Of a stretch of 64,000 nt of DNA, positions 1 to 64,000 are shown piece after piece. The notes under the pieces are model-generated. The model was not told the origin of the DNA and did no database searches. It was given only the letters and a program-made list of their open reading frames with translations. The translations under genes and the position numbers were made by a program. The stretch's first letter is position 1, and every line of letters begins with the position of its first letter. The stretch comes from a virus. Where the stretch lies: UHGV virus genome UHGV-0272730; one strand, given 5' to 3'.

Positions 1-95
1 GGTCTATTATTCTTATCACGAGCTAGTCTGTGACCAATAACATCCACTAAGGTTCTAACTAGACCTTTTTCAAGTTCTGCTGTTTCTAACTGCAT
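1..95 (-). CDS. hypothetical protein, 3' part outside window (likely head/tail structural)
   Basis: Minus-strand ATG at 95..93 opens a frame (MQLETAELEKGLVRTLVDVIGHRLARDKNNR...) running past position 1; overlaps end of upstream ORF. Confidence 0.3.
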   Translation of the reverse strand, partial: MQLETAELEKGLVRTLVDVIGHRLARDKNNR

Positions 96-471
96 TCAGT
101 TTATCCCTTCTAATAATGATATATTCATAATGGGACGTATGGGCTAATTGCTGTGACCAATCCATAGTCATAAATACTTCATACTCATGACCATCAATCA
201 TAACAATATCAGACTCATTCCACTCTACATCATCTGAAGTTCTAAGTTTATATGTGGTATACAGGATTCTTGTATCGGTAAGCCTAATACCTTCCGGTAA
301 AGCAATCTGTGTACCATTCTTTACAGAACCTTTGATATATGGCTGGATATTACCTTTACAGTTAACCTCTACAACATCTTGTGAAGCTACCCAATCACCA
401 TCATCATTATAATAACCGTCTTCAGAGACTTTACGCTTTACTACAAAGCTGTGTCTGTTTAAGAGCCTCAT
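70..471 (-). CDS. hypothetical structural protein (head completion/connector region)
   Basis: 133 aa ORF co-oriented directly downstream of capsid genes; no motif recognised. Confidence 0.4.
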   Translation of the reverse strand: MRLLNRHSFVVKRKVSEDGYYNDDGDWVASQDVVEVNCKGNIQPYIKGSVKNGTQIALPEGIRLTDTRILYTTYKLRTSDDVEWNESDIVMIDGHEYEVFMTMDWSQQLAHTSHYEYIIIRRDKLNAVRNSRT

Positions 472-950
472 TTTTTAATACCCTTCTTAGTAGAAATTTT
501 ATAAGCAAGGTTATCCCTTAAGTCACCTGTCTCAACAAGAGGTGCATTAAAGCCTTTTTTCTTGACTGTGGAAGGTGCGTTAGGAGGGAGAATAGCAGAA
601 TTACCAAAACCTCTTTTAATTGCCTTTTGAGCATTCTTTGCAAATGCTTCTAAGGTATCTGAAGGGTCTGTGTTGAGACTGCTAAGTTGCTTATATAGAT
701 TCTTCTTAGTCTGCTCTAACAAGGTCTGTCTGTTTAGCATCATAGTGATTTCAAACAACCTACGATATACTTTACCAGAAGCTGAAGGAACCCCAATAAC
801 TTCTTGTAAATACATTAAAGCAGGATAAGAAAAACCAGAGCTATGTTGACCTTGTTCTTGAAAATACCCAACTTGAGCATTAGCCGTTTGCAAGTTCTTC
901 ATAGCCCCGACTAATTTTGCTCTAGCGGGGTGAATAACCCTTTTAACCAT
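468..950 (-). CDS. hypothetical structural protein
   Basis: 160 aa ORF, 4 nt overlap with neighbours (operon-like). Confidence 0.4.
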   Translation of the reverse strand: MVKRVIHPARAKLVGAMKNLQTANAQVGYFQEQGQHSSGFSYPALMYLQEVIGVPSASGKVYRRLFEITMMLNRQTLLEQTKKNLYKQLSSLNTDPSDTLEAFAKNAQKAIKRGFGNSAILPPNAPSTVKKKGFNAPLVETGDLRDNLAYKISTKKGIKK

Positions 951-1399
951 TATTCATCTCGCTCGATAATAAATACGCCATTAACACGGTTGCAGTAATC
1001 TCTGCCTTCGTATCTGGCAGCATCACCATATTCTGTGTATTTCTTGACAGAGCAAGGATTCTGACGACGCATGTCAATATCACACTGATTAATACCACCT
1101 GCATAGGGTAGTCCTGAAACAGAGCTTTTAACAAGGTCGTCATAAACAGCTTTCAGAGACTTGAATCTGGAAGAGTTACGTAAATAGACACCACCAACTT
1201 TCTCATCTCCCATCTTGGCTACTTGAAAGAGTAAATATTTAAGAGCTTTGATGGCTGCTTTCTTTTCATCCTTTCCAGATTCTAGATAGAACCACTCTAG
1301 CACAGACTGCTCAATAAGAATTTCATCATTATTGGTGTCTGTGCAGAGGATTCTTACTCTATCAAGAGGGTTATTGGCTGGGTCGCCTGTATAACACAT
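950..1399 (-). CDS. hypothetical structural protein
   Basis: 149 aa ORF between capsid gene and downstream structural ORFs. Confidence 0.4.
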   Translation of the reverse strand: MCYTGDPANNPLDRVRILCTDTNNDEILIEQSVLEWFYLESGKDEKKAAIKALKYLLFQVAKMGDEKVGGVYLRNSSRFKSLKAVYDDLVKSSVSGLPYAGGINQCDIDMRRQNPCSVKKYTEYGDAARYEGRDYCNRVNGVFIIERDE

Positions 1400-1420
1400 T
1401 CATAACCCTCCTTAAGAATA

Positions 1421-2533
1421 TTAGTCTGGTTTAGCGTCAGAACGAACGTCTACCAGCAACTGAGGACGTGTGCAGTATGGCAGCATGTAAGAGTGAGCTT
1501 CAAAGTCAATACCTTCGTCACGGTCTTTTTCGTATTCGAATACGTATAGTTCCTGACCAAGTGTATTCGCATAACCCATCTTAGGACATGGGCCATATGC
1601 CACTTCGAAGATGTTGTTTGCTTCACCCAGCATAGAAACGTTAGGGAAAGCATGTCCTACACCTACAGTTCCATCCTGAGTAACACCATCAATGCTCACC
1701 AGAGTGTGAACCTTACCACGCTTGTCTTTGAACTTACCGTTGTACTGGACAAACTTAACACCACCGTAGTAGAAAGTGTTCATGTGGGCCTGAACGCCGT
1801 CAGTACCACCAGTTCTCAGAGAACCAGTAATCTGCTGCCAAGCCAGTGGAGTCTGCTGTGCAAGATAAGCGTCACGAATCTTAGGATGCTTAACCAGTTT
1901 GCTGAAGAACACACGGTCAACAACTACGTGAATTTCTTCACCGTTGATTACAGTGCCAGTCTTAGCTTCGTCTTCCATGTGCATACGCAGTTCTTCAATA
2001 GAAGCGTCGATGTCAGCATTAGGGTTGTCAAGGTCGAAGTAAACAGTCTTCTTCTCAACGTCGAACTGCTTGTACAGGTCAGCATACAGAGTACCACGAG
2101 CATCAACAACTTTACCCTTCAGAGCTTGCATAAACAAGAACTCACGAGTAATATCGAACTTGGTACGAATCTTCATCAGCTTCTTAGCACGTACTACAGC
2201 TTCAGTAGTCAGTTCGTTTGCAGTGCCTGGCTGACGTACACCCTGAATCTCATCAGGAGTAATGCTTTCAACTTCTTTGAAGTACATCATTGGGAAGCTG
2301 ATTTGACGGACACGCTCAGGTGCGCTAGTCTCTGCTTTACGGCTATCACGGTCTACCGCATCAAGCAAGCTAACATCCCAATCAGTCAAGTCCATAAGGA
2401 AAGTAGTTTGGGTGATTGGTGCTGAACGGAACAGACCTAAGTTGGAAATATACCCATAAGTATTTGGGATAGACTGGACTTCACCAGTCAGGTCAGCAAG
2501 GAAAAATCTGCTTTTTTCAGAATTAGTCAACAT
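1421..2533 (-). CDS. major capsid protein (putative)
   Basis: 370 aa ORF placed after portal, protease-scaffold and decoration-like genes in canonical head-module order; size typical of HK97-fold capsid proteins. Confidence 0.6.
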   Translation of the reverse strand: MLTNSEKSRFFLADLTGEVQSIPNTYGYISNLGLFRSAPITQTTFLMDLTDWDVSLLDAVDRDSRKAETSAPERVRQISFPMMYFKEVESITPDEIQGVRQPGTANELTTEAVVRAKKLMKIRTKFDITREFLFMQALKGKVVDARGTLYADLYKQFDVEKKTVYFDLDNPNADIDASIEELRMHMEDEAKTGTVINGEEIHVVVDRVFFSKLVKHPKIRDAYLAQQTPLAWQQITGSLRTGGTDGVQAHMNTFYYGGVKFVQYNGKFKDKRGKVHTLVSIDGVTQDGTVGVGHAFPNVSMLGEANNIFEVAYGPCPKMGYANTLGQELYVFEYEKDRDEGIDFEAHSYMLPYCTRPQLLVDVRSDAKPD

Positions 2534-2566
2534 TGTAAAATTCTCCAGAATGTCTTATTATTGTTA

Positions 2567-2944
2567 TTACAGGCCAGTTGGTACGAAATCAATACCTTTA
2601 GCAGCCAGAGCTTTCTTGACGTTCTCAGCATTAACACCAGACTCAAGAGTAAGCATGTCTTTCAGTTCTGCGTCGCGGTAAATACCAACGACTTTCAACT
2701 GACCGTGGTAAGACAGTTGCAGGTCTGCATAAAAGTTAACGATACATACAGAATCAGCCTGAGCTTCTTCCCCTGCTGCAACTTTAGTACCATCTGCTTT
2801 CAGGACTTCACCTACACGGTATTCTGTTGAAGCAACTGGAGTGTACTCTTTGCGAGAGTGACCTGTTGGGGTAACCTGTTCCCAAAGAATGATATCATTC
2901 AGAGGTTCTCTTTTACCTAAGTGAGTAAAACCTTCATATGCCAT
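2567..2944 (-). CDS. head decoration-like protein (putative)
   Basis: 125 aa ORF between protease-scaffold and capsid genes, the usual decoration-protein position; beta-rich composition. Confidence 0.4.
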   Translation of the reverse strand: MAYEGFTHLGKREPLNDIILWEQVTPTGHSRKEYTPVASTEYRVGEVLKADGTKVAAGEEAQADSVCIVNFYADLQLSYHGQLKVVGIYRDAELKDMLTLESGVNAENVKKALAAKGIDFVPTGL

Positions 2945-2955
2945 TATTGTGTTCC

Positions 2956-4302
2956 TTATTTGATAAGAGATTTTAGAGCATTCTGGAGAGCCAGTTTGCG
3001 TTGTTCAGCGGTGTCTTCGGAAGCATTCTTAGCTGGTTCTTTTTCTTCTTCAACCAAATCAGCTTCGCCGTCATTACCCATTTCTTCCATAGCATTAGAA
3101 TGTTCAAGAACAGCACCAGCAGTTTCTTTCAGCTTGGTAATTTCTGATTCTTTTTCTTCCATTGCAGAAGCATGGGACGCGATAGTTTCATTAAGTTTCT
3201 GGTTAGCACCTTCCATAGCATTCATAAACAGAACGCTCAGAGGGTTATCAAGACCAGCACCTAAAATAGTCGTTGCAGCTTCTTTTGCATCAAACCCAAA
3301 AGCTTCAGCAGAAGCAGAAATCTTATTAGCCAAATCTGACAAAGCAGCTTCCTGTTCTTTAGCTTTCATTTGAGCAACCTGAAGACGCAAAGCTTCTAGT
3401 TCTTGCTTTTCTTGTTCAGTCATTTCTTCACCTGAATTGTTAACGTTTAAACTTACAGGAGCCTCTTCAGAACCTTGTAAGTAATTTAAGAAATCATCTT
3501 GAGACATGATTGAGTTAATTAAACCAAGTTCAAGAGCTTCCTGAGCAGAATAAACATTCGCCTCAGTATTCTTTACAGCTTCTTCAGAGAGATTACGAGA
3601 TTCAGCTACAAAACCTGTAAAGGTTGCGTAGGTATCATTAATTCTCTTTTGAAGTCTTTCTTTGCTTTCTTCTGAAAGTGCTTGGAATGGTGAACCCATA
3701 CCTTTAAACTCACCAGCTTTGATGACGTTAATTGTTACGCCATTCTTTTCAAATGCCTTAGTTAATTCCTGATGAACCATAATTACACCAATAGAACCAA
3801 CATCTGCATCTGGTGATGCAATAATTTCTTCAGCAGAAGATGCAAGAGCGTATGCAGCGGAACAAGCGAACTCATCTACATAAGCAATAATTTTCTTTTG
3901 GCCTCTTGAAGCCATAATGTGACGTGCTAATTCAAAGCAACCTGAAGCTTCACCACCACCAGAATCAATATGCAGAACGATAGTCTTAATTGACTCATCT
4001 GCTAAAGCTTCGTCAAAGCCTCTACGCAAACCTTCATAAGAGCTTAATCCACCTGTACACATTGCATCAATGAATGTCATACGATGGGTTAAACCACCCA
4101 TAATAGGGATAATAGCAATGTCATCTTTTACTTTTAAAAGACTTCTTGCTTCACCTTTGGGTTTATCAAAGTTTACTGCTGCTTGGACATCACCCAGCAA
4201 TCTGTTATTCACGTAAGTTGCTGCTGAGTGAGCTAATGATTCAGTGGCTAGTAAAGGTTGGTTGAATAATCTATCAGCAAGTCTGAAGATATTCGAACTC
4301 AT
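2956..4302 (-). CDS. prohead protease, S49/ClpP-like, with C-terminal scaffold-like coiled-coil domain
   Basis: 448 aa; N-terminal half resembles SppA/S49 peptidases (IPIMGGL..., IVLHIDSGGGEASG..., FACSAAYALAS); C-terminal half E/K/A-rich coiled coil. Confidence 0.7.
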   Translation of the reverse strand: MSSNIFRLADRLFNQPLLATESLAHSAATYVNNRLLGDVQAAVNFDKPKGEARSLLKVKDDIAIIPIMGGLTHRMTFIDAMCTGGLSSYEGLRRGFDEALADESIKTIVLHIDSGGGEASGCFELARHIMASRGQKKIIAYVDEFACSAAYALASSAEEIIASPDADVGSIGVIMVHQELTKAFEKNGVTINVIKAGEFKGMGSPFQALSEESKERLQKRINDTYATFTGFVAESRNLSEEAVKNTEANVYSAQEALELGLINSIMSQDDFLNYLQGSEEAPVSLNVNNSGEEMTEQEKQELEALRLQVAQMKAKEQEAALSDLANKISASAEAFGFDAKEAATTILGAGLDNPLSVLFMNAMEGANQKLNETIASHASAMEEKESEITKLKETAGAVLEHSNAMEEMGNDGEADLVEEEKEPAKNASEDTAEQRKLALQNALKSLIK

Positions 4303-4313
4303 TTTTACTCACC

Positions 4314-4646
4314 CTATTTGTTTAAATCTACAGAGACTGAAGAGATAACATAGATACCTTCTTCAGCAAAGAATTGAGGTTTGCTAAGAGCACCAGTTGC
4401 CACGCATTTATCGTTAGCATCCCACAAGCTATAGTGTGAGACCGTTGCAGAAGCTGGAACAGTAATGTTAACTGTGTCTTCTGAGGCAATTAAGCCATTA
4501 TCCGGTTCAGAAAAATAAATAGCCACTGGCTGAGTAACCTTATTTGCTGTAGGGTCTGCCGTTGGGTCTACATTGTGTAAAATAATAGTCGTTGGGGTTA
4601 GCGTGGCGAGGATTTTATTCTTACCATCAATAGTTAATGTTCCCAT
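4314..4646 (-). CDS. hypothetical head-module protein
   Basis: 110 aa ORF, start abuts upstream stop. Confidence 0.4.
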   Translation of the reverse strand: MGTLTIDGKNKILATLTPTTIILHNVDPTADPTANKVTQPVAIYFSEPDNGLIASEDTVNITVPASATVSHYSLWDANDKCVATGALSKPQFFAEEGIYVISSVSVDLNK

Positions 4647-5146
4647 TAATTAAACCTTACTTTTTGTTTAAGGACTGTTGAATGGTTACCAGATTCATCT
4701 ACCACATTTACAATCATATCATATACTTTACCTTTGACAAGTACTTTGTAATCATTTTGTGAAAAAATGTATTCAAGTCTGTCTGTTTCTTTATTAACTG
4801 CCATTGGAGATTGAAATGCAGTGTCGAGGGTAATGAAAGCGGCTTCAATGCTATTAACATTGATACGTTTATTCTCGCAGTTATATAACTTTACACCCAA
4901 AAGGCATGAACTGTCAAATGGAATTTTAACAATTTCACTACAATTTCCTAAAATAAACGGTTTTCCACTCATTGGAGCATCAAGTAACCTGCAAATAGTG
5001 AAAACGTCAGAGGCTCCACCATCACTTACATAACCTGAAAGGCTGACCCTTGAGCCAGCCTCTACAGATAATTTGTCAGTGATGATAAGAACACCTCTAT
5101 ACGAATGCACTCGTGTAGCATTTGAAATAGAGATAACTTCAGCCAT
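4646..5146 (-). CDS. hypothetical head-module protein
   Basis: 166 aa ORF between portal and protease genes. Confidence 0.4.
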   Translation of the reverse strand: MAEVISISNATRVHSYRGVLIITDKLSVEAGSRVSLSGYVSDGGASDVFTICRLLDAPMSGKPFILGNCSEIVKIPFDSSCLLGVKLYNCENKRINVNSIEAAFITLDTAFQSPMAVNKETDRLEYIFSQNDYKVLVKGKVYDMIVNVVDESGNHSTVLKQKVRFN

Positions 5147-6621
5147 TATTTATTTGCCTTATTTGCTGTGCTTGGGTCTTTCGCTGAAGGTGTCTTTGCA
5201 GTGCCTTCCCCAGCGGTCTTATAACCATCTCCTGAACGGCTTTGGCTATTTGGAGAAAGCTTTTCAGATACTGGCTGAGACTCATCAGCAGGAGGAAGAC
5301 CAATATGCTCTCTAAGCTTGTTAGATAGCTCTTTGTCAACTTCCAAAGCACCTACTGCAACAGTCTTCTGGATATAAGAACCAATTGCTTCAAGGTCTGG
5401 AGTTTCGATATCATCATATGTGATTTGTACATGTTCTTCATCATCCCACATATTAAGAGCATAAGTCTGTGCAACTAAATCACGGTTAATTACGTTCTTA
5501 ATTTGCTTCAGCAGAATATCTACTGACATTGCTAGTAAGCTTGTCTTAGAATCTGCAAGAGAGAATGAACCATATTTTGACTGACCCATAGCAAGAACAT
5601 CTGACATAAATGCCATCATAATCTGCTTGGAATATCTGTCAATAATAGAACCTGTATCGTATGCTTTAGCACCCTGTCTAGAAACTAATGAGAACTCGAA
5701 AATATCCTCTTTAGTATCTGGGTCGATATATCTAGGCCAGATTAAACCTGCTCTATCGTTAGCAATCATATCGTTAACAACAGTTTTGCAGTATTGTACG
5801 AAAGCTTTCTTTTCAGGTTCTGCATTTTCATCCAGATAATCTGGTGGTAAACCAATTTTTGGCATACCTACCAAGTCTCTTGAAACACCAACAGCTTCGT
5901 ACTCTTCAATCTGAACTTTATACTTCCACGGTACATAGGCATTGAGTAATGGTGAACGACCTTCTGGGTTTCCATATTCATCATCATACTTAAACAGCAT
6001 GAATTTAGCTCGTGGAAGTTTTCTTGTTAATGGTCTCTCTCCAAGATTAATTGCTCCAGCAATATGTGAAACATTTCTCAGATTCTGTCTGACACCAGTA
6101 ACTTTTCTAAAGTCTTCGTCAAAATACCACTTATCAAGTGTTGATTGGTTTCTGATTGGTAATTTAGCCCATCCAATTAGACCATCATCAAATTTTGACT
6201 GGTACTTTCCTTTTTTACCCTGTCGCTTCTTATAAACTTTCTCGTTAACACAGAACCCATAAGTGCAGAATGACATTACAGAATTAATAAAATCTGCCCA
6301 ATCATGCTCCATGTCATCCATTAAAGAATTAAAGAAGTCTGCTCTTTCAAGCATTTTAGGGTCTTGCTCTTTTCCCTTTGGAGGTACGAATCTCCAGTTG
6401 ACTTTTCTGACAAACATCTTAATAATATTTACAGATGCTGCTACAGCAGGGTCACGCATCATTAATTGGAAAGTTTTAATACTTTCAGGGAACCTTAGTG
6501 CCTGACGAGGTTCTTCATAGATTCTTCCATTCTTAACCTTCAGACCCAAAGAACCTACTTCACCCATTCTAAATGGTGGTAAGCTTTCTTGTGTTTCTGT
6601 AATTTCTGCCATTCTTCTCAC
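5146..6621 (-). CDS. portal protein
   Basis: 491 aa ORF immediately downstream of large terminase; size and position typical of portal proteins. Confidence 0.7.
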   Translation of the reverse strand: MRRMAEITETQESLPPFRMGEVGSLGLKVKNGRIYEEPRQALRFPESIKTFQLMMRDPAVAASVNIIKMFVRKVNWRFVPPKGKEQDPKMLERADFFNSLMDDMEHDWADFINSVMSFCTYGFCVNEKVYKKRQGKKGKYQSKFDDGLIGWAKLPIRNQSTLDKWYFDEDFRKVTGVRQNLRNVSHIAGAINLGERPLTRKLPRAKFMLFKYDDEYGNPEGRSPLLNAYVPWKYKVQIEEYEAVGVSRDLVGMPKIGLPPDYLDENAEPEKKAFVQYCKTVVNDMIANDRAGLIWPRYIDPDTKEDIFEFSLVSRQGAKAYDTGSIIDRYSKQIMMAFMSDVLAMGQSKYGSFSLADSKTSLLAMSVDILLKQIKNVINRDLVAQTYALNMWDDEEHVQITYDDIETPDLEAIGSYIQKTVAVGALEVDKELSNKLREHIGLPPADESQPVSEKLSPNSQSRSGDGYKTAGEGTAKTPSAKDPSTANKANK

Positions 6622-6628
6622 CTAGCTA

Positions 6629-8245
6629 TCAACGTCTAAGCCCCTCATATGGGTTTCCTCTCACTAAGTCTGTGTGAGCACCCATTGATGGCGGCTTGAA
6701 TAATTTAACTTCGTTAAGACTGTTGAAAGCATCACTGGTAGCATCCACTTGGTCATCTTTAGTTTTACCATCACCACAAAAGCCTTCAAGCTCTTGGAAG
6801 TAAGCTTCATTCCAACTACCTCTCAAGACTTTTACAAGTCCAGCTTCAGAAGCAGCAGAAAACCCCGCAAATCGGGTAACTTTATCTTTATTTGTTGGTT
6901 TAGCTCTTGCACGATAGCCTTTCTCGGCAAGTTTCCTGATGAGGGATGTCGCGTAGGATTTACCAGCAGCGCCTGGGTCTTGAGGGATAAAAATACCAGT
7001 TCGCTTACCGTCACTTTCAGCAGTCAAATTAATTTGTGTTTCGACTCCAGAGGGTCTATCTCTAAATCTTACTACATCAATGATATAATAGCAACCGTCT
7101 TTTTTAGATTTACCCATCTTAACACCTGCTGTCCAGTCTGGATTAGGGTTAATCTCAGATGGTAAAGTTGCTGCTAAGTCCCATGCTCTAACATCGAATA
7201 CATCTTCTGGGAGTGAATCAACAATCTCACACCATTGTCTTTGCCAATAGTTTGAACCTTCTGCACGAGCCTTCCAGTTACCGAAACGAAGTCTTGCAAC
7301 GTTTACAGGGGTGTTGTTTTCCAACTTACCACGGTACTTAGGCTCTAAGAAGTCAAGGATTGGGTTATCATCAATCGTACCAGAGATAAAGGTGTATGTT
7401 TGAGGAATCTCAAGAGGAAACATTTCAAGAATCTTGTCTCTCTCCCAATCAGAAACCATAACACCATCATTCATTACATACCAACGAATACGACCACACT
7501 TTTCAGGGTCTGGGTAACCTTCTTCATCTAAGAAGGGTTCTACCCAATCATAAATAAAGTGGTCTCTATCTGGGTTCATAGAAATCTTCATGTATGAGTC
7601 ACTTTCAGCACCAGAACGTAGACGAGTCTGTAGGTATGAAATCTGTGAAGCAGAGAAGTGTGTACCTTCGTCAAAGTAGATAGCTGAGTATTCAATACCC
7701 TGATGACCTTCAGCGTGCTTTTCAAGTTCTAGGTAGGTAAACTTGATAGTTGCCCCAGAAGGGAATGTGATAGTCATCTTCTGCTCATGAGGAACCCCAC
7801 CAAACTTACCAAATAGTTTCTTTGCAGCAGGCCATAAACCACCTTGTAACTGTGTTGTATTTTGACGGAAATATACAGCATTATAGTTAGGGTCTTCAAT
7901 AAACCTTAAAGAGTCCATTAATAATGCAGCAGTTTTACCAGCACCAGCAGCACCACCATAGAGAACCAAGTCAGCATTAGTATTTAAAAAGACCTCTTGA
8001 GAACCCGGCTGAGGGGCTACATAGTTCTTATCAGTCATCAATTTGAAGATAAGTCTAACTTGGTCTGGTGTGTATCTTAATAAAGTCAGAATTTGAGTTG
8101 GAAGGAATTTAGAGGGGTCTTTACCGTATGATTTGATAATTTCTTTTACTTCATCAGAAAGCCCCAACTCTCCAGCTAGGACTTTCCTAACATCTTCCAC
8201 TCGCTTCTGCTTAATAGCATTTAAGTCCATTAAGCACCTCCGCAA
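6629..8245 (-). CDS. terL: terminase large subunit
   Basis: 538 aa; N-terminal ATPase with Walker A-like VLYGGAAGAGKT and C-terminal nuclease-like half; directly precedes portal. Confidence 0.8.
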   Translation of the reverse strand: MRRCLMDLNAIKQKRVEDVRKVLAGELGLSDEVKEIIKSYGKDPSKFLPTQILTLLRYTPDQVRLIFKLMTDKNYVAPQPGSQEVFLNTNADLVLYGGAAGAGKTAALLMDSLRFIEDPNYNAVYFRQNTTQLQGGLWPAAKKLFGKFGGVPHEQKMTITFPSGATIKFTYLELEKHAEGHQGIEYSAIYFDEGTHFSASQISYLQTRLRSGAESDSYMKISMNPDRDHFIYDWVEPFLDEEGYPDPEKCGRIRWYVMNDGVMVSDWERDKILEMFPLEIPQTYTFISGTIDDNPILDFLEPKYRGKLENNTPVNVARLRFGNWKARAEGSNYWQRQWCEIVDSLPEDVFDVRAWDLAATLPSEINPNPDWTAGVKMGKSKKDGCYYIIDVVRFRDRPSGVETQINLTAESDGKRTGIFIPQDPGAAGKSYATSLIRKLAEKGYRARAKPTNKDKVTRFAGFSAASEAGLVKVLRGSWNEAYFQELEGFCGDGKTKDDQVDATSDAFNSLNEVKLFKPPSMGAHTDLVRGNPYEGLRR

Positions 8246-8251
8246 ATAGAA

Positions 8252-8452
8252 TTATTCAGAGTCTGTAGCAGTCTCTTCTTTCTTAACTTCGAACTTTGCA
8301 TCAACAGCATCAAGAAGTGCATCCATAGATGCTTCTTTAATATCAATACCTGTTGCTACAGATAGTCTGTCTGCAATTGCCATGATAGTATTCTGCATAA
8401 ACTCTAACTTCTTGTTAGCTTCATAAAGTTCTTTATAAACGTTCTCGCTCAT
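8252..8452 (-). CDS. hypothetical small protein upstream of terminase
   Basis: 66 aa ORF ending 7 nt before terL start; too small to assign as small terminase. Confidence 0.35.
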   Translation of the reverse strand: MSENVYKELYEANKKLEFMQNTIMAIADRLSVATGIDIKEASMDALLDAVDAKFEVKKEETATDSE

Positions 8453-8674
8453 TATGTTTTCTCCAAATAATTAATATTGTTTCCCCTTAAAAAAGACGGC
8501 ACAGAGACCGTCAAGGAGAAACCACAATGTACGTCAGAGACATACTGTATAAGCCTTCTTATAAAGTATAACTCTGTAAAAAAGCCCTGTCTAAAAATAC
8601 TCTTCGGTAGCGAAAGGAAGAATACTTATAGCAGGGCATTATTATTATTTTAATTGAGAGAGAGTAAAATAACT

Positions 8675-8750
8675 TGGAGAATCCGAAGGGACTCGAACCC
8701 TTATAAACCTGTTTTGCAGACAGGCACATAGCCATTTCTGTCACGGATTC
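8675..8750 (-). tRNA. tRNA-Cys (anticodon GCA)
   Basis: Cloverleaf parsed on reverse complement: acceptor GAATCCG/CGGATTC, anticodon arm CCTGT-CTGCAAA-ACAGG, T arm AAGGG-TTCGAGT-CCCTT, CCA encoded. Confidence 0.75.
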
Positions 8751-8754
8751 AAAT

Positions 8755-8847
8755 TGGAGGAAGATACCAGACTTGAACTGGTACACCGATTTCTCAGCTA
8801 CTGGCAGTTTAGCAAACTGCTCCCTTACCTTTTAGGGTTAATCTTCC
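8755..8847 (-). tRNA. tRNA-Ser (anticodon GCT), class II with long variable arm
   Basis: Acceptor GGAAGAT/ATCTTCC, anticodon arm GCAGT-TTGCTAA-ACTGC, about 21 nt variable arm, T arm ACCAG-TTCAAGT-CTGGT. Confidence 0.65.
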
Positions 8848-8848
8848 A

Positions 8849-9646
8849 TTATTTCTGTAATGCGTTCTTCATTTCTGGTGTTGCAATAGTGTCAATCACA
8901 CCAGTTTTACAAGCATCATCAAACCAGTCTGGTAAGATACCTGCTAAGAACCCATTGATATTCGTTTTAAGGTACTCTGCAATAAGAGCAGCTTCTTCTT
9001 CAATCATCTGCACAACTTCATCTGCATAAGCTGTAATTTTTGAAATACCTTCATTAATCTTACTAACAGCTTGCTCAGCTAAATCAGAAATAGTATCAAG
9101 ACCTTTGTCAATAGCATCTTGTAAGTCACTTAACACACCATTAACACTATCTAGTGCACTGTTAATCGTATCAATAGCTTTTTGACCATACTCTGTAGCA
9201 ACACCCATAATACCACTAAATGGTGTACAGCCAACTTGTTCACCTACTGCACCCATAACATTAGAGTAACCTTTTGCTACCTGCATACGTGATGAAAACT
9301 CATCAATGGACTTTTGACCATAGTCTGTTAAGGTCTTAGTAGTCGCTGTAGTGCTTGTAAGGCTTGTTGTAAAGCTGTTTAGAAGGACTGTTGTAAGTCC
9401 AGCAGCAACAAGTTTCTCCTTCATTGTAGGGTCTGTTACAGAGCTAATAGAACTTACAAGTGATGTAGAGGCAGCTACGGTTCCACCGAGAACTGCTGCA
9501 CCAGTAATAAGGGGATTGGAAAACCCTCTACCGGTTTTTAAGAGATTAAAAATCTCCTTACCTTGTTCTGTCATCTCTTTCATTAAGCACCTTTGAAATT
9601 GGTAGTCCAGTGGGATTTGAACCCTCTTCTCATGTTTTTCAGACAC
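8849..9646 (-). CDS. hypothetical protein embedded in tRNA array
   Basis: 265 aa ORF exactly filling the gap between two tRNAs; Ser/Thr/Ala-rich N-terminus and helical C-terminus. Confidence 0.45.
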   Translation of the reverse strand: MSEKHEKRVQIPLDYQFQRCLMKEMTEQGKEIFNLLKTGRGFSNPLITGAAVLGGTVAASTSLVSSISSVTDPTMKEKLVAAGLTTVLLNSFTTSLTSTTATTKTLTDYGQKSIDEFSSRMQVAKGYSNVMGAVGEQVGCTPFSGIMGVATEYGQKAIDTINSALDSVNGVLSDLQDAIDKGLDTISDLAEQAVSKINEGISKITAYADEVVQMIEEEAALIAEYLKTNINGFLAGILPDWFDDACKTGVIDTIATPEMKNALQK

Positions 9647-9676
9647 GCGCTTTAACCATATAAGCTACTTGGACTA
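9600..9676 (-). tRNA. tRNA-Phe (anticodon GAA), tentative
   Basis: Acceptor TAGTCCA/TGGACTA, anticodon arm CGTGT-CTGAAAA-ACATG, T loop TTCAAAT. Confidence 0.6.
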
Positions 9677-9681
9677 TAAAT

Positions 9682-9757
9682 TGGGGTGACCTACGGGATT
9701 TGAACCCGTATAGACCATGTTCACAGCATGGGTCATTACCATTTATGATAAGGCCAC
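9682..9757 (-). tRNA. tRNA-His (anticodon GTG)
   Basis: Anticodon arm CCATG-CTGTGAA-CATGG, T arm ACGGG-TTCAAAT-CCCGT, CCA encoded. Confidence 0.65.
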
Positions 9758-9788
9758 ATTTAAGGACTCTCGTAAGAATCCTTAGAAG

Positions 9789-9864
9789 TGGCAGCGGCAT
9801 AAGGATTTGAACCTTAATAGGACAGCTTCAGAGACTGTTGCATTGCCAGTTATGCTATACCGCT
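9789..9864 (-). tRNA. tRNA with anticodon CTG (Gln-type), tentative
   Basis: Acceptor AGCGGTA/TGCCGCT, anticodon arm ACAGT-CTCTGAA-GCTGT, T arm TAAGG-TTCAAAT-CCTTA, CCA encoded. Confidence 0.55.
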
Positions 9865-9869
9865 AAATT

Positions 9870-9948
9870 TGGTACTCCATATCGGATTCGAACCGATACA
9901 TAACACAGATTTTAAGTCTGGCCTCTCTGCCAATTGGAGTAATGGAGC
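9870..9948 (-). tRNA. tRNA with anticodon loop CTTAAAA (anticodon TAA, Leu-type) but short variable arm
   Basis: Acceptor GCTCCAT/ATGGAGT, T arm ATCGG-TTCGAAT-CCGAT; 79 nt, unusual for tRNA-Leu. Confidence 0.5.
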
Positions 9949-9950
9949 AT

Positions 9951-10026
9951 TGGCGGGGGATGTTGGAATTGAACCAACTTCTTCGATTTCAAAGACCGAG
10001 GTTTTAACCTTGTAAACTAATCCCCT
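9951..10026 (-). tRNA. tRNA-Gln (anticodon TTG), tentative
   Basis: Anticodon arm TCGGT-CTTTGAA-ATCGA, T arm GTTGG-TTCAATT-CCAAC, CCA encoded. Confidence 0.55.
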
Positions 10027-10034
10027 TTAAATCT

Positions 10035-10592
10035 TTACTTTCTCAGTGGATGAATAAAGAATGCCAACATAACTCTTTCCCTTGAGAATGCTCTTTCTTC
10101 TGGGACAACACTTTTTAGTTTCCATCCAATATAAATTCTCCAGTAAAACTGTTTACCAAAGACTTTAATTGATGGGATAAAGGCGAATAATCCCCAAGCA
10201 TTACTGTTCCACATTAGGAGGTAACCAGTCTGATTATCTTCAGGGTCAGAACTTACGTTGATATTACCTTTCCACTTAGTAACATCTTTTACATCTCTTC
10301 CTAATACATGGTAAGAGAAGTTATAAGCTTTGTTTCTCCAGAGCCATCCGACTCTTTGCATGTAGACGCCTAGTTTACCAATCCATCTAATATTAGCCCA
10401 TCTTTTAACGTGACCTTCATCACCATCAATTGGGTTGTCATATGTCTCCATCCATCTGAACCCGAAAGGTAAGTGTCCTTTCTTCTCACTGTAGAATGGA
10501 ACTACAAAAGGTGCTAAGATAACTGCTAAGATTGCTGCAAATGGCTCTAACAAAGCTAAGAAAATCCATGAAGCATACTTTAAGTATCTCAT
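10035..10592 (-). CDS. hypothetical membrane protein inside tRNA array
   Basis: 185 aa ORF with strongly hydrophobic N-terminus (WIFLALLEPFAAILAVILAPFVVPF) and W/R-rich remainder. Confidence 0.4.
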   Translation of the reverse strand: MRYLKYASWIFLALLEPFAAILAVILAPFVVPFYSEKKGHLPFGFRWMETYDNPIDGDEGHVKRWANIRWIGKLGVYMQRVGWLWRNKAYNFSYHVLGRDVKDVTKWKGNINVSSDPEDNQTGYLLMWNSNAWGLFAFIPSIKVFGKQFYWRIYIGWKLKSVVPEERAFSRERVMLAFFIHPLRK

Positions 10593-10831
10593 TGTCTAAT
10601 CCTCGTAAGGAGGTAAATGTTATTATTCGTTTCTAAACCTTCTGGTAAAACTGTCTCAAAAATAACACTCTTCAGATGTCTACCACCAAAACAATCACGT
10701 ATAAATCTTTCTACTCTAGCGGGGTCACATAAGTATCCCACTTTTAAGAAAATGTGGTGTTCAACACCAATGACCCTGACAAACTCAATACTCTCACAGT
10801 TTTCATGTTCAACTACTGTTAATGTTTGCAT
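10589..10831 (-). CDS. hypothetical protein
   Basis: 80 aa ORF overlapping downstream gene start by 4 nt. Confidence 0.35.
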   Translation of the reverse strand: MQTLTVVEHENCESIEFVRVIGVEHHIFLKVGYLCDPARVERFIRDCFGGRHLKSVIFETVLPEGLETNNNIYLLTRIRQ

Positions 10832-10848
10832 AGTATCACCTTTTTATC

Positions 10849-10924
10849 TGGCGCAGGATAAGGGATTCGAACCCCTATTAACAGCTTCGTAGACTGTTGC
10901 TCTTTCCATTTGAACTAATCCTGC
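10849..10924 (-). tRNA. tRNA-Arg (anticodon ACG)
   Basis: Acceptor GCAGGAT/ATCCTGC, D arm GTTC/GAGC, anticodon arm ACAGT-CTACGAA-GCTGT, T arm AGGGG-TTCGAAT-CCCTT, CCA encoded. Confidence 0.65.
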
Positions 10925-10929
10925 AAAAT

Positions 10930-11007
10930 TGGTGTTCCAAGACGGATTCGAACCGTCACTAATACAAGGTTTGAGCTTGCATCCTCTGCCAATTGGGATA
11001 CTGGAAC
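10930..11007 (-). tRNA. tRNA with anticodon loop CTCAAAC (anticodon CAA, Leu-type) but short variable arm
   Basis: Acceptor GTTCCAG/TTGGAAC, T arm GACGG-TTCGAAT-CCGTC; 78 nt. Confidence 0.5.
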
Positions 11008-11011
11008 ATGA

Positions 11012-11083
11012 TACTCACTAAAGGACTTGAACCTTTTTCTTCATCTTGTAAGGGTGATGTTTTACCATATAAACTAAGCGAGT
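11012..11083 (-). tRNA. tRNA-Val (anticodon TAC), tentative; CCA not encoded
   Basis: Acceptor pairs 7/7 with one G-U, anticodon arm TCACC-CTTACAA-GATGA, T arm AAAGG-TTCAAGT-CCTTT. Confidence 0.55.
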
Positions 11084-11179
11084 ATGAAAGAGGTCTGGAG
11101 TTGTGCCGCTAACTCAACTCCGTGGAATTTGTTACGGTCTTCAGTTGACTCAAAGCGGTCTTTCACTTGACCTCTGAAT

Positions 11180-11257
11180 TGGTGCTCCCACAAGGACTCG
11201 AACCCGCATCTCCATCCTTACAAGGGATGTGTAATAGCCAATTATACGAAAGCAGCA
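11180..11257 (-). tRNA. tRNA-like element with perfect Thr-type anticodon arm (TGT) but degenerate T and acceptor stems
   Basis: Anticodon arm CATCC-CTTGTAA-GGATG perfect; T stem GCGGG/CCTTG pairs poorly; 5' acceptor strand not complementary; abuts HNH gene stop at 11258. Confidence 0.3.
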
Positions 11258-11671
11258 TTAAACTTTTATGATACCAGCATGTACTTTTCTGTGACAGTTA
11301 GCGCACAAGACAATGCACTTTCTGATTTCATCTTTTAATCTTTTTGTGGAGTATGAATAAAGTGATGCAGGATTCAAATCTTTCTGGGAAGGGTCTGTAT
11401 GGTGTAAATCCAATGCAACTGGTTCTTTCTCACCACATATATGACATTTGCATAAAGCTTTGTACCTTCTAGCTAGAGTCTTGTTATACTCTCTCTTGAA
11501 GTTACGAGTGCTTTTAATAGCCTCTTTCCTTTTATCATTTGCTTGATAACTCTTTGCATCACGAAGTCTTGCACAGTCTTTGCATTGACTTTGAAGACCA
11601 TCTTTCTTGTTCTTATTCTTATGGAATAAGCTTTCATCTTTTGGTATTCTGCAAGTACTGCATATTTTCAT
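11258..11671 (-). CDS. HNH homing endonuclease
   Basis: 137 aa with Cys clusters and HNH core CHICGE...LDLHH...CANCH. Confidence 0.75.
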   Translation of the reverse strand: MKICSTCRIPKDESLFHKNKNKKDGLQSQCKDCARLRDAKSYQANDKRKEAIKSTRNFKREYNKTLARRYKALCKCHICGEKEPVALDLHHTDPSQKDLNPASLYSYSTKRLKDEIRKCIVLCANCHRKVHAGIIKV

Positions 11672-11685
11672 ATCACACCTTAATT

Positions 11686-11760
11686 TGGAGCATCCAGAGG
11701 GAATCGAACCCTCAACCTCAGTTTGGAAGACTGTAATTTTCCCGTTTAAACTATGGATGC
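11686..11760 (-). tRNA. tRNA-Gly (anticodon TCC)
   Basis: Acceptor TGGATGC/GCATCCA perfect, anticodon loop CTTCCAA, T arm GAGGG-TTCGATT-CCCTC, CCA encoded. Confidence 0.65.
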
Positions 11761-11766
11761 ACTAAT

Positions 11767-11842
11767 TGGTGGAGAAGCAGGGAATTGAACCCTGTACTTA
11801 AGTTTGCAAAACTTATGTTTTAACCATGTAAACTACATCCCC
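11767..11842 (-). tRNA. tRNA-Ala (anticodon TGC)
   Basis: Anticodon arm TAAGT-TTTGCAA-ACTTA perfect; G3-U70 wobble in acceptor stem (Ala identity element); T arm CAGGG-TTCAATT-CCCTG. Confidence 0.65.
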
Positions 11843-11848
11843 AATGTC

Positions 11849-11924
11849 TGGTACAGGTGGAGGGAATTGAACCCATCGTCTTACTGATTAAGAGTCAGCC
11901 GCATAACCATTTTGCTACACCTGC
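11849..11924 (-). tRNA. tRNA-Lys (anticodon CTT), tentative
   Basis: Anticodon arm GCTGA-CTCTTAA-TCAGT; close paralogue of tRNA at 13264-13339. Confidence 0.55.
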
Positions 11925-11931
11925 ATTAATT

Positions 11932-12009
11932 TGGTAGGAGACAAGGGATTCGAACCCTCAAACATCTCGTTCTAAGCGAGATAGGTTTACCAATTACCGT
12001 CAATCTCCC
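11932..12009 (-). tRNA. tRNA with anticodon loop CTTAGAA (anticodon TAG, Leu-type) but short variable arm
   Basis: Anticodon stem TCTCG/CGAGA perfect, T arm GAGGG-TTCGAAT-CCCTT; 78 nt. Confidence 0.5.
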
Positions 12010-12264
12010 ATTAAATCTTTTTAGAGAACTTCTAAGAACCTAAGCAACAAGGCTCCACAACAAGCTGTAATAACCTTAGAAGCCCTCTAAAAAGACCTAA
12101 ATAGGTCTTTGCATAGTCTTGTTTAATCCGGTGACTAGAACCTTTGGAGAGCTTGATATTATCTCTTCTCCGTGACACCTACTAGGTGCTTTGACAGTGT
12201 ACGACAATACACGAGGGATAAACCGACAATGCGAACAAGCATGGACGGAGTAAATCTTATTAGG
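12010..12264 (-). ncRNA. structured non-coding spacer in tRNA array (candidate stable RNA)
   Basis: 255 nt without convincing ORF; about 19 bp imperfect inverted repeat (12017-12036 vs 12074-12093) plus small hairpin AGACCTAAATAGGTCT. Confidence 0.3.
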
Positions 12265-12354
12265 CGGTAAGTAAAGGAGTCGAACCCTCACCGTATCTCT
12301 ACAGTGGCAACTGTTTTCAAGACAGTTTGGCTACCATTAGCCGCTACCTACCCC
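12265..12354 (-). tRNA. tRNA-Ser (anticodon TGA), class II
   Basis: Acceptor GGTAGGT/ACTTACC, anticodon arm ACTGT-CTTGAAA-ACAGT perfect, long variable arm, T loop TTCGACT. Confidence 0.6.
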
Positions 12355-12365
12355 TAATAAGACTT

Positions 12366-12448
12366 TGGCATGGGACGGAGGAGTTGAACCCCTTTGAAAC
12401 GGTTTTGGAGGCCGTTGCTCATGCCTTAGAGTCTTAACATCGTCCCAT
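12366..12448 (-). tRNA. tRNA-Trp (anticodon CCA), tentative, with enlarged D region
   Basis: Acceptor ATGGGAC/GTCCCAT perfect, anticodon arm ACGGC-CTCCAAA-ACCGT; 83 nt. Confidence 0.5.
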
Positions 12449-12460
12449 ATTATAATTCGA

Positions 12461-12489
12461 AGCTTACCCTGTTATCTCAACACTGTCAA
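12461..12489 (-). promoter_or_regulatory. candidate sigma70-like promoter upstream of tRNA at 12366-12448
   Basis: Minus strand TTGACA (12484-12489), 17 bp spacer, TAAGCT (12461-12466). Confidence 0.3.
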
Positions 12490-12590
12490 GCTTCTTCTCA
12501 GATTATTTACATGTTCTGGAAAACATGAGATACAGACCACCTCCTTACACGGAGACCCGATAAGGTCGTCTAAGCAATCTGCTAACTATT

Positions 12591-12667
12591 TGGTACACCC
12601 TACAGGATTCGAACCTGTAACTAACGATTTAGAAGACCGTTGCTCTATCCAATTGAACTAAGGGTGC
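12591..12667 (-). tRNA. tRNA-Arg (anticodon TCT)
   Basis: Acceptor GCACCCT/AGGGTGT, D arm GTTC/GAGC, anticodon arm ACGGT-CTTCTAA-ATCGT, T arm ACAGG-TTCGAAT-CCTGT, CCA encoded. Confidence 0.65.
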
Positions 12668-12987
12668 ATTAACATTTTAAAGGGTACTTATTGCATTTAA
12701 GCCAAGCCCCATAAGGGATACCCTTTAGAATGTTGCCCACCTTATTAATCATACCGTGGGCGAGTACGCCAAATTCTTTGATGAGGGATTGGAAGACCTC
12801 ACTGGTGTTTAGCCTATCAAGCTACTGCCAGAAAAACATTGTCGTTTGCATTTATTTTAAATTTTCAAAATAGACGCTACGCAACGAAAACTATTCAGAA
12901 TATGTACAACAAATTTCCCCACATTGTGTTACGTCTAACGCTCATGTATTGGTGTTTGAATTATACATATTATGAAGTGTTTTAGTT

Positions 12988-13016
12988 ACTATAAAGTAGT
13001 CACATCTCAATGTCAA
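12988..13016 (-). promoter_or_regulatory. candidate sigma70-like promoter within 360 nt tRNA spacer
   Basis: Minus strand TTGACA (13011-13016), 17 bp spacer, TATAGT (12988-12993). Confidence 0.4.
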
Positions 13017-13031
13017 CAACTTTATTGAAAT

Positions 13032-13107
13032 TGGTGCTGGTAGGTGGAATCGAACCACCGATGTTCCCTTATCAGGGGAGTGTTATAACCTTCTTAACTA
13101 TACCAGC
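13032..13107 (-). tRNA. tRNA-Ile (anticodon GAT)
   Basis: Acceptor GCTGGTA/TACCAGC, D arm GTTA/TAAC, anticodon loop CTGATAA, T arm GGTGG-TTCGATT-CCACC, CCA encoded. Confidence 0.65.
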
Positions 13108-13108
13108 T

Positions 13109-13185
13109 TGGAGGTTCAGATGGGAATCGAACCCACATTCATAGGGCTTATGAAACCCCTGCATTACCTTATCTGCGACTGAACC
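13109..13185 (-). tRNA. tRNA with anticodon CAT (Met, fMet or Ile2)
   Basis: Acceptor GGTTCAG/CTGAACC, anticodon arm GGGGT-TTCATAA-GCCCT, T loop TTCGATT, CCA encoded. Confidence 0.55.
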
Positions 13186-13263
13186 AGAATAAGTACCCTA
13201 GTTAGAGAAACTGTTGAGTGGGTGTTTCCAGCCGCGCAGGTGTTTCTCAGTTAAGGGTGAATT

Positions 13264-13339
13264 TGGTAGAAGTGGAGGGATTCGAACCCATCGCCTGTCA
13301 GATTAAAAGTCTGCCGCATCACCATTCTGCTACACTTCC
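13264..13339 (-). tRNA. tRNA-Lys (anticodon TTT)
   Basis: Acceptor GGAAGTG/CACTTCT, anticodon loop CTTTTAA, T loop TTCGAAT, CCA encoded. Confidence 0.6.
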
Positions 13340-13539
13340 ATTAAATTATCTTTGTAGATAAGCTACCCAGACTTGCTTAAGGTCTGTAGCGATGTGCCTT
13401 TTTGGGTTTAAATCTAGAATTTACCCTTTCACCCTTTGTGGTCGCATACTCACAGGTAAGCTTAATAACTTATCTACAAAGATAATTACCAGACCGTTGT
13501 TTATCATCTTAAGTGCTACCATTACACCAACTCGACATC

Positions 13540-13566
13540 TGCCGAGTGAAGGAATCGAACCTTCGC
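13540..13566 (-). other. tRNA-like 3' fragment (T arm plus acceptor strand only)
   Basis: GAAGG-TTCGATT-CCTTC T arm followed by ACTCGGC on the minus strand, but no complementary 5' acceptor strand or anticodon arm within about 100 nt. Confidence 0.3.
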
Positions 13567-13795
13567 CTTTTCTTTACCGAGAAATAGATTGTTTAAGTTT
13601 TGCTGTAAACGGTCTTCTGTAAATTTGTTGAGCCAGACCAAGTTTTAAATTTTTCAAAATTAAATTGGCTTGAAATTTTCATACGTTCTTGCTGTATTTG
13701 GTCTTCTGCTCCTTTAAAGGATACTCGTAAGAACCCTTTAAGGGAGGGGCTAAAATAGCCCTCTCAAACATCATTTTGAAATACTTATTATAATT

Positions 13796-13873
13796 TGGCG
13801 GTTACGAAGGGATTTGAACCCTCATCATCTCCCGTGACAGGGGAGTATTTTAACCAGATTAAACTACATAACC
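13796..13873 (-). tRNA. tRNA-Asp (anticodon GTC)
   Basis: Anticodon arm CTCCC-CTGTCAC-GGGAG perfect, T arm GAGGG-TTCAAAT-CCCTT, CCA encoded. Confidence 0.65.
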
Positions 13874-13879
13874 TTTATT

Positions 13880-13967
13880 TGGTGTGCCGTGTAGGAGTCG
13901 AACCTACCGAGTCTCAATGACAAGGGATTTACAGTCCCCACCGCTACCATCTACGGGATAACGACAC
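13880..13967 (-). tRNA. tRNA-Tyr (anticodon GTA), class II
   Basis: Acceptor GTGTCGT/ACGGCAC (one G-U), 3 bp D stem CCG/CGG, anticodon arm GGGGA-CTGTAAA-TCCCT, about 15 nt variable arm, T arm GTAGG-TTCGACT-CCTAC. Confidence 0.6.
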
Positions 13968-13976
13968 ATTTAAATT

Positions 13977-14053
13977 TGGCGGTTAGTCAGGGATTCGAAC
14001 CCTGTGCCATTCGCTTAACAGGCGACCGCACATACCTTATGTGCTTCCTAACC
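13977..14053 (-). tRNA. tRNA-Asn (anticodon GTT)
   Basis: D arm GCAC/GTGC, anticodon loop CTGTTAA, T arm CAGGG-TTCGAAT-CCCTG, CCA encoded. Confidence 0.6.
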
Positions 14054-14130
14054 TTAATACATTGCCAGACCGTGTTTTTTCTTTTATCCGCAAAAAGTAT
14101 TTTGTTGCTGAATACGGTCTTCTGCAAAAT

Positions 14131-14207
14131 TGGAGGCGGGTGCAGGAGTCGAACCTGCCGATACCATGCTAATGAGACATGTGAGACGCCCTTTCTCTAT
14201 ACCCGCA
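14131..14207 (-). tRNA. tRNA with anticodon CAT (Met-type; 1-72 mismatch hints at initiator)
   Basis: Anticodon arm CATGT-CTCATTA-GCATG, T arm GCAGG-TTCGACT-CCTGC, CCA encoded; first acceptor pair appears unpaired. Confidence 0.5.
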
Positions 14208-14298
14208 ATTCTTAATGACCAGACCAAATCTCTTCTTTGTCCGATTTACCTTCAGATGAATAAGATTAAGTTTGCTGTAATTGGTCTTCTGTCAAAAC

Positions 14299-14376
14299 TG
14301 GCGTTCCAGAAGGGATTTGAACCCTCAGATATCCACTTTGAAAGAGTGGTGACTTTACCATTTTGTCTACTGGAAC
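14299..14376 (-). tRNA. tRNA-Glu (anticodon TTC)
   Basis: Acceptor GTTCCAG/CTGGAAC perfect, anticodon arm CCACT-CTTTCAA-AGTGG perfect, CCA encoded. Confidence 0.65.
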
Positions 14377-14383
14377 ATTAATT

Positions 14384-14460
14384 TGGTCTCTGTTGGAGGA
14401 CTTGAACCTCCGGCCTTACCGCCCCAAACGGAACGCTCTACCAAGCTGAGCTAAACAGAG
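14384..14460 (-). tRNA. tRNA-Pro (anticodon TGG)
   Basis: Acceptor CTCTGTT/AACAGAG perfect, D arm GCTC/GAGC, anticodon loop TTTGGGG, T arm GGAGG-TTCAAGT-CCTCC, CCA encoded. Confidence 0.65.
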
Positions 14461-14486
14461 ATAAACTTTTCAAACTCTATGTAACC

Positions 14487-14516
14487 ACTTTAACATTATT
14501 TTTTAGTGGTTGTCAA
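14487..14516 (-). promoter_or_regulatory. candidate promoter at head of tRNA array
   Basis: Minus strand TTGACA (14511-14516), 18 bp spacer, TGTTAAAGT extended -10-like (14487-14495), about 25 nt upstream of first tRNA 5' end. Confidence 0.35.
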
Positions 14517-14582
14517 GAACTTTTTTAAAATATTTTTCAGTATCTTAGAAAAGCTCTCATTTCGTTTCTATGTAGAACATAT

Positions 14583-14622
14583 TAAAGGGTATTAAACACA
14601 TTGTCAATACCCTTTTTAAAAC
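14583..14622. terminator. hairpin with flanking T/A tracts (possible bidirectional terminator)
   Basis: GGGTATTAAACACATTGTCAATACCC followed by TTTTTTAAAA on plus; lies just downstream of minus gene ending at 14626. Confidence 0.4.
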
Positions 14623-14625
14623 TTT

Positions 14626-16041
14626 TTACCAGATGTAACGGTCAATCATTACTGCTTTGAGCATTACGCTGGTTGGGTCAAACTTCTCACCACCAAGCAG
14701 AGCTTTTAAAGTGGCTGGAGAGAACCCTGATACCATTGCTACACCGTTATCCTTAACAGATACTTCGCAAGTACCACTACGGTTTGCTAAGTACCAGAAT
14801 ACCAGTTGTGGCATTTCGTATCCAGCTTTTTTGTACTTACTACGAATTGCTTCAAAGTTTGTACGACCATTTGCACCGTCAACCTGATTGAACTCCATAT
14901 CAGAGAAGATGATAAGCTTACTTGGCATATCTTTCTGAGTCAAGTTGTTTCTCTTACCTGTCTCAAGAATGCGGTCAAAAGCTGCTTGTAAGTTAGTTGA
15001 ACCGTATTCAACATGACGCATTACCTGACGATGACGGTTTCGTAAATCACCACTCAGTTCAATGAAGTGAGGGTTTGTTGAATAAACCATCAACTCATTC
15101 TTAAAGCAACCTGTATTACGTTCTGCTACATACAATGCAAGTGAAACACCAATATCAAGAGCAGTAATTGAACCAAAATTCACCCAAGACATTGAACTTG
15201 AAACATCAGACATACATAGAATGTTTTCACCCTCTGCCATCCAGTTTGGTAGTGCTTTCCACTGCTCATTAGCAACATCTGCATTACCATACTTAACAGA
15301 TTTAATCACATCGTATGGGTAAACAGCACCAGCATTAATCTTAGTCTTACCCTTTGATAAGGACTCGATGTAAGCTTTGTAGCGCTCTCCATCTTTACGG
15401 TTAAACAGTTTTTGGTAACGTGCAGCAGCAAGTGAAGGAATCTTGCTGTAATCAATCTTACCAAACTCATTAGCAGAGATTTTTTGCTCAACTGTATCAG
15501 ATAGTGCAGACAACAGTGTGCGGTACTCTTTCTCACTCAAGTTGGCAAACTTGCAGAAACGTTTTACAAACTGTTTGTGGCGTGGTTTTACTCGTGGCAA
15601 CCACTTAGCTGCTAAACCTGCTGTTGCAGGGTCTAGTAATGCTGCTTCTAAATGTTTGAAGGCATCTGTCTCGAAACGAGTACCTACGAAGATTTTGAAG
15701 TCATCAAAACGACCAAGTTCTGCAATCTTATCCATAATGCGAAGAACCTGTGTAGGTTCTAAAACTTTATCTTCAATCGCTTGAAGCAAAACAGTTCTGA
15801 AGGCTTTACGCTCACCCATACCTTCTCGTACATCTCGCATATGCAGTAAAATACGAACTGCAACATCAACATCCTCACGCAAAGCTTTGTAGAACAAGTC
15901 TGGTAAGATTTCTACATTGCTACGGCTTGAACCAGCAGCTTTGTAAAAATCTACAAGAGCAGACATTGATGAAGTATGGTTTACAGCACCATTTTCAGTT
16001 CGACCTGCATGAAGGTGCGCATGTTTAAATAACTCGCTCAT
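14626..16041 (-). CDS. vWA-domain protein (MIDAS motif), possibly Ro60/TROVE-like architecture
   Basis: 471 aa; DVSSSMS matches the D-x-S-x-S MIDAS motif of vWA domains; helical N-terminal 250 aa; sits immediately upstream of the tRNA array. Confidence 0.5.
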   Translation of the reverse strand: MSELFKHAHLHAGRTENGAVNHTSSMSALVDFYKAAGSSRSNVEILPDLFYKALREDVDVAVRILLHMRDVREGMGERKAFRTVLLQAIEDKVLEPTQVLRIMDKIAELGRFDDFKIFVGTRFETDAFKHLEAALLDPATAGLAAKWLPRVKPRHKQFVKRFCKFANLSEKEYRTLLSALSDTVEQKISANEFGKIDYSKIPSLAAARYQKLFNRKDGERYKAYIESLSKGKTKINAGAVYPYDVIKSVKYGNADVANEQWKALPNWMAEGENILCMSDVSSSMSWVNFGSITALDIGVSLALYVAERNTGCFKNELMVYSTNPHFIELSGDLRNRHRQVMRHVEYGSTNLQAAFDRILETGKRNNLTQKDMPSKLIIFSDMEFNQVDGANGRTNFEAIRSKYKKAGYEMPQLVFWYLANRSGTCEVSVKDNGVAMVSGFSPATLKALLGGEKFDPTSVMLKAVMIDRYIW

Positions 16042-16122
16042 ATTTTACTCTCTTCTCTCATTTGTTGTTTGATGTGACAGACTTTAGAGCAACTTTGTAG
16101 AGTCTGTCAACACCTTTTAAAA

Positions 16123-16494
16123 TTATTTTTTGAGAGTCGCTACAGCAGAGAACGTTGGTTTGTTATCTGTCTGTGGCTGACCACCATTATCAGGGGTCTT
16201 CTTAGTGTCTGCTGCAATTGCTTTCATCTCACCTGCTGAGTGAGTCATGATAGTTTTACCGACCTCAATCATACTCTTGATGGTTACGTCATCTGTGTTT
16301 AACCCGAACTCTGCAAGCTTAGCAGCATCCCTTGTAACAATCGCCTCAAACAGCTTTGCAGCAAACTCAGCAGAATTATCAATGGTCAGTTGAGCTTTTA
16401 CGAGTGAGCTTTTGTTACGAGAGCCTTTTGGTCTTCCAGATGGGTTTCCAGACTGGCCTTTTTTAAACTGGCCTTTGTTTGTTCTGTTTTTCAT
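16123..16494 (-). CDS. hypothetical protein with basic GNPSGRPKG N-terminus
   Basis: 123 aa ORF; KKGQSGNPSGRPKG motif then helical domain. Confidence 0.45.
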   Translation of the reverse strand: MKNRTNKGQFKKGQSGNPSGRPKGSRNKSSLVKAQLTIDNSAEFAAKLFEAIVTRDAAKLAEFGLNTDDVTIKSMIEVGKTIMTHSAGEMKAIAADTKKTPDNGGQPQTDNKPTFSAVATLKK

Positions 16495-16722
16495 TGGTAT
16501 GCCTCTTATAAGACCTCTTAAAAGGCTTTTAAGATAAAAGATAGATATCCAGAAAGATATCTGTTTAAATAGCCTTTTTAGAGGAACCTTTTAAGTTATC
16601 TTCTAAGTATTTATAAGCCTACACCTTGTCAAGTACTTTGTCAACAACTTTTTTAACTTGCAATAGTTCTTGACTTGTTGTATGGATTACTGTACCATCT
16701 TAGTTAAAGCTGTAGGTCTGCC

Positions 16723-16905
16723 TTGTTCTACAAAGGAGACTTAATGAGAAAATCAAATAAACCGAAGAAAGGTAAGAATACCAATCACTGTAAGGAATCA
16801 AAAAGGGTAGAGTTAATCTACTATTCATCCTCTGAAATTGGTCTGTACCTGTTCTTTCAAAATTACAGAAGACAAGAGGATTATCTATGTGTAGTTCCCA
16901 ATTAG
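16723..16905 (+). CDS. hypothetical small basic protein
   Basis: 60 aa ORF, first on plus strand after divergent intergenic region; AGGAG-like SD upstream. Confidence 0.3.
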   Translation: MFYKGDLMRKSNKPKKGKNTNHCKESKRVELIYYSSSEIGLYLFFQNYRRQEDYLCVVPN

Positions 16906-17120
16906 AAATCGCAGATATTATAGATTTATATCAAACTGCAAAGAGTCATGGCTATATAACCTCAATTGGAAAGAATAGTCACTATGATGCTTTGACTGGA
17001 ATGTATTTCAGGGCAATGGCTCAATCTAGTGAACAACACTTAATGGTTTCTTCCAGTGAGTTTACTTCGTTTCTCTATTGCAGCAAAATTATAAATCGCA
17101 GGAGAACTGAAAAATGTTAA
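16887..17120 (+). CDS. hypothetical protein
   Basis: 77 aa ORF, operon-like overlap with neighbours. Confidence 0.35.
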   Translation: MCSSQLEIADIIDLYQTAKSHGYITSIGKNSHYDALTGMYFRAMAQSSEQHLMVSSSEFTSFLYCSKIINRRRTEKC

Positions 17121-17704
17121 CAGTAAGTTTTAATTACAATAGTGATGGCTCTGTATCAATTAATTCACCATATGCAAATGACCTTCTTAAAGAGCTAGTC
17201 AATCAGTGTGATAGAGGTCTTCACTATGTTCAAAATTCTTTTAAACAGAAGACTATTGCTAATAACTTGATGCGTGTAACAGTGACGGCATCTAATCCAA
17301 ATTATGACTTTGATAGTGAAAGTCCGTATTCATTAGTTGCGCTTGGAGAGAGCAGCCAATTCAAACTTGTTTGCCACGACTCAGAAACATTCCTTAAGGT
17401 ATTTTCCAACCTTATCCATAATAATAAGTACAGCTACGTTGATGGTAGTGTAAATTTCTATCCAGCAAACTATACATGTTTGTTGGTTGATAATATGAGA
17501 AAAAGTAAGCAAGAGCCTACGGAAATTTCATTTGATGTGAACTCTAGTCCAGATGCAGAAACAAGTAAGAACTTTGATATGAGTTACGCATTGTCACTCA
17601 GTAAGAAATCCGAGTTCATTGATTATGTCAATGGATTTGGTTTTAAGTTTGATGAGAGTATGAATCTTAAAAAACTTAAGAACCTACTTAAGACCAAAGC
17701 TTAA
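17114..17704 (+). CDS. hypothetical protein
   Basis: 196 aa ORF. Confidence 0.45.
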   Translation: MLTVSFNYNSDGSVSINSPYANDLLKELVNQCDRGLHYVQNSFKQKTIANNLMRVTVTASNPNYDFDSESPYSLVALGESSQFKLVCHDSETFLKVFSNLIHNNKYSYVDGSVNFYPANYTCLLVDNMRKSKQEPTEISFDVNSSPDAETSKNFDMSYALSLSKKSEFIDYVNGFGFKFDESMNLKKLKNLLKTKA

Positions 17705-17751
17705 GTGTGAATAGGGGCTTATGCCCCTTTAACTATTTATAAGGATATTTA

Positions 17752-18123
17752 ATGAAAGCTAAGAGTGCAAAAGACTTTTATTGCTTCCTACAATCCTATA
17801 TCAATTCCGTGCAAAATGGTGAAAGGTACAACCTTAATGATGTTATCCCAACACCTTTGACATGGAGACTCAGTAAATGGCCTGAAGAAGATATTACACC
17901 AACAATCGAACAGCGTACCTACAAACCTGAAATCAATATTCCAGACTCTGATAATCTATTATACCCAATGTTCCATATTGTTGGTCTTGGAAGATTCCTT
18001 ATGGATATCCAGTATGTAATTGGTAAAGGTTATAAGGTTAAAGGTATTGTCGTTGGTGATGTATCTCCGAATCACAAAGGTTATTTTAGACTAAACGCAC
18101 ATTTAGAGGCTGAAAAGAAATGA
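17752..18123 (+). CDS. hypothetical protein, paralogue of N-terminus of next gene
   Basis: 123 aa; shares RY-(N/D)...W-PE-DI...YKP...LLY...FMD-QY-I motifs with 18120..19004 product. Confidence 0.45.
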   Translation: MKAKSAKDFYCFLQSYINSVQNGERYNLNDVIPTPLTWRLSKWPEEDITPTIEQRTYKPEINIPDSDNLLYPMFHIVGLGRFLMDIQYVIGKGYKVKGIVVGDVSPNHKGYFRLNAHLEAEKK

Positions 18124-19004
18124 TTAAAGCAAAGACTTACCCAGACTTCAAAGAGTTTGTGAAGGGCTTCATTGCAAACGTAAAGGCTGGTAAGAGATAT
18201 GATTTTAGAACATATCAAGAGGCTATTTTACCACTTACCTATAGTTCATATTGGCCTGAAGCTGATATTGCAGAAGTTGAGAAGTTTGACTACAAACCAG
18301 ACTACAAAGTCCCATTTAGTGATGAGTTGCTTTACAGCGTTGGTGCTCAAATGAGAACTTCTGACTTCTTCATGGACTTACAATATGCAATTATCAATGG
18401 TAAAGATGTTGATACAGTTTATTGTGAATGGCTGGCAAGGGTTAAACCATTCTCAATGTTGAATGCTAAGTTGAAGGATGCTATCAAGCCACCAGCAATT
18501 ACTCAGCAGCCAACAGGTCAAACAGTTAATGAGGGTGGCACACTTACTCTAACCATTCTAGCAACTAACGCCACTGGATATCAGTGGAAAAAGGATGGTG
18601 AGGACATCCCTAGTGCCAATTCTGCAACTTACACAAAACAGTCAGTAGCACCTTCTGACGCTGGTTCATACACTTGTGTTGTATCTGGAGAAGGTGGAAC
18701 AAGTGTTACCTCAGATGCAGCAACAGTGACTGTGAACGCACTACCTGTGATTACCAAGCAACCTTCTAACCAGACTATTAATGAAGGTGGAAACATCAAC
18801 TTAGCAGTTACTGCAACAGGTGCAACAGGTTACCAGTGGAAGAAAGGTGAGGAAGATATCCTTGATGCAACCGCTGCAACTTACACTAAAGAAGGTGCAA
18901 CCGCTGCTGATTCAGGAAGCTACACCTGTGTAGTTACTGGTGCAGGTGGCTCTGTAACATCTAATGCAGCAACAGTTACAGTTAACCCAGCAGGGGAGGC
19001 ATAA
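18120..19004 (+). CDS. protein with two tandem Ig-like repeats
   Basis: 294 aa; C-terminal half has two roughly 90 aa repeats (...TGYQWKK(D/G)(G/E)EDI...ATYTK...GSYTCVV(S/T)G...ATVTVN). Confidence 0.5.
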   Translation: MIKAKTYPDFKEFVKGFIANVKAGKRYDFRTYQEAILPLTYSSYWPEADIAEVEKFDYKPDYKVPFSDELLYSVGAQMRTSDFFMDLQYAIINGKDVDTVYCEWLARVKPFSMLNAKLKDAIKPPAITQQPTGQTVNEGGTLTLTILATNATGYQWKKDGEDIPSANSATYTKQSVAPSDAGSYTCVVSGEGGTSVTSDAATVTVNALPVITKQPSNQTINEGGNINLAVTATGATGYQWKKGEEDILDATAATYTKEGATAADSGSYTCVVTGAGGSVTSNAATVTVNPAGEA

Positions 19005-19468
19005 TGCAACTCTCAAGAAAAGGTTTAGAGGCTATTAAGTTCTTTGAAGGTCTGAAGTTAGAGGCTTACGAAGACTCTGCCGGAATCCCAACAATCGGGT
19101 ATGGGACAATCCGTATTGACGGAAAACCTGTTAAGATGGGTATGAAAATTACTGCTGAACAAGCTGAACAGTATCTTCTTGCAGATGTTGAGAAGTTCGT
19201 TGCAGCAGTGAATAAAGCTATCAAGGTTCCAACTTCTCAGAACGAGTTCGATGCACTTGTAAGTGAAACATACAACATCGGTATCACAGCTATGCAGGAT
19301 TCTACATTTATCAAGCGCCACAATGCTGGTAATAAGGTCGGTTGTGCAGAAGCTATGCAGTGGTGGAACAAGGTTACAGTCAAAGGTAAGAAGGTCACTT
19401 CAAACGGCCTGAAAAACAGACGTAGAATGGAAGCTGACATTTATCTTGACAGTGTATATCCAAAGTAA
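19004..19468 (+). CDS. lysozyme (GH24-like endolysin)
   Basis: 154 aa; N-terminal GLEAIKFFEGLKLEAYEDSAGIPTIGYGT matches the catalytic EG...Y.D..G..TIGYG region of phage lysozymes. Confidence 0.8.
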   Translation: MQLSRKGLEAIKFFEGLKLEAYEDSAGIPTIGYGTIRIDGKPVKMGMKITAEQAEQYLLADVEKFVAAVNKAIKVPTSQNEFDALVSETYNIGITAMQDSTFIKRHNAGNKVGCAEAMQWWNKVTVKGKKVTSNGLKNRRRMEADIYLDSVYPK

Positions 19469-19478
19469 TATCTTCATA

Positions 19479-19504
19479 GGCTCCTTCGGGAGCCTTTTTT
19501 ATTT
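19479..19504 (+). terminator. rho-independent terminator after lysozyme
   Basis: GGCTCCTTCGGGAGCC hairpin followed by TTTTTTATTTT. Confidence 0.6.
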
Positions 19505-19519
19505 TCTAAGGAGAAAATT

Positions 19520-19918
19520 ATGAAACTTTGGGCTAGTGACTTTGGAACTTTTAAGTACACTCGTAATGGCTCGCTTGTACGCATTGTCGGGAACAATGTG
19601 GTTTCAAGAGGTGACAAAGTATATACACGGTTTACTGTAGAGCTTGTTGAACTGTCACCTATTGAGTCTGTGAACAATGGCCTGTTCAAGTTTGAGACTT
19701 ACAATGTCAACGAACATGGACAATTCAACCCTCTTGGCGAAAGTGGACTTGATATTATTTCAGAGCACCCATTGACAAAAGAGCAACTCGCAAGTTATTA
19801 TAAAACTGTTCTGGAAAGGCAGTTAGCAACACATGAACAAGAAGCTAACTATCATTTACAACATTGCGAAGCTTTAAGAGCAAAAATAGAACAAGCAGAG
19901 AGAGGTTTTTATGAATAA
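19520..19918 (+). CDS. hypothetical protein
   Basis: 132 aa ORF with GGAG SD upstream. Confidence 0.45.
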   Translation: MKLWASDFGTFKYTRNGSLVRIVGNNVVSRGDKVYTRFTVELVELSPIESVNNGLFKFETYNVNEHGQFNPLGESGLDIISEHPLTKEQLASYYKTVLERQLATHEQEANYHLQHCEALRAKIEQAERGFYE

Positions 19919-20300
19919 AGAGATTCAAGTAAAAGTTGACACCTTTGGCCATGATGGTCGAGAAGATGCTGGACTTGCTGAAGCAGTGATTTTTGAGTGT
20001 AATGGGAATATTAGTCTTCGCTTTACAGGCTCAGGTAGCACCCTTCGCAGAATGCGAGATGATGCAGATGGTTGCCCTGTATTTGGCTGGTATGACATGG
20101 AGTTTCCTCTTTACGCCATCCATTATCCAGATGGTGGAGAAGACTGGACAACTCAATCAATCCGCGATGAGCTTAATGGCATTCCAGTTGAGCAAGAAGA
20201 GCAAGAGCCTGTTGAACTCACCTTCACTTTTATCAAAGAAGAGAAAGTTGGTGATTTGTCTGTAACTGAAGCAATTCAAGTCTCACAGGTTGTTCGTTAA
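19911..20300 (+). CDS. hypothetical protein
   Basis: 129 aa ORF, overlaps neighbour (operon). Confidence 0.45.
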   Translation: MNKEIQVKVDTFGHDGREDAGLAEAVIFECNGNISLRFTGSGSTLRRMRDDADGCPVFGWYDMEFPLYAIHYPDGGEDWTTQSIRDELNGIPVEQEEQEPVELTFTFIKEEKVGDLSVTEAIQVSQVVR

Positions 20301-20593
20301 TGAGTAAAGTACAGGTTGTTTTCCCTATTTGTGACTTCTCACTAGAGCGTGAACTTGACCTGTACGAAGAAATTACTGACGAAATTATCTGGTCTGTTGT
20401 AGAAGAGGCTATCAAGAAGCTGTATGGTGGCCTCTTAAATCCATCAAGTAAGAAGTTAAGCACTAAGCAAGTAGCTGACCCATATGTTTCATACGATGCC
20501 TGCAACAAGCCTTTTGAAAATACCTGCTTTGACCTTATGGTAGGTAATAACAAAGTCAACTATTTCTTCGTCAGAGAGTTTAACGATGAGTAA
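20300..20593 (+). CDS. hypothetical protein
   Basis: 97 aa ORF. Confidence 0.4.
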   Translation: MSKVQVVFPICDFSLERELDLYEEITDEIIWSVVEEAIKKLYGGLLNPSSKKLSTKQVADPYVSYDACNKPFENTCFDLMVGNNKVNYFFVREFNDE

Positions 20594-20930
20594 GCTCCAT
20601 GTCACAGTTTACAAAAACTTCTCAGATATCAAAGAGTCTTTAACAAACAAGCTTGATATGCAACGGAAAAGACTCTTTTTAATGTATGACATAGACAACT
20701 ACAACCATCCTAAAGAGTTTAACTACAAAGATGGTACAAAGGTTGTTGAGTTTGAAGATTCTGTGACGGTGTATGTAAAATATGACTTACCAGCAAAGTA
20801 TATAGGGATGTTAGAGTACTACATATTCAAACATACTGGTATGCGTGGTGAGTCTGTCAAGATATCTTCTATAGAAGTTTTTGAGAAACCTAACACACAA
20901 CTTAAAAAGTATTTAATGAGGAAACTGTAA
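20586..20930 (+). CDS. hypothetical protein
   Basis: 114 aa ORF. Confidence 0.4.
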   Translation: MSKLHVTVYKNFSDIKESLTNKLDMQRKRLFLMYDIDNYNHPKEFNYKDGTKVVEFEDSVTVYVKYDLPAKYIGMLEYYIFKHTGMRGESVKISSIEVFEKPNTQLKKYLMRKL

Positions 20931-21511
20931 TGTCCGAAGAGCAACAGAATATCACGCCACAAGTAACACTGGTACAGCATTTTGGAAATATTGAAGGGTG
21001 TATTGCACTTTTTCAACCAAATATCAACTCTCCTGTAAAAGTTTGTAAGTTGACTATGAATGTTAACAACATCAGTGTTTGCCTTGTTGAAGAAGTTCAA
21101 TATTTCAAGTTCAATGACAGAGAGGTTGATGCCGCACTATTGAAGTATCGAGCAAACCTCGAAAAAGACATTGACCACAAAGAGCTTGTAACACTGTTTG
21201 GTGACCTTCACAAGCTTCTTGAAAAGGTTATGAAGCGCACATACTACATGAACAACGGTTCAATCATCACCACTTTGATTTCACCATGTATTTCAGAGCC
21301 AATTTTAACTGATGACGGTGGATACTACGTGGTAGCATCAGCAGATTCTGATTGGTGGATGAAAAATACAGCACTGAAAACGGTGATTGAAGCCATTCGT
21401 GAGCATATCCCTTCATTCAGCCCGTGGAAAGGTAAAAGTGATGATTTCATTGCACTATTGAGTGAAGAGAGTAACAAGCGCAGTGCATTGCTGCCTAAAA
21501 AATACTCTTGA
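20930..21511 (+). CDS. hypothetical protein
   Basis: 193 aa ORF. Confidence 0.45.
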   Translation: MSEEQQNITPQVTLVQHFGNIEGCIALFQPNINSPVKVCKLTMNVNNISVCLVEEVQYFKFNDREVDAALLKYRANLEKDIDHKELVTLFGDLHKLLEKVMKRTYYMNNGSIITTLISPCISEPILTDDGGYYVVASADSDWWMKNTALKTVIEAIREHIPSFSPWKGKSDDFIALLSEESNKRSALLPKKYS

Positions 21512-21583
21512 CCGAGTATACAATATTGACTATGATGGGAGCTATCGAGAGGTAGTTCCCTTTTTAGTTTCTGGAGAATAGTT

Positions 21584-22129
21584 ATGGCTAAAGTGAAAGA
21601 GCACGATAAAATTATTTTGTATGTTAAACAGAATCCTTCAAAGAGTGTTGAGGCTGTTGTAACACACATCTCACACAATGGTACAGTTTATTTCCGACCA
21701 CTGAAGAACTTAGACTTTGACACAACACCAAACCACACATTCAGTACTTCTGCAAGACTGTGTGCAGGTACTGTATACTCAACTGCTGAGATTGATTCCT
21801 TATCTTTCACAGGTGCTTACAAAAACTTTATAGGGATTGCCCTAAAGGACTCTGAAGAATCTTTTAAATTTTTCATGGAGACTAATAAAGGTTGCTACGC
21901 ACATGTTATGCCAGTCTATAAGAAAGTTGACACAGAGCTTACCAGTAAGTGCGAAGAGATTAGTAGTGACCTGAAGGAGCGCAAAACAGCTATTCAGAAT
22001 GCCATTTACATCATTGAGAGGAACCATTTAGAAGTTCTTTTCAGAGATATGCTAAAAGCAGGGTTTACCCCAAACGAAATTACAAGAGAAACACAACGCC
22101 AGTTCAGAAACGCTATGGTGAAAGAATGA
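21584..22129 (+). CDS. hypothetical protein
   Basis: 181 aa ORF. Confidence 0.45.
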   Translation: MAKVKEHDKIILYVKQNPSKSVEAVVTHISHNGTVYFRPLKNLDFDTTPNHTFSTSARLCAGTVYSTAEIDSLSFTGAYKNFIGIALKDSEESFKFFMETNKGCYAHVMPVYKKVDTELTSKCEEISSDLKERKTAIQNAIYIIERNHLEVLFRDMLKAGFTPNEITRETQRQFRNAMVKE

Positions 22130-22344
22130 AAAAACTAACTACAGTTGAAGACTACTACAAACTGTCCCTGTTAGAGCAGTATCGTAGGAGCCAGAATATC
22201 AGAAAATGCTACGGTAAACACGCTGAAGGTGACTTTTACCGTTGCTACGATGCAGATTTAAAAGGTGTAACACCTAGAGGGAAAGTCCTGCAAAGACTTG
22301 TTGACCTTGAGTGGAACAAACGATTGAGAGGGGTTGGGAAATGA
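22126..22344 (+). CDS. hypothetical protein
   Basis: 72 aa ORF. Confidence 0.35.
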   Translation: MKKLTTVEDYYKLSLLEQYRRSQNIRKCYGKHAEGDFYRCYDADLKGVTPRGKVLQRLVDLEWNKRLRGVGK

Positions 22345-22844
22345 TTTACGAAGAAAGATACAAGATAGATTATCAGAAGACTGGTCATCATACTTCACTA
22401 AGAGTAACCAAACCAAATGGGGATACTGGTATCATAGCACATTTTGGTGGTGATTATTGGTACGGTACAGGTTGCTTTGAAGGCTACACTCAAGAATACT
22501 TAAAAGCTTTCTACAGAGACTTTACAAATGACTACAACAGGGTTGTTGAAGAGAAGAATAAGTGCATTAAGCATGAATACCATGCTAGAGGTTGTCTGAA
22601 TATTGTTATGATACTGGTTTTCTTCTTAGCAACATTACTAGCTGTATCAGCAATCAGCTACATAGCTCAAGACTTGACCATTACACAGATTACTGCAAAG
22701 TTGCATGATGTCTGGTACTTGTATGTTGTTCCTTTAGCTGGTATCATCATCTCACTAATGAGGTTCAGAGTTCATAAGAAACGACTTAAGGATTCTGAGG
22801 TTAAACTTGAAGAGGTAAGTAAAGAATGCAACCTACAATTATAG
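22311..22844 (+). CDS. hypothetical membrane protein (two C-terminal TM helices)
   Basis: 177 aa; IVMILVFFLATLLAVSAISYIA and WYLYVVPLAGIIISLM hydrophobic segments. Confidence 0.45.
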   Translation: MEQTIERGWEMIYEERYKIDYQKTGHHTSLRVTKPNGDTGIIAHFGGDYWYGTGCFEGYTQEYLKAFYRDFTNDYNRVVEEKNKCIKHEYHARGCLNIVMILVFFLATLLAVSAISYIAQDLTITQITAKLHDVWYLYVVPLAGIIISLMRFRVHKKRLKDSEVKLEEVSKECNLQL

Positions 22845-22920
22845 CTGTATGTATTCGTTTTGCAATCGCTGAAATGATTAACAAGGCAATCTTAAAAGAT
22901 GCCTATGGAGAGACTAAGTA

Positions 22921-23145
22921 ATGATTAAGACACCTGTACCAATTTTTGGATTTCCTTCTATAGAAGAGTTCAAAGTTTATCTTGACAAAAACTTCTACAA
23001 CGAGCAGCCTGTTACTTTGCTGAAGAGTGACTTATCAGAGCTTCTTGATATGGTTATCAAGGCAACTTCTGAGAAGGAGCCTGAACAGAAAGCTGAGAAG
23101 AAGACTAGTAAGAAATCCGATAAGAAGACTGAAAAGTCTGAGTAA
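22921..23145 (+). CDS. hypothetical protein with lysine-rich tail
   Basis: 74 aa ORF. Confidence 0.35.
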   Translation: MIKTPVPIFGFPSIEEFKVYLDKNFYNEQPVTLLKSDLSELLDMVIKATSEKEPEQKAEKKTSKKSDKKTEKSE

Positions 23146-23198
23146 TAGCTTGAGGGGTTACTTGATAGCCCCTTTGTAGGAACTTAGAAGGTAGCGAA

Positions 23199-23621
23199 AT
23201 GAAAGAGCTTATTGGTAAAAGATTGACAGTTTACTGCTCTAAAACAAAGAAACCACTTACTTCTGTGAAGGTCTTTGATGTTGACACCACTGGTGTAGAG
23301 TACCCAATCCAATGCACAATAATTACTCCATTCCATGCAGATGATATGGATTTTAAAGAGTGTGAAGTGATATCTTTTAATGCTGATGGGTATTGGAGAG
23401 GTAAGTTAAACAAGCAATCAGAAGATTTTGATATGCAAATCCTTATCAATGAAGGCTATATCGGTGTAAAAGATATCCTCGTAGAAGCCTATGAAGAAGG
23501 TATAATTGATATTGTGCATGATGTTGAAAAAGCTTTAAAGCTTGTTATGCCGCATTTAGAATCTGGAAAGCTGACTTTAGAGATGCTTAATAGGGTTATT
23601 CGGAGAGCTTATGAAAATTAA
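23199..23621 (+). CDS. hypothetical protein
   Basis: 140 aa ORF with GGTAGCGAA SD region. Confidence 0.45.
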   Translation: MKELIGKRLTVYCSKTKKPLTSVKVFDVDTTGVEYPIQCTIITPFHADDMDFKECEVISFNADGYWRGKLNKQSEDFDMQILINEGYIGVKDILVEAYEEGIIDIVHDVEKALKLVMPHLESGKLTLEMLNRVIRRAYEN

Positions 23622-24075
23622 AGAAGTAGTTCAAAGAGCAATGCTTGACAATTCTACTAAAGATGAGATGTACACAGAAATTTGTGATAAGTTGAACTGC
23701 TCAAGACATGCTGCTAAGGTTCTTGTACACTGTTTTATCTGGGAATGCTCAGAAGCTTATATGAAACACGTAGCTTTTGAGAGTTCTCATTTACTCGGTG
23801 ATGCAAAAATAGGTGTAGCACTAAAAGAGCCTGAGATGAAAACAGTACCTAAAGTTGGTAATGTGTATAAACTAAAAAATTTTATTACAGGCGAGATTGT
23901 TGCAGAAGGTGAAGTGCAACAGGTTTATCATGATGGTAAATATCTGTTTAAGATATTCGAGTATGATAGTCGTTACAGACACTTATGTGGTATTACATTT
24001 TTAGTTTCAGAGGATGACCTCATCAAGAACAATAGTAATAAATTCGCAGTACCAGAATATCAAGTTTTACGATAA
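23611..24075 (+). CDS. hypothetical protein
   Basis: 154 aa ORF. Confidence 0.45.
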   Translation: MKIKEVVQRAMLDNSTKDEMYTEICDKLNCSRHAAKVLVHCFIWECSEAYMKHVAFESSHLLGDAKIGVALKEPEMKTVPKVGNVYKLKNFITGEIVAEGEVQQVYHDGKYLFKIFEYDSRYRHLCGITFLVSEDDLIKNNSNKFAVPEYQVLR

Positions 24076-24088
24076 TGGTGTGATAGAT

Positions 24089-24637
24089 ATGGAAAAAGAT
24101 AACTTAAAAGAAGTTGAAGGTAACTACTTAGTACTTGACTGGAAGGATGTTCGGGAAGCACTCTCCGAAGAAAATCTTGACTGGTTCGAACAAATTATCT
24201 TTGCAGTACGGCATAACCGAGAAGTTGAAAATGGTAAAGAGCCACTTGAAGGAATCTTTGTAGAAAGGTCTTATCCGTTCTATGAAGACACTTTGCAGAA
24301 AGTTAAGATGTACTTTAAACAGAAGAACCGTAAAGTGGTCACTATGGTATCTCTTGGTGGACAGAGTATGTCTGTGATGGAAGATATCAACCCTAAGAGA
24401 CCGAGTAAAGGTGTTTGTATAAAAATCACAGGACATGAAGAGTATATCTCAGTGGCTGACTTTAGTGCATTCTGTAGTGGTTCTTGTGTCTTTAATGGTT
24501 TTCACTATGATATCCGAGTGTACCCAATCAAGGGAGATGCTGTTATGATGCAGATATTCGATAACAATAATGGATTTACTCATTTTTATCAGACAACCAA
24601 GTCATCCCTAAAAACAGTTCTGGAAACACTGATTTAA
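24089..24637 (+). CDS. hypothetical protein (start moved to internal ATG)
   Basis: Track ORF 24014..24637 overlaps upstream gene; ATG at 24089 lies 14 nt after upstream stop. Confidence 0.4.
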   Translation: MEKDNLKEVEGNYLVLDWKDVREALSEENLDWFEQIIFAVRHNREVENGKEPLEGIFVERSYPFYEDTLQKVKMYFKQKNRKVVTMVSLGGQSMSVMEDINPKRPSKGVCIKITGHEEYISVADFSAFCSGSCVFNGFHYDIRVYPIKGDAVMMQIFDNNNGFTHFYQTTKSSLKTVLETLI

Positions 24638-24647
24638 AATATCTTAA

Positions 24648-24673
24648 GAGCCTCCTTAATCGGGGGCTTTTTA
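24648..24673 (+). terminator. rho-independent terminator ending plus-strand block
   Basis: GAGCCTCCTTAATCGGGGGCT hairpin followed by TTTTT. Confidence 0.55.
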
Positions 24674-26262
24674 TTGAGTAAAATTTACGAAATTTATATT
24701 TTTTATAAAATTTTATCGGTTGTCCCAACCTCTGGGTCACCATCATATGTGAATAAAATATCTACCCTTCTTAACAACCTTCTTAATCTTACTCTCTATA
24801 TAGTTATATAGTACTATATAGTATCTTAGTAACTATCTAGTGGTCTTAATAGCCCTCTGTATAGCCCTTCTAAATAGCCCTCTAAACACTCTTCTAACAA
24901 GCCTTCTTAACAACCTATACAATCACCTTAACCATCTCTCTACACTCTCTTAGAAGCTCCTATACACCTCTTAATCTCTATGTCAGCTATGATACTCTCT
25001 ATAGGTGTTCACTAGGTGCTACTAAGCCTCTATATAGACTGTTTTAACAAACTTAACAGGAATATCTTTACAGACCTTATCTCACAAGGTCTAACACGGT
25101 ACTAACAAGGTATCTTATAAGCCTGTTATTACCTGTATTTTAGAAAGACTGTATAGGTAATTATTCAGATTTTTAAAATTTTTATAAAATAGGACTATCA
25201 AGTCATTTTTTAGGGTCTTTGAAGGAACTGAAAAATATCTGTAGAAGATGTATATCTGCTTGGTAGCCCTTAACAGCTCCCTTACAAGTACTTTGCAAAA
25301 TTTTAAAATATCCTTAACAATCTCTTAACAGCTCTAACACCTTCTTAACAACTCTTCAAAGGTCTTAACAGATTCTTAACAGAACTAACAAGAGCGTAAC
25401 AGTTTCTTAACAGTTGATACATAGGCTTTACAGAATCTTAACAGATGACTAACAAGAGCTAACAAGTTAATTTTTAAGAGTTATTTTGTTAAGATAATTA
25501 ACAAGTCTCTAACAAGTGTTTAATCTTTTTAACAAGCTATTAACATGGTCACTACTCTTTCTTATCGTTCCCTTTCCCTTCTTAGTGATTCTTTAAACAT
25601 ACCTCTTAAAAGCTCTCTATAGCTCTTTATAGCCTCTTTTAAGCCTCTTCCTAGTAGTTACACCCCAACTGTACAGATACCTCTTTATAGAGCTTTACAG
25701 GAGCTTTTAAGGCTATGTCAAAGACTCTTACAAGGCTTTTACGTGGCCTTAACAGAGATTTAACAAGGGGCTAACAAGTCTCTAACAAGTGCCTTAAAAG
25801 CATAACTATGTAGGGATTGTTAAGAAATTGTTAAGAGAATGTTAAGGGGGCTAGCATTTACGTAACTTTATAGCCCCTTTTACGTAACTTTTAAGCTACT
25901 TCAAAGTAACTTTATAGCCCCTATAACATACTTTTAAGACACTAACAAGCCCTTTTTAGATATTCACAAGAATACTAATGAGATGATAAAGCTTACACCC
26001 TTATAAGATTCTTTTAAGTCTCTGGGAAGCTTTATAAAGGGCTTTTAAGGGTGAGGTAATGCAATCCCTTAAGTTAGGTTGATAAGGCTGTTATAGAGCT
26101 TTATAGAGCGTTTAAATGGGCCATCCCCTTTCTGGGGTTATTGGCTTTTATTTAAGTTGATTTGATAAGAGGTTATAGAGTAGACTATAGAGTTATTGCT
26201 TTTAAGGTCTGATAAGATTCTGGAAAGGTGAGGGAAAGGGATTGTATAAGGATTCGATAGAC
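24674..26262. repeat. ORF-free repeat-rich region with iterated TTAACA(A/G) motifs
   Basis: No ORF of 60 aa or more on either strand; more than 20 copies of CTTAACAG/CTAACAAG, densest 25260-25800 at roughly 10-11 bp spacing; CTATATAG-type palindromes at 24800-25030. Confidence 0.6.
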
Positions 26263-26288
26263 GTAAAAAAGCCCCTTTAAATAGGGGC
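26263..26288 (-). terminator. rho-independent terminator ending minus-strand early block
   Basis: Minus strand hairpin GCCCCTATTTAAAGGGGC followed by TTTTTT. Confidence 0.55.
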
Positions 26289-26327
26289 TGTTCAGGTATC
26301 TGGGGCTATTTAGCCCCGCTGCGTCGA

Positions 26328-26576
26328 TTAGTTATAATCTTGCTTGTTGTAGTACAGGGAGACAATTTTTTCTCCCCAGTAGTGGTAGTGATATTCCTCG
26401 TTTATGGCTTCTTTTACAGCGTCCTTCCAAAAGTCATCGGTAGGGTTATAATCTGGTAGCACCTGCTGAATCAGCATTTTGATAAGGTCAAAGGTGTTAT
26501 TTGTTCCACCGATATCGAATTTTGCATCAAGTTCGTGGCAGCCATAAGCATTAACAGTTACGCGGATAGTTGACAT
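26328..26576 (-). CDS. hypothetical early protein
   Basis: 82 aa ORF preceded by conserved intergenic cassette with GGAG SD. Confidence 0.45.
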   Translation of the reverse strand: MSTIRVTVNAYGCHELDAKFDIGGTNNTFDLIKMLIQQVLPDYNPTDDFWKDAVKEAINEEYHYHYWGEKIVSLYYNKQDYN

Positions 26577-26640
26577 AATTTAGATTCTCCAGTTTAGGAC
26601 TTTACTTAGTGGGGGAGGTCATCCCCCGTTAATTAGTAAT

Positions 26641-26904
26641 TTACTGCATATTGGCGTATGTTGCAAGCCTTTTTTCGTTGTATTTTGTAAGAATCTCACA
26701 AGATACAACATCATACTTTGTGACAGCGTTGCCTTTATCGAGGTCAAAAAAGCCAAACGCTTTACCATCTTTGAATCCGACAACTTCGTAAGATTCTTTG
26801 ATGATTTCACCATTGAACAAATCACTTTCGATACGGTGAAATAATGCTACATCTTCTTTGTCGGTTGCAATTTGTAAAAGTGTGGTTAATTCTACGTTTT
26901 CCAT
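26641..26904 (-). CDS. hypothetical early protein
   Basis: 87 aa ORF preceded by cassette. Confidence 0.45.
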   Translation of the reverse strand: MENVELTTLLQIATDKEDVALFHRIESDLFNGEIIKESYEVVGFKDGKAFGFFDLDKGNAVTKYDVVSCEILTKYNEKRLATYANMQ

Positions 26905-26970
26905 CTTGATAACTCCAGTTTAGGATTTTATTTAGTGGGGAAGGCCATTCCCTCCCCGTTGATTGACAAT

Positions 26971-27501
26971 TTACAGACTTTTAATTGTCTCGTCAATATC
27001 TTTTTCAATGTCTTTTAAAGTTTTTTCTAAGTTCTTGATATTAAAGGATAAACCTTCACCAAGAGTCTTAGAGTAACCACTAGGACGTAAATTATACAGT
27101 TTAATTTCTTCCACTTTAAAGAGACTAACTAACTCACCGTTTACATCATAAGCCATTGAAACAGTATTTGCAGGTGCATTGTAAAACTTGTTTAAGGACT
27201 TGATAGAACGTTCATAAGCCATTTTATAACCATTTAAAAGGTTTTTAACGTGATTGTGAACGTTTTTACACTCATCTAAGTAAAGACCTAAAAACATCGG
27301 GAGAAGTTCCGCGACAGCTTGCATAAAGTGAGAAACTACAACAGTAGAAACATTACGACGATGGACGTAATAAGCTCCGTTTTCTGATTTAGTGATGGTT
27401 GCAAAGTGTACACCATTGCAACGAAATTCATAGGTATCTTTAACAGGCTTTGACATTACAGCATTTGAACGAATGAAGTTGATAGCTTGAAATTTGTTCA
27501 T
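26971..27501 (-). CDS. hypothetical early protein
   Basis: 176 aa ORF preceded by cassette. Confidence 0.45.
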   Translation of the reverse strand: MNKFQAINFIRSNAVMSKPVKDTYEFRCNGVHFATITKSENGAYYVHRRNVSTVVVSHFMQAVAELLPMFLGLYLDECKNVHNHVKNLLNGYKMAYERSIKSLNKFYNAPANTVSMAYDVNGELVSLFKVEEIKLYNLRPSGYSKTLGEGLSFNIKNLEKTLKDIEKDIDETIKSL

Positions 27502-27727
27502 TTTAGAATCTCCAGTTTAGGATTTTATTTAGTGGGGAAGGCCATTCCCTCCCGTTGATTAGTAATTTACTTGTTTTGATTTCTGATTGCAAGTAATTTT
27601 TTTTTTTTAAGTTTATCTATAAAGAATCTTTTAAGTTAATCCCTTTAAGATAAACCCCCTCGAACAAAGTTACCAATGTCAATGGGTATTGTCAACACTT
27701 TTTTGAAAGTTTTTTGTAAGTTATTGA

Positions 27728-28069
27728 TTAACTGATGAATATTTTTTCAGGTTTTACATAGCTGATACGCTGACTTTTTAGCAGGTCATCCCAGATTAAC
27801 GCGGCGATATGGGCATAACCGGATTCACGTAAAAGTTTCATTGTTTTACTTCTCGTTTCAAAACGGCTTGCATAGTACTCACTATTCAGCGTCGTTTTAT
27901 TCCCTTCGTTGTCTACATGGATAATCTGCATCACTTGAAAGGGGCTTGTGTCCTCGCCTTTATTCCACTGTTCAAAGTATTTTAGGCACTGCATAGGTGA
28001 CATCTTATCACTGACCTGAGTTGACCATGATGCGCCAGCTTTATCGGTAATTACGGTTACATAAGCCAT
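27728..28069 (-). CDS. hypothetical early protein
   Basis: 113 aa ORF preceded by cassette. Confidence 0.45.
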   Translation of the reverse strand: MAYVTVITDKAGASWSTQVSDKMSPMQCLKYFEQWNKGEDTSPFQVMQIIHVDNEGNKTTLNSEYYASRFETRSKTMKLLRESGYAHIAALIWDDLLKSQRISYVKPEKIFIS

Positions 28070-28159
28070 TTTTAGATTCTCCAGTTTAGGATTTTATTTA
28101 GTGGGGAAGGTCATTCCCTCCCCGTTGATTGACAATTTACAGATTTTTATCAGGCTTGT

Positions 28160-28393
28160 CTAGTCTTTTTCAATGATAATTTCATACTGGCCATCTACGC
28201 TGTCAAAATAGACACCGTCTTCATCTTCTGTCTTAAAGTAGCATTGAATATCATCACTGGCGGGATAGTCTTGCCTTGCTATCTGGCAAACTTGAATAGC
28301 ATTTTCTTTACTTCCTGTAAACTCTTCAAGCCCTTTAAAGTCACATGAATGGCCATTACAGATGGAAAGGATGAGGTAAATGGTTGTAAGCAT
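28160..28393 (-). CDS. hypothetical small secreted or lipoprotein-like protein
   Basis: 77 aa; hydrophobic N-terminus MLTTIYLILSICNG with Cys near predicted cleavage site. Confidence 0.4.
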   Translation of the reverse strand: MLTTIYLILSICNGHSCDFKGLEEFTGSKENAIQVCQIARQDYPASDDIQCYFKTEDEDGVYFDSVDGQYEIIIEKD

Positions 28394-28459
28394 GATTTAA
28401 GCCCTCTAAAAGCCCCTACAAGGGGCTGATTAGTGTTTATAAGGTGATTGCATAGGTTT

Positions 28460-29002
28460 TTAGAAAAAGCTCTTTAAATCCTCTTCTGCAATGTTTCCTG
28501 TCAGTGTATCCATGATGTCACAAAAAACCTGAATACTGTCCGACTGTTGAACACTTTTAGCAAGAAGCTCCAGAGACTCATCAAGATAGTTTAAATTTGG
28601 GTTATCCAATGAAGGAAGACAAAAAGGTGAATACATAGCGTTAAACTCTGTTGTATAGACCTTTTTAATCCAATTTACATCAAAGTACTCTGTAAAACTT
28701 GCTACACTCGACATATTATCACAAGAATAATCATCGTTTAGCTCATCCTCTGGAATATCGAGTTCTAAGATAACAATATTTTGAGTCTTCATCTGAAAAG
28801 CTGCGGTGATAGTGGCATTGCCTAGAGCTTGCTGAATACCTTCCGATGTTATCTCTTCATCATCGTCGCCATAGATTTTATTTTCTGGATACACGTAAAA
28901 ATTGCCGTCCATATCCGAACAATTCCATGCGCCTGATGGTTTATCACCGTTATTAATCAGGTTGAGGAAATTTTCTTGAGTAGTTCCGTGATAGCATTTC
29001 AT
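28460..29002 (-). CDS. hypothetical early protein (acidic)
   Basis: 180 aa ORF preceded by cassette. Confidence 0.45.
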   Translation of the reverse strand: MKCYHGTTQENFLNLINNGDKPSGAWNCSDMDGNFYVYPENKIYGDDDEEITSEGIQQALGNATITAAFQMKTQNIVILELDIPEDELNDDYSCDNMSSVASFTEYFDVNWIKKVYTTEFNAMYSPFCLPSLDNPNLNYLDESLELLAKSVQQSDSIQVFCDIMDTLTGNIAEEDLKSFF

Positions 29003-29089
29003 TTTTGAATCTCCTAGTTTAAGGATTGAGTGGTAAAGCTCTTTATCTGGGGCTTACTTTATCGAACTATAAGCCCCTTGTAAAGTGCT

Positions 29090-29338
29090 TTATTTAACTT
29101 TCTTTGAGAAAACTAGTTTGACTGCAACTGTAGGAATCTCGCCAGCAGTTGTAACCAGCATTACTTTTTGAGTAACCAACCTATAGCCGTTCTTTGCAGC
29201 GTATGCGGTGAAACGGTTAACATTGTAACTATAAGTTTTTGCCGTGTTATCTGGCATGTGGTAAATGAAAGGTTTACCCAAATTTTCTTCTTGTGTCAAT
29301 AATCTACAGGTATCGGGAATGTTAAAGTAGTTCATCAT
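29090..29338 (-). CDS. hypothetical early protein
   Basis: 82 aa ORF preceded by cassette. Confidence 0.45.
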   Translation of the reverse strand: MMNYFNIPDTCRLLTQEENLGKPFIYHMPDNTAKTYSYNVNRFTAYAAKNGYRLVTQKVMLVTTAGEIPTVAVKLVFSKKVK

Positions 29339-29424
29339 TTTTAGAATCTCCAGTTTAGGATTTAGTGGTAAAGCTCTTTATCTGGGGCTTAAGTTATCAA
29401 CTTTTAAGCCCCTTGTAAAGTACT

Positions 29425-29628
29425 TTATTTGTTATTTTTGACAACTTTTAAAACTGCAAGATAGCCTAAGCAATAAGAATCACCGAAGAGAGTCCTACCC
29501 ATGAAAGAATCCTCTTTGATATCCTTTGCAGTGACAGTTTTTTCTACGCCGTGGGAAAGGACTATATCGCCAACTTTGATATCTTTGATGTGTGTAGTTT
29601 CAATGGTTAAATCATTAATAATAGCCAT
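29425..29628 (-). CDS. hypothetical early protein
   Basis: 67 aa ORF preceded by cassette. Confidence 0.4.
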   Translation of the reverse strand: MAIINDLTIETTHIKDIKVGDIVLSHGVEKTVTAKDIKEDSFMGRTLFGDSYCLGYLAVLKVVKNNK

Positions 29629-29732
29629 TTTTTGAATCTCCTAGTTTAAGGACTTTACTTAGTGGGGAAGGTCATTCCCTCCCCGTTGATGTGTAATTTA
29701 ATCTATCTAAAAACCAGTGTCAACAAAATTTT

Positions 29733-30137
29733 TTAGAGTTCTGCATAAATTGCATCACAGATATCGCGGAAGTCATGATTAGTCAAATTACGCTGCAACC
29801 AAGTGGCGAAAAAGTCAGCGATTGCAAAGTTAGCATCATACTCGACAGATAGCCACACTTTAACAGCAAATCGGAACATTTTCAAATCTAACTCTTTATT
29901 CATTACCTTAGATTTGCCTAACATGTCGGACATTTCATATTGCGCACCGTCTAGTGTGATACCTGCTGCAACGTCAGCCAATGAATTTTTTACGCTTTCA
30001 ACGTCTAAGATAACACTTTGAATCTTCCCAATAATGTTTTGCAGTGTTTCATCTGGTGCTGATGACGTGATAACATTAATCCGGTTAACGGTCAAACGTG
30101 CTTTTAAAATTGATAATTCACGGTTATTAATAGCCAT
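29733..30137 (-). CDS. hypothetical early protein (start set to ATG; track used upstream TTG)
   Basis: Cassette GGAG sits 9 nt upstream of ATG at 30137..30135. Confidence 0.45.
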   Translation of the reverse strand: MAINNRELSILKARLTVNRINVITSSAPDETLQNIIGKIQSVILDVESVKNSLADVAAGITLDGAQYEMSDMLGKSKVMNKELDLKMFRFAVKVWLSVEYDANFAIADFFATWLQRNLTNHDFRDICDAIYAEL

Positions 30138-30223
30138 TTTTAAGTTCTCCAATTTAGGATTTAGTGGTAAAGCTCTTTATCTGGGGCTTACTTTATCGAA
30201 CTATAAGCCCCTTGTAAAGTACT

Positions 30224-30496
30224 TTACATTAAATGCAGTTTTTTGCCTTTTACTATAATGTAACTCGATGTGCTATTGCTTTGCACATCTTGATAAATTC
30301 TGCGCAAACGGCCTTCATAGTGTACTTTCCAGCTAGTTGGAATCTTTTTCCCGTATCCGGTAGCAGTTTTTTGGAGTCCTGCTACTTGCCAATCTAAGAT
30401 GTGTTGCTCAGCTTGTAAATCATCAAAGCACATTACACCATCAACATAGTGACGTAGAGTGACATTTAAAGTACGACCGTTGTTAGTAGTATACAT
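30224..30496 (-). CDS. hypothetical early protein
   Basis: 90 aa ORF preceded by cassette. Confidence 0.45.
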   Translation of the reverse strand: MYTTNNGRTLNVTLRHYVDGVMCFDDLQAEQHILDWQVAGLQKTATGYGKKIPTSWKVHYEGRLRRIYQDVQSNSTSSYIIVKGKKLHLM

Positions 30497-30585
30497 TTTT
30501 GAATCTCCTAGTTTAAGGACTTTATTTAGTAGGGAGGTTATTGCCTCCCCGTTGATGTGTAATTTAATCTATCTAAAAATCAGTG

Positions 30586-30918
30586 TCAACAGTTTTGTTT
30601 TCGTTTGCTCAATTCTTGAACAATTACAGCGTGATAATCTTTTAAGTCACTAATATTTAAAGCATTTATCAGAGAATTATAATCATCGACTAATTGAAAA
30701 TTATCTTTGAAAATGTCACTGATTTGATAAGTTCTCGCCCTGAATCTAAAGCTCATTTCTAGCCGTTTTAATTGTTCATCACTTAAACGCTCTAGAAAGC
30801 TCATTACAAGGTTATTATTAACCTGCTGTGTGATTGCCTTATTTGCTAGATTATAGGCTTTATATGCCTTATATAGCGCGAAAATGGCAATGATTGCAGT
30901 GATACCAGTCATTAACAT
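30586..30918 (-). CDS. hypothetical membrane-anchored early protein
   Basis: 110 aa; N-terminal TM helix GITAIIAIFALYKAY. Confidence 0.4.
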   Translation of the reverse strand: MLMTGITAIIAIFALYKAYKAYNLANKAITQQVNNNLVMSFLERLSDEQLKRLEMSFRFRARTYQISDIFKDNFQLVDDYNSLINALNISDLKDYHAVIVQELSKRKQNC

Positions 30919-31208
30919 GGTGTTTCCTCTTTACGTGATACTTTGCCATTTACAGTTATCTCATAGGATTCTAATAAATCGCTTTTAGACTTTACAGGAC
31001 TTTTAAAAGTATCATCATAAATATTGACTTGCAATACAGGTTTTTTATACTCCCTGTAACTGTTCCATAAGCAAATCACTACACGACGGCCTTTGATTTT
31101 TCCGTGTAACCATTCCATAACATCATGACTATTCCTTGATGTTTCAATGAAATCAATTTTATTAAGTAACTTGCTTAAATTTTCACGGACTTTATTTGAT
31201 AATTTCAT
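30912..31208 (-). CDS. hypothetical early protein
   Basis: 98 aa ORF preceded by cassette. Confidence 0.45.
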   Translation of the reverse strand: MKLSNKVRENLSKLLNKIDFIETSRNSHDVMEWLHGKIKGRRVVICLWNSYREYKKPVLQVNIYDDTFKSPVKSKSDLLESYEITVNGKVSRKEETPC

Positions 31209-31300
31209 TTTAGAATCTCCTAGTTTAAGGGTTGATTTGAATAAAGCTCTTTATCTGGGGCTATCTTATCAGTCTGATAACCCCGTGTAAAGAAATCTAT

Positions 31301-31813
31301 TTAGTTCTTAAAGATATTCATCACTGAGTCTTTCAACGATTCCAAACGTTCTAATACTTCAGATTCTGCGTCTGCGTTGTTCACCTCTTCTTTTAGTCTA
31401 TCCTCTAAATCATCGCCGTCACGATAGCACCAATCGAAAGCATAACCAAGATAAAAACTTTCTAAAACCGTGCTACCGTTTGCATCCACAACTTTCGCGG
31501 CAAGGTTATACTCTGAAGCCTCTAAATCTCTTTCTAGTTCTTTCTGTAAGCTCGTGTAAGCCTCTTTCGATGGATTCTCACGGCCTTGTTTTGCATAGTC
31601 ACTTGAAAGCTGTTTAAGGCTGTAATGTAAAGGGATTGCATATTTAAATTCATTACGCTGACAGTTAGGATTTTTAATCGTCACACCGCCTCGATGGTCA
31701 TCTGTAAACTTCCAATTATCAAGATTATGGCTTGCTTCAAAGCAATTTACCGCTTCGTAGATAATAGTGAATTTTTCTTTTACAACTTCAAAGGTAGCGT
31801 CTACAGTTTTCAT
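31301..31813 (-). CDS. hypothetical early protein
   Basis: 170 aa ORF preceded by cassette. Confidence 0.45.
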   Translation of the reverse strand: MKTVDATFEVVKEKFTIIYEAVNCFEASHNLDNWKFTDDHRGGVTIKNPNCQRNEFKYAIPLHYSLKQLSSDYAKQGRENPSKEAYTSLQKELERDLEASEYNLAAKVVDANGSTVLESFYLGYAFDWCYRDGDDLEDRLKEEVNNADAESEVLERLESLKDSVMNIFKN

Positions 31814-31898
31814 TTTTGAATCTCCAGTTTAGGATTGAGTGGTAAAGCTCTTTATCTGGGGCTTAAGATATCAACTTTTAAGCCCCCTGTAAAGTACT

Positions 31899-32192
31899 TT
31901 ATTTGTTAATTTTCAGCTTTGCATAACTTCTCATTGTACGAATGGGGGATGTTAATGCTACGCGTCTAATATATGCCTTTTTCGTGTATACACTTGTCTT
32001 CCCGATAGTGTTTACACATGTAAAAAGGTTTATCGGTGAATTTTTTAACTTCAACTGCTTATCAACCTTCACGCCCCACCTTACAGCAGATTGTTTTCCG
32101 TTGTCAACCACTTTCCCGCATAACTTTTTAGCCATGATACGAGCGTCATCACGAGTCTTTGCGGTAATTACAACGTTTTTGATAATAGCCAT
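31899..32192 (-). CDS. hypothetical early protein (start set to ATG)
   Basis: Same cassette/start arrangement as 29733..30137. Confidence 0.45.
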   Translation of the reverse strand: MAIIKNVVITAKTRDDARIMAKKLCGKVVDNGKQSAVRWGVKVDKQLKLKNSPINLFTCVNTIGKTSVYTKKAYIRRVALTSPIRTMRSYAKLKINK

Positions 32193-32278
32193 TTTTAAGT
32201 TCTCCAATTTAGGATTTAGTGGTAAAGCTCTTTATCTGGGGCTTACTTTATCGAACTATAAGCCCCTTGTAAAGTACT

Positions 32279-32662
32279 TTATTTGTTAATTTTGAAGATA
32301 GTTACATAACCATCACTACCGATTATTTGAGACACTCCAGCTTTTTCTACTTTATAGCCCATATTTTCAAGATGATAAACAGCATCATCATAACCATATG
32401 CGCCACCCTGATAACGTCTCTTATCACATTTTATCAGGTTTTTACCACGTCCAGCAAGTGCATGTAAAATGGCTTTTTCACTTGAAAGAGTACCATCTAA
32501 CATGGTTGCCGTGTAATGGTTGATTCTATTCCCGTTTACATCATACTTAAAATTGAATGCGTGAACAATGATAATGTTACCTTTAAAATTTTCATCAAGT
32601 GACTTCTCCAGTGCGTTGCGAAAGTTGTCCTTGTTGATGAATTTAGGTGCACGATAAGCCAT
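32279..32662 (-). CDS. hypothetical early protein (first gene of early block)
   Basis: 127 aa ORF; preceded by cassette and candidate promoter. Confidence 0.45.
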   Translation of the reverse strand: MAYRAPKFINKDNFRNALEKSLDENFKGNIIIVHAFNFKYDVNGNRINHYTATMLDGTLSSEKAILHALAGRGKNLIKCDKRRYQGGAYGYDDAVYHLENMGYKVEKAGVSQIIGSDGYVTIFKINK

Positions 32663-32725
32663 TTTTGAATCTCCAGTTTAGGACTTTATTTAGTGGGGAA
32701 GGTCATTCCCTCCCCGTTGATGCAA

Positions 32726-32754
32726 ATATTAGATAACCACACTCAAAGAGTCAA
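32726..32754 (-). promoter_or_regulatory. candidate strong sigma70-type promoter for early gene block
   Basis: Minus strand TTGACT (32749-32754), 17 bp spacer, TAATAT (32726-32731). Confidence 0.45.
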
Positions 32755-32920
32755 GAAAAATTTTAAAAATATTTTTGGCAAAACTGTAATGAAACGGGCG
32801 CACACGACTACCACAAAACAGAACACAAATCAAGAATTATTTTTCAATCCGCTACAAATTTTTCTCTTGACTTTTAGGGAGAGGGGGAGAGGGGTTGGTC
32901 TGGCTCTCTATAAAAACCTA

Positions 32921-33065
32921 CCTGCACAATTCTAAAATGATTTTTCTTGCCCGACCTGAGCGGGGTCTGCACGTTTTGAAAATGATTTTTCTATCCGGCT
33001 ATGAGATTTTTTGGGATATCTGTACAGACCCCTACAGATACCTGCACAAATTGAAAATGAAAAAG
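32921..33065. repeat. three direct repeats of a roughly 27 bp element
   Basis: CCTGCACAATTCTAAAATGATTTTTCT (32921-32947), TCTGCACGTTTTGAAAATGATTTTTCT (32967-32993), CCTGCACAAATTGAAAATGAAAAAG (33041-33065). Confidence 0.55.
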
Positions 33066-33138
33066 GCCGCCTTACCTTAAATTTTTCAATGGGTTAGGCA
33101 GCCTTCTTAGATGATTTGTAGATACTATGAAGTGCTAA

Positions 33139-33918
33139 TCAGCTTATGAATTTGAACTTTTTAGAATACAGCAAGTAGTGAACTTCATCCTGATTTGTTG
33201 TGTAGATGTATGCTGCTGGGTAGTTATCAAAGAACACCCCTTCATATCTTCCAAACGGGTCAACTGGGAACATTTCACTGTTACACATACCCATCTCACT
33301 AACCAGAGGGTAACTAACCTCAACCTTGCCATCAACAAGCTGATAGAGGGTAACTTGATTAGTCTTCCCGTCACTTAGCACGACACCATCATAGAATTGT
33401 GGTGCTGAGGTAGCATACTTAGGGGTAACTACACTTGCCATTGCTTCATCATAGACGTAGAGGTACACATCAACGTTATACATAACACTATTAATGAGGC
33501 TTTTCACAGCTTGTGCATCTAAACCGCCTATACCTGCCCCAATCATGGGTAAACCAATCTTACGAATGTTGTGCAGCCAGCAAAATTTACGGAGTTTTTC
33601 TAGTGACTCCACTAAGTATCGGTATGATGCACACTTCCCAACATCCAACTGTGTATATAGGTTAAAAATGTAACCATACTCCGTTCGAGCATGTGACACC
33701 TCACCAACCATCTGGTATCCGATATCATGAGCACTGTAGCCAAACTTTTTATGGAATTTCCGGTCAGCTTCTTCAGCTTTTGGGAAAATCTTAGCAATTT
33801 TTTGAGCGATTCCAGCACCCATGAGGTTACGACAGTTGCAACCATGAGCAATTAACTCAATATCTGTGTTTTTGAAGGCAGCCAGTAAGTTACCTTTTAC
33901 AACTTTTACAATACCCAT
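33139..33918 (-). CDS. macrodomain protein (TARG1/DarG-like ADP-ribosyl hydrolase fold) with C-terminal domain of unknown function
   Basis: 259 aa; N-terminal 150 aa carries IAHGCNCRNLMGAGIAQKIAKIFP and GLPMIGAGIGGLD, matching TARG1/OARD1-type macrodomain signatures as I recall them; C-terminal 110 aa unassigned. Confidence 0.55.
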   Translation of the reverse strand: MGIVKVVKGNLLAAFKNTDIELIAHGCNCRNLMGAGIAQKIAKIFPKAEEADRKFHKKFGYSAHDIGYQMVGEVSHARTEYGYIFNLYTQLDVGKCASYRYLVESLEKLRKFCWLHNIRKIGLPMIGAGIGGLDAQAVKSLINSVMYNVDVYLYVYDEAMASVVTPKYATSAPQFYDGVVLSDGKTNQVTLYQLVDGKVEVSYPLVSEMGMCNSEMFPVDPFGRYEGVFFDNYPAAYIYTTNQDEVHYLLYSKKFKFIS

Positions 33919-34119
33919 TTAACATCTCTCCCAAGATTCTTTATCTTCTGAAGGTTTTACACGTTGTCCTTCGTGGTCTACCCAGATACACCCGCAACCT
34001 TCACAGATTACTGGCATTGCATAGCCAGCTTTAAAGTCATCTTCAGTGATAAGACCTTTTAAGTCACCTGTATCACGTCCGAACATTTCGATAGAACAGT
34101 CTTTGCAGAAGTCAGCCAT
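33919..34119 (-). CDS. small Cys-rich (zinc-ribbon-like) protein
   Basis: 66 aa with CKDC...CEGCGC; start abuts macrodomain gene. Confidence 0.4.
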   Translation of the reverse strand: MADFCKDCSIEMFGRDTGDLKGLITEDDFKAGYAMPVICEGCGCIWVDHEGQRVKPSEDKESWERC

Positions 34120-34131
34120 ATAATATACACC

Positions 34132-34359
34132 TTATAGTTCAGTTTCTCGTAATTCTTTGCCTTCATCATAGAAGCATTTATAAAATGTATCTATAGAAAT
34201 TCTGGCAAAGGTGAGGTCTTCAAAGTATTCTTCTGGAGTTATCCCTGTGAAACTAAAGTTATCGAGATTGTAAAACGGTATCACTGTGTCGTCACTAACG
34301 AAAACACATGCTGATGTAACTTCTCCAGTGTCTTTATCAATTACCTCTAGAGCTTTCAT
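34132..34359 (-). CDS. hypothetical protein
   Basis: 75 aa ORF. Confidence 0.35.
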   Translation of the reverse strand: MKALEVIDKDTGEVTSACVFVSDDTVIPFYNLDNFSFTGITPEEYFEDLTFARISIDTFYKCFYDEGKELRETEL

Positions 34360-34666
34360 AGTTTACCTTCTCAGTTAGCTCATATAAATCAACATGCTCA
34401 ATACTGTCAATGTTGATATCAATCTTTTTGAAACGTTCTATCACTTCGTTGTCAGTCATCCATATCAGACACCAATGATTCTGGATGGATTCTTCAAGAA
34501 GGTCAACACAATCTTTAAAAGTTTTTGTATCACTTCTTGTTCCAACTACTGCGATTGTCCCATACAACCACTTACCATTGCCATAAGATACTTGTGCTAC
34601 GCCAACTTCTTTATCTTTCTCGTAGTAAACGGCTACAAAGTCTCTTCCATTAATCTGCATAGTCAC
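34337..34666 (-). CDS. hypothetical protein
   Basis: 109 aa ORF. Confidence 0.4.
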   Translation of the reverse strand: MTMQINGRDFVAVYYEKDKEVGVAQVSYGNGKWLYGTIAVVGTRSDTKTFKDCVDLLEESIQNHWCLIWMTDNEVIERFKKIDINIDSIEHVDLYELTEKVNYESSRGN

Positions 34667-34935
34667 TTCCTCGTTTTAAGAACTGCTAAGATTTCTTTAG
34701 AGTCTGGTAAGAACCATGTGTAGTGATTCTCTTTGATTTCTGGATGAGTGTCAACCTTTATTTTGCACTCTTTACCAACATGCTTAAGCTGTGCTGTGAT
34801 ACCTTGCATAAAGATGTGACACATTACATTATCCATAATCGTAGGTAAGAAATCAATCCTCATGTAAGTATCTTTCGGTCTCGGTAGAAGTAAGTAACCT
34901 TCTGTGTAGAAAGTTTCATCATTACTTTGTGTCAT
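34663..34935 (-). CDS. hypothetical protein
   Basis: 90 aa ORF. Confidence 0.4.
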   Translation of the reverse strand: MTQSNDETFYTEGYLLLPRPKDTYMRIDFLPTIMDNVMCHIFMQGITAQLKHVGKECKIKVDTHPEIKENHYTWFLPDSKEILAVLKTRK

Positions 34936-35201
34936 TACTGCTTATTCCCTAATAAAATCATATCAATAAGGTTATTAGCTTTGATTGTGCACTGGTAAAA
35001 TCCATCACGATAGAACTCAAGGGCTGCTGCCACATCACTACCAGTATTACCTTTGATAGTAAATCTTGAATCTTCTTGAGTGTACTTATCACCCTCACTT
35101 ACTTGGGAGTTTTTGAATGTACTGTTCACTTTGTTCGTTGAACACCCTGACATAATTATCAGTAACACAAACATTATAAAACTCTGGCTTAGTTTTTTCA
35201 T
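34935..35201 (-). CDS. outer-membrane spanin (o-spanin, Rz1-like lipoprotein), putative
   Basis: 88 aa; signal peptide with lipobox-like IIMSGC; gene starts inside the upstream i-spanin-like gene in another frame. Confidence 0.5.
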   Translation of the reverse strand: MKKLSQSFIMFVLLIIMSGCSTNKVNSTFKNSQVSEGDKYTQEDSRFTIKGNTGSDVAAALEFYRDGFYQCTIKANNLIDMILLGNKQ

Positions 35202-35442
35202 ACGTTAGTACCTCTTTTGTGTGCTTATTCTTAGCAAGCACATCTTTCAAATCATTTTTGTAATTAGTGCTCAGTGTAGCTAATCCTTCCTGATAAGCAT
35301 CTTTAGCAACACTTATCAGCTTCTCATTATTTAGCTCAGTTTCAGCAACTTGGTAGTCTCTGTAAGAGTATCCTCCCCAGACACCTGCCCCAACTAAGAA
35401 AACAATTATGAAAGTAGCTTGACAGAACTCTTTAAATGTCAT
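35095..35442 (-). CDS. inner-membrane spanin (i-spanin, Rz-like), putative
   Basis: 115 aa; N-terminal TM helix FIIVFLVGAGVWGGY then helical periplasmic domain; overlaps o-spanin gene. Confidence 0.5.
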   Translation of the reverse strand: MTFKEFCQATFIIVFLVGAGVWGGYSYRDYQVAETELNNEKLISVAKDAYQEGLATLSTNYKNDLKDVLAKNKHTKEVLTYEKTKPEFYNVCVTDNYVRVFNEQSEQYIQKLPSK

Positions 35443-35460
35443 TTAACAATCTCCTAAAAT

Positions 35461-35482
35461 GAAAAAGGCTCCCGAAGGAGCC
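35461..35482 (-). terminator. rho-independent terminator
   Basis: Minus strand hairpin GGCTCCTTCGGGAGCC followed by TTTTT. Confidence 0.55.
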
Positions 35483-35494
35483 TGTATCTTAACC

Positions 35495-35959
35495 TTAACC
35501 GAGGACTTTAGCAAGGATATTCGCAGCCATCGAAGAAGCTTTTGCAGCAGCAACTACGCCAGCTTTGACAGTGCTATCCTTAATAGCAGATACCGTTGCA
35601 GCATCAGTAAAGAGATAAGTGATTGTTTTGGAACCACTTGTAAAGGAAAGCATAAGGGTAGTTTCCAGATTGAAAGAGCGATACGGAGCACCTTCTTTAA
35701 CGATACCTTCAGCACCTAACTCTGAAGCCTTACCCATATCATAGATAGTCATCAGGTTTTCTTTGTGTGCAGTCGTTGAACCAACACCTTTTACGTGCTT
35801 CTTAACGTTCAACAATGCACGATATTCACGAATGCTGCCATCAGCTTTTACATTAACAGCACGGAAAATTTTACCTTCAAAGTTACCTTGAATCATTTTA
35901 CGAACTACTTCAGATTTGTTTGCCGTATCGTCCAGTGCTACCGTAATGATATTGTTCAT
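35495..35959 (-). CDS. hypothetical protein
   Basis: 154 aa ORF. Confidence 0.45.
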   Translation of the reverse strand: MNNIITVALDDTANKSEVVRKMIQGNFEGKIFRAVNVKADGSIREYRALLNVKKHVKGVGSTTAHKENLMTIYDMGKASELGAEGIVKEGAPYRSFNLETTLMLSFTSGSKTITYLFTDAATVSAIKDSTVKAGVVAAAKASSMAANILAKVLG

Positions 35960-35969
35960 AAGTTTTCTC

Positions 35970-36665
35970 TCAATGTTTAACTAACATGGTTTTAATGTGT
36001 GGAAGGATTCTGTTCACCTTCTGCACATTCTTCTCTGTATCTTCTATAAAACATACTATATTAAAGTAAGGAAGAATGCAAGACTGAATCATCCTCACTT
36101 TCAAACTTTCTGCATTTATAGAGTTAGTTCCAAAACCACGCATAAAAAGCATGTAATCATGCTCTATGTAATGCCTTAAAAACATCTCAGTAGGGATTCT
36201 CTGAGATTCACCTCTAGCTGTCAAGAGTCCAATGGCAGCATGATTAGCAATTGCATCAATGATATTGAAAACATACGTCGGCTTTGCACTTACAGAGTCA
36301 AGCAAATTAGTGTACTGTGAAAATGACCCATCAATCAATTCCGTTGAGTAATCTTCGTGATTAAAATTTGTAAGAACACCATCAATGTCTGCTAAGATAA
36401 GGTTACCTTTTTCTACAAGGTCTTTATTGACTATGACTAAGCTGTCACGCCTTACACCTACAGTTTGTCCAGTCTCTTTGTCCACAACGCTCACAATTGG
36501 TTCTGATGTGTGGAACTCTTCAAGTGAACATACAACTTCTCTTGCAGTATCTTCAAAATCCCTGCACTGTTCTGGAGTCCATACACAGGAATCAAGACCT
36601 AACTCATGAGGGTGCAAGTTGTAAGCATGGCACAGTACTTCATCAGACTTTCTTAATTTTTTCAT
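35970..36665 (-). CDS. HAD-superfamily phosphatase (possibly nucleotidase)
   Basis: 231 aa; LILADIDGVLTNF matches HAD motif I (DxDG[TV]). Confidence 0.5.
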   Translation of the reverse strand: MKKLRKSDEVLCHAYNLHPHELGLDSCVWTPEQCRDFEDTAREVVCSLEEFHTSEPIVSVVDKETGQTVGVRRDSLVIVNKDLVEKGNLILADIDGVLTNFNHEDYSTELIDGSFSQYTNLLDSVSAKPTYVFNIIDAIANHAAIGLLTARGESQRIPTEMFLRHYIEHDYMLFMRGFGTNSINAESLKVRMIQSCILPYFNIVCFIEDTEKNVQKVNRILPHIKTMLVKH

Positions 36666-37191
36666 GGTTTACCTTAGAAATGTTTGTTGCAAATTCACAT
36701 TGAGCGATAACTTTCATATTGTTATAGACATCTTGAGAGTATTTCTTAGCTTTAGGGATTCTATACGAATACCCAGCATTATATGATGCTAAAACTTTTT
36801 GTAAAGTCTTCTTTGACTTTGGGTGACCATGTACCTTCGTCCAAAACTCAAGCTCTTTATGTGTTTCTTTTGCGGCATAGTCAAAATCTTTTAAGAGTTT
36901 CTTTTTAGCAACATTAGGACTAATTTTGTTACGCTTTACAACAGTCTTCAAGTGATTCTGGAAGATACCATAGTCATGGGTCTTTTTATTTTCTACCTTC
37001 AGACCTAACTCTGACTCTTGTAAGGCTATAGCTGCTAGAGTGATACCCCAACCTTTACCCATGTTGTTCTCACCATACTGGTAAGCTTTTAACATGTTTA
37101 CTTTTTGGCTAATTGATAGCTCTGGGCAGTCAACTGCATAAGATAATTGTGCTGTAAACATTAAGCACAAACCTAGAATCAATTTCTTCAT
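36643..37191 (-). CDS. secreted lytic transglycosylase (SLT domain), putative
   Basis: 182 aa; signal peptide MKKLILGLCLMFTAQLSYA; SLT-like motifs ALQESELG, YGIFQ, SYNAGYSY. Confidence 0.55.
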   Translation of the reverse strand: MKKLILGLCLMFTAQLSYAVDCPELSISQKVNMLKAYQYGENNMGKGWGITLAAIALQESELGLKVENKKTHDYGIFQNHLKTVVKRNKISPNVAKKKLLKDFDYAAKETHKELEFWTKVHGHPKSKKTLQKVLASYNAGYSYRIPKAKKYSQDVYNNMKVIAQCEFATNISKVNHEKIKKV

Positions 37192-37250
37192 TGGTTCTCC
37201 TGTTTAGTTTATCGTGACAACAATTATACAGCACTCTGCACAAAATACAA

Positions 37251-37276
37251 ATAAAAAAGGCCGCCGGAGCAGCCTT
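37251..37276 (-). terminator. rho-independent terminator (flanking tracts on both strands)
   Basis: GGCCGCCGGAGCAGCC hairpin with AAAAAA before and TTTT after on plus. Confidence 0.5.
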
Positions 37277-37291
37277 TTAAGGAATTACTTA

Positions 37292-38401
37292 TTAGATTTC
37301 ACGTTTACGTTGAGAGATGAGTTCACCAGCAGTGCCAACGATGACATGCAAAGCTTCAGTCTTACCATCCCACGCTTTCAGCACTTTACGCTGATTATCA
37401 ACGATTGCTGCAACTTCATAACGGGATGAACGCATCTTCATATCGTTGTAATCAGTTGGAACAGATACAACATCTCGTGGATGGACACGAACCTTCAGGA
37501 TTGTATCACCTGAGAAGCAACGAACGTAATCCCAAGCACCAACATGAAGACCTTGAGAACAAGTTACGTTGCGGTTGTTATCAACCATCCAACGTGGCAT
37601 TTCTACAATGTTACCCAAATCATTAGGCACTTTGTAGGTGTGGGAGTCAACCAGCTTGCCTTCACGAGTAGAGACTTTCTTCCAACCAATGATGTAGCCT
37701 TCCTCATCAATTTCGACATCAAGGTGAGATACGAAGCCCCAAAGTTGTTCTACAGAGTCTTTAGATGGGTTTTCCATCAGTTTTTCGAAGAACATCACAA
37801 GCCGTTCAAAACCTTTATCACCAGTCTTCATCATGTGAAGAATACGGTCAACCAGAGTAGAACGCATCTCAACAGCACCGTAGAATAGCTTGTCACCTTT
37901 GATTGTGATAGCGCCCTGAGTGAAGTTTTCGATAGACTTACGAATGTTCATCAGTTCAAAGGCTTTCTTAAACTCACCTTTCACAACATGAACTACAATC
38001 TCTTGATAGTTCGGATGAGTAGATTCAACAATTTCAGACTCTGAACCGTAAGTCATAATTACAGAGTCACCAGTAATCATGTACTCAATCTTGTCATCTT
38101 TCTGCATAGCTTCATGCAGTTTATTTACTGGAGCTTTCTGTACAGCCTCTTTAACAACCTTTTCAACTGGTTTGCCAGTTTTCTTTTTAACTGACTTAGC
38201 AACTTGCTTTAGGGTCTTCTTAGCTGGCTTAGAAGTTGCCTTTTTCTTACCTTTTAAGGTTGCTTCATGACGCTCTACAGCACGACCAACTGAACGGGTT
38301 GAAGTATTGAACTTCTGTGCGATAGCTGTTTTAGTCAGCTTACCTTCTTTAACCAGTTTGTAAATTTCTGCGTCAATCTGTGCTTTAGTTTTAGTAGTCA
38401 T
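37292..38401 (-). CDS. rIIB-like protein (putative)
   Basis: 369 aa directly downstream of rIIA-like gene; lysine-rich N-terminus with HTH-like segment. Confidence 0.4.
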   Translation of the reverse strand: MTTKTKAQIDAEIYKLVKEGKLTKTAIAQKFNTSTRSVGRAVERHEATLKGKKKATSKPAKKTLKQVAKSVKKKTGKPVEKVVKEAVQKAPVNKLHEAMQKDDKIEYMITGDSVIMTYGSESEIVESTHPNYQEIVVHVVKGEFKKAFELMNIRKSIENFTQGAITIKGDKLFYGAVEMRSTLVDRILHMMKTGDKGFERLVMFFEKLMENPSKDSVEQLWGFVSHLDVEIDEEGYIIGWKKVSTREGKLVDSHTYKVPNDLGNIVEMPRWMVDNNRNVTCSQGLHVGAWDYVRCFSGDTILKVRVHPRDVVSVPTDYNDMKMRSSRYEVAAIVDNQRKVLKAWDGKTEALHVIVGTAGELISQRKREI

Positions 38402-38480
38402 CTTATTACTCTCTCTTGTTAGTTAATAAATCATTTTGTGATGCTATTTTAAGGGGCTTTGAAGCCCCTTGTCAAACACT

Positions 38481-40847
38481 TTAATCGTAAATTGTAGTCC
38501 CTTCTGGAACACACTTCACATCAAAGCCTAAGAACTTACTCACTTCGATGGGTGACACTTTATTCCAATCTAAATGAGAAAGCAAGAAGTTTTCTTGTTT
38601 TCTTTTTGAAAGGTAGTTTGTCACCTTAATGACCATACGGTCACCAGCTTTCTTAATTTTCTTGTACAGCTTTGTATCATTGTCAAGGCAGTCTTTCAAA
38701 GTTTGCAACCTACTAATAGTGTAAGTATATGCAAACGGTGCAGCAACGTATTGGATTTTACCAAACATTGCCTCTACAGCATCTTCATTGCCTTCTAAGA
38801 AGATAGTTTTGTTTGTATCCCGTGAATAACAATAGCCACGAGAAATCTTCCTGTTATTGAACGTAAAGTTTCTGGCAATAATCCAACTGCTTGTAAGGTC
38901 GAGGACACCATTCATATAGATACGTGTCATATACCTGTTATGATTAATCCAATGAACATCAGTTAAGCTGTCGTTCAAGAGCTTCTCATCTACTTCAATC
39001 CAGTCTTCTGGTATCTTTTTCCAATTTGCTTTTCGGAAAACATAGACTGTCTTTCCAATAACATTAGCAACTGACTTAGCTACATCTTCTGGGGATGAGC
39101 AAAAACATTCACCATCAACTGTGTCACCAATTGCCTTAATGTAAAGCTGAGGTTCTTCAATTGTGTCTAAGTCCTCTGACACCTCTTTGTAGGAGGCTAC
39201 ACCTTCTGCTGGAACAGCTTTCCAGAGTTTTACAACACCTCTTACAGCTTCTTTACGCTGGTAATGGTGTTCCTTATCAGACATTTTCACAATCTTTAAC
39301 AAGCTTTTATCAAGTTTGTGCAGATTGATTAAGTCATCTAACTCTTTTTCAGTCGAGAATACAAAGACAATACCATTGTATCTGTGAAACAGACTTGACT
39401 CACTGGCATAGTCTCGACATGCACCACGCAAGATTTGGTTGCGTCCTACAGTCTTCTCAGTACCATTTTTATTGTGACGGTCATTTATAACAAACAAAAA
39501 CTGTTCAATTTGGCTTTTACGCATTGCGCCAAAGATATTGAACATACTTGCCTCTTGAGTGTAGGAAAGTGCTGTTGCACGAATCTTACTCTCTAAAGAG
39601 TTGAACTTGACATAAGCAACTGGGTCATAAAGATAATCTACTTTAGGGATGTTGTTTCCGTTCCTATCAACCTTAATATTACCTTTACCGTCACGTTCAT
39701 AAATGACTGAGCCGTCTTCTGCGTAGATAATTCCACGACGAATGTTTAGTAATTCTTCTTCCAGAGAATCAAGCTTAACGCCTCCCCACTCTAACTTTGG
39801 ACACACAGCATTAAACATCTCTCGTGAGTTCAAACGTAACTCAGCATAAGCCTGTGCAGCATCCATGAGTGTAGGTTGACTGTTAACTTTCTTGATAACA
39901 TCCTTTGTAATTGCTTCAGTTATCTTTTTAGTAGCCTCAATGATAACATTTTTTGTCGTGTCATTCATCTGCAATGCTTCACGAGAAGCTGCAATAGCGA
40001 CTGAACCAATAGGCATGTAGATGTTTACAAGGTCTACGCTCCTACGGAAAAATTCTGGTAATACTTTGAAGAAATCATCACCAAGTAATGCTTCCATGTT
40101 AACAGGGTAGGCAATGTTACCCATCACCACATTAAACTCTGTCCTGTTATCACTAGAACGCCAGCTGTGCTTATGAATCATGGCATCATAAACACCTTCT
40201 TCACGGGCAATGACGTTCATATCTGCTAATACATCGTCGTACTCAATATTACTTTCTGGTTTTACAGTGAAGTATGAGTACACATTCCCAGCTTCTTCAA
40301 AGAACTTTGAGATACGGTGGTCAGCAACCGCCACACGTACAGCTAAACCATTAGGTTCTTTTGTTGGGTTAGTTGTCAGCTTAGTTACTTGAGGGATACC
40401 ATTCTCAAGATAAACAGAGTACTTATTAACAACACCATCAACATAGCTAGATACTGTGAATGACTGAGCAATTGCAAATGGTGACTTTGAGCCGATACCC
40501 ATTGCACCAATGTAGTCATTAGAGTCATTCTTCGTAGAAGCTCCATAGTTTAGGTACAAACTCATAACTTTATCATGAGTCAATCCAGTTCCAAAATCAC
40601 GAACTTCGAAGTAAGGCTCAAAACGAGTAGGTAAATGCACATGGAATGGGATGTTCTCTTTTCCAGCTTCTTTCTGAGCATCTACTGCGTTACATGACAG
40701 TTCACGAATCACTGCCCTTTCTTTAAAGGTATATACACCAGAACTCAAAAGGCTGAACATCTCAGGTGTCATTGTAATCTGTGCTTGAGACGTCTCTAAA
40801 GAAGTTGAACTCTTAATCACTTCTGCGTGGTCATTTACCATGCGCAT
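38481..40847 (-). CDS. rIIA-like protein with N-terminal GHKL-type ATPase motifs
   Basis: 788 aa; RELSCNAVDAQ (N box), VRDFGTGLTHD (DxGxG), GAMGIGSKS (G2 box); size matches phage rIIA. Confidence 0.55.
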   Translation of the reverse strand: MRMVNDHAEVIKSSTSLETSQAQITMTPEMFSLLSSGVYTFKERAVIRELSCNAVDAQKEAGKENIPFHVHLPTRFEPYFEVRDFGTGLTHDKVMSLYLNYGASTKNDSNDYIGAMGIGSKSPFAIAQSFTVSSYVDGVVNKYSVYLENGIPQVTKLTTNPTKEPNGLAVRVAVADHRISKFFEEAGNVYSYFTVKPESNIEYDDVLADMNVIAREEGVYDAMIHKHSWRSSDNRTEFNVVMGNIAYPVNMEALLGDDFFKVLPEFFRRSVDLVNIYMPIGSVAIAASREALQMNDTTKNVIIEATKKITEAITKDVIKKVNSQPTLMDAAQAYAELRLNSREMFNAVCPKLEWGGVKLDSLEEELLNIRRGIIYAEDGSVIYERDGKGNIKVDRNGNNIPKVDYLYDPVAYVKFNSLESKIRATALSYTQEASMFNIFGAMRKSQIEQFLFVINDRHNKNGTEKTVGRNQILRGACRDYASESSLFHRYNGIVFVFSTEKELDDLINLHKLDKSLLKIVKMSDKEHHYQRKEAVRGVVKLWKAVPAEGVASYKEVSEDLDTIEEPQLYIKAIGDTVDGECFCSSPEDVAKSVANVIGKTVYVFRKANWKKIPEDWIEVDEKLLNDSLTDVHWINHNRYMTRIYMNGVLDLTSSWIIARNFTFNNRKISRGYCYSRDTNKTIFLEGNEDAVEAMFGKIQYVAAPFAYTYTISRLQTLKDCLDNDTKLYKKIKKAGDRMVIKVTNYLSKRKQENFLLSHLDWNKVSPIEVSKFLGFDVKCVPEGTTIYD

Positions 40848-40875
40848 AATACTTTCCTCTTAGTTTACTGTTAAA

Positions 40876-41052
40876 TTACTTATTAAACATTTTACCAGAA
40901 CCACCACAAATAGGGCAACAACCTGCTCTTGTATACCCTTCTCCGTTACAGTAGTCACACTTTTTGTGTTCTGCAAAGTACTTACAAAGAAGGCAAACAA
41001 ATATTGCTACACTACCAAGTGACAGTAAAATTTCTATCCAATATGCTTGCAT
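40876..41052 (-). CDS. small membrane protein with C-terminal zinc ribbon (not in ORF track, under 60 aa)
   Basis: 58 aa frame from ATG at 41052: MQAYWIEILLSLGSVAIFVCLLCKYFAEHKKCDYCNGEGYTRAGCCPICGGSGKMFNK. Confidence 0.3.
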   Translation of the reverse strand: MQAYWIEILLSLGSVAIFVCLLCKYFAEHKKCDYCNGEGYTRAGCCPICGGSGKMFNK

Positions 41053-41369
41053 GACTCACCTCTCATGTTTTTGTAAAGGATAAAGCTTCTGTCATGAACG
41101 ATACTTGTAGATACTGCAAAGTTACTTTCAAGCATCTGTTTGTTTGGATTGTAGAAGCTTTTTTTAAACTCGTCAAGCGCAAACTGGTGATGTTGTGGAA
41201 GACCTTTTACACAAACCTTTATTGTGATTGCTGCTGCAACCTTTCCAGTCAGTTCTTCTTTAGCTGCTACTAAAATTTTGTTGAGGAACTTATGACCATC
41301 TTCAGTCTTCTTGATGTTCTCCCAACGTTCTTCTAAGACAATGTTGATGTTCATTTCTTTGATTTTCAT
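41034..41369 (-). CDS. hypothetical protein
   Basis: 111 aa ORF. Confidence 0.4.
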   Translation of the reverse strand: MKIKEMNINIVLEERWENIKKTEDGHKFLNKILVAAKEELTGKVAAAITIKVCVKGLPQHHQFALDEFKKSFYNPNKQMLESNFAVSTSIVHDRSFILYKNMRGESCKHIG

Positions 41370-41383
41370 AGTCTTCTCCAGAA

Positions 41384-41406
41384 ATTAAAAAGGCTCCCGT
41401 AGGAGC
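41384..41406 (-). terminator. rho-independent terminator downstream of NAMPT-like gene
   Basis: Minus strand hairpin GGCTCCTACGGGAGCC followed by TTTTTAATTT. Confidence 0.55.
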
Positions 41407-41422
41407 CTCTTATCATATACTT

Positions 41423-43204
41423 TTAAAGCTGCTTGTCAATATTATTTCGAATATCACCAAGAGTTGTGTAACCAAACTGCTCAGAGTCACTAAAGACTAA
41501 ACGTAAAGCACAAGCTGGGTGGTCAAGTACATCTGCAAAACTCTGGAATCCATAGCCATCTACAGCTTTCAGCTTATCACCATCCCACATAGGTGCTACA
41601 CCACCAAAGGCAGATTTCTTAACACCACTATCTGTTTTAGGGTCTTTTGCAAGCATAATCTCTTTACCACCAATGCTTGCAAGAGTTGCTTTGACAGCAA
41701 ATGCAAAGGTGTCACGAGTCATGTACTGGTAAGTGTAAGAGCCTACACCAAACACTACGTTAGAGCTTGCAAAACCCATTTCATACAGACGCTTCAGGAT
41801 TTCGTTTGCACGTTCCAGAGTGATAGAGTCACCATAGATAAGGCCGATATGCTCATCCAGTACCTTAAACCCTTTAGAGTTAATAGTTCCACCAAAGATG
41901 TTGTACAGTGTCTTAATAGCTCCATCAATCTCAGCTACAGGACGTGTTACAACGTTTGCAGAACCAACCATATAAGCATTTTTCAACATCACTGTATCAG
42001 CAACTTCAAAGTCTTCTCTGTCAACAACCATTTCGTAGCCTTCTGACAGTAGCCATCCAGCAATACCATAGTTGATGTTCTCAAGCTTCATGTTCAGAAC
42101 AGCATTCAACATTGTGTCACTGGCTTCCAGCTTGCTTAGGTGCTCGTAATAAGCCTTCTTAGCACATTCTAAGTGGATTGCTTTATAACCTGTGACAATA
42201 TGTACAGGGTCTCCAGAGTCAGGGCGAATTACCAGTTTGCCATCACGTTCCATAATTTCTTTACGAAGTGCTGGTAAGATTTCTGACACAGTTCTCCAGA
42301 AGTTATAAGTATCTGAAACAATGCTTGCAATACCTGTTGGGTAAGTTTCTGTTAAGAAACGACGGAAGGTTTGTAACTCACCTTTAAAGCGTCTTTCTTC
42401 TTCAATCAACTCATTACCACCTTCCCAAGCAATGTTTGCACACATTACAGAGTGCTCAGTGGCTGGTACAGAACTACCAATATCAGAGATTGGGTAGGAC
42501 TGTCCATAGATTCGTTTAGCCGTGTATACAGCAGGGAAGCTATCAGTCCCTTTAAAGCTGGTTAAGTGACCTACAGCGTTAAATGCGTCATCAGTAAAGC
42601 CGGACATACCACGCATAGCAAAATCATGGCACTGATAAGGTAAATGTAAGTCATTGTCACAAGTAAGGTCAGCCCACTTCTTACAGATGCGTTTGTAATG
42701 CAATGCAATAGTTGCAATGGTGCAAGCCTTCCAAATTTCAGCAGAGAAAGCATCTTCCAGATAACCTGCTACCCAATGAAAACCTGAAACAGTGTTCTGA
42801 AAGACAATCATCGGGACACGCATTGGAACAACTGTGCCTTCTTCTACAGCGTATACTTCAACTGGTAGATAACCTAAGTCGTGAAGTGCTTCCCAATGCT
42901 CTCGACCGATAGCATCTTTACCCAGAACACCATTCATGACTTCTAAGATTTCATCAATGGCTTCTTTTTTATCACGTTCAAAGAAAGTGGCATTCCAGTG
43001 GTCTATCAAGTAATCTTTAACAAAACGTTGAATACCAAAAGCCACTACACCGTCAATTGCTAAGGGGCTGTTAAACCATTTATCACTGCGTGGTGTCAGG
43101 TTCAACATAAGATATTGCGTAGCATCTGGATACTGATATATATGTGATGCCTTGTAAGCATCTGCATTAAGACCTGCTGTTACTGCGTAAAGTGACTTAC
43201 TCAT
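41423..43204 (-). CDS. nicotinamide phosphoribosyltransferase-like (NAMPT/NadV family) enzyme
   Basis: 593 aa; NAPRTase-family motifs SFKGTDS, VIRPDSGDP, IYGDSIT; longer than typical NAMPT. Confidence 0.65.
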   Translation of the reverse strand: MSKSLYAVTAGLNADAYKASHIYQYPDATQYLMLNLTPRSDKWFNSPLAIDGVVAFGIQRFVKDYLIDHWNATFFERDKKEAIDEILEVMNGVLGKDAIGREHWEALHDLGYLPVEVYAVEEGTVVPMRVPMIVFQNTVSGFHWVAGYLEDAFSAEIWKACTIATIALHYKRICKKWADLTCDNDLHLPYQCHDFAMRGMSGFTDDAFNAVGHLTSFKGTDSFPAVYTAKRIYGQSYPISDIGSSVPATEHSVMCANIAWEGGNELIEEERRFKGELQTFRRFLTETYPTGIASIVSDTYNFWRTVSEILPALRKEIMERDGKLVIRPDSGDPVHIVTGYKAIHLECAKKAYYEHLSKLEASDTMLNAVLNMKLENINYGIAGWLLSEGYEMVVDREDFEVADTVMLKNAYMVGSANVVTRPVAEIDGAIKTLYNIFGGTINSKGFKVLDEHIGLIYGDSITLERANEILKRLYEMGFASSNVVFGVGSYTYQYMTRDTFAFAVKATLASIGGKEIMLAKDPKTDSGVKKSAFGGVAPMWDGDKLKAVDGYGFQSFADVLDHPACALRLVFSDSEQFGYTTLGDIRNNIDKQL

Positions 43205-43220
43205 ATTTTATCTCTCTCTC

Positions 43221-43712
43221 TTAGTTATGTCTTGCAAACTCACCATGAAGTTCTATTCGCTTTTTAATTACAGCTTCTTTTGCTTCTTCTACCGTTTTAA
43301 ATCTTCCACAAAAGTATTCTTTATGGTAAAGCATGACTCTTGCTTTGTAAAGACCTGTTTGTTTACAAAAACTTACACCCTTCACACCAGTTTTATTATT
43401 CTTGTATATACCCCTATTCCTCTGATTTTGTGACTTTGTGCTAAGTCTTAAATTATCCAACTTATTATTAGATTTATCAAGGTCTATGTGGTCTATCTCA
43501 TATCCACTTGGTATCTCACCTCCAGACATAATCCATGCAATATTATGTGCATAGTACCTCTTCTTATTTATCTGGACTTGGATATAACCCTTCTTAGACC
43601 TTGTGCCAGCCACATTACCAGCAATAGCGGTACTGCAAAGGGTTACTCTCCAAATTAATAAACCTGTATCTGGTTCATATATTAGGTATCTTTCAAAATA
43701 ACCCTTATTCAT
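43221..43712 (-). CDS. HNH homing endonuclease with AP2 DNA-binding domain
   Basis: 163 aa; IDHIDLDKSNNKLDNLRLSTKSQNQRN (HNH) and GVKGVSFCKQTGLYKARV (AP2-like). Confidence 0.65.
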   Translation of the reverse strand: MNKGYFERYLIYEPDTGLLIWRVTLCSTAIAGNVAGTRSKKGYIQVQINKKRYYAHNIAWIMSGGEIPSGYEIDHIDLDKSNNKLDNLRLSTKSQNQRNRGIYKNNKTGVKGVSFCKQTGLYKARVMLYHKEYFCGRFKTVEEAKEAVIKKRIELHGEFARHN

Positions 43713-43720
43713 ACTGTTAC

Positions 43721-44623
43721 CTAATCAATGGTTGCTACAGTCACTTGACCGTAATGTGTTAAGCCACGGTCTTTAGCTTCACCTAAAGTGTTTGTAGTGT
43801 AGATATGGTCAATACCATTGTCAAGTAAGCTTTCAACACCTTTAGAGAAAATGCCATGAGTTACATAGAGTTCCACACGTTTTGCACCTGCTTCACGAAG
43901 ATGTTTAGCTGCTTCTATGAAGGTTCGACCGCCATCACAGATATCGTCGAGAATCATAACAGTTTTATCGGTCAAATCAACATCATCAAGGATTCGCATA
44001 CCAGTAATTTCACCAGTCTTAAGGTTACGCATTTTAGACATTGTGATATATGGTTTATCCACCTCTTTAGCAGTCTCTTCAGTCTTCTTAGCTGCACCTG
44101 CATCTGGGGCTACCAAGAAATCAATGCGTGGGTCACTTGCAAAGTGTGCTGCTACATCTTTTTGCTTCATGCCCTGAAAGCACTTAAATAAGTTTTCTGC
44201 AACATTGCTGTGAGGGTCAAGAGCACATACTGCATCAAAGCCCATTGCATTAACGAGGTTGGCAAAAGCTTTCAGTGCTGCTGAATCACCTTTGAACATA
44301 TGTCGGTCATATCGAGCATTCGGTAAGAACCCGAAAACAACGGTTTTCATCGCTGATTTATGTGGAACAAGACTGTCAACGGCATCCTTAGCCAAAGCTA
44401 ATGCAAACAGTGTATCTTTATCATATCCCTGCACAGTAAGTATAACATTGTCAATCTTACCAGCATTACGCTCAGTAAACTTAACAAAATCTTCAGAGAA
44501 GTTTCCACCAATTTCTCCAGATGGGAATTGGATGATATTAAATTTTTCTGTGTGGAAGAATTTCTCTTGTGCGGTGACAACGACTTCAATAACAGTTTTC
44601 ATAGTTTTCTCTCTCTCAATCAA
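43721..44623 (-). CDS. ribose-phosphate pyrophosphokinase-like (PRPP synthetase family) enzyme
   Basis: 300 aa; NARYDR (Prs YARQDR-like) and PRTase motif ILDDICDGGRT. Confidence 0.65.
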   Translation of the reverse strand: MIEREKTMKTVIEVVVTAQEKFFHTEKFNIIQFPSGEIGGNFSEDFVKFTERNAGKIDNVILTVQGYDKDTLFALALAKDAVDSLVPHKSAMKTVVFGFLPNARYDRHMFKGDSAALKAFANLVNAMGFDAVCALDPHSNVAENLFKCFQGMKQKDVAAHFASDPRIDFLVAPDAGAAKKTEETAKEVDKPYITMSKMRNLKTGEITGMRILDDVDLTDKTVMILDDICDGGRTFIEAAKHLREAGAKRVELYVTHGIFSKGVESLLDNGIDHIYTTNTLGEAKDRGLTHYGQVTVATID

Positions 44624-44894
44624 AGGTTATGTTTGTTACTGCCATTGCAGATTTGCATTTTGCAGGGTCTACAACGTGATAAAGTACACTACAGTTACCT
44701 GTGCTGTCTGGTACAGGTTTAACCCATTGTTGCTTGACAGTTGGTTCGCCTAAGTCTTTGTAAGAACCATCTGTAAAGTTGTTTACCATCTCAAGTGCAA
44801 TTGGCTCTGGAACATGACCACGTATCATGTACATTTCACAACCATTACCTCCTTCACTGACTAATGGTAAAATCTCCCACTTTTCTTTAGCCAT
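44616..44894 (-). CDS. hypothetical protein
   Basis: 92 aa ORF overlapping downstream gene start. Confidence 0.4.
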   Translation of the reverse strand: MAKEKWEILPLVSEGGNGCEMYMIRGHVPEPIALEMVNNFTDGSYKDLGEPTVKQQWVKPVPDSTGNCSVLYHVVDPAKCKSAMAVTNITFD

Positions 44895-45402
44895 TATAAG
44901 TTGCCCTATAAACTGTCTCGAACTTCAACAGGAGAGATATTGCCAAATCTGTATAGTTGTTGTCAAGCACATCTGGCATATTATTTTTGATATATTTCTC
45001 TTGCTCTTCATAGGTCATCTTAGGGATACTTAGGAGGCTATCTCCTTGCTTCTGGTTATCAGTTTTAGTTTGGATAAACCAGTTTGCACAGTGATATTCA
45101 CCACCTTTTGTAACAGGTTTGTGATGACCTAATGTAAATGTTTGCTTACCCGTATACCTGCAAAGATTGTTCAGTGTTGCAATGGTGTTCTTCACAACAC
45201 ACCATTCATACAGGTTATCTATTGTGTAGTGTGGGTAATAACGGACAAGTGCTCTTTCACGGAAGTTATCACGATTCCAAAGAACCATGTGATTAGAATT
45301 TGAAGGGTCATATTTGTGGGAGTCTATAAACTCTTGACGCTCATCAAAGCTGAGTCTTAGAACTGACATTGCAACCGAACGTTTCAGGTTTGACAGATAC
45401 AT
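44887..45402 (-). CDS. possible HNH-family endonuclease
   Basis: 171 aa; GHHKPVTKGGEYHCANWF segment. Confidence 0.35.
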   Translation of the reverse strand: MYLSNLKRSVAMSVLRLSFDERQEFIDSHKYDPSNSNHMVLWNRDNFRERALVRYYPHYTIDNLYEWCVVKNTIATLNNLCRYTGKQTFTLGHHKPVTKGGEYHCANWFIQTKTDNQKQGDSLLSIPKMTYEEQEKYIKNNMPDVLDNNYTDLAISLLLKFETVYRATYNG

Positions 45403-45453
45403 TTTACCTCCAAAATAAAAAGGGAACCTTTACAGTCCCCTTATAGTATCTGT

Positions 45454-45774
45454 TTACTGAGCTACTTTCAAGATGCTTGTGAATGAAATATCACTCTCAT
45501 CCATAAACTCTTTTGCTTCTCCAGTAACTTTCACAAAGTTATCTAGGCAGATAATCTTCTTATCTTTCTTGCTGTAGGTTAGCTTAACCTTTTCAATATC
45601 TTTCTTAGAGCTTTTCTCTTCATTAAAGAGTTTTACAGCTTCTTTGAATGGGAGGTATGAGCCATCATCATCGCTAATAAAACCTGTACCACAATAGTAG
45701 AAGTTGTATTCTTTAGCCATAAACTGGCACAGTACGAAAATCTGTAATTTACGAGTGTTATAAACTTTGCTCAT
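45454..45774 (-). CDS. hypothetical protein
   Basis: 106 aa ORF. Confidence 0.4.
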   Translation of the reverse strand: MSKVYNTRKLQIFVLCQFMAKEYNFYYCGTGFISDDDGSYLPFKEAVKLFNEEKSSKKDIEKVKLTYSKKDKKIICLDNFVKVTGEAKEFMDESDISFTSILKVAQ

Positions 45775-45776
45775 GG

Positions 45777-46043
45777 TTATTTAACCTTCTTGTTACGTTT
45801 ACGGTTACGAGCTTTCTTAGCTGCTCGTTTAATAGCTGCTGCACCAGATTGGCGGTGGGCTTGTTTCTTACCACCTTTACCACGTCCTACGTAGATGTAA
45901 GGCTGCTGTTCAATTTGGCTTGCAAGAACCTGTGCAACCGCTGAAGCATCTACACCGACCTGCTTTCCAGTCATAGAAACAATTGCTGCTGCTTTTTCCA
46001 GTGCCTTCAAGAATCCAGCTTTCATATTACCTAAAATTCCCAT
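45777..46043 (-). CDS. hypothetical basic protein
   Basis: 88 aa; Lys/Arg-rich C-terminal tail. Confidence 0.4.
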   Translation of the reverse strand: MGILGNMKAGFLKALEKAAAIVSMTGKQVGVDASAVAQVLASQIEQQPYIYVGRGKGGKKQAHRQSGAAAIKRAAKKARNRKRNKKVK

Positions 46044-46139
46044 TTTTAGTCTCTCTCATTAAAGTTTAATACAGAACTTATGAAGTTCTTCTTCAGTGAT
46101 ACCAATTGGAGTTATACCTTAGTCCATTTGCCAGAATAA

Positions 46140-46625
46140 TCACTCTGCTCTCCACTGACAATCACCTTGCCATCCGTACTCTTTTCTCCAGAGGTTTTGG
46201 TTATCTGAACCACGATACGGTTTAACTGTTGGTTTAGATGAATCATACTTACCATCAATCACCACGTCAACATATTTCATCACATCAAGGTGAATTTTTT
46301 CATGTAACTGAAAACCTGTCCAGAGCCAGATAGATTTTTCTGGGTAAACGGTTTTAATACGTTTGCATATGTTGGTAACCTCTTGAATGTTTCTATCATC
46401 CAGAGGTTCTCCACCAAGTATTGACAGCCCACTGATGGCATTATCATCCATTAACTTAATGATGCCATAAAGGTTTGCATAAGTGAACTCTTTACCAGCA
46501 TTAAACTTCCAAGATTCCTTATTAAAGCAACCTTCACAGTGATGCTTACAACCAGCTACGAATAGGCTTACACGAACCCCTTCACCATTAGCTGTGTCAA
46601 ATGGTCGAATCTCCATGTAATTCAT
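46140..46625 (-). CDS. nrdG: anaerobic ribonucleotide reductase activating protein
   Basis: 161 aa; radical-SAM CxxxCxxC (CKHHCEGC) near N-terminus; adjacent to nrdD. Confidence 0.75.
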   Translation of the reverse strand: MNYMEIRPFDTANGEGVRVSLFVAGCKHHCEGCFNKESWKFNAGKEFTYANLYGIIKLMDDNAISGLSILGGEPLDDRNIQEVTNICKRIKTVYPEKSIWLWTGFQLHEKIHLDVMKYVDVVIDGKYDSSKPTVKPYRGSDNQNLWRKEYGWQGDCQWRAE

Positions 46626-46634
46626 CTAGTTACC

Positions 46635-46934
46635 TCACCAATACATATAAGTGTTCTTAGCGGCTTTCTTTGGAGACTTGCTATCAATATCAAAATCTTC
46701 ATCTAAGAAGGATGTCTTAGAAAGCTGCCTTATTTGTGTTCTTGTAAGACGTTTAGTGGCCTTCTTAATCTCTCTACAAGGCTGGCTTGTGAAGTCGTAA
46801 GAGCCACCTTTTCTGGACATCATATCAGAATGGAAGTAGACATCTGAAGCATTTTCTCTGTTACGTACCTCATTTCTCCACTCATAGAGTCCATGAACGT
46901 TCTTTAAACCTTTTCTTCGAATTGTTTTACTCAT
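46635..46934 (-). CDS. hypothetical protein
   Basis: 99 aa ORF. Confidence 0.4.
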   Translation of the reverse strand: MSKTIRRKGLKNVHGLYEWRNEVRNRENASDVYFHSDMMSRKGGSYDFTSQPCREIKKATKRLTRTQIRQLSKTSFLDEDFDIDSKSPKKAAKNTYMYW

Positions 46935-47326
46935 TCAAACACCACCTGACAAGGAACCTGTTTAGTAATAAATTCTTCGCAGTGTTCTTTAATGAAGTTT
47001 TGTAATGGCACACAATCTTGTGCACAAGTCATTAGTATAATGTACTCTGGATTCATAATGTTTTCAAGAGTGTAGAAGACAACATCGTTAGATAATTCAT
47101 GACCGTCTTCTTCAGACCAAGTTCCAGAGACTACAGCTAATTTGTCAAGCAATTCATTAGGTAACGCTACACCATCTTCTACGGAATCACTTAGAACGTT
47201 GTCGCTGAGGTACAATGTGAAGGTCGTATGGAATGTTGAATATCTTACGTGATTCTTTTCGCAAGAGCCACACTCTGAGGCATAATCTTTAATCCACTCT
47301 AACTGTTTTTTGTTCAACTTAATCAT
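46931..47326 (-). CDS. hypothetical Cys-containing protein
   Basis: 131 aa ORF. Confidence 0.4.
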   Translation of the reverse strand: MIKLNKKQLEWIKDYASECGSCEKNHVRYSTFHTTFTLYLSDNVLSDSVEDGVALPNELLDKLAVVSGTWSEEDGHELSNDVVFYTLENIMNPEYIILMTCAQDCVPLQNFIKEHCEEFITKQVPCQVVFE

Positions 47327-47523
47327 AATTTCACCTTAGTTGGCAATGCACTGAATGCTATAGCTAACCCTAAAAATGGTTTGAAGCATGACCATAAATC
47401 CATCTGACCATGATATGAGAAACTCCATTGTGGGTCTGAAAAACCCCATACCATAACACTAACCCCAAAGAAGAAGACTAGAATATGGAGTATGTATATC
47501 AACGCTTTTGATATCTTAAACAT
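47323..47523 (-). CDS. hypothetical small membrane protein
   Basis: 66 aa with two hydrophobic segments. Confidence 0.35.
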   Translation of the reverse strand: MFKISKALIYILHILVFFFGVSVMVWGFSDPQWSFSYHGQMDLWSCFKPFLGLAIAFSALPTKVKL

Positions 47524-47677
47524 TTTAACTTACCTTTCAATTCACAATAAGAGAGCCCTAAAAAGAACCCTAGTAAGACAGAACCTATGAACAACCCAAT
47601 AATACTCTCTGCCATATCTAACATCCAATAAAAAAGGTGATGTAAGCCTATCAAGACTCACACCACCTTGTCAAGTT

Positions 47678-49822
47678 TTACATAGAAACTCTGTCACGAA
47701 TCTCAGCAATTTTTGCATCGTTCATTCGGGATTCACCTTTAATCTTAGTCCATCCAAGATACCCGCACACCCTGTTAATCACAGAGATATCGTGTGAATG
47801 GCAAACCTCACATTCTTCAACATCAGCCTTTGGTCTGTTACCACAATGTTCACAGATTGCTAAGTCAAAGTTAAGTCCCTGATAGAAACCTTTCAACATC
47901 CCTCTGGTAATACAACTTTTAAGTGCTGATAAGTTTTCTGGGTTAGCTACTCTTACATACTGGATTCTACCGCCTCTACAGATATGGAAGAATGGTTCTT
48001 CTAAGTCCTGCTTCTCAAATGGTGAGATGTCTGCTGCAACATTCATATGGAAACTGTTTGTAAAGTATTCCTTGTCAGAAACGCCTTTGATAACGCCAAA
48101 CATATCTCTGAACTGTTTCAACTGAGTTCCACAAAGTGATTCCGCTGGAGTGCCATATACCGCATACAGGAAGCCATCTTCATTCTTAAACTCTTCAGTT
48201 TTCATGTTAATGTATGCCAGAACATCGTATGCAAAACTAGAACTTCCAACTTCATGAAGTCGTTTACCTTCAGCAAGAACAGATAGTTCATCAAGCGCAG
48301 TAACACCAAAAGAAGCTGTGAAGGACTTCACAATATCCCAACCAACCTTGTCAGTAGGTTTCTTAGTTCCTTTGTACAGACCACCTTGTGTGAACGCAAG
48401 AGGGTTAGAACTTGCTGGCATATTAGCAATCATTTCGTAGCGTTTCTTGTGGAAGTTGCGAATCATCTCTAGGTACTTATCAAGCTCTTTCCAGAAATCT
48501 AAACCATTCTCTTTAGAGTACTGGTAAATCATTGGCAAGTTCAAAGATACAGCACCAATGTTAGCACGACCAACGTAAAACTCTTCCCCATACTCGTTAA
48601 AATATGGAGATAAGAAGGCTCTGCAACCCATCGGTGAAATTACCTTGCCAGAACGCTCAAAAGCCTCTGCTACAGCACCATGACCAGATACGCTTAAGAA
48701 ATCTGGATACATTGCTTTAGAGCAACACTCAATAGCTTTACTGTACAGGTGACCTTGACAGATATTCTCATCATGTCTCTTCTGGTCATAAATATAAACC
48801 AGTTTAGGGAATACAACAGGTTTTTTGCTCTTGCCTTGTCCATTCATACGAACATCTAGGAGAGTACTTGCAATCATGTATTGTAGTCGATTATCCTCAT
48901 TAGACATATCTGAGTCAAGTAAACCAAATGTTAAAGTTGTGAATGCAAAATCACCACGGCTACAAGGTACGGTATTTAGTTTCATCTCAAGTGACTGAAA
49001 ACCTTGAGTCAGTTCAATTTGTAACTGCTCCATTACATAATTGTGGTAATGCTCTTTAGGAATACCATAAGATGATGCTTTCTCAGCATGATAGCGTAGA
49101 GACTTCTTAGCATACGGTACAAGTACCTTATCAATCTCTGCTAAAGTAAAACCACCAAATTGCTGTGCAGTTGCTGAAAGTACTACGTCACCAATAACCT
49201 GCAACGCTGACAGTACAGATTTAGGTTCACAGTACTCAATGCCGGACATTTCAAAGCCACCTTTCAGGACTTTACCAATGTCAAACAGGCAACAGTTAAT
49301 ACCACCAAAAATCAGGTCTCTTAAATCATGGATATAGATAAAGCCTTTCTCAATGGCTTCAAGTTCCTCTGGTGTTAGATGGTATTGTTTAAAGATTTCT
49401 TTAGTCAGATAGCCACGAATAATTGAACCTTTTGTAGAAATTAAACTGCTGTCAAAGTTAGCATTTTCACGGTCACCTAAGAAGAGTGTATCTTTAGTCT
49501 TCTGGTAGAGTTCATCCCAATTTTGAGCAACCTCTTTACGGTAATTTCTATATGTTGAGTAAGACTCATAAATCTCGTGATTGACTTCTGCCAAAGCACC
49601 CTCAACAATACTGTGAATATCATTTACCGAAATTAGCAAATTATTCTGCTTAGTGGACTTTACCAGAATCCTCATAAATGCTGACTCAAGAGCTTGAGTA
49701 ACATCTGGTGGAAGCTCTTTATAACCAACTCTGTTAGCTGACTTTGTGACTGCTGCTAAAACTTTTTTGATATCAGGTTCTTCAAGTGAGCCATTCTTTT
49801 TAATAATCTGTACTTTGTTCAT
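47678..49822 (-). CDS. nrdD: anaerobic ribonucleoside-triphosphate reductase
   Basis: 714 aa; C-terminal Cys cluster and glycyl-radical motif RVCGYLG. Confidence 0.8.
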   Translation of the reverse strand: MNKVQIIKKNGSLEEPDIKKVLAAVTKSANRVGYKELPPDVTQALESAFMRILVKSTKQNNLLISVNDIHSIVEGALAEVNHEIYESYSTYRNYRKEVAQNWDELYQKTKDTLFLGDRENANFDSSLISTKGSIIRGYLTKEIFKQYHLTPEELEAIEKGFIYIHDLRDLIFGGINCCLFDIGKVLKGGFEMSGIEYCEPKSVLSALQVIGDVVLSATAQQFGGFTLAEIDKVLVPYAKKSLRYHAEKASSYGIPKEHYHNYVMEQLQIELTQGFQSLEMKLNTVPCSRGDFAFTTLTFGLLDSDMSNEDNRLQYMIASTLLDVRMNGQGKSKKPVVFPKLVYIYDQKRHDENICQGHLYSKAIECCSKAMYPDFLSVSGHGAVAEAFERSGKVISPMGCRAFLSPYFNEYGEEFYVGRANIGAVSLNLPMIYQYSKENGLDFWKELDKYLEMIRNFHKKRYEMIANMPASSNPLAFTQGGLYKGTKKPTDKVGWDIVKSFTASFGVTALDELSVLAEGKRLHEVGSSSFAYDVLAYINMKTEEFKNEDGFLYAVYGTPAESLCGTQLKQFRDMFGVIKGVSDKEYFTNSFHMNVAADISPFEKQDLEEPFFHICRGGRIQYVRVANPENLSALKSCITRGMLKGFYQGLNFDLAICEHCGNRPKADVEECEVCHSHDISVINRVCGYLGWTKIKGESRMNDAKIAEIRDRVSM

Positions 49823-49840
49823 TATTGCCCCTTTACATGC

Positions 49841-49862
49841 TAAAAAGGTCTCCGAGGAGACC
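49841..49862 (-). terminator. rho-independent terminator just upstream of nrdD
   Basis: Minus strand hairpin GGTCTCCTCGGAGACC followed by TTTTT. Confidence 0.5.
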
Positions 49863-49870
49863 CTTTCATT

Positions 49871-50077
49871 TTAAATCTTTTTAGAAAACTTAGAAACGAG
49901 TTTTCTCAGTTTTTCAGTGATGCCTAGCTGTATCTCTAATATTTCAAAGATAACCCATAGTAACATGGCCCCAAACAATGAACCTTGTTCAAAATCAGTA
50001 AATAGGTTAACAATCAGCATACCAATCACAATAGCTGGTGCATCGACAACCAAACCTTCCCAAATGCGTTTAAGCAT
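49871..50077 (-). CDS. hypothetical small membrane protein
   Basis: 68 aa, hydrophobic. Confidence 0.35.
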   Translation of the reverse strand: MLKRIWEGLVVDAPAIVIGMLIVNLFTDFEQGSLFGAMLLWVIFEILEIQLGITEKLRKLVSKFSKKI

Positions 50078-50312
50078 TATTCACCTCTGCCATAAAATTC
50101 TGTAGCGTCCCAACAGGTTTTAGGTTTTGTCCATCAGTTTTCATGATGAATGGCATCTGACGAACTGGCATCTGTGCAATATCCATCAGGTCTGACAGTT
50201 CATAGTCCTGCCCTAACATTCTCACAACATGGTCAATACCACGAGCTTTTGCAAAATTCTTTGCAGTCTCACACTGAGGGCATCCAGTTTTGGAGTAAAT
50301 CACATAAGTCAT
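50070..50312 (-). CDS. glutaredoxin/NrdH-like redoxin
   Basis: 80 aa; CPQC active site at residues 11-14. Confidence 0.7.
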   Translation of the reverse strand: MTYVIYSKTGCPQCETAKNFAKARGIDHVVRMLGQDYELSDLMDIAQMPVRQMPFIMKTDGQNLKPVGTLQNFMAEVNNA

Positions 50313-51385
50313 TAAGGAACCTCTAAAAATCCACTATTCAAATCATCTACAACAGTATTCAACAGGTACGCACCGTTCTGTTGCTCCTGATTAGCATTCT
50401 GCTCTTTATCAATTTCCATCTTCTTAATCATATACTTCAAAGGTGGTTCTTTAGGAGCTACAAAATCTCTGGGAATGCCAAACATATCATACAGTGGGGC
50501 AGCATTATAGTAAACCCACTCATGAAGAAGTTTTGTATTTAAGCCAACTACAGCACGTCCTTCGGAGAAGATATAATACGACCATTTCTCTTCACTTTCA
50601 ACTACTTCATCTAAGATTACTTTAATCTCTGGAAGAATTTGTTGAAAAGCTTTCTGCCACTCATCATCTCTTAAAGTTTCTTTTAAAACTTCAATATCAA
50701 TCTTGGTGTGAAGGATTTCATCAAGCATAATTTTCTGGACAGCTTGAGCAATACCCTGAAATTTATCCTGAGCATCAAGTGCAAAGGTACATGCAAAGGA
50801 TGCCATGAAGGAAATACCTTCAAGTGCAGTCACTGCAAACAGCCCTTTCAGAATCACTTTATGGAAGTGCAAAGGGTCTTTATCCAGAAGTGAGTCACGG
50901 ACATAACTCAGTCGATAGTTTATACCTTCATCCAGTAATTCTTCAAGAACACGATTCACAGTTTTTAATCGGTCTTGTACAGCAATGTTCTGGTTAATCT
51001 CATCTAAGATTGTTTCAGGATTTTTAATACACTGTCTTACAATCTCCGAGTAAGTAAGAGCATGTAGGTTTTCAATCTCAGACTGCTTCATAATTGCAGT
51101 TGCATAAATGTCATCAGAGATGAATGGTGCAAAAGCAAACGCTAAACTCTTAGCAACTTGGGTATCTGCTTCCCACTGCCACTTAAGAATCTCAAGCATT
51201 ACACCTGACATTGATGCTGGTACACTCTCAAAATCAAGACGTGATTGTTCAAAAGGGAACTCATCTTCTGACCAGTCTTGTGCTTTTTGTTGTTTATAGA
51301 GTTCAAAGATTTTTGGGTAGTGCTTGTTAAGTGAGTCAAATGTCTTTCTCTCACCACCTAAAAAGATTGGGTGTTGGTTAATCAT
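50312..51385 (-). CDS. nrdB: ribonucleotide reductase small (beta) subunit
   Basis: Ferritin-like diiron protein; start set to ATG at 51385 (MINQHPIF...) preceded by AGGAGA SD; track start 51445 overlaps upstream ORF. Confidence 0.8.
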   Translation of the reverse strand: MINQHPIFLGGERKTFDSLNKHYPKIFELYKQQKAQDWSEDEFPFEQSRLDFESVPASMSGVMLEILKWQWEADTQVAKSLAFAFAPFISDDIYATAIMKQSEIENLHALTYSEIVRQCIKNPETILDEINQNIAVQDRLKTVNRVLEELLDEGINYRLSYVRDSLLDKDPLHFHKVILKGLFAVTALEGISFMASFACTFALDAQDKFQGIAQAVQKIMLDEILHTKIDIEVLKETLRDDEWQKAFQQILPEIKVILDEVVESEEKWSYYIFSEGRAVVGLNTKLLHEWVYYNAAPLYDMFGIPRDFVAPKEPPLKYMIKKMEIDKEQNANQEQQNGAYLLNTVVDDLNSGFLEVP

Positions 51386-51723
51386 AGCGTGATTTCTCCT
51401 TTCTTTATCATCTCTAAGGCTTGTTTTCTGTCTAAAACTTCCCAATTTTCTTTGTTAAACATGTCATAAGGTCTTGCATAGATTTTACCATCTGCTGTAG
51501 AGATGTAAGAGACACCATCGACCCATGAGTCATCATTTTGTTTTATCATCATGTCTGTGCTACTCACATAGTACATCGTTTTCCGAGGTTTGTGGAACAA
51601 GTATATGGGCCATTCGTGATTTGCTATTAAGTCTTTCATAGTCTCTCCAAAGTTAATTTTAGAGGGTCTTTTACGACCCTCATAGTTATTAAAACTAAAC
51701 ACCACAACCCTCGCAATAAGCAT
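51382..51723 (-). CDS. hypothetical protein between nrdA and nrdB
   Basis: 113 aa ORF; ATGA stop-start overlap with nrdB. Confidence 0.4.
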   Translation of the reverse strand: MLIARVVVFSFNNYEGRKRPSKINFGETMKDLIANHEWPIYLFHKPRKTMYYVSSTDMMIKQNDDSWVDGVSYISTADGKIYARPYDMFNKENWEVLDRKQALEMIKKGEITL

Positions 51724-53929
51724 CTTGCAGTGCAGATTTACCTACACCAATGCGACTGTTAAGGTAGTACATAGTTTTCATACCTACTGAGTTAGCATAA
51801 ATCATGTACTTCAAAGCTTGAGCCAATGATACCTTCTTAGCTTTTGCGTAGTCAACATAGAAATCTGAAGAGATAGCTTGACCAGTGAACTTTTGAACAA
51901 TTGCATAACAATCAATCAGGTCAAAGGTGTCAATATCCCAAGCAATTTCATAGACATACTTCAACTCTTCGTAATCTGGAACAATAAACAGTACGTTACC
52001 AGTTGCAGACTTTTTAGTTAAAATAAAGTCACGAATTGGGTACAAGCCGTTTGTCGTATTAGTTGCCAGTGAAGAACTCTCATTAGGCATGTAAGCCTCT
52101 AATACAGAGTTACGGATTCCACCATTTTCTTTAATACGTTGTGCTAAGTCATCCCAATCATAACGAAGTTTTGCATCATGCTTCTCATCAATCTTCTTGT
52201 TAGCTGTCTTTGGAGGAACCCAGCCTTCAGGATACTTAGTGAACTGCATATACTCAGGTACACCACGTTCTTTAGCAAGTCTTAAAGAAGCTTCGTGTAA
52301 GTAGTAAGAGTGCATTTCAGCAAGCTCATGAAGCTTCGTCTTACCTGCTCTTGAAGAGTAGTTCACGTAGTTTTTTGCAAGGTAATGAGCCACATTTGTA
52401 AGGCCAATACCAACAGAACGACGCTTCTGAACATGGTTACGCATCGACGGATACGGATAATCCATAAGGTCAATAACGGAGTCAACCATTGCAAGAGCAT
52501 AATAAGCAACGTCAGCGTATTCATCTTCTGAAATTCTCCCTGCAACCAAACTAGCTAGGAAGCAAAGAGCTACCTCACCATCCTCTTTCACAGCATCATC
52601 TCTGTAAAGGTCTGTCTCTTTCTCAAAGCCGTACACTGGCAACACAATTTCCATACAAAGATTTGACATCTTCAAAGGTTCTTTAAATGGCGTATGTGTG
52701 TTTGCATTATTCGTGAAGAATGGGTACACACGGCCTGTTGCATAACGCTGCTGGATAAACAGTTTAGCAATTTCACGAGCCTTTACTCGTCTGTGCTTAA
52801 CACCTGAATGGACTGCGTGACCAACTGCCATAGCAAACTCATCAGCAGATGCTGTGTAGAACATGTCATAGAGTTTTGGTGCATCCTTGTAAGAGAATAG
52901 CAACCAGTCTGTATCATATTGAACACACTGCCAGAAATAATCATTTGTACCAAATGAGTAGTCCATCTCGTTAATACGTTTCGAAGGAACCGTTGTAGGG
53001 TGCTTCAAACGCAGTAAATCTTCAATCTGCGGGTCTAGAGCAGTATAGAAGTTGTTAGCTGAACCACCACGACTCTTCTGTTTGTTTGCCTCTACAGATG
53101 AACGTACAAGCTTGTAATAAGGTAGCTTACCCATGTGTTCAATAGTATTTTGACGGATACCATCACCAATAGTGCGAGTCTCCATCAGCATCCCGATACC
53201 AGCTTGCTTTGTAGTCATATCATAAGCAACCTTTGCAGCAATACCGAGAGATTCAGCGGTATCATTCGCCTTAATCAAACAGCATGACGCATAACCTGAT
53301 TTAGTGGCTCTTAAACCATTCAGGTAAGGAGTAGGAGCGTTAATCTTCAGGTCAGATAGGTAAGTGTACAGCTTGATAACATCTTGCAGTCTACGGTGCT
53401 TTGGTTGCTTCTCAAAGGCTTTCATAGCCATACCCATAAACATAAATTGTGGTGACTCAAAAAGTCTTCCCGTTTTAATATCACGGATACCATACTTGTC
53501 TCTGAACTGTTTCAGGACTGCATAACCATAAGAGATATCTTTTGAGTGCACAATGTACCCTTGCAGGTATTCAAGCTCTTCCTGAGAATAGTCCATCTTC
53601 TCCCAAAGTCCTGCTCTCTCCATATTTTTAACGAAGGTAACCAGCGTAGGAACCTTAGTAAAACCTCCAAAGGCTTCTTTGTAGATAATTCCCAGAAGTA
53701 GCCGTCCAGCCATATCTGAGTACTCTTGAGTTTGTTTATCAACACAAACATCAATCATGGCTTGGTGCATCTCTTTTGTAGTGCAACCTTCATAGACACG
53801 TTTCATGGCTTCCATAGTGACTTCTGACCAGATGATTCCGCGCTTATCTGCCCATGATGCCCACTTATTCAGTCTTTCTGGGTCAAAGCTTACTACTGTA
53901 CCGTTTGATTTTTTAATTGTCTTAATCAT
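51695..53929 (-). CDS. nrdA: ribonucleotide reductase large (alpha) subunit
   Basis: 744 aa; N-terminal ATP-cone-like region, active-site NLCMEI, C-terminal Cys pair CEGCG. Confidence 0.8.
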   Translation of the reverse strand: MIKTIKKSNGTVVSFDPERLNKWASWADKRGIIWSEVTMEAMKRVYEGCTTKEMHQAMIDVCVDKQTQEYSDMAGRLLLGIIYKEAFGGFTKVPTLVTFVKNMERAGLWEKMDYSQEELEYLQGYIVHSKDISYGYAVLKQFRDKYGIRDIKTGRLFESPQFMFMGMAMKAFEKQPKHRRLQDVIKLYTYLSDLKINAPTPYLNGLRATKSGYASCCLIKANDTAESLGIAAKVAYDMTTKQAGIGMLMETRTIGDGIRQNTIEHMGKLPYYKLVRSSVEANKQKSRGGSANNFYTALDPQIEDLLRLKHPTTVPSKRINEMDYSFGTNDYFWQCVQYDTDWLLFSYKDAPKLYDMFYTASADEFAMAVGHAVHSGVKHRRVKAREIAKLFIQQRYATGRVYPFFTNNANTHTPFKEPLKMSNLCMEIVLPVYGFEKETDLYRDDAVKEDGEVALCFLASLVAGRISEDEYADVAYYALAMVDSVIDLMDYPYPSMRNHVQKRRSVGIGLTNVAHYLAKNYVNYSSRAGKTKLHELAEMHSYYLHEASLRLAKERGVPEYMQFTKYPEGWVPPKTANKKIDEKHDAKLRYDWDDLAQRIKENGGIRNSVLEAYMPNESSSLATNTTNGLYPIRDFILTKKSATGNVLFIVPDYEELKYVYEIAWDIDTFDLIDCYAIVQKFTGQAISSDFYVDYAKAKKVSLAQALKYMIYANSVGMKTMYYLNSRIGVGKSALQDAYCEGCGV

Positions 53930-53946
53930 TTTTGAATCCTACAGAT

Positions 53947-53969
53947 GAAAAGAGCCTCCGAAGAGGCTC
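53947..53969 (-). terminator. rho-independent terminator just upstream of nrdA
   Basis: Minus strand hairpin GAGCCTCTTCGGAGGCTC followed by TTTTC. Confidence 0.5.
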
Positions 53970-53975
53970 CCTAGT

Positions 53976-54311
53976 TTAAATCTTGAAAATTTGCTCATTC
54001 TGCCACATATCGTAAAACTTATCACTTACTTTTGTGACTGAAGAGGCGTGCATACAATTTAGGAACCATGACGGTGTACTAGCATCCATAATTGTTTCAA
54101 GTTTTTGTGTGACATTCACATCCATGTCTGCAACAACGTAATTGCCTCGCATCTTGCAAACAATTCTTCCAAACAAGATTGCACTTCTGCCTCTTCTGTC
54201 GTCACAGTACATAACTGTGTCTCCGTGCTTAACATCTTGTCCGATACTATCAACACCTAATTTAGCACCTGAGATAATGTCATCATAAGATAGCTTTTTT
54301 GCTTTAGACAC
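53976..54311 (-). CDS. hypothetical protein
   Basis: 111 aa ORF. Confidence 0.4.
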   Translation of the reverse strand: MSKAKKLSYDDIISGAKLGVDSIGQDVKHGDTVMYCDDRRGRSAILFGRIVCKMRGNYVVADMDVNVTQKLETIMDASTPSWFLNCMHASSVTKVSDKFYDMWQNEQIFKI

Positions 54312-54636
54312 GGTATTTCTCCAAGTTTCTTTTTAGATATAACCAACCATAGTCAGTTCTTTCTACACCCATGAAGAGTGGAGCCATTACAACTTTACCA
54401 AAAGTATTCCTGTGTTGACAGATTTCAAAAGAATACTCTTTCTCAATATCAATCCCGTATTTGTACAGGACTGCTTTTAAAACTTGTTCATTATCCAGAA
54501 GTGTATCTGGAGTCTCACCATACTTCTCAAGTAACGGGTCATTCATAAACACCGTCATAGAGATATTGTAGTTTGAGAAGTGGCTCTTCTGAGCCACACC
54601 TTCTTTATTAATGTTCTGTGAATCCATTATAACCAA
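54304..54636 (-). CDS. hypothetical protein
   Basis: 110 aa ORF. Confidence 0.4.
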   Translation of the reverse strand: MVIMDSQNINKEGVAQKSHFSNYNISMTVFMNDPLLEKYGETPDTLLDNEQVLKAVLYKYGIDIEKEYSFEICQHRNTFGKVVMAPLFMGVERTDYGWLYLKRNLEKYRV

Positions 54637-55363
54637 CCCCTTTTAACCAGCACTTCAGGTTATTAGCATCATAATTCAGTTTCGGGTATGAGGTTACATG
54701 GAACTGCTCACCATCATAGTAGACAATATCTGCAATCCATAGTCCATTCTCTTTACAGAAGTCTTTATCTGCTTTAGAGGTAATTGGATTAACTTCTACA
54801 AAACCATCTACACCCAAATCCTTTAAGCTACATACAATACCTTTGCAGATAACGCATGTGTCAGATACTACCACAAAAAGTTCTTGGCTTTCAAGTTCTA
54901 CAATGTATTCACCAAGCTGAACTTTAGGGAGATTAGATTGCTTCATAACCTTCCCATCGGCTGCGCGAACAATTGCATACCACTCTTTACCATCAACTAC
55001 TGACATTCTGATGATACACTCTTGACCAGTACGCTTCTCAATATCTGCAAGACGTTTTAAAGCTTCTTCATAGTCGTCTGTGTACTTCAGGTCATTATTA
55101 TGGCAAACAGCTTTCATAGCACCGTTATGGTCATGTTGTGACAGGTAAATCAAACCGTCAAGAACATATTGCAAATCTGCCTGAGCATCCAGTGTTTCAA
55201 TGGGGTCTTTCTCTTCAATTGCTTTTACAAGCTCTTTTGCTTCTTCAAGCATACACAGAGATTGAGATTTCAAAGATTCCCAATACTCATTACTGTAAGG
55301 TTGTTTTTGAGTGTTTCCACAACGAAGATTCCAGTTTTTTACTGATTCTCTTGAGTTAAACAT
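54608..55363 (-). CDS. hypothetical protein, possible MazG-like NTP pyrophosphohydrolase N-terminal domain
   Basis: 251 aa; LEEAKELVKAIEEKDPIETLDAQADLQYVLDGL resembles MazG-type helical motifs (weak). Confidence 0.35.
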   Translation of the reverse strand: MFNSRESVKNWNLRCGNTQKQPYSNEYWESLKSQSLCMLEEAKELVKAIEEKDPIETLDAQADLQYVLDGLIYLSQHDHNGAMKAVCHNNDLKYTDDYEEALKRLADIEKRTGQECIIRMSVVDGKEWYAIVRAADGKVMKQSNLPKVQLGEYIVELESQELFVVVSDTCVICKGIVCSLKDLGVDGFVEVNPITSKADKDFCKENGLWIADIVYYDGEQFHVTSYPKLNYDANNLKCWLKGVGYNGFTEH

Positions 55364-55602
55364 TTTGGCTCCTTAAAATATCTGTTAACCTTTAGCTCTC
55401 GTGTTTCGATATATTCTAGATGCTCACGTAGCTCTTGACGTTTAAGCATTAGGTGTTGCATTTGAGATTCAACAGCTTCAACTTCTTTAATTATTGACTC
55501 TCTAGCATTTGCAAGAATGCGCTCAAGTTCTTCAATCTTGCTGTCAACTTTTGCTACATGACTCACAGCTTTGCTTTTGTTAAACATTTTATTCTCTCTC
55601 AA
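55339..55602 (-). CDS. hypothetical coiled-coil protein
   Basis: 87 aa ORF. Confidence 0.4.
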   Translation of the reverse strand: MRENKMFNKSKAVSHVAKVDSKIEELERILANARESIIKEVEAVESQMQHLMLKRQELREHLEYIETRELKVNRYFKEPKCLTQENQ

Positions 55603-55608
55603 TAGTTA

Positions 55609-56106
55609 TCAAGCATAATTTGCTTTCATTACCTTATGGATTCTTTTTTCAGCATCTTCATAAGTTTCTTTAGTAATAAACTTAATTGCTGCAATATTGG
55701 CATTGTAGAAGAGCCTGAGCTTCGAGTCAATCCTTTTTGTCATTACATCGAATTTATGTTGAAGGTTTGCTTCACCATAGACTAGACCACCTTTTGTGTA
55801 GTAGGTTTGAATAATGTAAAAATCAAAAGATTCTTTTCCAAAGCTTTCAATATCTTTTTTAATATACTCAGAAGAGGTTTCGTAAGTCACCCAATCACTC
55901 TCCTTAGTGACTACCTTCTTCCGAGTCTTCCCAGCAACTTTTCTTTTTGTCACACTGTTAAGCTGTTTCTTTCCGATATAATATTGTCCAGTCTTCTTAC
56001 AGTGCACTAAATAGACAAAGCCAAAATGTTTAGTGGGGTCAACTTCCCCACATAAAGATACCCAATGACCGTAGGTAGGGCAATTGCCAAATCCTTTAAT
56101 CTTCAT
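55609..56106 (-). CDS. GIY-YIG-type homing endonuclease (putative)
   Basis: 165 aa; FVYLVHCKKTGQYYIGKK resembles the GIY-(10)-YIG motif. Confidence 0.45.
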   Translation of the reverse strand: MKIKGFGNCPTYGHWVSLCGEVDPTKHFGFVYLVHCKKTGQYYIGKKQLNSVTKRKVAGKTRKKVVTKESDWVTYETSSEYIKKDIESFGKESFDFYIIQTYYTKGGLVYGEANLQHKFDVMTKRIDSKLRLFYNANIAAIKFITKETYEDAEKRIHKVMKANYA

Positions 56107-56627
56107 TCATAAGCTTCTCCGTGATTTGAAAACTCTTTATGTAGTTCTTCTCTTTTCTTTTTGACAACTGATTCAGCCTCAGTGATAGAGTCAAATAAAC
56201 CTAGATGGTAGCATACTTTATTATGCTTGACTTGTGCAGCCCATCTACCTCTTTGCTTGTGGTAATATACACCCTTCACACCAGACTTATTATCTTTTCT
56301 TTTGACTGCATTGCAGTTGTTGTCTGACCTGCTACACTCTCTCAAATTGTCGAACCAGTTGTCGTGCCTGATACCATTCTTGTGGTCAACAAATTTTGGG
56401 AGGTAGCCTTTCATATACAAGAATGCCAGTCTGTGTGCTGCATATCTTTTTCCGAAGAGTTTTATATAGATATAACCACTATGGTGTTTAAGACCTGCTA
56501 CTGAGCCAGCTTTGGCCTTACCTCTTCTACCAACTAACCAAGTAAAGACCCCTGTTTCGGGGTCATAGTGCAGGTATTCTTTAAGAGTTTGTTGAGTTAA
56601 CATTTGGTGTCCACCCATACTTATCAA
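56103..56627 (-). CDS. HNH homing endonuclease with AP2 domain
   Basis: 174 aa; VDHKNGIRHDNWFDNLRECSRSDNNCN and GVKGVYYHKQRGRWAAQV; paralogue of 43221..43712. Confidence 0.6.
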   Translation of the reverse strand: MISMGGHQMLTQQTLKEYLHYDPETGVFTWLVGRRGKAKAGSVAGLKHHSGYIYIKLFGKRYAAHRLAFLYMKGYLPKFVDHKNGIRHDNWFDNLRECSRSDNNCNAVKRKDNKSGVKGVYYHKQRGRWAAQVKHNKVCYHLGLFDSITEAESVVKKKREELHKEFSNHGEAYE

Positions 56628-57627
56628 AAGTGAAATCGTCTTTCTTGTTTCTTTCCTGATAAGCTAAGAAAAAGTGTTGCTGCATTAACTCTAAAGGTGT
56701 TCTGGTAATTGTTTGACCATCCCATGATACATAAGTGTATGACTCTTTCTTAGCATAAAGTTCATAGATAGCATCAAGACACTCTTTATAAGTATTTTTA
56801 CCTTCAAGGGCTTTCATTACAGTAGCCTTACCAACACCCTTTAAACCAAAATAATTATCAGCATTGTCACCAGCCACAGCTTGATAACAAAGGAATTTAA
56901 AACCTACACCAACTGTCTTCTTAGCTTTTGGTGTTGATTTTATTGGGCAATCCCAAATTTCACCTACGTTGTTGTCAGCAATGAAAATCAAAGGCGACTT
57001 TTCATAGGTCATATCAATGCAGTAAGTCCCTTCAGCTTGGCGAAGGTCTTTATCAATACTCATCAAGGCAGCCTTTTTACCCATCTTTTCAGCTTTAGCA
57101 ATAACGATAGAATCGGCTTCAAATCCATCAAGAATTAGTTTGAACTCTGGTCTTGACAGAAGATACTCACGACAAGCAACTAAGTGTGTTGGTGTGACAG
57201 CATCTTTACGGTTACCTTGATATTGGTGCTCAAGACCTTTAATGTCTTTATGTTTATGTACACCTTTCTCTGTTAAATAGCCTACCCAAGTTCTCTCTTT
57301 CCCAACAACCTTAAGCCATTCCTGAAGCACCTGTTGAGTAGCCATGATAGCTTCTTTTTCACTCTTAGCTTCTTTCCAAGTCTGTCTTTCCCATTCATCT
57401 TCATCAAATGTCAGGCCAAGCTCTTCCACAAGGATTCTCTGGTCTGCTAACCATCTTGCAGCATCTTTCGCATTATCAAATGGTTCAGATTCTTCTGCTG
57501 TGAGTTTATTAACGTATTTATATTTTGCTTTCTCAACTACACAAGCACCTTTATAGGCAATGCTGTCAGAGTCAATAAAGACATGTGTAACTGAATCGGG
57601 AAGCTTTGTTAATGTGTACTTCTCCAT
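56581..57627 (-). CDS. 5'-3' exonuclease / RNase H (FEN-like)
   Basis: 348 aa; N-terminal VFIDSDSIAYKGA and central ALMSIDKDLRQA resemble FEN/T4 RNase H motifs. Confidence 0.55.
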   Translation of the reverse strand: MEKYTLTKLPDSVTHVFIDSDSIAYKGACVVEKAKYKYVNKLTAEESEPFDNAKDAARWLADQRILVEELGLTFDEDEWERQTWKEAKSEKEAIMATQQVLQEWLKVVGKERTWVGYLTEKGVHKHKDIKGLEHQYQGNRKDAVTPTHLVACREYLLSRPEFKLILDGFEADSIVIAKAEKMGKKAALMSIDKDLRQAEGTYCIDMTYEKSPLIFIADNNVGEIWDCPIKSTPKAKKTVGVGFKFLCYQAVAGDNADNYFGLKGVGKATVMKALEGKNTYKECLDAIYELYAKKESYTYVSWDGQTITRTPLELMQQHFFLAYQERNKKDDFTFDKYGWTPNVNSTNS

Positions 57628-57689
57628 TATGGCTCTCCATATGAAAAAGCCCCATACTAAGTACAGGGCTTTAAAGTAACTTTTAGAGA

Positions 57690-58547
57690 TTAATCTTCTG
57701 TATCGAAGTCTTCATCTTCTTCGTCATCTGGGTCTGGCAAGTCTTCATCATCACCATCATCAGAATCATTCGAAGGTTTATGGTCTGTTGCGTCTTCTTC
57801 AGTGATTTCACCGTTATCTTCAACACCATCAAGACCAAGCATAGCCAGTTCATCTTCATCCAGTTCAGGTTCACCATTAGCACCGTTACCACCAGTGTAA
57901 GGTACAAGAGTATCAATGATAAACTGTTCCTGAATAGGTTTTGTCAGAACATTGTTCTCAAAAGTGTAGAAGTGAGTAGAAAGAATCACACTACCAAAAG
58001 AGCCGTTACCAACTGCAATATCTGGATGAATTACATCATAGTTCTTATCATCTTCATGTTTGTCAGATGCTTGAGCTTTGATTTTCTTCATCGGCTGCTT
58101 AACAGCTACACGCTTACCATTTACTTCTTCAATCAGCATCACAGGGAATGACTGTTTAGCTGTCCATACAGCACCGTCTTTATAAGCTGCTGCACGACTT
58201 ACTTTCAAGATGTAGTAAGTGTCTGCTTCAAAAGGTGGTTTACAACCAAACTTCTCTTCGAAGTCGTCTGCATCAACTGCTTCAGTAGTAACTTTATCCC
58301 ATCCTTCTGGATTTTTCTTAGACTTAGTAAACTCTTTAAACAGTTTGTTACCGTCTTCTGCCAGAATTGATACGCTGTAGTTACAATCTTTTCCTGGGAA
58401 TTTCTTATCAATAGACTTACCTTTTCCCGGACGTGGTGAAGTATTCAGGTAATAAAACCAGACATCTTTCAGCAGGTAACGCAGAGTTTGACGTTCAGTA
58501 CCGTTGTACTTCTCTACCGGAGCTTTCATTTTAACAACTTTAGACAT
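57690..58547 (-). CDS. acidic-tailed protein, possible ssDNA-binding protein
   Basis: 285 aa; extreme acidic C-terminus (DDGDDEDLPDPDDEEDEDFDTED); lies in replication block. Confidence 0.3.
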   Translation of the reverse strand: MSKVVKMKAPVEKYNGTERQTLRYLLKDVWFYYLNTSPRPGKGKSIDKKFPGKDCNYSVSILAEDGNKLFKEFTKSKKNPEGWDKVTTEAVDADDFEEKFGCKPPFEADTYYILKVSRAAAYKDGAVWTAKQSFPVMLIEEVNGKRVAVKQPMKKIKAQASDKHEDDKNYDVIHPDIAVGNGSFGSVILSTHFYTFENNVLTKPIQEQFIIDTLVPYTGGNGANGEPELDEDELAMLGLDGVEDNGEITEEDATDHKPSNDSDDGDDEDLPDPDDEEDEDFDTED

Positions 58548-58765
58548 TATTTAAACCTCTATCTCAATTTATGAAGAGTACCAATTCTAATTTGTTGATA
58601 CTCTATTGTCAAACATTAATTACTGGAAGTTGTGCTTATCTTTAGAAGCTGCTTTACGTGCAGTTTTTCCAGTTCTTACACGTTTTTCTTCATAGTATTT
58701 TGCTGGTTTTCCAGCAGTGGCTTTTAAAGAGTCCCCAAAAACTTTTTCAAATGCTTTAGAGTGTT

Positions 58766-59059
58766 TCATGATATTCTCCGATATACTTGATATTCAAACA
58801 CATTTTCTTTCATTATAAACAGCCAACCAATATTATGCTGAGGCAGTGTAATGATGACTGTAATCATACTTTGATGGAACTGTTGTTCTATTTCAACTTC
58901 TCCATCGCATTTCATGTGGAGCATTCTATAGAACCTATCAATCTTTGTCAAACACTCTTCATGAAATTTATTTAAACTTTTTTCTTCAAAGAAGGGTGTG
59001 AACCCCTCTCTTTTATAGCTATCACTCAGTTTCGAACGGGCAGTCATCTGCATCCTCAC
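58766..59059 (-). CDS. hypothetical protein
   Basis: 97 aa ORF overlapping primase-helicase 3' end. Confidence 0.35.
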   Translation of the reverse strand: MRMQMTARSKLSDSYKREGFTPFFEEKSLNKFHEECLTKIDRFYRMLHMKCDGEVEIEQQFHQSMITVIITLPQHNIGWLFIMKENVFEYQVYRRIS

Positions 59060-61013
59060 TTAATACAGGTGGAATCGTTGAGCTTTGACGCTGCTCTTCA
59101 GTATAGACTTCACCAGTCTCACGGTCAAACACTTCATCCTCATAATGTGGCAAAGAGTCATCGTAATGGTCTTCAGCTTCACCAATACCAAACTGCTGGC
59201 GAATGTTTTCTGCTGCACCATCAATGTCAACTCCACAACCAGAGGCTTTAATGAGACGTCCTGTATCTGGATTGTACCAAGTATGACCAGCAATACCTGT
59301 CGACTTACCGTGACGACGGCATTTAGTTAACTTGATTTTTGTCAAGTTTTTCTTAACAGGGTCTGGGTCAACCTTGTTACGCATTAACAGAATGTTATTC
59401 ATAGAAATCTGAAAATACGCACCAGAACCTTTGATATCCTCTTCAGAGATATCTCCACCTTCAGAGTTAGCTTTCTGACCACCTGCACTCTTACGAACAT
59501 GACATACGTTTACCTGCGCATACTGGTAGCGTTTGCAACGACGCAATAGCTCAGACAAAACTTCCTCTTCATCCGTATCTGAACGTGACAGAGCCAACGT
59601 AATAGGGTCAAGAATAATAATCTTACAGTCTAAGCTGTTAACAAGATAGTCAACAAACTCCAGCAAGTTATCTTGGTCAATTGCCCCTTGATGGTCAACG
59701 ATGTGGATACGACGACCTTTAGACAGTTCTGCGTGTGCCTTCTTCAATTCATCCCAATCACGTTCGTCATAAGGAATCTCAGAAATCTGCTTGCTCAGGT
59801 GGATTGCACAGAGCATCTCCATCAACTCTTCATAGGTATCTTCTACAGGAATTACACCAATATTGTAATCGGTATCTTTCCAAGCAGTATAAATCATTTC
59901 ACGAGTGTATGCAGATTTACCCACTGAAGATGGTGCTGCCAGAGTTGTAATCTCACCTAAACCGTAACCACCATAAGTCAGTCTGTTCAAATCTCCGAAA
60001 GATTCTGGGAAAGGAATCAATGGAATCTGACCACGATTCTTCATTGCCTCAAAACCATCTGCGAAGTTCTTGATACCAGCAGGGCAGTAACGAGGTGCGT
60101 TGTAGATACGCTGCTTAAATCCTTCCAGAACTGTGTCTTTCTCTTTATAGAACTTTGTCCACCATTCGTTAAGGTCTTTTACACCCTCTGGATACTGGAA
60201 TAAACGAACCTTCTCAATAGGTAAGATACCAGCAGCCTCTTTGGTAGCTTTAGCACCTGCTTCATCGTTATCAAAGCACAAGTAAATTTCATCAAATGAT
60301 GTGATGTACTGATAGTTATCTTTGATAGACTTGATGTTTGCACCTGACGGAACAGATACATGACAGTAATTCTTACGACGAGATTTGTCCTTAATCGCAA
60401 GAGAAGTCATATAGATTGCTGTCGCACATTCCATCTCACCTTCCCAGATGAATAGACGGTTACCACCTTCTGGAGCAATCCATGAACCGAACATTGCCAG
60501 TTCACCTTTAATGTCTCCAACACCACCAGAAAAGTCTTTTAACTTACCTCGTAGGTGCTCTTTTGGATGGTCTTCTGGGTAACGGTGACGAACACGGTAG
60601 CCAACATGCTCTAGCTTGCCATCTTCATTGCGTTTGTAAGTTGGGTAGAAATGCGCGTCAATTTCACCATCACTGTCAATGTCAACCTTGATACCCAAAC
60701 GCTCAAGAACTTTTGCAGGAATCTTCCTGTCCTTTAAGTCCATTGCTTCAAGGTTTTCTTTCACATCGTCTAAATCCATTCCACGGAAAGTACGGTTTTT
60801 ATTGTCTGAACCAGTAGAATAAGTGCTCACGATTTGTCCTTTATCAAAATCCCACTCTGGGAAACCTTTGTTACAACTAAAGCAAGTCATTGAATAAGAA
60901 CCATCGTCATGATGATAGATTGAACCAGCATCTGATGAACCACAACGTGGACATGCGCAATGACCAACAAACTGACCAGCCTCTTTCAATTTACGACCCT
61001 TAGACATTAGCAC
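59022..61013 (-). CDS. DNA primase-helicase (T7 gp4-like bifunctional)
   Basis: 663 aa; N-terminal zinc finger CACPRCGS...CFSCNKG; C-terminal helicase Walker A AAPSSVGKS. Confidence 0.7.
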   Translation of the reverse strand: MLMSKGRKLKEAGQFVGHCACPRCGSSDAGSIYHHDDGSYSMTCFSCNKGFPEWDFDKGQIVSTYSTGSDNKNRTFRGMDLDDVKENLEAMDLKDRKIPAKVLERLGIKVDIDSDGEIDAHFYPTYKRNEDGKLEHVGYRVRHRYPEDHPKEHLRGKLKDFSGGVGDIKGELAMFGSWIAPEGGNRLFIWEGEMECATAIYMTSLAIKDKSRRKNYCHVSVPSGANIKSIKDNYQYITSFDEIYLCFDNDEAGAKATKEAAGILPIEKVRLFQYPEGVKDLNEWWTKFYKEKDTVLEGFKQRIYNAPRYCPAGIKNFADGFEAMKNRGQIPLIPFPESFGDLNRLTYGGYGLGEITTLAAPSSVGKSAYTREMIYTAWKDTDYNIGVIPVEDTYEELMEMLCAIHLSKQISEIPYDERDWDELKKAHAELSKGRRIHIVDHQGAIDQDNLLEFVDYLVNSLDCKIIILDPITLALSRSDTDEEEVLSELLRRCKRYQYAQVNVCHVRKSAGGQKANSEGGDISEEDIKGSGAYFQISMNNILLMRNKVDPDPVKKNLTKIKLTKCRRHGKSTGIAGHTWYNPDTGRLIKASGCGVDIDGAAENIRQQFGIGEAEDHYDDSLPHYEDEVFDRETGEVYTEEQRQSSTIPPVLSEDADDCPFETE

Positions 61014-61200
61014 CTCTTCGTTGTAGTTCTGCCTTCAATCCATTTTCAATCTTGTCCAGTTCATGAATTTCATCTGCAATCTCTTTCCTTCTTGATTCAA
61101 CTCTCTTAAGACGTTCAATCATTACCTCATTGGAAAGAGATGAGAGTTCCACTAAACGGTGGTCAATAACTTTAAAATTGTCTTTTACTCTCATCTTCAT
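61000..61200 (-). CDS. hypothetical coiled-coil protein
   Basis: 66 aa ORF. Confidence 0.35.
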   Translation of the reverse strand: MKMRVKDNFKVIDHRLVELSSLSNEVMIERLKRVESRRKEIADEIHELDKIENGLKAELQRRGANV

Positions 61201-61208
61201 TCTCTCTT

Positions 61209-61952
61209 TTAAACTTTAATGATGGCTCTTAGCTTGTTCTCAAGGTCTGCAAGAGTACCATTATTATGAATAATGTCACGCTCATATTTTGTAGAAATCC
61301 CATTTTCTGAAACATGTGATGAAACTTTGTCCACATTGTCTCTTTTTACTTCAATAGTTTGGTGTGCAAATCTACTCAGCCATTCAGCTTCAGAGTCAAA
61401 TCTTAAATCACTGATTAAGACAAAACCATATTGATTTCTAAGTGAGCACATTTCATGGAATCTAACCATTCTTTTTTCAAGGTCTTTAGACCAGAACTTG
61501 TCGCCCATTACTTTACGGACAACTTCAGTACCCCAAATCTGTTGAATTTGTCTTGATGAGAATTTATACTTTTTACTAAATCCCAGACGTGTTAATAGGG
61601 TAGGTTTAGCAACCTTCTTAAGCTCCATGATTAATCGTCCGGTTAACTCTGACATAAGCTTGAAGTCCATATGGTAACGTTCATCTCTGAAGGTGAACTC
61701 CATAGCTTCCGTAACTTTAAACATCAGTTCAGGATATGATAAGTCAAATACCTGTGGAGTCTCTTTAGTTTCACCACACAGGTCATTCCAAGTCAGGTCA
61801 AATATCTTTGATGCAGACAGTTTAAGGTTGTCTGCAAAGGCCATTACAGCAACATTGTAGCCGTACTCATCCTCTAAGATGTTCTTCACAATAGAACATG
61901 AGGTGTCTTTTCCAGAGCGTGCCTTTCCAGTAAATGCGATAATATTACTCAT
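61209..61952 (-). CDS. deoxynucleoside monophosphate kinase (putative)
   Basis: 247 aa; N-terminal P-loop FTGKARSGKDT. Confidence 0.5.
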   Translation of the reverse strand: MSNIIAFTGKARSGKDTSCSIVKNILEDEYGYNVAVMAFADNLKLSASKIFDLTWNDLCGETKETPQVFDLSYPELMFKVTEAMEFTFRDERYHMDFKLMSELTGRLIMELKKVAKPTLLTRLGFSKKYKFSSRQIQQIWGTEVVRKVMGDKFWSKDLEKRMVRFHEMCSLRNQYGFVLISDLRFDSEAEWLSRFAHQTIEVKRDNVDKVSSHVSENGISTKYERDIIHNNGTLADLENKLRAIIKV

Positions 61953-62013
61953 TTTATCTCCCTTAATTACTAAAAAGCCCCCAACTAAGGAGGCTTGTAA
62001 GATTTATAAAGAC

Positions 62014-62814
62014 TTAGTGCAGTTGCTCAGCAGACTCTTTTTCAGCCATAGCTGAGATTTGCTTCACAAAATCATCACCAAAGTTAATGCGAAGCTTCTC
62101 TTCAATGATTGAAGCACCAATGCTCACCAGAACATCATTGATTGCTTGCATACTAACACCACCAGTCATACTCTCAATGAACTCAATGCTTGTGCCCATC
62201 ATCTGTGAAAGCTGGATTAGTGCAACGATATTCATCATCGTAGAGATGGCTGGAATCATCAATGCAACTTTCACCTGAAGTGGTTCTATGTCAGCTACAG
62301 AATCATTTTTTACAGCTTCTTCCAAAGAATCTTTGGTTTGCTGGATAATCTCTTTGATTCGTGGGTTTAATTCCTCTACACCCCAATCAAGCTTTTCATA
62401 TCGTGACAGCTTCTCTTCCATTCGCTTCTCAAGAGCAGCCATAACAGCACTCGTTGATGAGATAAGCGTATCAATAATGAAATCTGTGTCCTTAGTCAGC
62501 AACAGTTCCTTATCTTCGTCTGACATCCTGATATAGTCATTCTTTTGCATTTCATAAAAAATGAACTCAGCAAGTGCATCAACACCAACCGCAATAGATG
62601 CCAGAGCAAGTGTAGTGTCTGTCAACATCATATTAACCTGTTCTGCAAAAGCACCGTTATCAGACTTGTATTCAGGCAAGTTATAGCTTGCAGGCATAAA
62701 CTGTTCTGTGTAGTTATTACCACGAAGAATCATAGCCATGCTTTCTACGGCATTGATTAAGAATGCTTCATCAACACCTTTCTCTTCAAGCATCTTTTCT
62801 ACATCGATATTCAT
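62014..62814 (-). CDS. hypothetical protein
   Basis: 266 aa ORF. Confidence 0.45.
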   Translation of the reverse strand: MNIDVEKMLEEKGVDEAFLINAVESMAMILRGNNYTEQFMPASYNLPEYKSDNGAFAEQVNMMLTDTTLALASIAVGVDALAEFIFYEMQKNDYIRMSDEDKELLLTKDTDFIIDTLISSTSAVMAALEKRMEEKLSRYEKLDWGVEELNPRIKEIIQQTKDSLEEAVKNDSVADIEPLQVKVALMIPAISTMMNIVALIQLSQMMGTSIEFIESMTGGVSMQAINDVLVSIGASIIEEKLRINFGDDFVKQISAMAEKESAEQLH

Positions 62815-62815
62815 A

Positions 62816-63238
62816 TTATTTCTCTCTCAGTTGGTTAAGTTTCTTTCTAGAACATTTTAAGTTTTCAGATGAAGAAAAGTCAAGTGTCTTTTCAGAACGT
62901 GGATAATAGTGCCTATCCCAAGAAGTTTCAACATCGTTAATCAGTGATGCTAGATTACACAGGTCTGTACCACTTTGCAACCTCTTTTTAAGAGAATCTA
63001 GTAAAGCAACTGTGTCTTTAGCTTTACGTCTCGCTGTAGCAACATCTTTCATATGCTCAAATACAGAGCATTTTAAGTCATCTTCATAGTCTTCAGACAA
63101 CTCTATTTCATGTTGTATATCAACCATTCTCCTGTGATGGTGAGCATATTCCCGTTGAGCAGCAATGTCAAGTTCTTCCAACTTCTGCAAAGCTCTAACA
63201 AAGTCAGCTATGTCTGGGTGAACAAACATTTTCTGCAT
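62816..63238 (-). CDS. hypothetical protein
   Basis: 140 aa ORF. Confidence 0.45.
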   Translation of the reverse strand: MQKMFVHPDIADFVRALQKLEELDIAAQREYAHHHRRMVDIQHEIELSEDYEDDLKCSVFEHMKDVATARRKAKDTVALLDSLKKRLQSGTDLCNLASLINDVETSWDRHYYPRSEKTLDFSSSENLKCSRKKLNQLREK

Positions 63239-63495
63239 GTAAGCCTCTTTTAAGTAGCTATTAAGTTTTAATCTTTTATCTTAACGTATTCTATACGTTA
63301 TACTTTAAAGCTTTTTAAAAGCTATTAAATAATCTTTTAAGAGTTTTAAAGTATCTGTATAGTTAAACTGTTAAGTAACCTTTTAAGTAAAAACCCACTT
63401 CGCAAAGATTAACACCTTGTCAAGTGCATTGTCAACTTGCTTTTTATAATTTTTTGCAGTAATGTATGAGGTTAATGATTTTAGAGGGAGTAAAA

Positions 63496-64000
63496 ATGGA
63501 AAACGTAGATTTTAAAAACTTACATTTAGTTGGTGATACAGAAACTGATGGTTTACTCCTTGAGTTCACTAAAGTGCACGTAATGGCTTTCGCAGACTAT
63601 AAATCTGACGATGAAGAGCCACCTGTATGGGTCTTTACAGATGAGCCTATCCTCGGTCACAAGTACACTAAGTACATCAAGGGTGGTTTACGTGAAGGTG
63701 TTGAGTTTGCGTTAAAGGCAAAACGACTTTGCATCCATAACGGCCTCGGTTATGACTGGTGGGTTTTCAATCACATTGCACCTGATTTATGGAACTTTGA
63801 TAATCCAAAGTGTAAACCGTGGAGTAATTTCTTTCAGGATTCTCTTATCCAGTCTCGTGTTCAGTGGATGGATAGACCAACTCCAAAGGGTTATAAAGGT
63901 GCTCATGGTTTGGCTGCATGGGGTGCTCGTGTTGGTGTTCGTAAACCAGAGATTGAACATTGGGGTGTGTGGAATGCAGAAATCTTCACTCGTGTTGTAG
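63496..64000 (+). CDS. DNA polymerase, N-terminal 3'-5' exonuclease domain (runs past window end)
   Basis: ATG at 63496 with GAGGGAG SD; open to window end; Exo I-like DTETDG and Exo II-like HNGLGYDWWVF (DnaQ-like); not in ORF track because no stop in window. Confidence 0.55.
   Translation, partial: MENVDFKNLHLVGDTETDGLLLEFTKVHVMAFADYKSDDEEPPVWVFTDEPILGHKYTKYIKGGLREGVEFALKAKRLCIHNGLGYDWWVFNHIAPDLWNFDNPKCKPWSNFFQDSLIQSRVQWMDRPTPKGYKGAHGLAAWGARVGVRKPEIEHWGVWNAEIFTRVV

What the first reader, a model, noticed from the sequence alone, without database searches (positions are those of the whole stretch)
8675..14460. Large tRNA array (about 27 genes, near-complete isotype set) interrupted by protein genes and an HNH endonuclease
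I parsed tRNAs for Cys, Ser (two), Phe, His, Gln, Arg (two), Val, Gly, Ala, Lys (two), Trp, Ile, Met-type (two), Asp, Tyr, Asn, Glu and Pro, plus the three Leu-type and one degenerate Thr-type. All are on the minus strand and most encode CCA. Embedded in the array are a 265 aa ORF, a 185 aa membrane protein, an 80 aa ORF and an HNH endonuclease whose stop abuts the degenerate Thr-like tRNA (11180-11257), suggesting endonuclease insertion damaged or remodelled that tRNA.
Basis: seen in the sequence. Interest (0 to 1): 0.45.

Follow-up and report, generated by a model that had tools for sequence, protein, structure and literature searches.

The report
Phage tRNA array hiding Y-like RNAs
This is the well-known tRNA gene cluster of a Felix O1-type phage, but four of its spacers encode small structured RNAs, one of them a tRNA mimic, that look like the partner RNAs of the Ro60-like protein encoded just upstream, a pairing that recurs across very different phages.

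Summary
ARAGORN finds 26 minus-strand tRNA genes at 8675-14460, covering 19 isotypes. A conserved non-canonical Trp-like gene lies at 12448-12366. The ORFs of 265, 185 and 80 aa and the HNH ORF are all present. The window is a Felixounavirus (97.6% identity to phage Ro111lw), so the array itself has been known since 2010.

The Thr tRNA is degenerate: 28.8 bits against 51.5 and 58.4 for intact alleles. The HNH insertion is not the direct cause, because three relatives with the same HNH keep an intact Thr. The window copy is a unique chimera of two alleles, joined in the T loop.

The new part is in the spacers. Four of them (E0-E3, 14294-13486) carry one module: a 7-bp covarying stem, NN(A/U)CAGCAA, a loop, the 3' strand, then G. 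E3 encloses a permuted tRNA-like domain, as YrlA does. The adjacent 471-aa DUF2828/DUF7788 protein models as Ro60. The same module sits beside homologous genes, on the same strand, in 11 of 12 other phage lineages and in 48 of 75 metagenomic loci.

The RNAs are most likely Y-RNA-like partners of a phage Ro60-like protein. Expression and binding are untested, and I found no published description.

The parts
14626..16041 (-). Ro60-like protein gene (471 aa; Pfam DUF2828 + DUF7788; PHROG 850 'RNA-binding protein'), directly upstream of the array
   Evidence: Pfam and PHROGs. The AF2 model has pLDDT 90.2. The top 11 Foldseek PDB hits are all full-length Ro60/Rsr/phage Ro60, with TM 0.45-0.67. MIDAS residues D279, S281, S283, T349 and D381 are invariant in 44 homologs.
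14384..14460 (-). tRNA-Pro(tgg)
14299..14376 (-). tRNA-Glu(ttc)
14216..14294 (-). E0: short Y-like RNA. Outer stem UGAC/GUCA, internal loop AGA/G, inner stem AGACCAA/UUGGUCU, then UU-ACAGCAA. It fills the Glu-Met spacer.
14131..14207 (-). tRNA-Met-type(cat)
14062..14127 (-). E1: short Y-like RNA. Outer stem UUGC/GCAA, inner stem AGACCGU/ACGGUCU, core UCAGCAA (ACAGCAA in many relatives). It fills the Met-Asn spacer.
13977..14053 (-). tRNA-Asn(gtt)
13880..13967 (-). tRNA-Tyr(gta)
13796..13873 (-). tRNA-Asp(gtc)
13630..13711 (-). E2: short Y-like RNA. Outer stem GAGC/GCUC, inner stem AGACCAA/UUGGUCU, then AU-ACAGCAA.
13486..13622 (-). E3: long Y-like RNA with a permuted tRNA-like domain. It has the same basal module (UUAC/GUAA, AGACCGU/ACGGUCU, UU-ACAGCAA). 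The module encloses a V-like hairpin, a T arm (GAAGG-UUCGAUU-CCUUC), an acceptor-like hairpin and a D arm (GGUGU-AAUGGUA-GCACU).
   Evidence: Fold z = -2.06. The acceptor-like hairpin covaries in relatives, CUCG/CGAG against CACG/CGUG. The T arm matches the Rfam tRNA model locally. Model R2, built from other lineages, gives a full-length match of 27.9 bits.
13344..13482 (-). S5: conserved ~135-nt structured spacer RNA. A 19-bp closing stem encloses an inner hairpin CAGAC-CUUAAGCAA-GUCUG followed by G, which resembles the module.
   Evidence: Fold z = -4.0. Compensatory changes against L021-L024.
13264..13339 (-). tRNA-Lys(ttt)
13109..13185 (-). tRNA-Met-type(cat)
13032..13107 (-). tRNA-Ile(gat)
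12591..12667 (-). tRNA-Arg(tct)
12366..12448 (-). Non-canonical tRNA-Trp-like gene: A1-U72, G73, CCA end, anticodon loop CUCCAAA, enlarged D region
   Evidence: Not called by ARAGORN; Rfam tRNA-Sec 23 bits. Conserved, with compensatory changes in the anticodon and D stems. wV8 and L011 carry a canonical tRNA-Trp at the same site.
12263..12352 (-). tRNA-Ser(tga), no encoded CCA
11932..12009 (-). tRNA-Leu(tag)
11849..11924 (-). tRNA-Lys(ctt)
11767..11842 (-). tRNA-Ala(tgc)
11686..11760 (-). tRNA-Gly(tcc)
11258..11671 (-). Free-standing HNH endonuclease gene (137 aa) inserted in the Gly-Thr spacer
   Evidence: PHROG 2255, E = 4.7e-41; Pfam HNH is weak. It is present in 4 of the 26 loci in which the script located tRNA-Thr. 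The HNH-Thr junction is found in 15 of 270 phage records.
11180..11256 (-). Chimeric, degenerate tRNA-Thr(tgt): allele A from the 5' end to the T loop, allele B for the last ~13 nt, junction near 11196-11193
11085..11179 (-). Structured Thr-Val spacer (closing stem CAGAGGUC/GACCUCU; contains GAAGACCGUAACAAA, a possibly decayed module)
   Evidence: Fold z = -3.24; conserved in L019
11010..11084 (-). tRNA-Val(tac), no encoded CCA
10930..11007 (-). tRNA-Leu(caa)
10849..10924 (-). tRNA-Arg(acg)
10589..10831 (-). 80-aa ORF (PHROG 14202, unknown function)
10035..10592 (-). 185-aa ORF (DUF7338; hydrophobic N terminus)
9951..10026 (-). tRNA-Gln(ttg)
9870..9948 (-). tRNA-Leu(taa)
9789..9864 (-). tRNA-Gln(ctg)
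9682..9757 (-). tRNA-His(gtg)
9600..9675 (-). tRNA-Phe(gaa)
8849..9646 (-). 265-aa ORF (DUF7217)
8755..8847 (-). tRNA-Ser(gct)
8675..8750 (-). tRNA-Cys(gca)
14487..14607 (-). Two sigma-70-like promoter matches (TTGACA-17-TAATAT and TTGACA-18-TAAAGT) between the Ro60-like gene and tRNA-Pro. A third (TTGACA-17-TATAGT) lies at 13016-12988.
   Evidence: These are consensus matches only, and promoter-like sites are not enriched over shuffles.

Best explanation
The region is the tRNA gene array of a Felix O1-like myovirus (Felixounavirus). It holds 26 canonical tRNA genes and one conserved non-canonical Trp-like gene. It is a mosaic locus in which small ORFs and a free-standing HNH endonuclease gene come and go between relatives.

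The Thr tRNA next to the HNH gene is a recombinant of two alleles. The junction lies in the T loop and breaks the acceptor and T stems, so this copy is probably non-functional. The most economical origin is the end of a gene-conversion tract formed when the HNH cassette, linked to allele A, entered a genome carrying allele B. That step is inferred.

The array is also the RNA half of a Ro60-like ribonucleoprotein system. The gene directly upstream encodes a protein with the Ro60 fold: a helical-repeat ring plus a vWA domain with a complete MIDAS motif. Four spacers among the first tRNAs encode small RNAs (E0-E3) that share one module. The module is a short variable outer stem, an asymmetric internal loop, a 7-bp stem of variable sequence, two bases, the near-invariant (A/U)CAGCAA, a loop of 30-110 nt, the 3' strand, and an invariant G. 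E3 carries inside its loop a V hairpin, a T arm, a closed acceptor-like hairpin and a D arm. This is the same permuted tRNA-like layout as bacterial YrlA Y RNAs.

Proposed mechanism, all of it inferred. The array is transcribed as a precursor. RNase P and the tRNA 3'-end processing enzymes cut out the tRNAs and so also release the spacer RNAs. The Ro60-like protein binds the stem-plus-CAGCAA module, as Ro60 binds the conserved helix of Y RNAs. The RNP then acts on RNA metabolism or counter-defence during infection, for example by recruiting a host exoribonuclease or by presenting a tRNA decoy.
For: Identity of the locus: 97.6% identity to Escherichia phage Ro111lw and 95.7% to Felix O1, with the same gene order. 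The Felix O1 tRNAs and HNH genes were published in 2010 (PMC3185647).

tRNAs.

Thr chimera.

Ro60 fold: the model has pLDDT 90.2. The top 11 PDB hits are all Ro60, Rsr or Thermus phage Ro60 over the full length, and the next hits are vWA domains only. An independent report gives the Bas63 (Felixounavirus) ortholog gp130 high structural similarity to Ro60 and places it directly upstream of the tRNA genes (PMC11482910).

Module in the window: AGAAGACC-N5-CAGCAA occurs 4 times, all on the minus strand inside the array, against 0.53 expected. The paired bases covary between the four copies (AA/UU against GU/AC; outer stems GAC/GUC, UGC/GCA, UAC/GUA, GAGC/GCUC) and among relatives.

Module elsewhere: the strict module occurs 27 times on the gene's strand and 0 times on the other strand in 95.8 kb from 12 other lineages, in 11 of the 12, against 0.17 expected. 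These include Klebsiella, Mycobacterium, Listeria, Campylobacter, Aeromonas, Sinorhizobium, Bacillus, Staphylococcus and Enterococcus phages and IMG/VR contigs. 24 of the 27 lie within 1 kb of the gene.

Unselected sample: in 75 metagenomic loci with 38-47% identical proteins, 48 have at least one module. 72 modules are on the gene's strand and 3 on the opposite strand. The base after the 3' strand is G in 66 of 72, although the scan did not require it. Positions pile up within 500 nt of the gene's ends.

Conservation across elements: in 32 aligned elements all 7 stem pairs change on both sides, while CAGCAA and the 3' G are invariant.

tRNA-like loops: long members in Klebsiella phage KP13-26 and mycobacteriophage Krypton555 give sub-threshold Rfam YrlA hits of 40.1 and 38.3 bits. 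19 of 41 long-loop members contain a T-loop motif, several in the order T arm, hairpin, D arm.
Against: There is no expression or binding evidence. Nothing here shows that the spacer RNAs accumulate or that the protein binds them.

Pfam TROVE does not match the protein, and neither phmmer nor a profile search finds Ro60 in the PDB by sequence. The link to Ro60 therefore rests on the fold alone.

E0-E3 lack the GNCGAAN0-1G motif that defines YrlA, and E3 gives no Rfam YrlA hit even at E <= 10.

The 99% pairing is partly circular, because pairing was a selection criterion.

The relaxed single-module pattern (core [AT]CAGCAA, 3' G not required) is not rare by chance: 1.2 are expected per 64 kb on both strands. 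The argument rests on clustering, strand and position.

27 of the 75 metagenomic loci have no module under my definition.

Model R2 scores E3 no higher than junctions between tandem tRNAs.

Bas63 gp130 alone, expressed from a plasmid or from T7, counters the ppl defence, so that activity does not need the phage's own RNAs.

The homing origin of the Thr chimera is inferred. Ordinary recombination between co-infecting phages, or an assembly chimera of a mixed population, would give the same sequence.
Confidence: 0.7

Rival explanations
1. This is only an ordinary phage tRNA array. The repeated spacer motif serves precursor processing or transcription (for example RNase E/III/P guide structures or promoters) and has nothing to do with the neighbouring protein.
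For: The elements lie exactly between tRNAs, where processing signals would be expected. E0 begins with TTGACA, which resembles a -35 hexamer. The relaxed single-module pattern is expected about once per 64 kb by chance.
Against: The module follows the Ro60-like gene, not tRNAs. It lies next to that gene in Krypton555, Staphylococcus phage CF9 and Aeromonas phage LAh_9, which have no tRNA gene within about 2 kb of the modules. It is absent from the other roughly 20 spacers of this same array. Only E0 has TTGACA. The two halves covary as a helix.
Confidence: 0.1
2. The modules are cis-acting operators on the mRNA of the Ro60-like gene (autoregulatory binding sites or attenuators), not free-standing small RNAs.
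For: They are always on the gene's strand and mostly within 500 nt of it. In several lineages (List-36, F352, L031, LAh_9, VRE9_4) they lie in what would be the 5' leader.
Against: In Felix-like phages, KP13-26, Krypton555 and CF9 they lie downstream of the stop codon. In the window they are separated from the gene by promoter-like sites and by tRNAs that must be excised. There are 2-4 copies per genome. Long members carry elaborate tRNA-like domains that an operator would not need.
Confidence: 0.1
3. The chimeric tRNA-Thr has nothing to do with the HNH gene. It is a by-product of general recombination between co-infecting Felix-like phages, or an assembly artefact from a mixed population.
For: The whole array is mosaic: alleles A and B of Thr, two alternative Trp cassettes, and variable ORFs. 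Sequence downstream of the junction does not discriminate between donors. The chimera occurs in one genome only.
Against: The junction lies about 65 nt from the HNH cassette. All four HNH-bearing loci carry allele A on the HNH side. This linkage is what a co-conversion tract predicts.
Confidence: 0.35

Closest known systems
Felix O1 / Felixounavirus tRNA gene cluster with free-standing HNH endonuclease genes (Whichard et al. 2010, PMC3185647)
   Same: The locus, gene order and tRNA set are the same, and the same HNH gene sits between tRNA-Gly and tRNA-Thr in Felix O1 itself.
   Different: The window has a chimeric tRNA-Thr found in no other record. It carries one HNH gene where Felix O1 has three in the array.
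Bacterial Ro60 (Rsr) with YrlA/YrlB Y RNAs (Chen et al. 2014, PMC4201824; Rfam RF02553)
   Same: A Ro60-fold protein gene has 2-4 small RNA genes on the same strand within about 1 kb. One long RNA has V, T, acceptor-like and D stem-loops in the same order as YrlA, closed by a basal stem with a conserved motif on its 5' strand. The other RNAs are short, like YrlB.
   Different: The protein has no detectable TROVE sequence match. The conserved RNA motif is NN(A/U)CAGCAA plus a 3' G, not GNCGAAN0-1G. E3 gives no Rfam YrlA hit. The RNAs are interleaved with tRNA genes.
Thermus phage phiLo Ro60 with Yrl1/Yrl2 (PMC12135203)
   Same: It is a phage-encoded Ro60-fold protein and the best structural match (9kop/9l5y). 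Two Y-like RNAs are encoded next to its gene, and it was shown to bind them and to assemble with host PNPase.
   Different: phiLo Ro60 is a recognisable TROVE protein whose RNAs carry the CGAA motif. No tRNA array is involved.
Bas63 gp130 (PhageMaP preprint, PMC11482910)
   Same: By inference it is the orthologous gene in another Felixounavirus. It was reported as Ro60-like by structure, located directly upstream of the tRNA genes, and able to counter the ppl defence. The authors guessed that some annotated tRNAs might be Y RNAs.
   Different: No RNA was identified there. Here the candidates are unannotated spacer RNAs, not annotated tRNAs. gp130 worked without them in T7.
Stable non-tRNA small RNAs in the phage T4 tRNA cluster, and HNH endonucleases in the phage T5 tRNA region (both recalled from my own knowledge, not checked here)
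   Same: Both are precedents: small stable RNAs co-processed from a phage tRNA precursor, and HNH endonuclease genes lodged among phage tRNA genes.
   Different: As far as I know, no Ro60-like partner protein or shared sequence module has been described for either.

Membership tests
Felixounavirus tRNA array | High nucleotide identity and synteny with the Felix O1 tRNA region (terminase, tRNA clusters, then the DUF2828 gene) | tested here: met
   95.7% identity to Felix O1 and 97.6% to Ro111lw, with the same order of tRNAs and ORFs.
Canonical tRNA (the Thr copy at 11180-11256) | Intact cloverleaf that scores above the Rfam tRNA gathering score | tested here: not met
   28.8 bits against a gathering score of 29. 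Intact alleles score 51.5 and 58.4 bits. There are four mismatches in the acceptor and T stems.
Free-standing HNH homing endonuclease | HNH nuclease motif | tested here: met
   PHROG 2255 'HNH endonuclease', E = 4.7e-41. Pfam HNH is below its cut-off, at 17.4 bits against 21.4.
Free-standing HNH homing endonuclease | Sporadic presence or absence at one precise intergenic site among close relatives | tested here: met
   The gene fills the Gly-Thr spacer in 4 of the 26 loci in which tRNA-Thr was located; the others have a 6-7 nt gap. The junction is found in 15 of 270 phage records.
Free-standing HNH homing endonuclease | Cleaves the endonuclease-less allele and spreads with co-conversion of flanking sequence | not testable with these tools
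   The only evidence is indirect: the allele-A/allele-B junction lies about 65 nt from the cassette.
Ro60 / TROVE proteins | Ring of helical (HEAT-like) repeats followed by a vWA domain | tested here: met
   The AF2 model has pLDDT 90.2. The top 11 Foldseek hits are full-length Ro60 structures, TM 0.45-0.67, probability 1.00.
Ro60 / TROVE proteins | Sequence match to the Pfam TROVE domain or to solved Ro60 sequences | tested here: not met
   Pfam returns only DUF2828 and DUF7788. phmmer and hmmsearch against the PDB find no Ro60.
Ro60 / TROVE proteins | MIDAS motif (DxSxS...T...D) in the vWA domain | tested here: met
   D279, S281, S283, T349 and D381 are invariant in 44 homologs.
Ro60 / TROVE proteins | Binds Y RNA on the outer surface and misfolded RNA ends in the central hole | not testable with these tools
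   No binding data are available.
YrlA-type Y RNA (Rfam RF02553) | Encoded within 4 kb of the Ro60 gene on the same strand | tested here: met
   E0-E3 lie 330-1140 nt downstream on the same strand.
YrlA-type Y RNA (Rfam RF02553) | tRNA-like domain: V, T, acceptor-like and D stem-loops in that order, closed by a basal stem | tested here: met
   This holds for E3. The T arm matches the Rfam tRNA model locally.
YrlA-type Y RNA (Rfam RF02553) | GNCGAAN0-1G motif near the 5' end | tested here: not met
   The equivalent position carries NN(A/U)CAGCAA in all elements.
YrlA-type Y RNA (Rfam RF02553) | Score at or above the Rfam gathering score (69 bits) | tested here: not met
   E3 gives no hit at E <= 10. 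Related long elements in KP13-26 and Krypton555 reach only 40.1 and 38.3 bits.

The most novel reading that the evidence does not exclude
DUF2828/DUF7788 proteins are a large, sequence-divergent branch of Ro60. More than 2,000 homologs were found, in 710 of 50,697 phage records. Their cognate RNAs would be a previously unrecognised class of phage Y RNAs, defined by a 7-bp stem, NN(A/U)CAGCAA and a 3' G. Many of these RNAs carry tRNA-like domains, either permuted or in normal order. In Felix O1-like phages four of them are interleaved with tRNA genes, so the host tRNA-processing enzymes would release them. The resulting RNP would act in RNA-level counter-defence or tRNA quality control. The permuted tRNA-like domain may have arisen from the junction of two tandem tRNA genes.
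Probability: 0.5. Interest if true: 0.7.

Novelty: new variant of a known kind. Interest (0 to 1): 0.55.

Why it matters
The tRNA array and its HNH genes are textbook Felix O1 biology.

The possible addition is the set of candidate partner RNAs for a very widespread phage protein family that databases call only 'RNA-binding protein' or DUF2828. One ortholog has been shown to defeat a bacterial defence system by an unknown mechanism. With a defined sequence-plus-structure module and exact coordinates, binding can be tested directly by EMSA, RIP-seq or deletion of E0-E3.

The finding would widen the Ro60/Y RNA paradigm to many phages of both Gram-negative and Gram-positive hosts. It would also explain spacers that are currently unannotated, or annotated as opposite-strand ORFs.

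The chimeric tRNA-Thr is a small but clean example of how traffic of mobile endonuclease cassettes can break a neighbouring tRNA gene.

Tried and rejected
1. A single-sequence AF2 model of the 471-aa protein had pLDDT 44.7 and was unusable. I repeated it with a 44-sequence alignment.

2. Covariance model R1 was built from loop-trimmed 'mini' elements of other lineages. In the window it found only random hairpins (best E = 0.39), because local ends skipped the CAGCAA motif. It is not informative, and a proper model needs a curated alignment with the real loops.

3. MAFFT alignments of whole elements put the 3' strands out of register by one column. I therefore used fixed-register extracts for pair counting. 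Pairing was a selection criterion for those extracts.

4. Model R2, built from long tRNA-like elements of other lineages, finds E3 over its full length at 27.9 bits. Junctions between adjacent tRNAs score the same over the T/D half of the model, so this is only moderate support.

5. Rfam gives nothing for E0-E3. The MIR473, Plastid-ycf2, snoR30 and tmRNA_permuted hits are sub-threshold and were treated as chance matches or tRNA echoes.

6. I considered a sigma-70 promoter reading of the motif and rejected it, because only E0 has TTGACA. Promoter-like sites are not enriched in the region.

7. The supplementary tables of Chen et al. 2014, which list the 22 phages with YrlA, are not held. I therefore could not check whether any DUF2828-type phage was among them.

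Full report
**What the window is.** The region 8000-15000 is 97.6% identical to Escherichia phage vB_EcoM-Ro111lw and 95.7% identical to Salmonella phage Felix O1. 349 phage records match it, and 193 of them cover at least 80% of the query. The annotated relatives show the same layout: large terminase, then tRNA clusters interrupted by small ORFs and HNH genes, then a 471-aa 'RNA-binding protein'. The Felix O1 genome paper of 2010 already described 22 tRNAs in clusters and six HNH endonuclease genes (PMC3185647). A 2025 paper on the related phage Sf14 counts 26 tRNAs for 19 amino acids (PMC12482277). The array itself is therefore already known.

**Check of the observation.**
- ARAGORN finds 26 tRNA genes, all on the minus strand, between 8675 and 14460. 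They cover 19 isotypes.
- Rfam puts 22 of them above the tRNA gathering score. Ser(tga) and Tyr match tRNA-Sec below threshold, and Thr scores 28.8 bits against a cut-off of 29.
- 24 of the 26 encode CCA.
The 265-aa ORF is DUF7217, the 185-aa ORF is DUF7338, the 80-aa ORF is PHROG 14202, and the 137-aa ORF is an HNH endonuclease (PHROG 2255, E = 4.7e-41).
An 83-nt element at 12448-12366 nevertheless has A1-U72, G73, CCA and the anticodon loop CUCCAAA, with an enlarged D region.
- That element is conserved in at least 21 relatives. It shows compensatory changes in the anticodon stem (AACGG/CCGUU against GUAAG/CUUAC) and in the D stem (CUC/GAG against CAC/GUG). Phage wV8 and L011 carry a canonical tRNA-Trp at the same site.

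**The Thr tRNA and the HNH gene.**
- Relatives carry one of two tRNA-Thr alleles. Type A (GCUGCUU...GAGCAGCACCA) and type B (GCUCCUA...UGGGAGCACCA) each have perfect acceptor and T stems. They score 51.5 and 58.4 bits.
- The window copy is type A through the T loop and type B for the last ~13 nt. This gives mismatches G4.G69, U7.U66, G49.G65 and C50.U64 and a score of 28.8 bits.
- The chimera is unique among 30 loci. No identical copy exists in 50,697 phage records; the best match is 96.5%.
- The HNH ORF fills the Gly-Thr spacer in only 4 of the 26 loci in which the script located tRNA-Thr. The others have a 6-7 nt gap. In the other three HNH-bearing genomes the Thr is an intact type A.
- So the insertion itself did not damage the tRNA. 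Because the HNH is linked to allele A and the junction lies about 65 nt away, the junction may mark the end of a co-conversion tract. This is an inference. General recombination or an assembly chimera cannot be excluded.

**Non-tRNA RNAs in the spacers.**
- Reading the minus strand shows a repeated motif. AGAAGACC-N5-CAGCAA occurs four times in the 64-kb window, all inside the array, against 0.53 expected. Each copy has a matching NNGGUCUGG further downstream.
- The four elements are E0 (14294-14216), E1 (14127-14062), E2 (13711-13630) and E3 (13622-13486).
- Each fold has a short outer stem, an AGA/G internal loop and a 7-bp inner stem. NN(A/U)CAGCAA follows the inner stem at the start of the loop.
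- Paired positions differ between the copies in a compensatory way, and they vary among 29 relatives while the motif stays fixed.
- E3 encloses four stem-loops in this order: a V-like hairpin, a T arm (GAAGG-UUCGAUU-CCUUC), a closed 7-bp acceptor-like hairpin and a D arm with a GG loop. The acceptor-like hairpin covaries in relatives (CUCG/CGAG against CACG/CGUG).
- That is the V-T-AS-D order described for bacterial YrlA Y RNAs (PMC4201824).
- A fifth structured spacer, S5 (13482-13344), has a 19-bp closing stem and an inner hairpin with loop CUUAAGCAA followed by G. It shows compensatory changes in more distant relatives.

**The neighbouring protein.**
- The 471-aa product of 14626-16041 matches only Pfam DUF2828 and DUF7788. 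It has no sequence match to solved structures.
- With a 44-sequence alignment the AlphaFold2 model reaches pLDDT 90.2.
- Its 11 best Foldseek matches in the PDB are all full-length Ro60: Xenopus and human Ro60, Deinococcus Rsr and Thermus phage phiLo Ro60. TM scores are 0.45-0.67. The next matches are isolated vWA domains.
- The MIDAS residues are invariant.
- The family is large. More than 2,253 homologs were found, and 710 phage records match, including mycobacteriophage genes annotated 'Ro-like RNA binding protein'.
- A 2024 preprint found that the Bas63 (Felixounavirus) protein gp130 resembles Ro60 structurally, lies just upstream of the tRNAs and counters the ppl defence. It guessed that some annotated tRNAs might be Y RNAs but identified none (PMC11482910).

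**Association across phages.**
- I fetched loci around distant homologs (29-47% identity). The same module lies next to the gene, on its strand, usually in 2-4 copies, in Klebsiella phage KP13-26, mycobacteriophage Krypton555, Listeria phage List-36, Campylobacter phage F352, Aeromonas LAh_9, Sinorhizobium phiN3, Bacillus FADO, Staphylococcus CF9, Enterococcus VRE9_4 and three IMG/VR contigs.
- The strict definition is 7 bp ending 2 nt before ACAGCAA, at most one G-U pair, a loop of 20-150 nt, and G after the 3' strand.
- Under it, 12 lineages (95.8 kb) hold 27 modules on the gene's strand, in 11 of the 12 (Vibrio phage ValKK3 has only a 6-bp variant). 24 of the 27 are within 1 kb of the gene, none is on the other strand, and 0.17 are expected.
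- In an unselected set of 75 metagenomic viral loci, 48 have at least one module. 72 are on the gene's strand and 3 on the opposite strand. The next base is G in 66 of 72 although the scan did not require it. Positions concentrate within 500 nt of the gene's ends.
- In 32 aligned elements, CAGCAA and the 3' G are invariant while all seven stem pairs change on both sides. Pairing was a selection criterion there, so the percentage paired is not independent evidence.
- Long members in KP13-26 and Krypton555 have T arm, hairpin and D arm domains. They give sub-threshold Rfam YrlA hits of 40.1 and 38.3 bits against a gathering score of 69.
- 19 of 41 long-loop members carry a T-loop motif. A few enclose a tRNA-like domain in normal order.
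- Several of these phages have no tRNA gene near the modules (Krypton555, CF9, LAh_9). The module therefore tracks the protein gene rather than tRNAs.

**Interpretation.** The best reading is that E0-E3, and perhaps S5, are Y-RNA-like partners of a Ro60-like phage protein. In this phage they are embedded in the tRNA precursor, so RNase P and tRNA 3'-end processing would release them. Expression, processing, binding and function are all inferred.

Points against:
- The protein has no TROVE sequence match.
- The YrlA motif GNCGAAN0-1G is absent, and E3 gives no Rfam YrlA hit.
- 27 of the 75 metagenomic loci lack the module as I defined it.
- gp130 alone protects T7 from ppl.

The system therefore works like Ro60/Y RNA, but it is not a member of the Rfam YrlA family or of Pfam TROVE as those are defined. 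I found no description of these RNAs in the searchable literature. Prior art outside that library cannot be excluded.

**Verdict.** The finding as written describes a known feature and is largely correct. Its mechanistic guess about the Thr tRNA is right in outcome and wrong in detail.

Noticed in passing
window 12448-12366 (-); L003 11394-11464; L011 11388-11458: The Trp position holds one of two unrelated cassettes at the same site. Most relatives have a non-canonical 83-nt Trp-like gene with an enlarged D region. wV8 and L011 have a canonical 71-nt tRNA-Trp.
   Followed up: partly
window 13392-13622 (+); L045 930-1187 (wV8 gp048): GenBank and RefSeq annotate a hypothetical protein on the opposite strand across E3 and S5. 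The conserved RNA structures on the minus strand suggest this CDS is spurious.
   Followed up: partly
window 9628-9709, 11793-11929, 14349-14411 (-): Model R2 (T arm, hairpin, D arm) also matches junctions between adjacent tRNA genes. The 3' half of one tRNA plus the 5' half of the next gives the same order as the permuted tRNA-like domain. This hints that such domains may have arisen from tandem tRNA junctions.
   Followed up: no
L082 around 2230-2330; L119 around 5015-5110: In some metagenomic phages the CAGCAA module encloses a tRNA-like domain in normal order (D arm, anticodon-like arm, T arm), as in Deinococcus Yrn1, rather than the permuted YrlA order.
   Followed up: no
L037 (Listeria phage List-36) 1426-1977 and 5810-7021: There is a near-threshold ROOL RNA match (91.5 bits against a gathering score of 99.1) about 1 kb upstream of the Ro60-like gene. 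An RtcB-type 'tRNA splicing ligase' gene lies downstream. This recalls the Salmonella rsr-yrlBA-rtcBA RNA repair operon.
   Followed up: no
window 12020-12115 (-): A long imperfect hairpin lies just upstream of tRNA-Leu(tag). Rfam reports it as a sub-threshold MIR473 match (29.9 bits here, 32.7 in L001 and L005). It is conserved in relatives and its function is unknown.
   Followed up: no
window 12817-13090 (-); L005 10854-11038; L001 6323-6507: Weak permuted-tmRNA matches (24-30 bits against a gathering score of 47) recur over tRNA-Ile plus about 200 nt downstream. They are probably an echo of the tRNA, but they recur in three genomes.
   Followed up: no
window 11085-11179 (-): The Thr-Val spacer folds strongly (z = -3.2). 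It contains GAAGACCGUAACAAAUUCCACGG, which looks like a decayed copy of the E-type module.
   Followed up: no
window 12263-12352 and 11010-11084 (-): tRNA-Ser(tga) and tRNA-Val(tac) are the only two of the 26 tRNAs without an encoded CCA end.
   Followed up: no
window 13880-13967 (-): tRNA-Tyr is 82-87% identical to tRNA-Tyr genes of T4-like, T5-like and Campylobacter phages. This suggests exchange of tRNA genes between unrelated phage groups, or strong convergence.
   Followed up: no
L040 (Aeromonas phage LAh_9) 2366-2500: The annotated start of the 'RNA-binding protein' CDS (2366) overlaps two predicted modules (2342-2396 and 2406-2458). The homology starts at 2501, so the annotated start is probably too far upstream.
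   Followed up: no

What the first reader, a model, noticed from the sequence alone, without database searches (positions are those of the whole stretch)
9870..12009. Three tRNAs with leucine-type anticodons but class-I (short variable arm) architecture
The tRNAs at 9870-9948, 10930-11007 and 11932-12009 parse with anticodon loops CTTAAAA (TAA), CTCAAAC (CAA) and CTTAGAA (TAG), yet are only 78-79 nt with 5-7 nt variable regions. Bacterial tRNA-Leu is normally class II, and the class II Ser and Tyr tRNAs in this same array do have long arms. Either my manual parse is wrong, or these are structurally unusual Leu tRNAs or tRNAs with shifted identity.
Basis: seen in the sequence. Interest (0 to 1): 0.5.

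Follow-up and report, generated by a model that had tools for sequence, protein, structure and literature searches.

The report
Phage leucine tRNAs lacking the long arm
Three leucine tRNA genes in this Felix O1-like phage really do lack the long extra arm that bacterial leucine tRNAs normally carry, yet they keep every feature the host's charging enzyme is known to need, and the same short form is common in other phages.

Summary
ARAGORN and Rfam find tRNA-Leu(UAA), (CAA) and (UAG) at exactly the stated coordinates. They are 79, 78 and 78 nt long, with variable regions of 7, 6 and 5 nt. Ser (93 and 90 nt) and Tyr (88 nt) in the same 26-gene array keep their long arms.

The window is a Felixounavirus, 98.4% identical to phage Ro111lw. 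The three genes are near-identical in about 260 deposited genomes and are already annotated as tRNA-Leu.

They are not plain class I tRNAs. They keep the Leu-type class II D arm: a 3-bp stem, a 13:22 mismatch and the loop AAUUGG(Y)A. They also keep A73, A14, A15-U48, G18G19 and A20a, the published E. coli LeuRS identity set, which does not include the long arm.

A loop-only pattern search shows the short form is widespread. It makes up about 20% of matching tRNA-Leu in IMG/VR viral contigs and about 4% in bacterial genomes. The stems covary strongly and A73 is almost invariant. In those same viral loci Ser and Tyr are almost never shortened.

Most likely these are working leucine tRNAs charged by host LeuRS. 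Charging was not tested, and E. coli LeuRS failed on the Streptomyces type I tRNA-Leu. I found no paper describing the phage form.

The parts
9870..9948 (-). tRNA-Leu(UAA), 79 nt with CCA encoded. G1.U72, A73, A9, 3-bp D stem (C10-G25, U11-A24, C12-G23), C13.A22 mismatch, D loop AAUUGGCAG. Anticodon stem has a C27.U43 mismatch; loop CUUAAAA. Variable region GUUAUGU (7 nt, ending in U48).
   Evidence: at least 99% identical in 216 phage records; no match in 5,426 complete E. coli genomes
10930..11007 (-). tRNA-Leu(CAA), 78 nt with CCA encoded. G1-C72, A73, A9, 3-bp D stem (U10-A25, C11-G24, C12-G23), C13.A22 mismatch, D loop AAUUGGCAG. Anticodon loop CUCAAAC. Variable region AUUAGU (6 nt, ending in U48).
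   Evidence: at least 99% identical in 160 records
11932..12009 (-). tRNA-Leu(UAG), 78 nt with CCA encoded. G1.U72, U7.G66, A73, G9. Irregular D arm: a 4-nt connector, 3-bp stem GGU/ACC and loop AAUUGGUAA. Anticodon loop CUUAGAA with A37 rather than G37. Variable region UGUUU (5 nt, ending in U48).
   Evidence: compensatory changes among homologues from phages dune, Arno162 and EASG3
8675..14460 (-). Array of 26 tRNA genes that contains the three Leu genes. They are tightly packed with neighbours (2-7 nt spacers to Gln, Gln, Arg, Val and Lys) and interspersed with small ORFs.
   Evidence: syntenic with Felix O1 and Ro111lw
8755..8847 (-). tRNA-Ser(GCU), 93 nt, long variable arm retained (class II comparator within the array)
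12263..12352 (-). tRNA-Ser(UGA), 90 nt, long variable arm retained
13880..13967 (-). tRNA-Tyr(GUA), 88 nt, long variable arm retained

Best explanation
These are three working phage leucine tRNAs reading UUA/UUG, UUG and CUA (possibly more CUN codons). They descend from ordinary class II tRNA-Leu but have lost the variable stem-loop, leaving 5-7 unpaired nucleotides. They keep the parts that bacterial LeuRS reads: discriminator A73, the U8-A14 and A15-U48 tertiary pairs, G18G19 at the Leu-specific place in the D loop, A20a, and an intact elbow. Host LeuRS can therefore most likely still charge them with leucine, and they supplement host tRNAs for codons the AT-rich phage uses more than E. coli does. 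The arm could be lost in Leu but not in Ser or Tyr because only LeuRS does not depend on it. What is shown: the gene structure, its conservation and covariation, the presence of the identity nucleotides, the spread among phages, and the restriction to Leu. What is inferred: charging by LeuRS, use in translation, and the reason the arm was lost.
For: (1) They are real tRNAs: ARAGORN and Rfam both detect them, with full cloverleaves and encoded CCA.
(2) They are under selection. They are near-identical across about 260 Felixounavirus records, and UAG homologues keep 7 of 21 pairs through changes on both sides.
(3) The identity set is present. All three have A73, A14, A15, G18G19, A20a and U48, and the D-arm layout equals that of E. 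coli leuZ, leuX and leuW fetched here. G1.U72 in the UAA tRNA mirrors host leuZ. The review PMC9976931 states that in E. coli A73, A15-U48, G18G19 and A20a are essential, and that neither the anticodon nor the long arm is crucial. Aquifex tRNA-Leu with the arm deleted is still charged, with lower affinity, whereas deleting U48 abolishes charging (PMC2377443).
(4) It is a family, not an accident. A pattern that specifies loops only retrieved 124 unique short-arm sequences from IMG/VR. Their unspecified stems are 87-98% paired with many pair types per position. A73 is present in 123 of 124, 13:22 is non-Watson-Crick in all the commonest combinations listed (G.A, C.A, A.A), and A20a is present in all the commonest D-loop variants listed.
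(5) It is specific to Leu. In the same viral loci 168 of 353 tRNA-Leu are short, against 1 of 129 tRNA-Ser and 1 of 49 tRNA-Tyr.
(6) Codon use fits. In 54 long ORFs of the window UUA is 25% and CUA 9% of Leu codons, and CUG only 17.5%. From my own knowledge E. coli is about 13%, 4% and 50%.
(7) Short-arm Leu genes also occur in cultured phages of unrelated families: Aeromonas phage Akh-2 (Demerecviridae), Lactobacillus phage LpeD (Herelleviridae), the T5-like phage EASG3 and Pectobacterium phage Arno162.
Against: No charging or expression data exist for these tRNAs. E. coli LeuRS could not leucylate the natural type I tRNA-Leu(CAA) of Streptomyces coelicolor (PMC6614811), so a short arm is not automatically tolerated. 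That tRNA has C48 rather than U48, which may explain the failure, but this is my inference. Removing the arm lowers affinity in the systems tested. The UAA tRNA has a C27.U43 mismatch and the UAG tRNA has an irregular D arm. The UAG gene is annotated 'pseudo' in one record and 'tRNA-OTHER' in another. Rfam scores (44-47.5 bits) are among the lower ones in the array.
Confidence: 0.75

Rival explanations
1. Counter-defence or 'self-marking' tRNAs. The arm was lost under selection because some host tRNA-targeting enzyme, or a phage enzyme that destroys host tRNA, recognises class II tRNAs by the long arm. Armless Leu tRNAs would then keep leucine decoding going during infection. This would be an added role on top of being leucine tRNAs.
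For: The short form is several-fold enriched in viral over bacterial DNA: about 19-23% against about 4% of pattern matches. Within the genus Tequintavirus, T5 and EASG3 carry a long-arm and a short-arm Leu(UAG) at the same Ala-Leu position. Enzymes with a preference for type II tRNAs exist; eukaryotic SLFN11 is cited as such in PMC13462974.
Against: I know of no bacterial defence that targets tRNA-Leu through its arm. The prokaryotic Schlafen studied cuts tRNAs broadly at the T loop. Ser and Tyr arms are retained, so any arm-directed attack would still hit them. Loss because LeuRS tolerates it, combined with deletion bias, explains the pattern without invoking selection.
Confidence: 0.12
2. 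Decaying or poorly functional genes: relics of class II tRNA-Leu whose arm was deleted and which are no longer charged efficiently.
For: 'pseudo' and 'tRNA-OTHER' labels in some records. Mismatches in the UAA anticodon stem and in the UAG D arm. A neighbouring tRNA-Thr in this window does look degraded. E. coli LeuRS failed on the Streptomyces type I tRNA-Leu.
Against: At least 99% identity in 160-216 genomes. Compensatory changes among diverged homologues. Strong covariation and near-invariant A73 and U48 across 124 independent viral sequences. CCA is encoded. All three Leu genes in the genome are of this type, with no long-arm back-up.
Confidence: 0.07
3. Shifted identity: the tRNAs read leucine codons but are charged with another amino acid, or by a non-LeuRS route.
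For: The body length resembles class I tRNAs. A73 is shared with several other isotypes. UAA and CAA share A35 and A36 with the Phe anticodon.
Against: The D arm is specifically Leu type and the full E. coli Leu identity set is present. There is no G3:U70, no G-1 and no long arm. From my own knowledge, synthetases that use A73 other than LeuRS also read anticodon bases that are absent here. Systematic missense at 40-50% of the phage's own Leu codons would be harmful.
Confidence: 0.04
4. Parsing artefact: the true anticodon or fold differs and the tRNAs are ordinary class I tRNAs of another isotype.
For: None found. The thermodynamic MFE fold of the UAA sequence alone is not a cloverleaf, which is common for AT-rich tRNAs.
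Against: Two independent methods give the same frame and loops. Third-party annotation agrees. Covariation supports the cloverleaf.
Confidence: 0.01

Closest known systems
Host class II tRNA-Leu (E. coli leuZ UAA, leuX CAA, leuW UAG)
   Same: Same anticodons. Same D-arm layout (3-bp stem, purine/pyrimidine 13 opposite A22, A14 A15 U16 Y17 G18 G19 Y20 A20a), A73, U48 and a GU/UU end to the variable region. G1.U72 occurs in the UAA isoacceptor of both.
   Different: The host tRNAs are 85-87 nt with a 13-15 nt variable stem-loop; the phage ones are 78-79 nt with 5-7 unpaired nt. The phage UAA and CAA tRNAs have A9 and C12-G23, where long-arm tRNA-Leu are 99-100% G9 and G12-C23. Phage UAG has A37 where the host has G37. 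There is no detectable sequence match in E. coli genomes.
Type I tRNA-Leu(CAA) of Streptomyces coelicolor (Fan et al. 2019, PMC6614811)
   Same: A bacterial-domain tRNA-Leu with a 5-nt variable loop that coexists with, or replaces, class II forms. It is charged by a single bacterial-type LeuRS, and the length of the variable loop including nucleotide 48 is critical.
   Different: The Streptomyces tRNA has C48 (loop ACAGC) and does not use A73 as an identity element. E. coli LeuRS cannot charge it. The phage tRNAs have U48 and A73 and must work in hosts with E. coli-type LeuRS. The paper does not mention phages.
Animal mitochondrial tRNA-Leu (type I)
   Same: Short variable region. Identity rests on A73 and A14 without a long arm (PMC9976931).
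   Different: Mitochondrial tRNAs have a dedicated mitochondrial LeuRS and often degenerate D/T loops. The phage tRNAs keep canonical G18G19 and a UUCGAAU T loop and rely on the host cytoplasmic enzyme.
Engineered arm-less tRNA-Leu (E. coli minimalist tRNAs; Aquifex delta-V-arm mutant)
   Same: These show that bacterial LeuRS charges tRNA-Leu without the long arm, provided A73, U48 and the D/T-loop tertiary pairs are intact (PMC9976931; PMC2377443).
   Different: Those are laboratory constructs with reduced affinity. The phage genes are natural, conserved, and part of them have a remodelled core (A9, C12-G23).
T5 tRNA-Leu(UAG) and the short-arm allele of T5-like phages
   Same: Phage-encoded Leu(UAG) in a tRNA array next to tRNA-Ala. 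The EASG3 allele shares its T arm and much of its body with the Felixounavirus UAG gene (about 75% identity).
   Different: T5 itself carries an 85-nt class II form. According to the record's note, changing its anticodon converts it into an amber suppressor. No such test exists for the short form.

Membership tests
tRNA (Rfam RF00005) | Cloverleaf covariance-model score above the gathering threshold | tested here: met
   47.5, 44.0 and 44.5 bits against a threshold of 29; ARAGORN cloverleaves
Bacterial tRNA-Leu as recognised by E. coli-type LeuRS | Discriminator A73 | tested here: met
   A73 in all three; 123 of 124 in the viral short-arm family
Bacterial tRNA-Leu as recognised by E. coli-type LeuRS | U8-A14 and A15-U48 tertiary pairs | tested here: met
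   U8, A14, A15 and U48 are present in all three sequences; U48 in 157 of 160 short-arm viral tRNA-Leu. Actual pairing is inferred, not observed.
Bacterial tRNA-Leu as recognised by E. coli-type LeuRS | G18G19 at the Leu-specific position, A20a, and an intact T loop for G18:U55, G19:C56 and U54:A58 | tested here: met
   D loop AAUUGG(C/U)A with the same spacing as leuW; T loop UUCGAAU
Bacterial tRNA-Leu as recognised by E. coli-type LeuRS | Leucylation by LeuRS | not testable with these tools
   Needs an aminoacylation assay. The literature is split: arm-less E. coli and Aquifex constructs are charged, but the Streptomyces type I tRNA is not charged by EcLeuRS.
Class II (type II) tRNA | Variable region of more than 10 nt forming a stem-loop | tested here: not met
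   7, 6 and 5 nt with no stem. Ser and Tyr in the same array do meet it.
Class II (type II) tRNA | 3-bp D stem with a non-Watson-Crick 13:22 pair | tested here: met
   C13.A22 in the UAA and CAA tRNAs; 3-bp GGU/ACC stem in the UAG tRNA
Class I (type I) tRNA | Variable region of 4-5 nt | tested here: inconclusive
   UAG has 5 nt, CAA 6 nt and UAA 7 nt. Across viral relatives 5 nt is the norm (140 of 168 short ones).
Class I (type I) tRNA | 4-bp D stem with a Watson-Crick 13-22 pair | tested here: not met
   Only 3 bp in all three
Streptomyces-type type I tRNA-Leu | 5-nt loop ACAGC with C48; A73 not used; needs the ScoLeuRS leucine-specific domain | tested here: not met
   The phage tRNAs have U48 and different loops (compared). 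Dependence on a particular enzyme is not testable here.

The most novel reading that the evidence does not exclude
Short-arm tRNA-Leu is a phage-propagated lineage that is selectively maintained because it is invisible to an arm-dependent activity during infection. That activity could be a host defence nuclease or nucleotidyltransferase, or a phage-directed purge of host class II tRNAs. Arm loss would then be an anti-defence adaptation rather than neutral streamlining. The remodelled core (A9, C12-G23) would be a compensatory redesign that restores LeuRS affinity.
Probability: 0.12. Interest if true: 0.75.

Novelty: new member of a known kind. Interest (0 to 1): 0.42.

Why it matters
Textbooks and the 2019 Streptomyces study treat bacterial tRNA-Leu as almost always class II, and that study reported that E. 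coli LeuRS cannot charge a natural type I tRNA-Leu. Here hundreds of E. coli and Salmonella phages, and many unrelated phages, carry only arm-less Leu tRNAs that retain the E. coli identity set. If they are charged, they are natural evidence that the long arm is dispensable for enterobacterial LeuRS in vivo. They would also provide ready-made compact Leu tRNA scaffolds. The fact that only Leu, not Ser or Tyr, loses the arm gives an evolutionary read-out of which synthetases depend on it. There is a practical point for annotation too: these genes are sometimes labelled 'pseudo' or 'tRNA-OTHER'.

Tried and rejected
- **Single-sequence folding.** It gave a non-cloverleaf MFE for the UAA tRNA and weak z-scores. 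This is uninformative for AT-rich tRNAs, so I relied on covariance-model and comparative evidence instead.
- **Literature searches.** Several term sets for a description of phage type I tRNA-Leu found only the Streptomyces paper and general identity reviews. Larkin et al. 2002 (PMC115294) is not held in the library.
- **Prokaryotic Schlafen as an arm-specific nuclease.** I checked whether the recent paper offers one. It does not; cleavage is broad and at the T loop.
- **Genomic context of the five short-arm hits in bacterial genomes.** Crude ORF calling in these high-GC contigs was uninformative, so whether they are native or prophage-borne is unresolved.
- **Pfam on the ORF at 11258-11671.** It gave no hit, although the Felix O1 homologue is annotated as an HNH endonuclease.
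- **Host origin.** blastn of the UAA tRNA against 5,426 complete E. coli genomes found nothing, so I rejected recent capture from the host or presence in E. coli prophages.
- **tRNAscan-SE.** It is not available here. I used what appear to be tRNAscan-derived annotations in near-identical records as a proxy.
Full report
**1. What is there**

ARAGORN finds 26 tRNA genes on the minus strand between 8675 and 14460. Three are tRNA-Leu: taa at 9870-9948 (79 nt), caa at 10930-11007 (78 nt) and tag at 11932-12009 (78 nt). There is no other tRNA-Leu in the window.

Rfam's tRNA model matches all three above its threshold, at 47.5, 44.0 and 44.5 bits against 29. Its alignment of the UAA gene puts the anticodon loop at CUUAAAA. 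ARAGORN's structures show:
- seven-pair acceptor stems, with G1.U72 in the UAA and UAG tRNAs;
- five-pair T stems with a UUCGAAU loop;
- encoded CCA;
- variable regions GUUAUGU, AUUAGU and UGUUU (7, 6 and 5 nt).

The two tRNA-Ser (93 and 90 nt) and the tRNA-Tyr (88 nt) in the same array keep a stem-loop in the variable region.

**2. Where the window comes from**

The region is 98.4% identical to Escherichia phage vB_EcoM-Ro111lw and about 96% identical to Salmonella phage Felix O1, so the window is a Felixounavirus (Ounavirinae). There are 258 matching phage records.

Felix O1 RefSeq and many other records already annotate three tRNA-Leu at these positions. Ro111lw carries what looks like tRNAscan-SE labelling: tRNA-Leu(taa), tRNA-Leu(caa) and 'pseudo,tRNA-Leu(tag)'. 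Phage NBSal004 labels the UAG gene 'tRNA-OTHER'.

- The UAA gene is at least 99% identical in 216 records.
- The CAA gene is at least 99% identical in 160 records.
- The UAG gene occurs in several diverged versions.

**3. Anatomy compared with the host**

I fetched E. coli K-12 leuZ (UAA, 87 nt), leuX (CAA, 85 nt) and leuW (UAG, 85 nt).

The phage tRNAs are not ordinary class I bodies. The D arm has the class II Leu layout: a 3-bp stem, a non-Watson-Crick 13:22 pair (C.A in the UAA and CAA tRNAs), and the loop A14 A15 U16 U17 G18 G19 Y20 A20a. The spacing is the same as in leuW. All three have A73 and a U immediately before the T stem (U48). G1.U72 in the phage UAA tRNA is also present in leuZ.

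What is missing is just the stem-loop of the variable region. The UAG tRNA has an irregular D arm, with a four-nucleotide connector, a GGU/ACC stem and a nine-nucleotide loop. This arm is conserved in Pectobacterium phage Arno162. The single Felix O1 difference (C11U) falls at an unpaired position.

**4. Are they under selection as tRNAs?**

I compared five homologues of the UAG gene: this window, Felix O1, phage dune, Arno162 and the T5-like phage EASG3. They keep 7 of 21 predicted pairs through changes on both sides, including a wholesale swap of the anticodon stem.

**5. Is this peculiar to Felixounavirus?**

No. Short tRNA-Leu genes were confirmed in four other cultured phages:

| Phage | Family or group | tRNA-Leu found |
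|---|---|---|
| Aeromonas phage Akh-2 | Demerecviridae | UAA, 77 nt |
| Lactobacillus phage LpeD | Herelleviridae | UAG 76, UAA 77, CAA 74 nt |
| EASG3 (T5-like) | Tequintavirus | UAG, 77 nt |
| Pectobacterium phage Arno162 | Ounavirinae | two, 77-78 nt |

T5 itself has an 85-nt class II Leu(UAG) at the same Ala-Leu position where EASG3 has the short one. Most of the 168 weaker blastn hits to the UAG gene are T5-like phages. They align across the variable region with only a one-base length difference, so they are short too. Alignment lengths likewise indicate short forms in Erwinia phages and in a Mycobacterium phage (Sunshine924).

**6. Survey of public collections**

I searched with a pattern that fixes only loop motifs: AATTGG, 13 nt, YTYAR, a gap, then GGTTCRANYCC.

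- With the gap open to 14-34 nt, 120 loci came back, 23 of them short-arm loci already retrieved and 97 new long-arm loci. That is about 19% short.
- Counting all ARAGORN tRNA-Leu in those loci, 42 of 183 (23%) have a variable region of 8 nt or less. The distribution is bimodal, 5-7 nt against 9-25 nt.
- The same open pattern on one genome per bacterial or archaeal species gave 5 short among 120 matches. They come from Gordonia, Herbiconiux, a Planctomycetota MAG with three short Leu genes in a row, and two other contigs. I could not tell whether these are native or prophage-borne.

The pattern says nothing about stems, so the stems are an independent check. In 124 unique short matches:
- the acceptor is fully paired in 97;
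- the T, anticodon and D stems are 96-98% paired;
- each stem position shows three to six pair types, and pairing collapses when the 3' partner is shifted by one base;
- the discriminator is A in 123 of 124;
- CCA is encoded in 88;
- the commonest 13:22 combinations are all mismatches (G.A, C.A, A.A);
- the position after Y20 is A in all the commonest D-loop variants listed.

**7. Only Leu loses the arm**

In the viral loci, 168 of 353 tRNA-Leu are short, but only 1 of 129 tRNA-Ser and 1 of 49 tRNA-Tyr. The Leu count is inflated by how the loci were selected; the Ser and Tyr counts are not. This matches what is known of the synthetases. [quoted passage not shown]

**8. A remodelled core in part of the family**

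Long-arm tRNA-Leu, whether viral or bacterial, are 99-100% G9 with G12-C23. Among short-arm ones about half have A9 and 54% have C12-G23. The commonest combination is A9 / C12-G23 / C13.A22. The Felixounavirus UAA and CAA tRNAs are of this type; the UAG tRNA, Akh-2 and EASG3 keep G9 / G12-C23.

Positions 9 and 12:23 form a base triple in class I tRNAs, which is established tRNA structural knowledge. I infer that part of the family adjusted its core after losing the arm. This was not tested.

**9. Mechanism**

The E. coli leucine identity set is A73, A15-U48, G18G19 and A20a plus the D/T-loop tertiary pairs. The anticodon and the long arm are not crucial, and E. coli tRNA-Leu variants lacking the anticodon arm and long arm remain active (PMC9976931). 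In Aquifex, deleting the arm mainly lowers affinity, while deleting U48 abolishes charging (PMC2377443). All of these nucleotides are present in the three phage tRNAs.

The window is 38.7% G+C. In its long ORFs the Leu codon shares are UUA 25%, UUG 14%, CUU 29%, CUA 9% and CUG 17.5%. From my own knowledge E. coli uses CUG for about half of its Leu codons and CUA for about 4%. The three anticodons therefore serve codons the phage uses more than its host.

The most likely account is ordinary: these are functional leucine tRNAs charged by host LeuRS that supplement decoding.

**10. The caveat**

Fan et al. 2019 (PMC6614811) state that almost all bacterial tRNA-Leu are type II. They also report that E. 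coli LeuRS could not leucylate the natural type I tRNA-Leu(CAA) of S. coelicolor. That tRNA has the loop ACAGC with C48, so it lacks the A15-U48 element that the phage tRNAs keep. This may explain the failure, but that is my inference. Charging of the phage tRNAs remains untested.

**11. Rivals**

- **Parsing artefact.** Excluded.
- **Decay.** Unlikely given the conservation and covariation and the absence of any long-arm Leu gene in the genome.
- **Shifted identity.** No support. The identity set is Leu, and there is no G3:U70 and no long arm.
- **Counter-defence role for arm loss.** Possible but speculative. The short form is enriched in viral DNA and alternates with the long form within one genus. 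However, I found no arm-directed bacterial activity against tRNA-Leu. The prokaryotic Schlafen examined is not arm-specific, and the Ser and Tyr arms are retained.

**12. Novelty**

The genes are annotated in public records. The type I tRNA-Leu architecture is known from mitochondria and Streptomyces, and the dispensability of the arm for bacterial LeuRS is known from mutagenesis. I could not find any description of this architecture in phages, or of its breadth there, in the searchable library. That library omits most subscription journals, so the older T5 and BF23 tRNA literature could hold a mention.

I rate it a new member of a known kind, of moderate interest. It is a clean, testable case of a natural arm-less tRNA-Leu operating in E. 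coli and Salmonella.

Noticed in passing
window 11180-11256 (-): In this window tRNA-Thr(UGU) has only 5 of 7 acceptor pairs and a 3-bp T stem, and it is missing from the Rfam gathering-level hits. The Felix O1 copy (L001 4551-4627) is regular. Its 3' half looks replaced, and it directly abuts the ORF at 11258-11671. It may be a degraded or recombinant tRNA.
   Followed up: partly
window 11258-11671 (-): A 137-aa ORF sits inside the tRNA array. It ends in a CxxCH...H motif, and its Felix O1 homologue is annotated as an HNH endonuclease, but it has no Pfam hit at 1e-3. Homing endonucleases inside tRNA arrays could drive exchange of tRNA alleles between phages.
   Followed up: partly
window 11932-12009 (-), anticodon loop: The Leu(UAG) loop is CUUAGAA with A37, where host leuW has G37, the m1G37 site. 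T5 and T5-like Leu(UAG) genes also have A37.
   Followed up: no
L004 11625-11709 versus L005 1497-1573: Within Tequintavirus, T5 carries an 85-nt class II Leu(UAG), while EASG3 carries a 77-nt short-arm Leu(UAG) at the same position next to tRNA-Ala. The neighbouring tRNA-Ala sequences also differ. This looks like cassette replacement.
   Followed up: partly
IMG/VR loci L006-L222; L003 1296-1387 and 2574-2645: 48 viral tRNAs whose anticodons belong to class I isotypes carry long variable arms. In Lactobacillus phage LpeD there is a 92-nt 'tRNA-Ile(tat)' and a tRNA with a four-base anticodon call, tttg. These may be class II bodies with altered anticodons.
   Followed up: no
short-arm versus long-arm tRNA-Leu: Long-arm tRNA-Leu are 99-100% G9 and G12-C23. 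About half of the short-arm ones have switched to A9 with C12-G23, which suggests the tertiary core co-evolved with loss of the arm.
   Followed up: partly
window 14626-16041 (-): A 471-aa ORF flanks the tRNA array and carries DUF2828 and DUF7788. Its Felix O1 homologue is annotated as an 'RNA-binding protein'. Any link to tRNA biology is unexplored.
   Followed up: no
L241, L276, L286, L324, L331 (bacterial genome contigs): Short-arm tRNA-Leu also occur in Gordonia, Herbiconiux, a Planctomycetota MAG (three in a row: cag, taa, gag) and two other contigs. Their 5-nt loops (CCAGT, ACAGT) resemble the ACAGC loop of Streptomyces type I tRNA-Leu. Whether they are native or prophage-borne is unresolved.
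   Followed up: partly
window 13880-13967 and 14131-14207 (-): ARAGORN calls tRNA-Tyr(GUA) and one tRNA-Met(CAU), but neither reaches Rfam's gathering score. Felix O1 RefSeq flags its Tyr and His tRNAs as pseudo.
   Followed up: no

What the first reader, a model, noticed from the sequence alone, without database searches (positions are those of the whole stretch)
12010..16041. vWA-domain protein adjacent to the tRNA array, tRNA-like fragments and structured spacers: possible Ro60/Y-RNA-like arrangement
The 471 aa protein (14626-16041) has a clear MIDAS motif (DVSSSMS) in a C-terminal vWA-like domain and a helical N-terminal half, an architecture reminiscent of Ro60/TROVE proteins. Bacterial and phage Ro60 orthologues are known to be encoded next to Y RNAs that contain tRNA-like domains. 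Here the gene sits beside a tRNA array that also contains an orphan T-arm/acceptor fragment (13540-13566), a 255 nt structured spacer (12010-12264) and other long spacers. The TROVE assignment is unverified.
Basis: inference. Interest (0 to 1): 0.6.

Follow-up and report, generated by a model that had tools for sequence, protein, structure and literature searches.

The report
Phage Ro60-like protein and Y-like RNAs
A FelixO1-type phage encodes a ring-shaped Ro60-like RNA-binding protein, already shown by others to defeat a bacterial defence system, and right next to it, hidden between its tRNA genes, are four small structured RNAs (one a scrambled tRNA look-alike) that belong to a previously undescribed RNA family found beside this protein in well over a hundred unrelated phage and bacterial genomes.

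Summary

What appears new is the RNAs themselves. Four spacer elements (A 14294-14216, B 14127-14062, C 13711-13630, D 13622-13486) share a covarying closing stem followed by UWCAGCAA. The same "handle" lies on the gene's strand beside DUF2828 homologues in 60 of 80 viral loci and 63 of 80 bacterial loci. Hits there outnumber opposite-strand and shuffled controls by roughly 7- to 30-fold. The handle is absent from the T5 tRNA array. The canonical Ro-binding CGAA motif is absent, and Rfam's YrlA model gives only sub-threshold matches to relatives. Protein-RNA binding is inferred, not shown. The 255-nt spacer is structured but does not belong to this family.

The parts
14626..16041 (-). Ro60-fold protein gene (471 aa; Pfam DUF2828 + DUF7788; PHROG 850 'RNA-binding protein'); orthologue of Bas63 gp130
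16081..16110 (-). sigma-70-like promoter upstream of the Ro60-like gene (TTGACA-18-TAAAGT)
   Evidence: Consensus scan, 10 of 12 matches. A consensus match only; the number of sites in the region does not exceed shuffles.
14487..14607 (-). two sigma-70-like promoters between the gene and the first tRNA (14607-14579 and 14516-14487). They would start the transcript that carries tRNA-Pro, Glu, unit A, Met, unit B, Asn, Tyr, Asp, units C and D
   Evidence: 10 of 12 matches each. Inference only.
14216..14294 (-). Unit A, a short Y-like RNA (79 nt). Outer stem UGAC/GUCA, AGA bulge, inner stem AGACCAA/UUGGUCU, then UUACAGCAA, then a bulged G. It fills the tRNA-Glu/tRNA-Met spacer
   Evidence: Sequence, fold, descriptor. 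Model R3, built without Felixounavirus sequences, scores it 22.9 bits, E 0.0065.
14062..14127 (-). Unit B, a short Y-like RNA (66 nt). Outer stem UUGC/GCAA, AGA bulge, AGACCGU/ACGGUCU, AUUCAGCAA. It fills the tRNA-Met/tRNA-Asn spacer
   Evidence: R3 34.6 bits, E 9.4e-6, the best hit in the window. The outer stem is UUAC/GUAA in Bas63, a compensatory change.
13630..13711 (-). Unit C, a short Y-like RNA (82 nt). Outer stem GAGC/GCUC, AGA bulge, AGACCAA/UUGGUCU, AUACAGCAA
   Evidence: R3 19.5 bits, E 0.044.
13486..13622 (-). Unit D, a long YrlA-like RNA (137 nt). Outer stem UUAC/GUAA, AGA bulge, AGACCGUU/AACGGUCU, UACAGCAA, a V-like hairpin, then the permuted tRNA-like domain
   Evidence: Fold MFE -33.4 kcal/mol. 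Architecture compared with published YrlA. Descriptor hit.
13511..13568 (-). Permuted tRNA-like core of unit D: T-arm GAAGG-UUCGAUU-CCUUC, closed acceptor-like helix ACUCGGC-AGAU-GUCGAGU, then U-G and D-arm GUGU-AAUGGUA-GCAC.
   Evidence: Model R2, built without Felixounavirus sequences, scores it 43.5 bits, E 5.5e-10, the top hit in the window; tRNA-junction artefacts reach at most 30.5 bits. Covariation of the three helices: 94% paired, 12 of 16 pairs compensatory.
13796..14460 (-). Flanking tRNAs of the same transcription unit (Pro, Glu, Met, Asn, Tyr, Asp). Their processing would release units A and B
   Evidence: ARAGORN. Units A and B lie within 4-8 nt of the tRNA ends. Release by tRNA processing is an inference.

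Best explanation
The locus encodes a divergent Ro60-Y RNA type ribonucleoprotein system. The protein is a Ro60-fold ring (a HEAT-like helical toroid plus a vWA domain with MIDAS) belonging to the DUF2828/DUF7788 family. The four spacer elements A-D are its candidate RNA partners. Each has a conserved 'handle': a 7-8 bp closing stem that begins 5'-AGR and ends YCU-3', followed by an unpaired G, with a single-stranded N-U-W-CAGCAA on the 5' side and an A-rich stretch on the 3' side. The handle is proposed to be the protein-binding site, playing the role of the CGAA-bulged stem of canonical Y RNAs. The interior 'payload' is variable. In units A-C it is a short loop, like YrlB. In unit D it is a circularly permuted tRNA mimic, like YrlA. 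The RNAs are co-transcribed with the tRNA array from the promoters at about 14607 and 14516, and are probably freed when RNase P and the 3'-end processing enzymes cut out the neighbouring tRNAs. The resulting RNP is proposed to use the tRNA-like payload to engage tRNA-recognising factors (host processing enzymes, exoribonucleases such as PNPase, or tRNA-directed defence nucleases), and so to serve phage counter-defence and/or quality control of the phage's own tRNA pool. What is shown: the Ro60 fold, the RNA structure with its covariation, and the genomic linkage. What others have shown: the anti-ppl activity of the orthologous protein. What is inferred: RNA stability, protein-RNA binding, the release mechanism and the role of the payload.
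Against: There is no expression, stability or binding data for these RNAs. In the PhageMaP preprint gp130 alone, expressed from a plasmid or from the T7 genome without any Felixounavirus RNA, restores plaquing on the ppl strain, so at least that activity does not need the phage RNAs. The canonical Ro-binding motif GNCGAAN0-1G occurs in 0 of 79 elements and CGAA in 2 of 79. Rfam's YrlA model does not detect window unit D even at E<=10 in a 271-nt search, and relatives score 24-39 bits against a gathering score of 69. The outer helices do not align to YrlA. 17-20 of every 80 loci have no hit with the strict descriptor, including Vibrio phage phi-pp2. Position right beside the gene is also what a cis-regulatory element would show. 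My shuffle controls preserved mononucleotide, not dinucleotide, composition.
Confidence: 0.6

Rival explanations
1. The elements act in cis. They could be operator or stability sites in the 5' or 3' untranslated region through which the Ro60-like protein regulates its own mRNA, or processing and punctuation signals (RNase III/E/P sites) for the gene-tRNA transcripts. They would not be free-standing trans-acting RNAs.
For: Many copies sit 27-35 nt after the stop codon or less than 250 nt before the start codon, on the gene's strand. In the window units A and B exactly fill inter-tRNA spacers. Other spacers in the array are long perfect hairpins of the kind RNase III cuts.
Against: In the window the units lie 340-1150 nt downstream of the gene, beyond two promoter-like sites and interleaved with tRNAs, so they are not in its UTR. 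Up to 8 tandem copies occur per locus (L161). The payloads are elaborate and modular, including a covarying permuted tRNA that resembles YrlA. The T5 tRNA array, which is processed by the same host enzymes, has none. An autoregulatory operator would in any case still imply that the protein binds the handle.
Confidence: 0.17
2. The RNAs are functional tRNA mimics or decoys that work without the Ro60-like protein, for example by soaking up tRNA-targeting defence nucleases or tRNA-modifying enzymes. On this view they are merely co-inherited with the protein as part of a mobile tRNA-biology accessory module.
For: gp130 acts against ppl without the RNAs. tRNA or tmRNA genes are co-oriented near the gene in 29 of 53 distant viral loci. 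The acceptor loop carries NCCA in some copies, as in permuted tRNA or tmRNA genes.
Against: The part conserved across all copies is the handle, not the tRNA-like payload. Most copies are short and have no tRNA-like part (median 77 nt). The handle tracks the gene even where no tRNAs are present. It is the gene's only consistent neighbour.
Confidence: 0.15
3. The units are non-functional debris: decayed tRNA genes and repeated spacer remnants left by duplication and by homing-endonuclease traffic in the array.
For: The array does hold an HNH-like ORF (11258-11671) and at least one decayed tRNA-like sequence (12372-12446).
Against: Compensatory covariation in every helix. Conservation of the same architecture beside the same gene across phages of Enterobacteria and elements in Clostridia, Chloroflexi, Bacteroidales and others at 33-45% protein identity. 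All four units are kept in all 7 Felixounavirus genomes examined, while their loop lengths drift.
Confidence: 0.03

Closest known systems
Bacterial Ro60 (Rsr) with YrlA/YrlB Y RNAs (Salmonella Typhimurium rsr-yrlBA-rtcBA; D. radiodurans Rsr-Yrn1; Chen et al. 2014, PMC4201824)
   Same: A ring-shaped HEAT + vWA/MIDAS protein. One or more small RNAs are encoded next to it on the same strand. The RNAs are built from a closing stem formed by the 5' and 3' ends plus a variable interior. One long RNA has a tRNA-like domain in the order V, T-arm, closed acceptor stem-loop, D-arm, and there are shorter partner(s) without it. The 3' side of the junction is A-rich in both, as seen in the Rfam YrlA consensus.
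   Different: The protein is undetectable by the TROVE Pfam model and belongs to DUF2828/DUF7788. The handle has AGR...YCU-G plus UWCAGCAA in place of the GNCGAAN0-1G / CGAA bulge (0 of 79 elements). Rfam YrlA scores are far below the gathering threshold. The RNAs are embedded in a tRNA array, with four copies here and up to eight elsewhere. There is no conserved rtcB/rtcA neighbour.
Bas63 (Escherichia phage JohannRWettstein, MZ501086) gp130, from the PhageMaP preprint, bioRxiv 10.1101/2024.10.10.617714
   Different: The preprint proposed that some annotated tRNA genes might be Y RNAs and did not identify any RNA. Here the candidates are in the spacers, not among the annotated tRNAs, and they are defined as a family with a handle, covariation and wide distribution.
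Thermus phage phiLo Ro60 with Yrl1/Yrl2 (PMC12135203; PDB 9KOP, 9L5Y)
   Different: phiLo Ro60 is a recognisable TROVE protein, and its Yrls were picked by the CGAA motif. They lie upstream of the gene and are not in a tRNA array.
Stable non-tRNA RNAs of the phage T5 tRNA region (RNAI, RNAIII, RNAIV, RNA2H, RNAX; tRNA-like RNA1, RNA2, RNA3), as annotated in NC_005859
   Same: Small stable RNAs, some tRNA-like, encoded between tRNA genes of a lytic coliphage and of unknown function. They are a precedent for tRNA-array spacers giving rise to stable RNAs.
   Different: They have no CAGCAA handle and no permuted T-AS-D core, and the T5 stretch examined has no match to the Ro60-like protein. They are a different RNA class.
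Circularly permuted tRNA genes and two-piece (permuted) tmRNA genes
   Same: In a subset of relatives (L081a/b, L072a/b, L043, L050) the loop closing the acceptor helix begins NCCA, exactly as in a gene where the 3' acceptor strand + CCA precedes the 5' strand.
   Different: The window's unit D loop is AGAU, with no CCA. The anticodon arm is replaced by the handle. There is no evidence of cleavage into two pieces.

Membership tests
Ro60 / TROVE protein family | Sequence match to the TROVE domain model (Pfam PF05731) | tested here: not met
   hmmscan against Pfam-A at E<=1 returns only DUF7788 and DUF2828. Sequence and profile searches of PDB chains find no Ro60.
Ro60 / TROVE protein family | Fold: N-terminal alpha-helical (HEAT-like) toroid closed by a C-terminal vWA domain | tested here: met
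Ro60 / TROVE protein family | MIDAS motif (DxSxS...T...D) in the vWA domain | tested here: met
   D279, S281, S283, T349 and D381 are invariant in 40 homologues.
Ro60 / TROVE protein family | Binds Y RNA stems and misfolded RNA 3' ends | not testable with these tools
   Needs EMSA, CLIP or a structure. Only genomic linkage to a structured RNA is shown.
Pfam DUF2828 + DUF7788 | Scores above the curated cut-offs for both models | tested here: met
   DUF7788 148.4 bits (cut-off 27.1); DUF2828 103.6 bits (cut-off 29).
YrlA (Rfam RF02553, bacterial Y RNA-like) | Covariance-model score at or above the gathering threshold (69 bits) | tested here: not met
   Window unit D gets no hit even at E<=10 in 271 nt. 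Relatives score 24.5-38.9 bits.
YrlA (Rfam RF02553, bacterial Y RNA-like) | tRNA-like domain with T stem-loop, closed 'acceptor' stem-loop and D stem-loop in that 5'-to-3' order, enclosed by a stem formed from the RNA's two ends | tested here: met
   Folds. Covariation. R2 43.5 bits, E 5.5e-10 on unit D. Published layout.
YrlA (Rfam RF02553, bacterial Y RNA-like) | Conserved GNCGAAN0-1G (CGAA) Ro-binding motif near the 5' end | tested here: not met
   0 of 79 distinct elements have GNCGAAN0-1G and 2 of 79 have CGAA. The window units read C-AGAAG-ACC, which resembles the motif only loosely.
YrlA (Rfam RF02553, bacterial Y RNA-like) | Encoded adjacent to a Ro60 orthologue | tested here: met
   The elements are adjacent to a Ro60-fold (not TROVE-sequence) protein in 60 of 80 and 63 of 80 loci.
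YrlA (Rfam RF02553, bacterial Y RNA-like) | Carries tRNA modifications (pseudouridine-55, dihydrouridine) and is a substrate of tRNA enzymes | not testable with these tools
   Requires RNA from infected cells.
Canonical tRNA | Cloverleaf in the standard order with an open acceptor end and an anticodon arm | tested here: not met
   ARAGORN calls no tRNA at 13486-13622. Rfam's tRNA model matches only the T-arm (14.9 bits). The order is permuted.

The most novel reading that the evidence does not exclude
DUF2828/DUF7788 proteins together with the 'CAGCAA-handle' RNAs form a second, previously unrecognised branch of Ro60-Y RNA ribonucleoproteins. The branch would be widespread, since the protein family has about 5,800 representatives at the 50%-identity cluster level across phages and bacteria. 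One protein-binding handle would carry interchangeable payloads: permuted tRNAs, some with an internal CCA that could be processed into two-piece tRNA mimics, and at least two other conserved payload types. In tRNA-rich lytic phages the RNP would be matured from the tRNA array and act as a decoy or tether against tRNA- or RNA-directed bacterial immunity. That would explain why gp130 is a counter-defence gene.
Probability: 0.3. Interest if true: 0.8.

Novelty: new variant of a known kind. Interest (0 to 1): 0.66.

Why it matters
Ro60-Y RNA particles are a classic RNA-surveillance machine and a human autoantigen, and their bacterial and phage roles are only partly understood. The finding matters in three ways. 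First, it shows that a large sister family, invisible to the TROVE sequence model, has its own cognate RNA family with a different protein-binding handle but the same modular logic, including the tRNA-mimic payload. That widens the known range of Ro60-type RNPs and offers a natural comparison for how Ro60 rings recognise RNA. Second, it gives concrete, testable RNA partners for Bas63 gp130, an experimentally validated anti-defence protein whose mechanism is unknown. Third, it corrects genome annotation. Hundreds of Felixounavirus records place small 'hypothetical protein' CDSs, on differing strands, over what are probably RNA genes. It also adds an unannotated RNA class to phage tRNA arrays, which are currently discussed mainly as a response to tRNA-cleaving defences.

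Tried and rejected
(1) Sequence-level links to Ro60: phmmer and a 40-sequence profile against all PDB chains found nothing relevant, and Pfam finds no TROVE. Only fold comparison shows the relationship. (2) Rfam at gathering thresholds finds only tRNAs, tmRNAs and an intron in the window and in 11 loci. The weak miRNA, Dicty_Class_I, snoRNA and RAGATH hits on the spacers are chance matches. (3) The literal Felixounavirus motif CAGAAGACC...GGTCTGG is absent from distant loci; the family only appeared after I generalised to stem + CAGCAA. (4) Whole-element MAFFT alignment was ragged at the 3' end, so I cut out the core and aligned the handle separately. (5) The permuted-tRNA models also hit junctions between tandem tRNAs at 20-40 bits. 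I treated those as artefacts and trusted only hits above about 40 bits or outside tRNA pairs. (6) The 255-nt spacer (12010-12264) and the 13340-13488 hairpin are highly structured but have no handle and no R2 or R3 hit, so they are not part of this family. (7) The neighbour-gene census found no conserved protein partner. RNA ligase plus Metallophos flank the gene in L010, and a few RNA-repair-type domains occur, but none recurs in more than 5 of 143 ORFs. (8) NCCA in the acceptor loop occurs in only a minority (5 of 25 by an explicit descriptor) and not in the window. (9) Vibrio phage phi-pp2 (L082) has the protein but no strict-descriptor hit; I did not pursue this. (10) Literature searches for DUF2828 and for Ro60/Y RNA/phage terms found no description of these RNAs. 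One early search was swamped by the ordinary word 'trove'.


Full report
WHAT IS THERE. The window is a Felixounavirus (FelixO1-like) genome segment. Region 12010-16041 matches 327 phage records, 238 of them over at least 80% of its length. On the minus strand lie a 471-aa ORF (14626-16041) and, directly downstream and co-oriented, an array of 26 tRNA genes from 14460 down to 8675. The DVSSSMS segment is residues 279-285. The T-arm-like fragment at 13540-13566 is real. The 255-nt spacer 12010-12264 folds far better than shuffled sequence (z = -3.8, 0 of 200).

PRIOR ART. The protein is 97.5% identical to bas63_0130 of Escherichia phage JohannRWettstein (Bas63), which has the same gene-tRNA synteny. 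The PhageMaP preprint (bioRxiv 10.1101/2024.10.10.617714) reports several things about gp130. [quoted passage not shown] It lies directly upstream of the tRNA genes. [quoted passage not shown] Deleting g130 gives small plaques on a host carrying the ppl defence gene, and complementation reverses this. Finally, gp130 expressed alone from a plasmid or from the T7 genome rescues T7 on ppl. No RNA was identified in that work.

THE RNAs IN THE WINDOW. Reading the minus strand shows four elements that each begin C-AGA-AGACC and end GGUCU-G-G. The 9-mer CAGAAGACC occurs exactly 4 times within 13611-14291 and only once elsewhere in the window on either strand, and GGTCTGG follows each copy. All four fold alike. 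Each has a 4-bp outer stem that differs between units but stays paired (UGAC/GUCA, UUGC/GCAA, GAGC/GCUC, UUAC/GUAA). Then comes a 3-nt AGA bulge, a 7-8 bp inner stem AGACCNN/NNGGUCU, a single bulged G on the 3' side, and the sequence N-U-W-CAGCAA directly after the 5' strand. In Bas63, unit B's outer stem is UUAC/GUAA instead of UUGC/GCAA, which is a compensatory double change. The coordinates are A 14294-14216, B 14127-14062, C 13711-13630 and D 13622-13486. Units A and B fill the tRNA-Glu/Met and tRNA-Met/Asn spacers to within 4-8 nt. Unit D encloses a V-like hairpin followed by three parts: GAAGG-UUCGAUU-CCUUC (a canonical T-arm), ACUCGGC-AGAU-GUCGAGU (a closed 7-bp helix) and UG-GUGU-AAUGGUA-GCAC (a canonical D-arm with A14, G18 G19 and A21). 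This T, closed acceptor, D order inside a terminal stem is the published YrlA layout.

THE RNAs ARE A WIDESPREAD FAMILY LINKED TO THE GENE. The literal Felixounavirus motif is absent from distant loci. However, L007 (47% protein identity, 22 tRNAs) has equivalents with different, still complementary stems (AGAGCAC/GUGCUCU, AGAGCAGU/ACUGCUCU, AGGACAC/GUGUCCU). Each is followed by UUCAGCAA, and one contains a T-arm. I then wrote a descriptor: a 7-bp stem, 3 nt, CAGCAA, 15-175 nt, and the complementary strand. Applied to 80 IMG/VR loci encoding homologues at about 40% identity, it gave 119 hits on the gene strand versus 17 on the other strand and 5-16 in shuffles. It hit 60 of 80 loci, and 68 of the 119 hits lie within 700 nt of the gene. 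Features the descriptor did not demand are conserved. The base after the 3' strand is G in 98 of 119 hits. Stem position 2 is G in 94%, position 3 is G or A in 95%, and linker position 2 is U in 95%. The stretch before the 3' strand is A-rich. In loci with no tRNA at all (L010, L012, L014, L023, L026, L028) the element sits 27-35 nt after the stop codon. The association is therefore with the gene, not with tRNA arrays.

The unchanged descriptor was then run on an independent test set of 80 loci from bacterial genome assemblies. These have 33-42% protein identity, many are Clostridia, and some lie on contigs from hundreds of kb up to 2.4 Mb. It gave 136 gene-strand hits versus 16 on the opposite strand and 4-7 in shuffles. 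It hit 63 of 80 loci, 115 of 136 hits are followed by G, and 101 of 136 lie within 700 nt of the gene. Normalised per CAGCAA occurrence, 25% and 34% of gene-strand motifs are in the full context versus 5% and 7% on the opposite strand. A census of the 143 nearest flanking ORFs found no recurrent protein family (maximum 5 members), so the RNA is the gene's only consistent neighbour.

COVARIATION AND UNBIASED RECOGNITION. In 35 short elements from distant loci, all 7 stem pairs show changes on both sides, with 100% of cells paired versus 38-44% when partners are slid. Pairing there was required by the descriptor, so the informative points are the diversity of pairs and the excess over controls. 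In the tRNA-like core, which the descriptor did not constrain, 94% of cells pair versus 39-50% slid. 12 of 16 pairs have compensatory changes, and the closed acceptor helix is 7 of 7 and 100% paired. Covariance models built without any Felixounavirus sequence recover the window's units. R3 (the short form) finds B (34.6 bits, E 9.4e-6), A (E 0.0065) and C (E 0.044) as its only hits with E<0.1 on either strand of the 64 kb. R2 (the permuted-tRNA core) finds unit D at 43.5 bits, E 5.5e-10, above the tRNA-junction artefacts, which reach at most 30.5 bits. R2 also finds new cores upstream of the gene in Clostridial loci (L137 at 54 and 43 bits, L118, L108).

The phage T5 tRNA region served as a negative control. 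It holds 25 tRNAs plus annotated stable RNAs. It gives no R3 hit at E<=1, only junction artefacts with R2, no handle within the array, and no match to the protein.

RELATION TO KNOWN Y RNAs. Rfam's YrlA model (RF02553) gives full-length but sub-threshold matches on exactly the tRNA-like relatives. L072 10497-10612 scores 38.9 bits (E 3.7e-5), and four other matches score 24-31 bits, against a gathering score of 69. In the alignments the T-arm, closed acceptor and D-arm match, while the outer helices that carry YrlA's cggCGAA Ro-binding segment do not. The window's unit D is not detected by RF02553 even at E<=10. The canonical GNCGAAN0-1G motif occurs in 0 of 79 elements. So these RNAs work like YrlA and YrlB in architecture: a terminal handle, a modular payload, and a tRNA mimic in one paralogue. 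They fail two defining membership tests, the score and the Ro-binding motif. A different handle is what one would expect if it had co-diverged with a different Ro60-like protein family. Element lengths fall into three classes (46-68, 87-132 and 152-183 nt). At least one other conserved payload exists (GAACCUUUCUGGAGGGGAAAGCAAAAACUCGCC in L008, L009, L013, L015 and L025). This reinforces the picture of one handle carrying several payloads.

MECHANISM (INFERRED). Promoter-like sites at 14607-14579 and 14516-14487 would start a transcript carrying tRNA-Pro, Glu, unit A, Met, unit B, Asn, Tyr, Asp, then units C and D. Excision of the flanking tRNAs by RNase P and the 3'-processing enzymes would leave units A and B as free RNAs with only a few extra nucleotides. 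T5 provides precedent that such spacers yield stable RNAs. I propose that the Ro60-like ring binds the handle and that the payload engages tRNA-recognising proteins. This would follow the example of Rsr-Y RNA-PNPase and of phiLo Ro60-Yrl-PNPase, and would serve counter-defence and/or surveillance of the phage tRNA pool. The main caution is that gp130 alone suffices against ppl in a T7 background. The RNAs are therefore not needed for that activity. They may instead gate, redirect or broaden the protein's function, as Y RNAs do for Ro60.

VERDICT. The protein part is already known. The RNA family, with its handle, its distribution and the explanation of the 'orphan T-arm', appears to be new: it is not in Rfam 15 and not in the searchable literature. 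Binding and expression remain to be shown.

Noticed in passing
window 13340-13488 (minus strand): An exceptionally stable hairpin with a 24-bp closing stem (AAUUAUCUUUGUAGAUAAGUUAUU...), MFE -48.3 kcal/mol, z = -7.2, 0 of 200 shuffles as good. It sits between unit D and tRNA-Lys. It has no handle signature. It may be an RNase III site or a separate ncRNA. In Bas63 an opposite-strand 'hypothetical protein' (bas63_0138) is annotated over it.
   Followed up: partly
Its 3' half (~12012-12100) is a ~30-bp near-perfect hairpin. It gives no R2 or R3 hit and has no CAGCAA handle. Various records annotate it as a small CDS (bas63_0145; CDS0031 in vB_EcoM_E9).
   Followed up: partly
window 12372-12446 (minus strand): A degenerate tRNA-like sequence missed by ARAGORN: acceptor GGGACG/CGUCCC, T-arm GGGGUUCAACUCCUC, and an anticodon-loop-like CUCCAAA, which would read CCA (Trp). 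The Rfam tRNA-Sec model scores it 23 bits, E 0.58. It is either a decayed tRNA or an unusual one.
   Followed up: no
L034 11822-12176; L038 12119-12479; L042 12694-13067; L057 12356-12709; L024 1317-1767; L097 6027-6307: tmRNA genes, including a permuted tmRNA in L097 (98.9 bits), lie a few kb from the Ro60-like gene on the same strand in several distant loci. tRNA or tmRNA genes are co-oriented near the gene in 29 of 53 viral loci.
   Followed up: partly
L081 7729-7791 and 7863-7925; L072 7839-7903 and 10523-10584; L043 7458-7520; L050 7559-7620: In these relatives the loop closing the acceptor-like helix starts with NCCA (ACCA, GCCA, CCCA), as in circularly permuted tRNA or two-piece tmRNA genes. 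That hints at cleavage into a two-piece tRNA mimic with a genuine CCA end. It is absent from the window's unit D (loop AGAU) and is found in only 5 of 25 cores by an explicit descriptor.
   Followed up: partly
L008 5276-5370; L009 3133-3232; L013 149-280; L015 1265-1373; L025 5734-5828: A second conserved payload inside the same handle, ...GAACCUUUCUGGAGGGGAAAGCAAAAACUCGCCAAAA..., which is not tRNA-like. A third, 150-185-nt payload class occurs in L058, L041, L021, L062, L068, L069, L066 and L080.
   Followed up: no
L164 (phage T5, NC_005859 28-42 kb): The T5 record annotates eight stable RNAs of unknown function within its tRNA array, three of them called tRNA-like. None has the handle or the permuted core, so phage tRNA arrays hold at least two unrelated classes of non-tRNA RNA.
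   Followed up: yes
window 13400-13780 and the equivalent regions of L001 and L083: Public Felixounavirus records place small 'hypothetical protein' CDSs over units C and D and the neighbouring hairpin. The strands differ between records: same strand as the tRNAs in vB_EcoM_E9, opposite strand in Bas63. These are probably spurious calls over RNA genes.
   Followed up: partly
L010 4240-5352 and 7803-8516; L012 8285-9025: A T4-type RNA ligase 1 (PF09511) lies just upstream, and a calcineurin-like phosphoesterase just downstream, of the Ro60-like gene and its RNA in L010. L012 has the phosphoesterase as well. Single HAD_SAK_2, cREC_REC and PolyA_pol (CCA-adding head) neighbours occur elsewhere. 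This suggests an RNA-repair setting, but none of these recurs.
   Followed up: partly
window 16123-16494 (minus strand); L007 5490-5855: The ORF immediately upstream of the Ro60-like gene is a DUF5681 protein, both in the window and in the 47%-identity relative L007. It is a locally conserved neighbour of unknown function.
   Followed up: no
window 11258-11671 (minus strand): A 137-aa ORF inside the tRNA array with Cys pairs and a C-terminal ...HHTD...CANCHRKVH motif typical of HNH homing endonucleases. I did not check it against Pfam. The equivalent array position in vB_EcoM_E9 lacks it.
   Followed up: no
L016 11696-11922: A group I intron (Rfam RF00028, 71.5 bits) about 4 kb downstream of the Ro60-like gene in a distant phage contig.
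   Followed up: no
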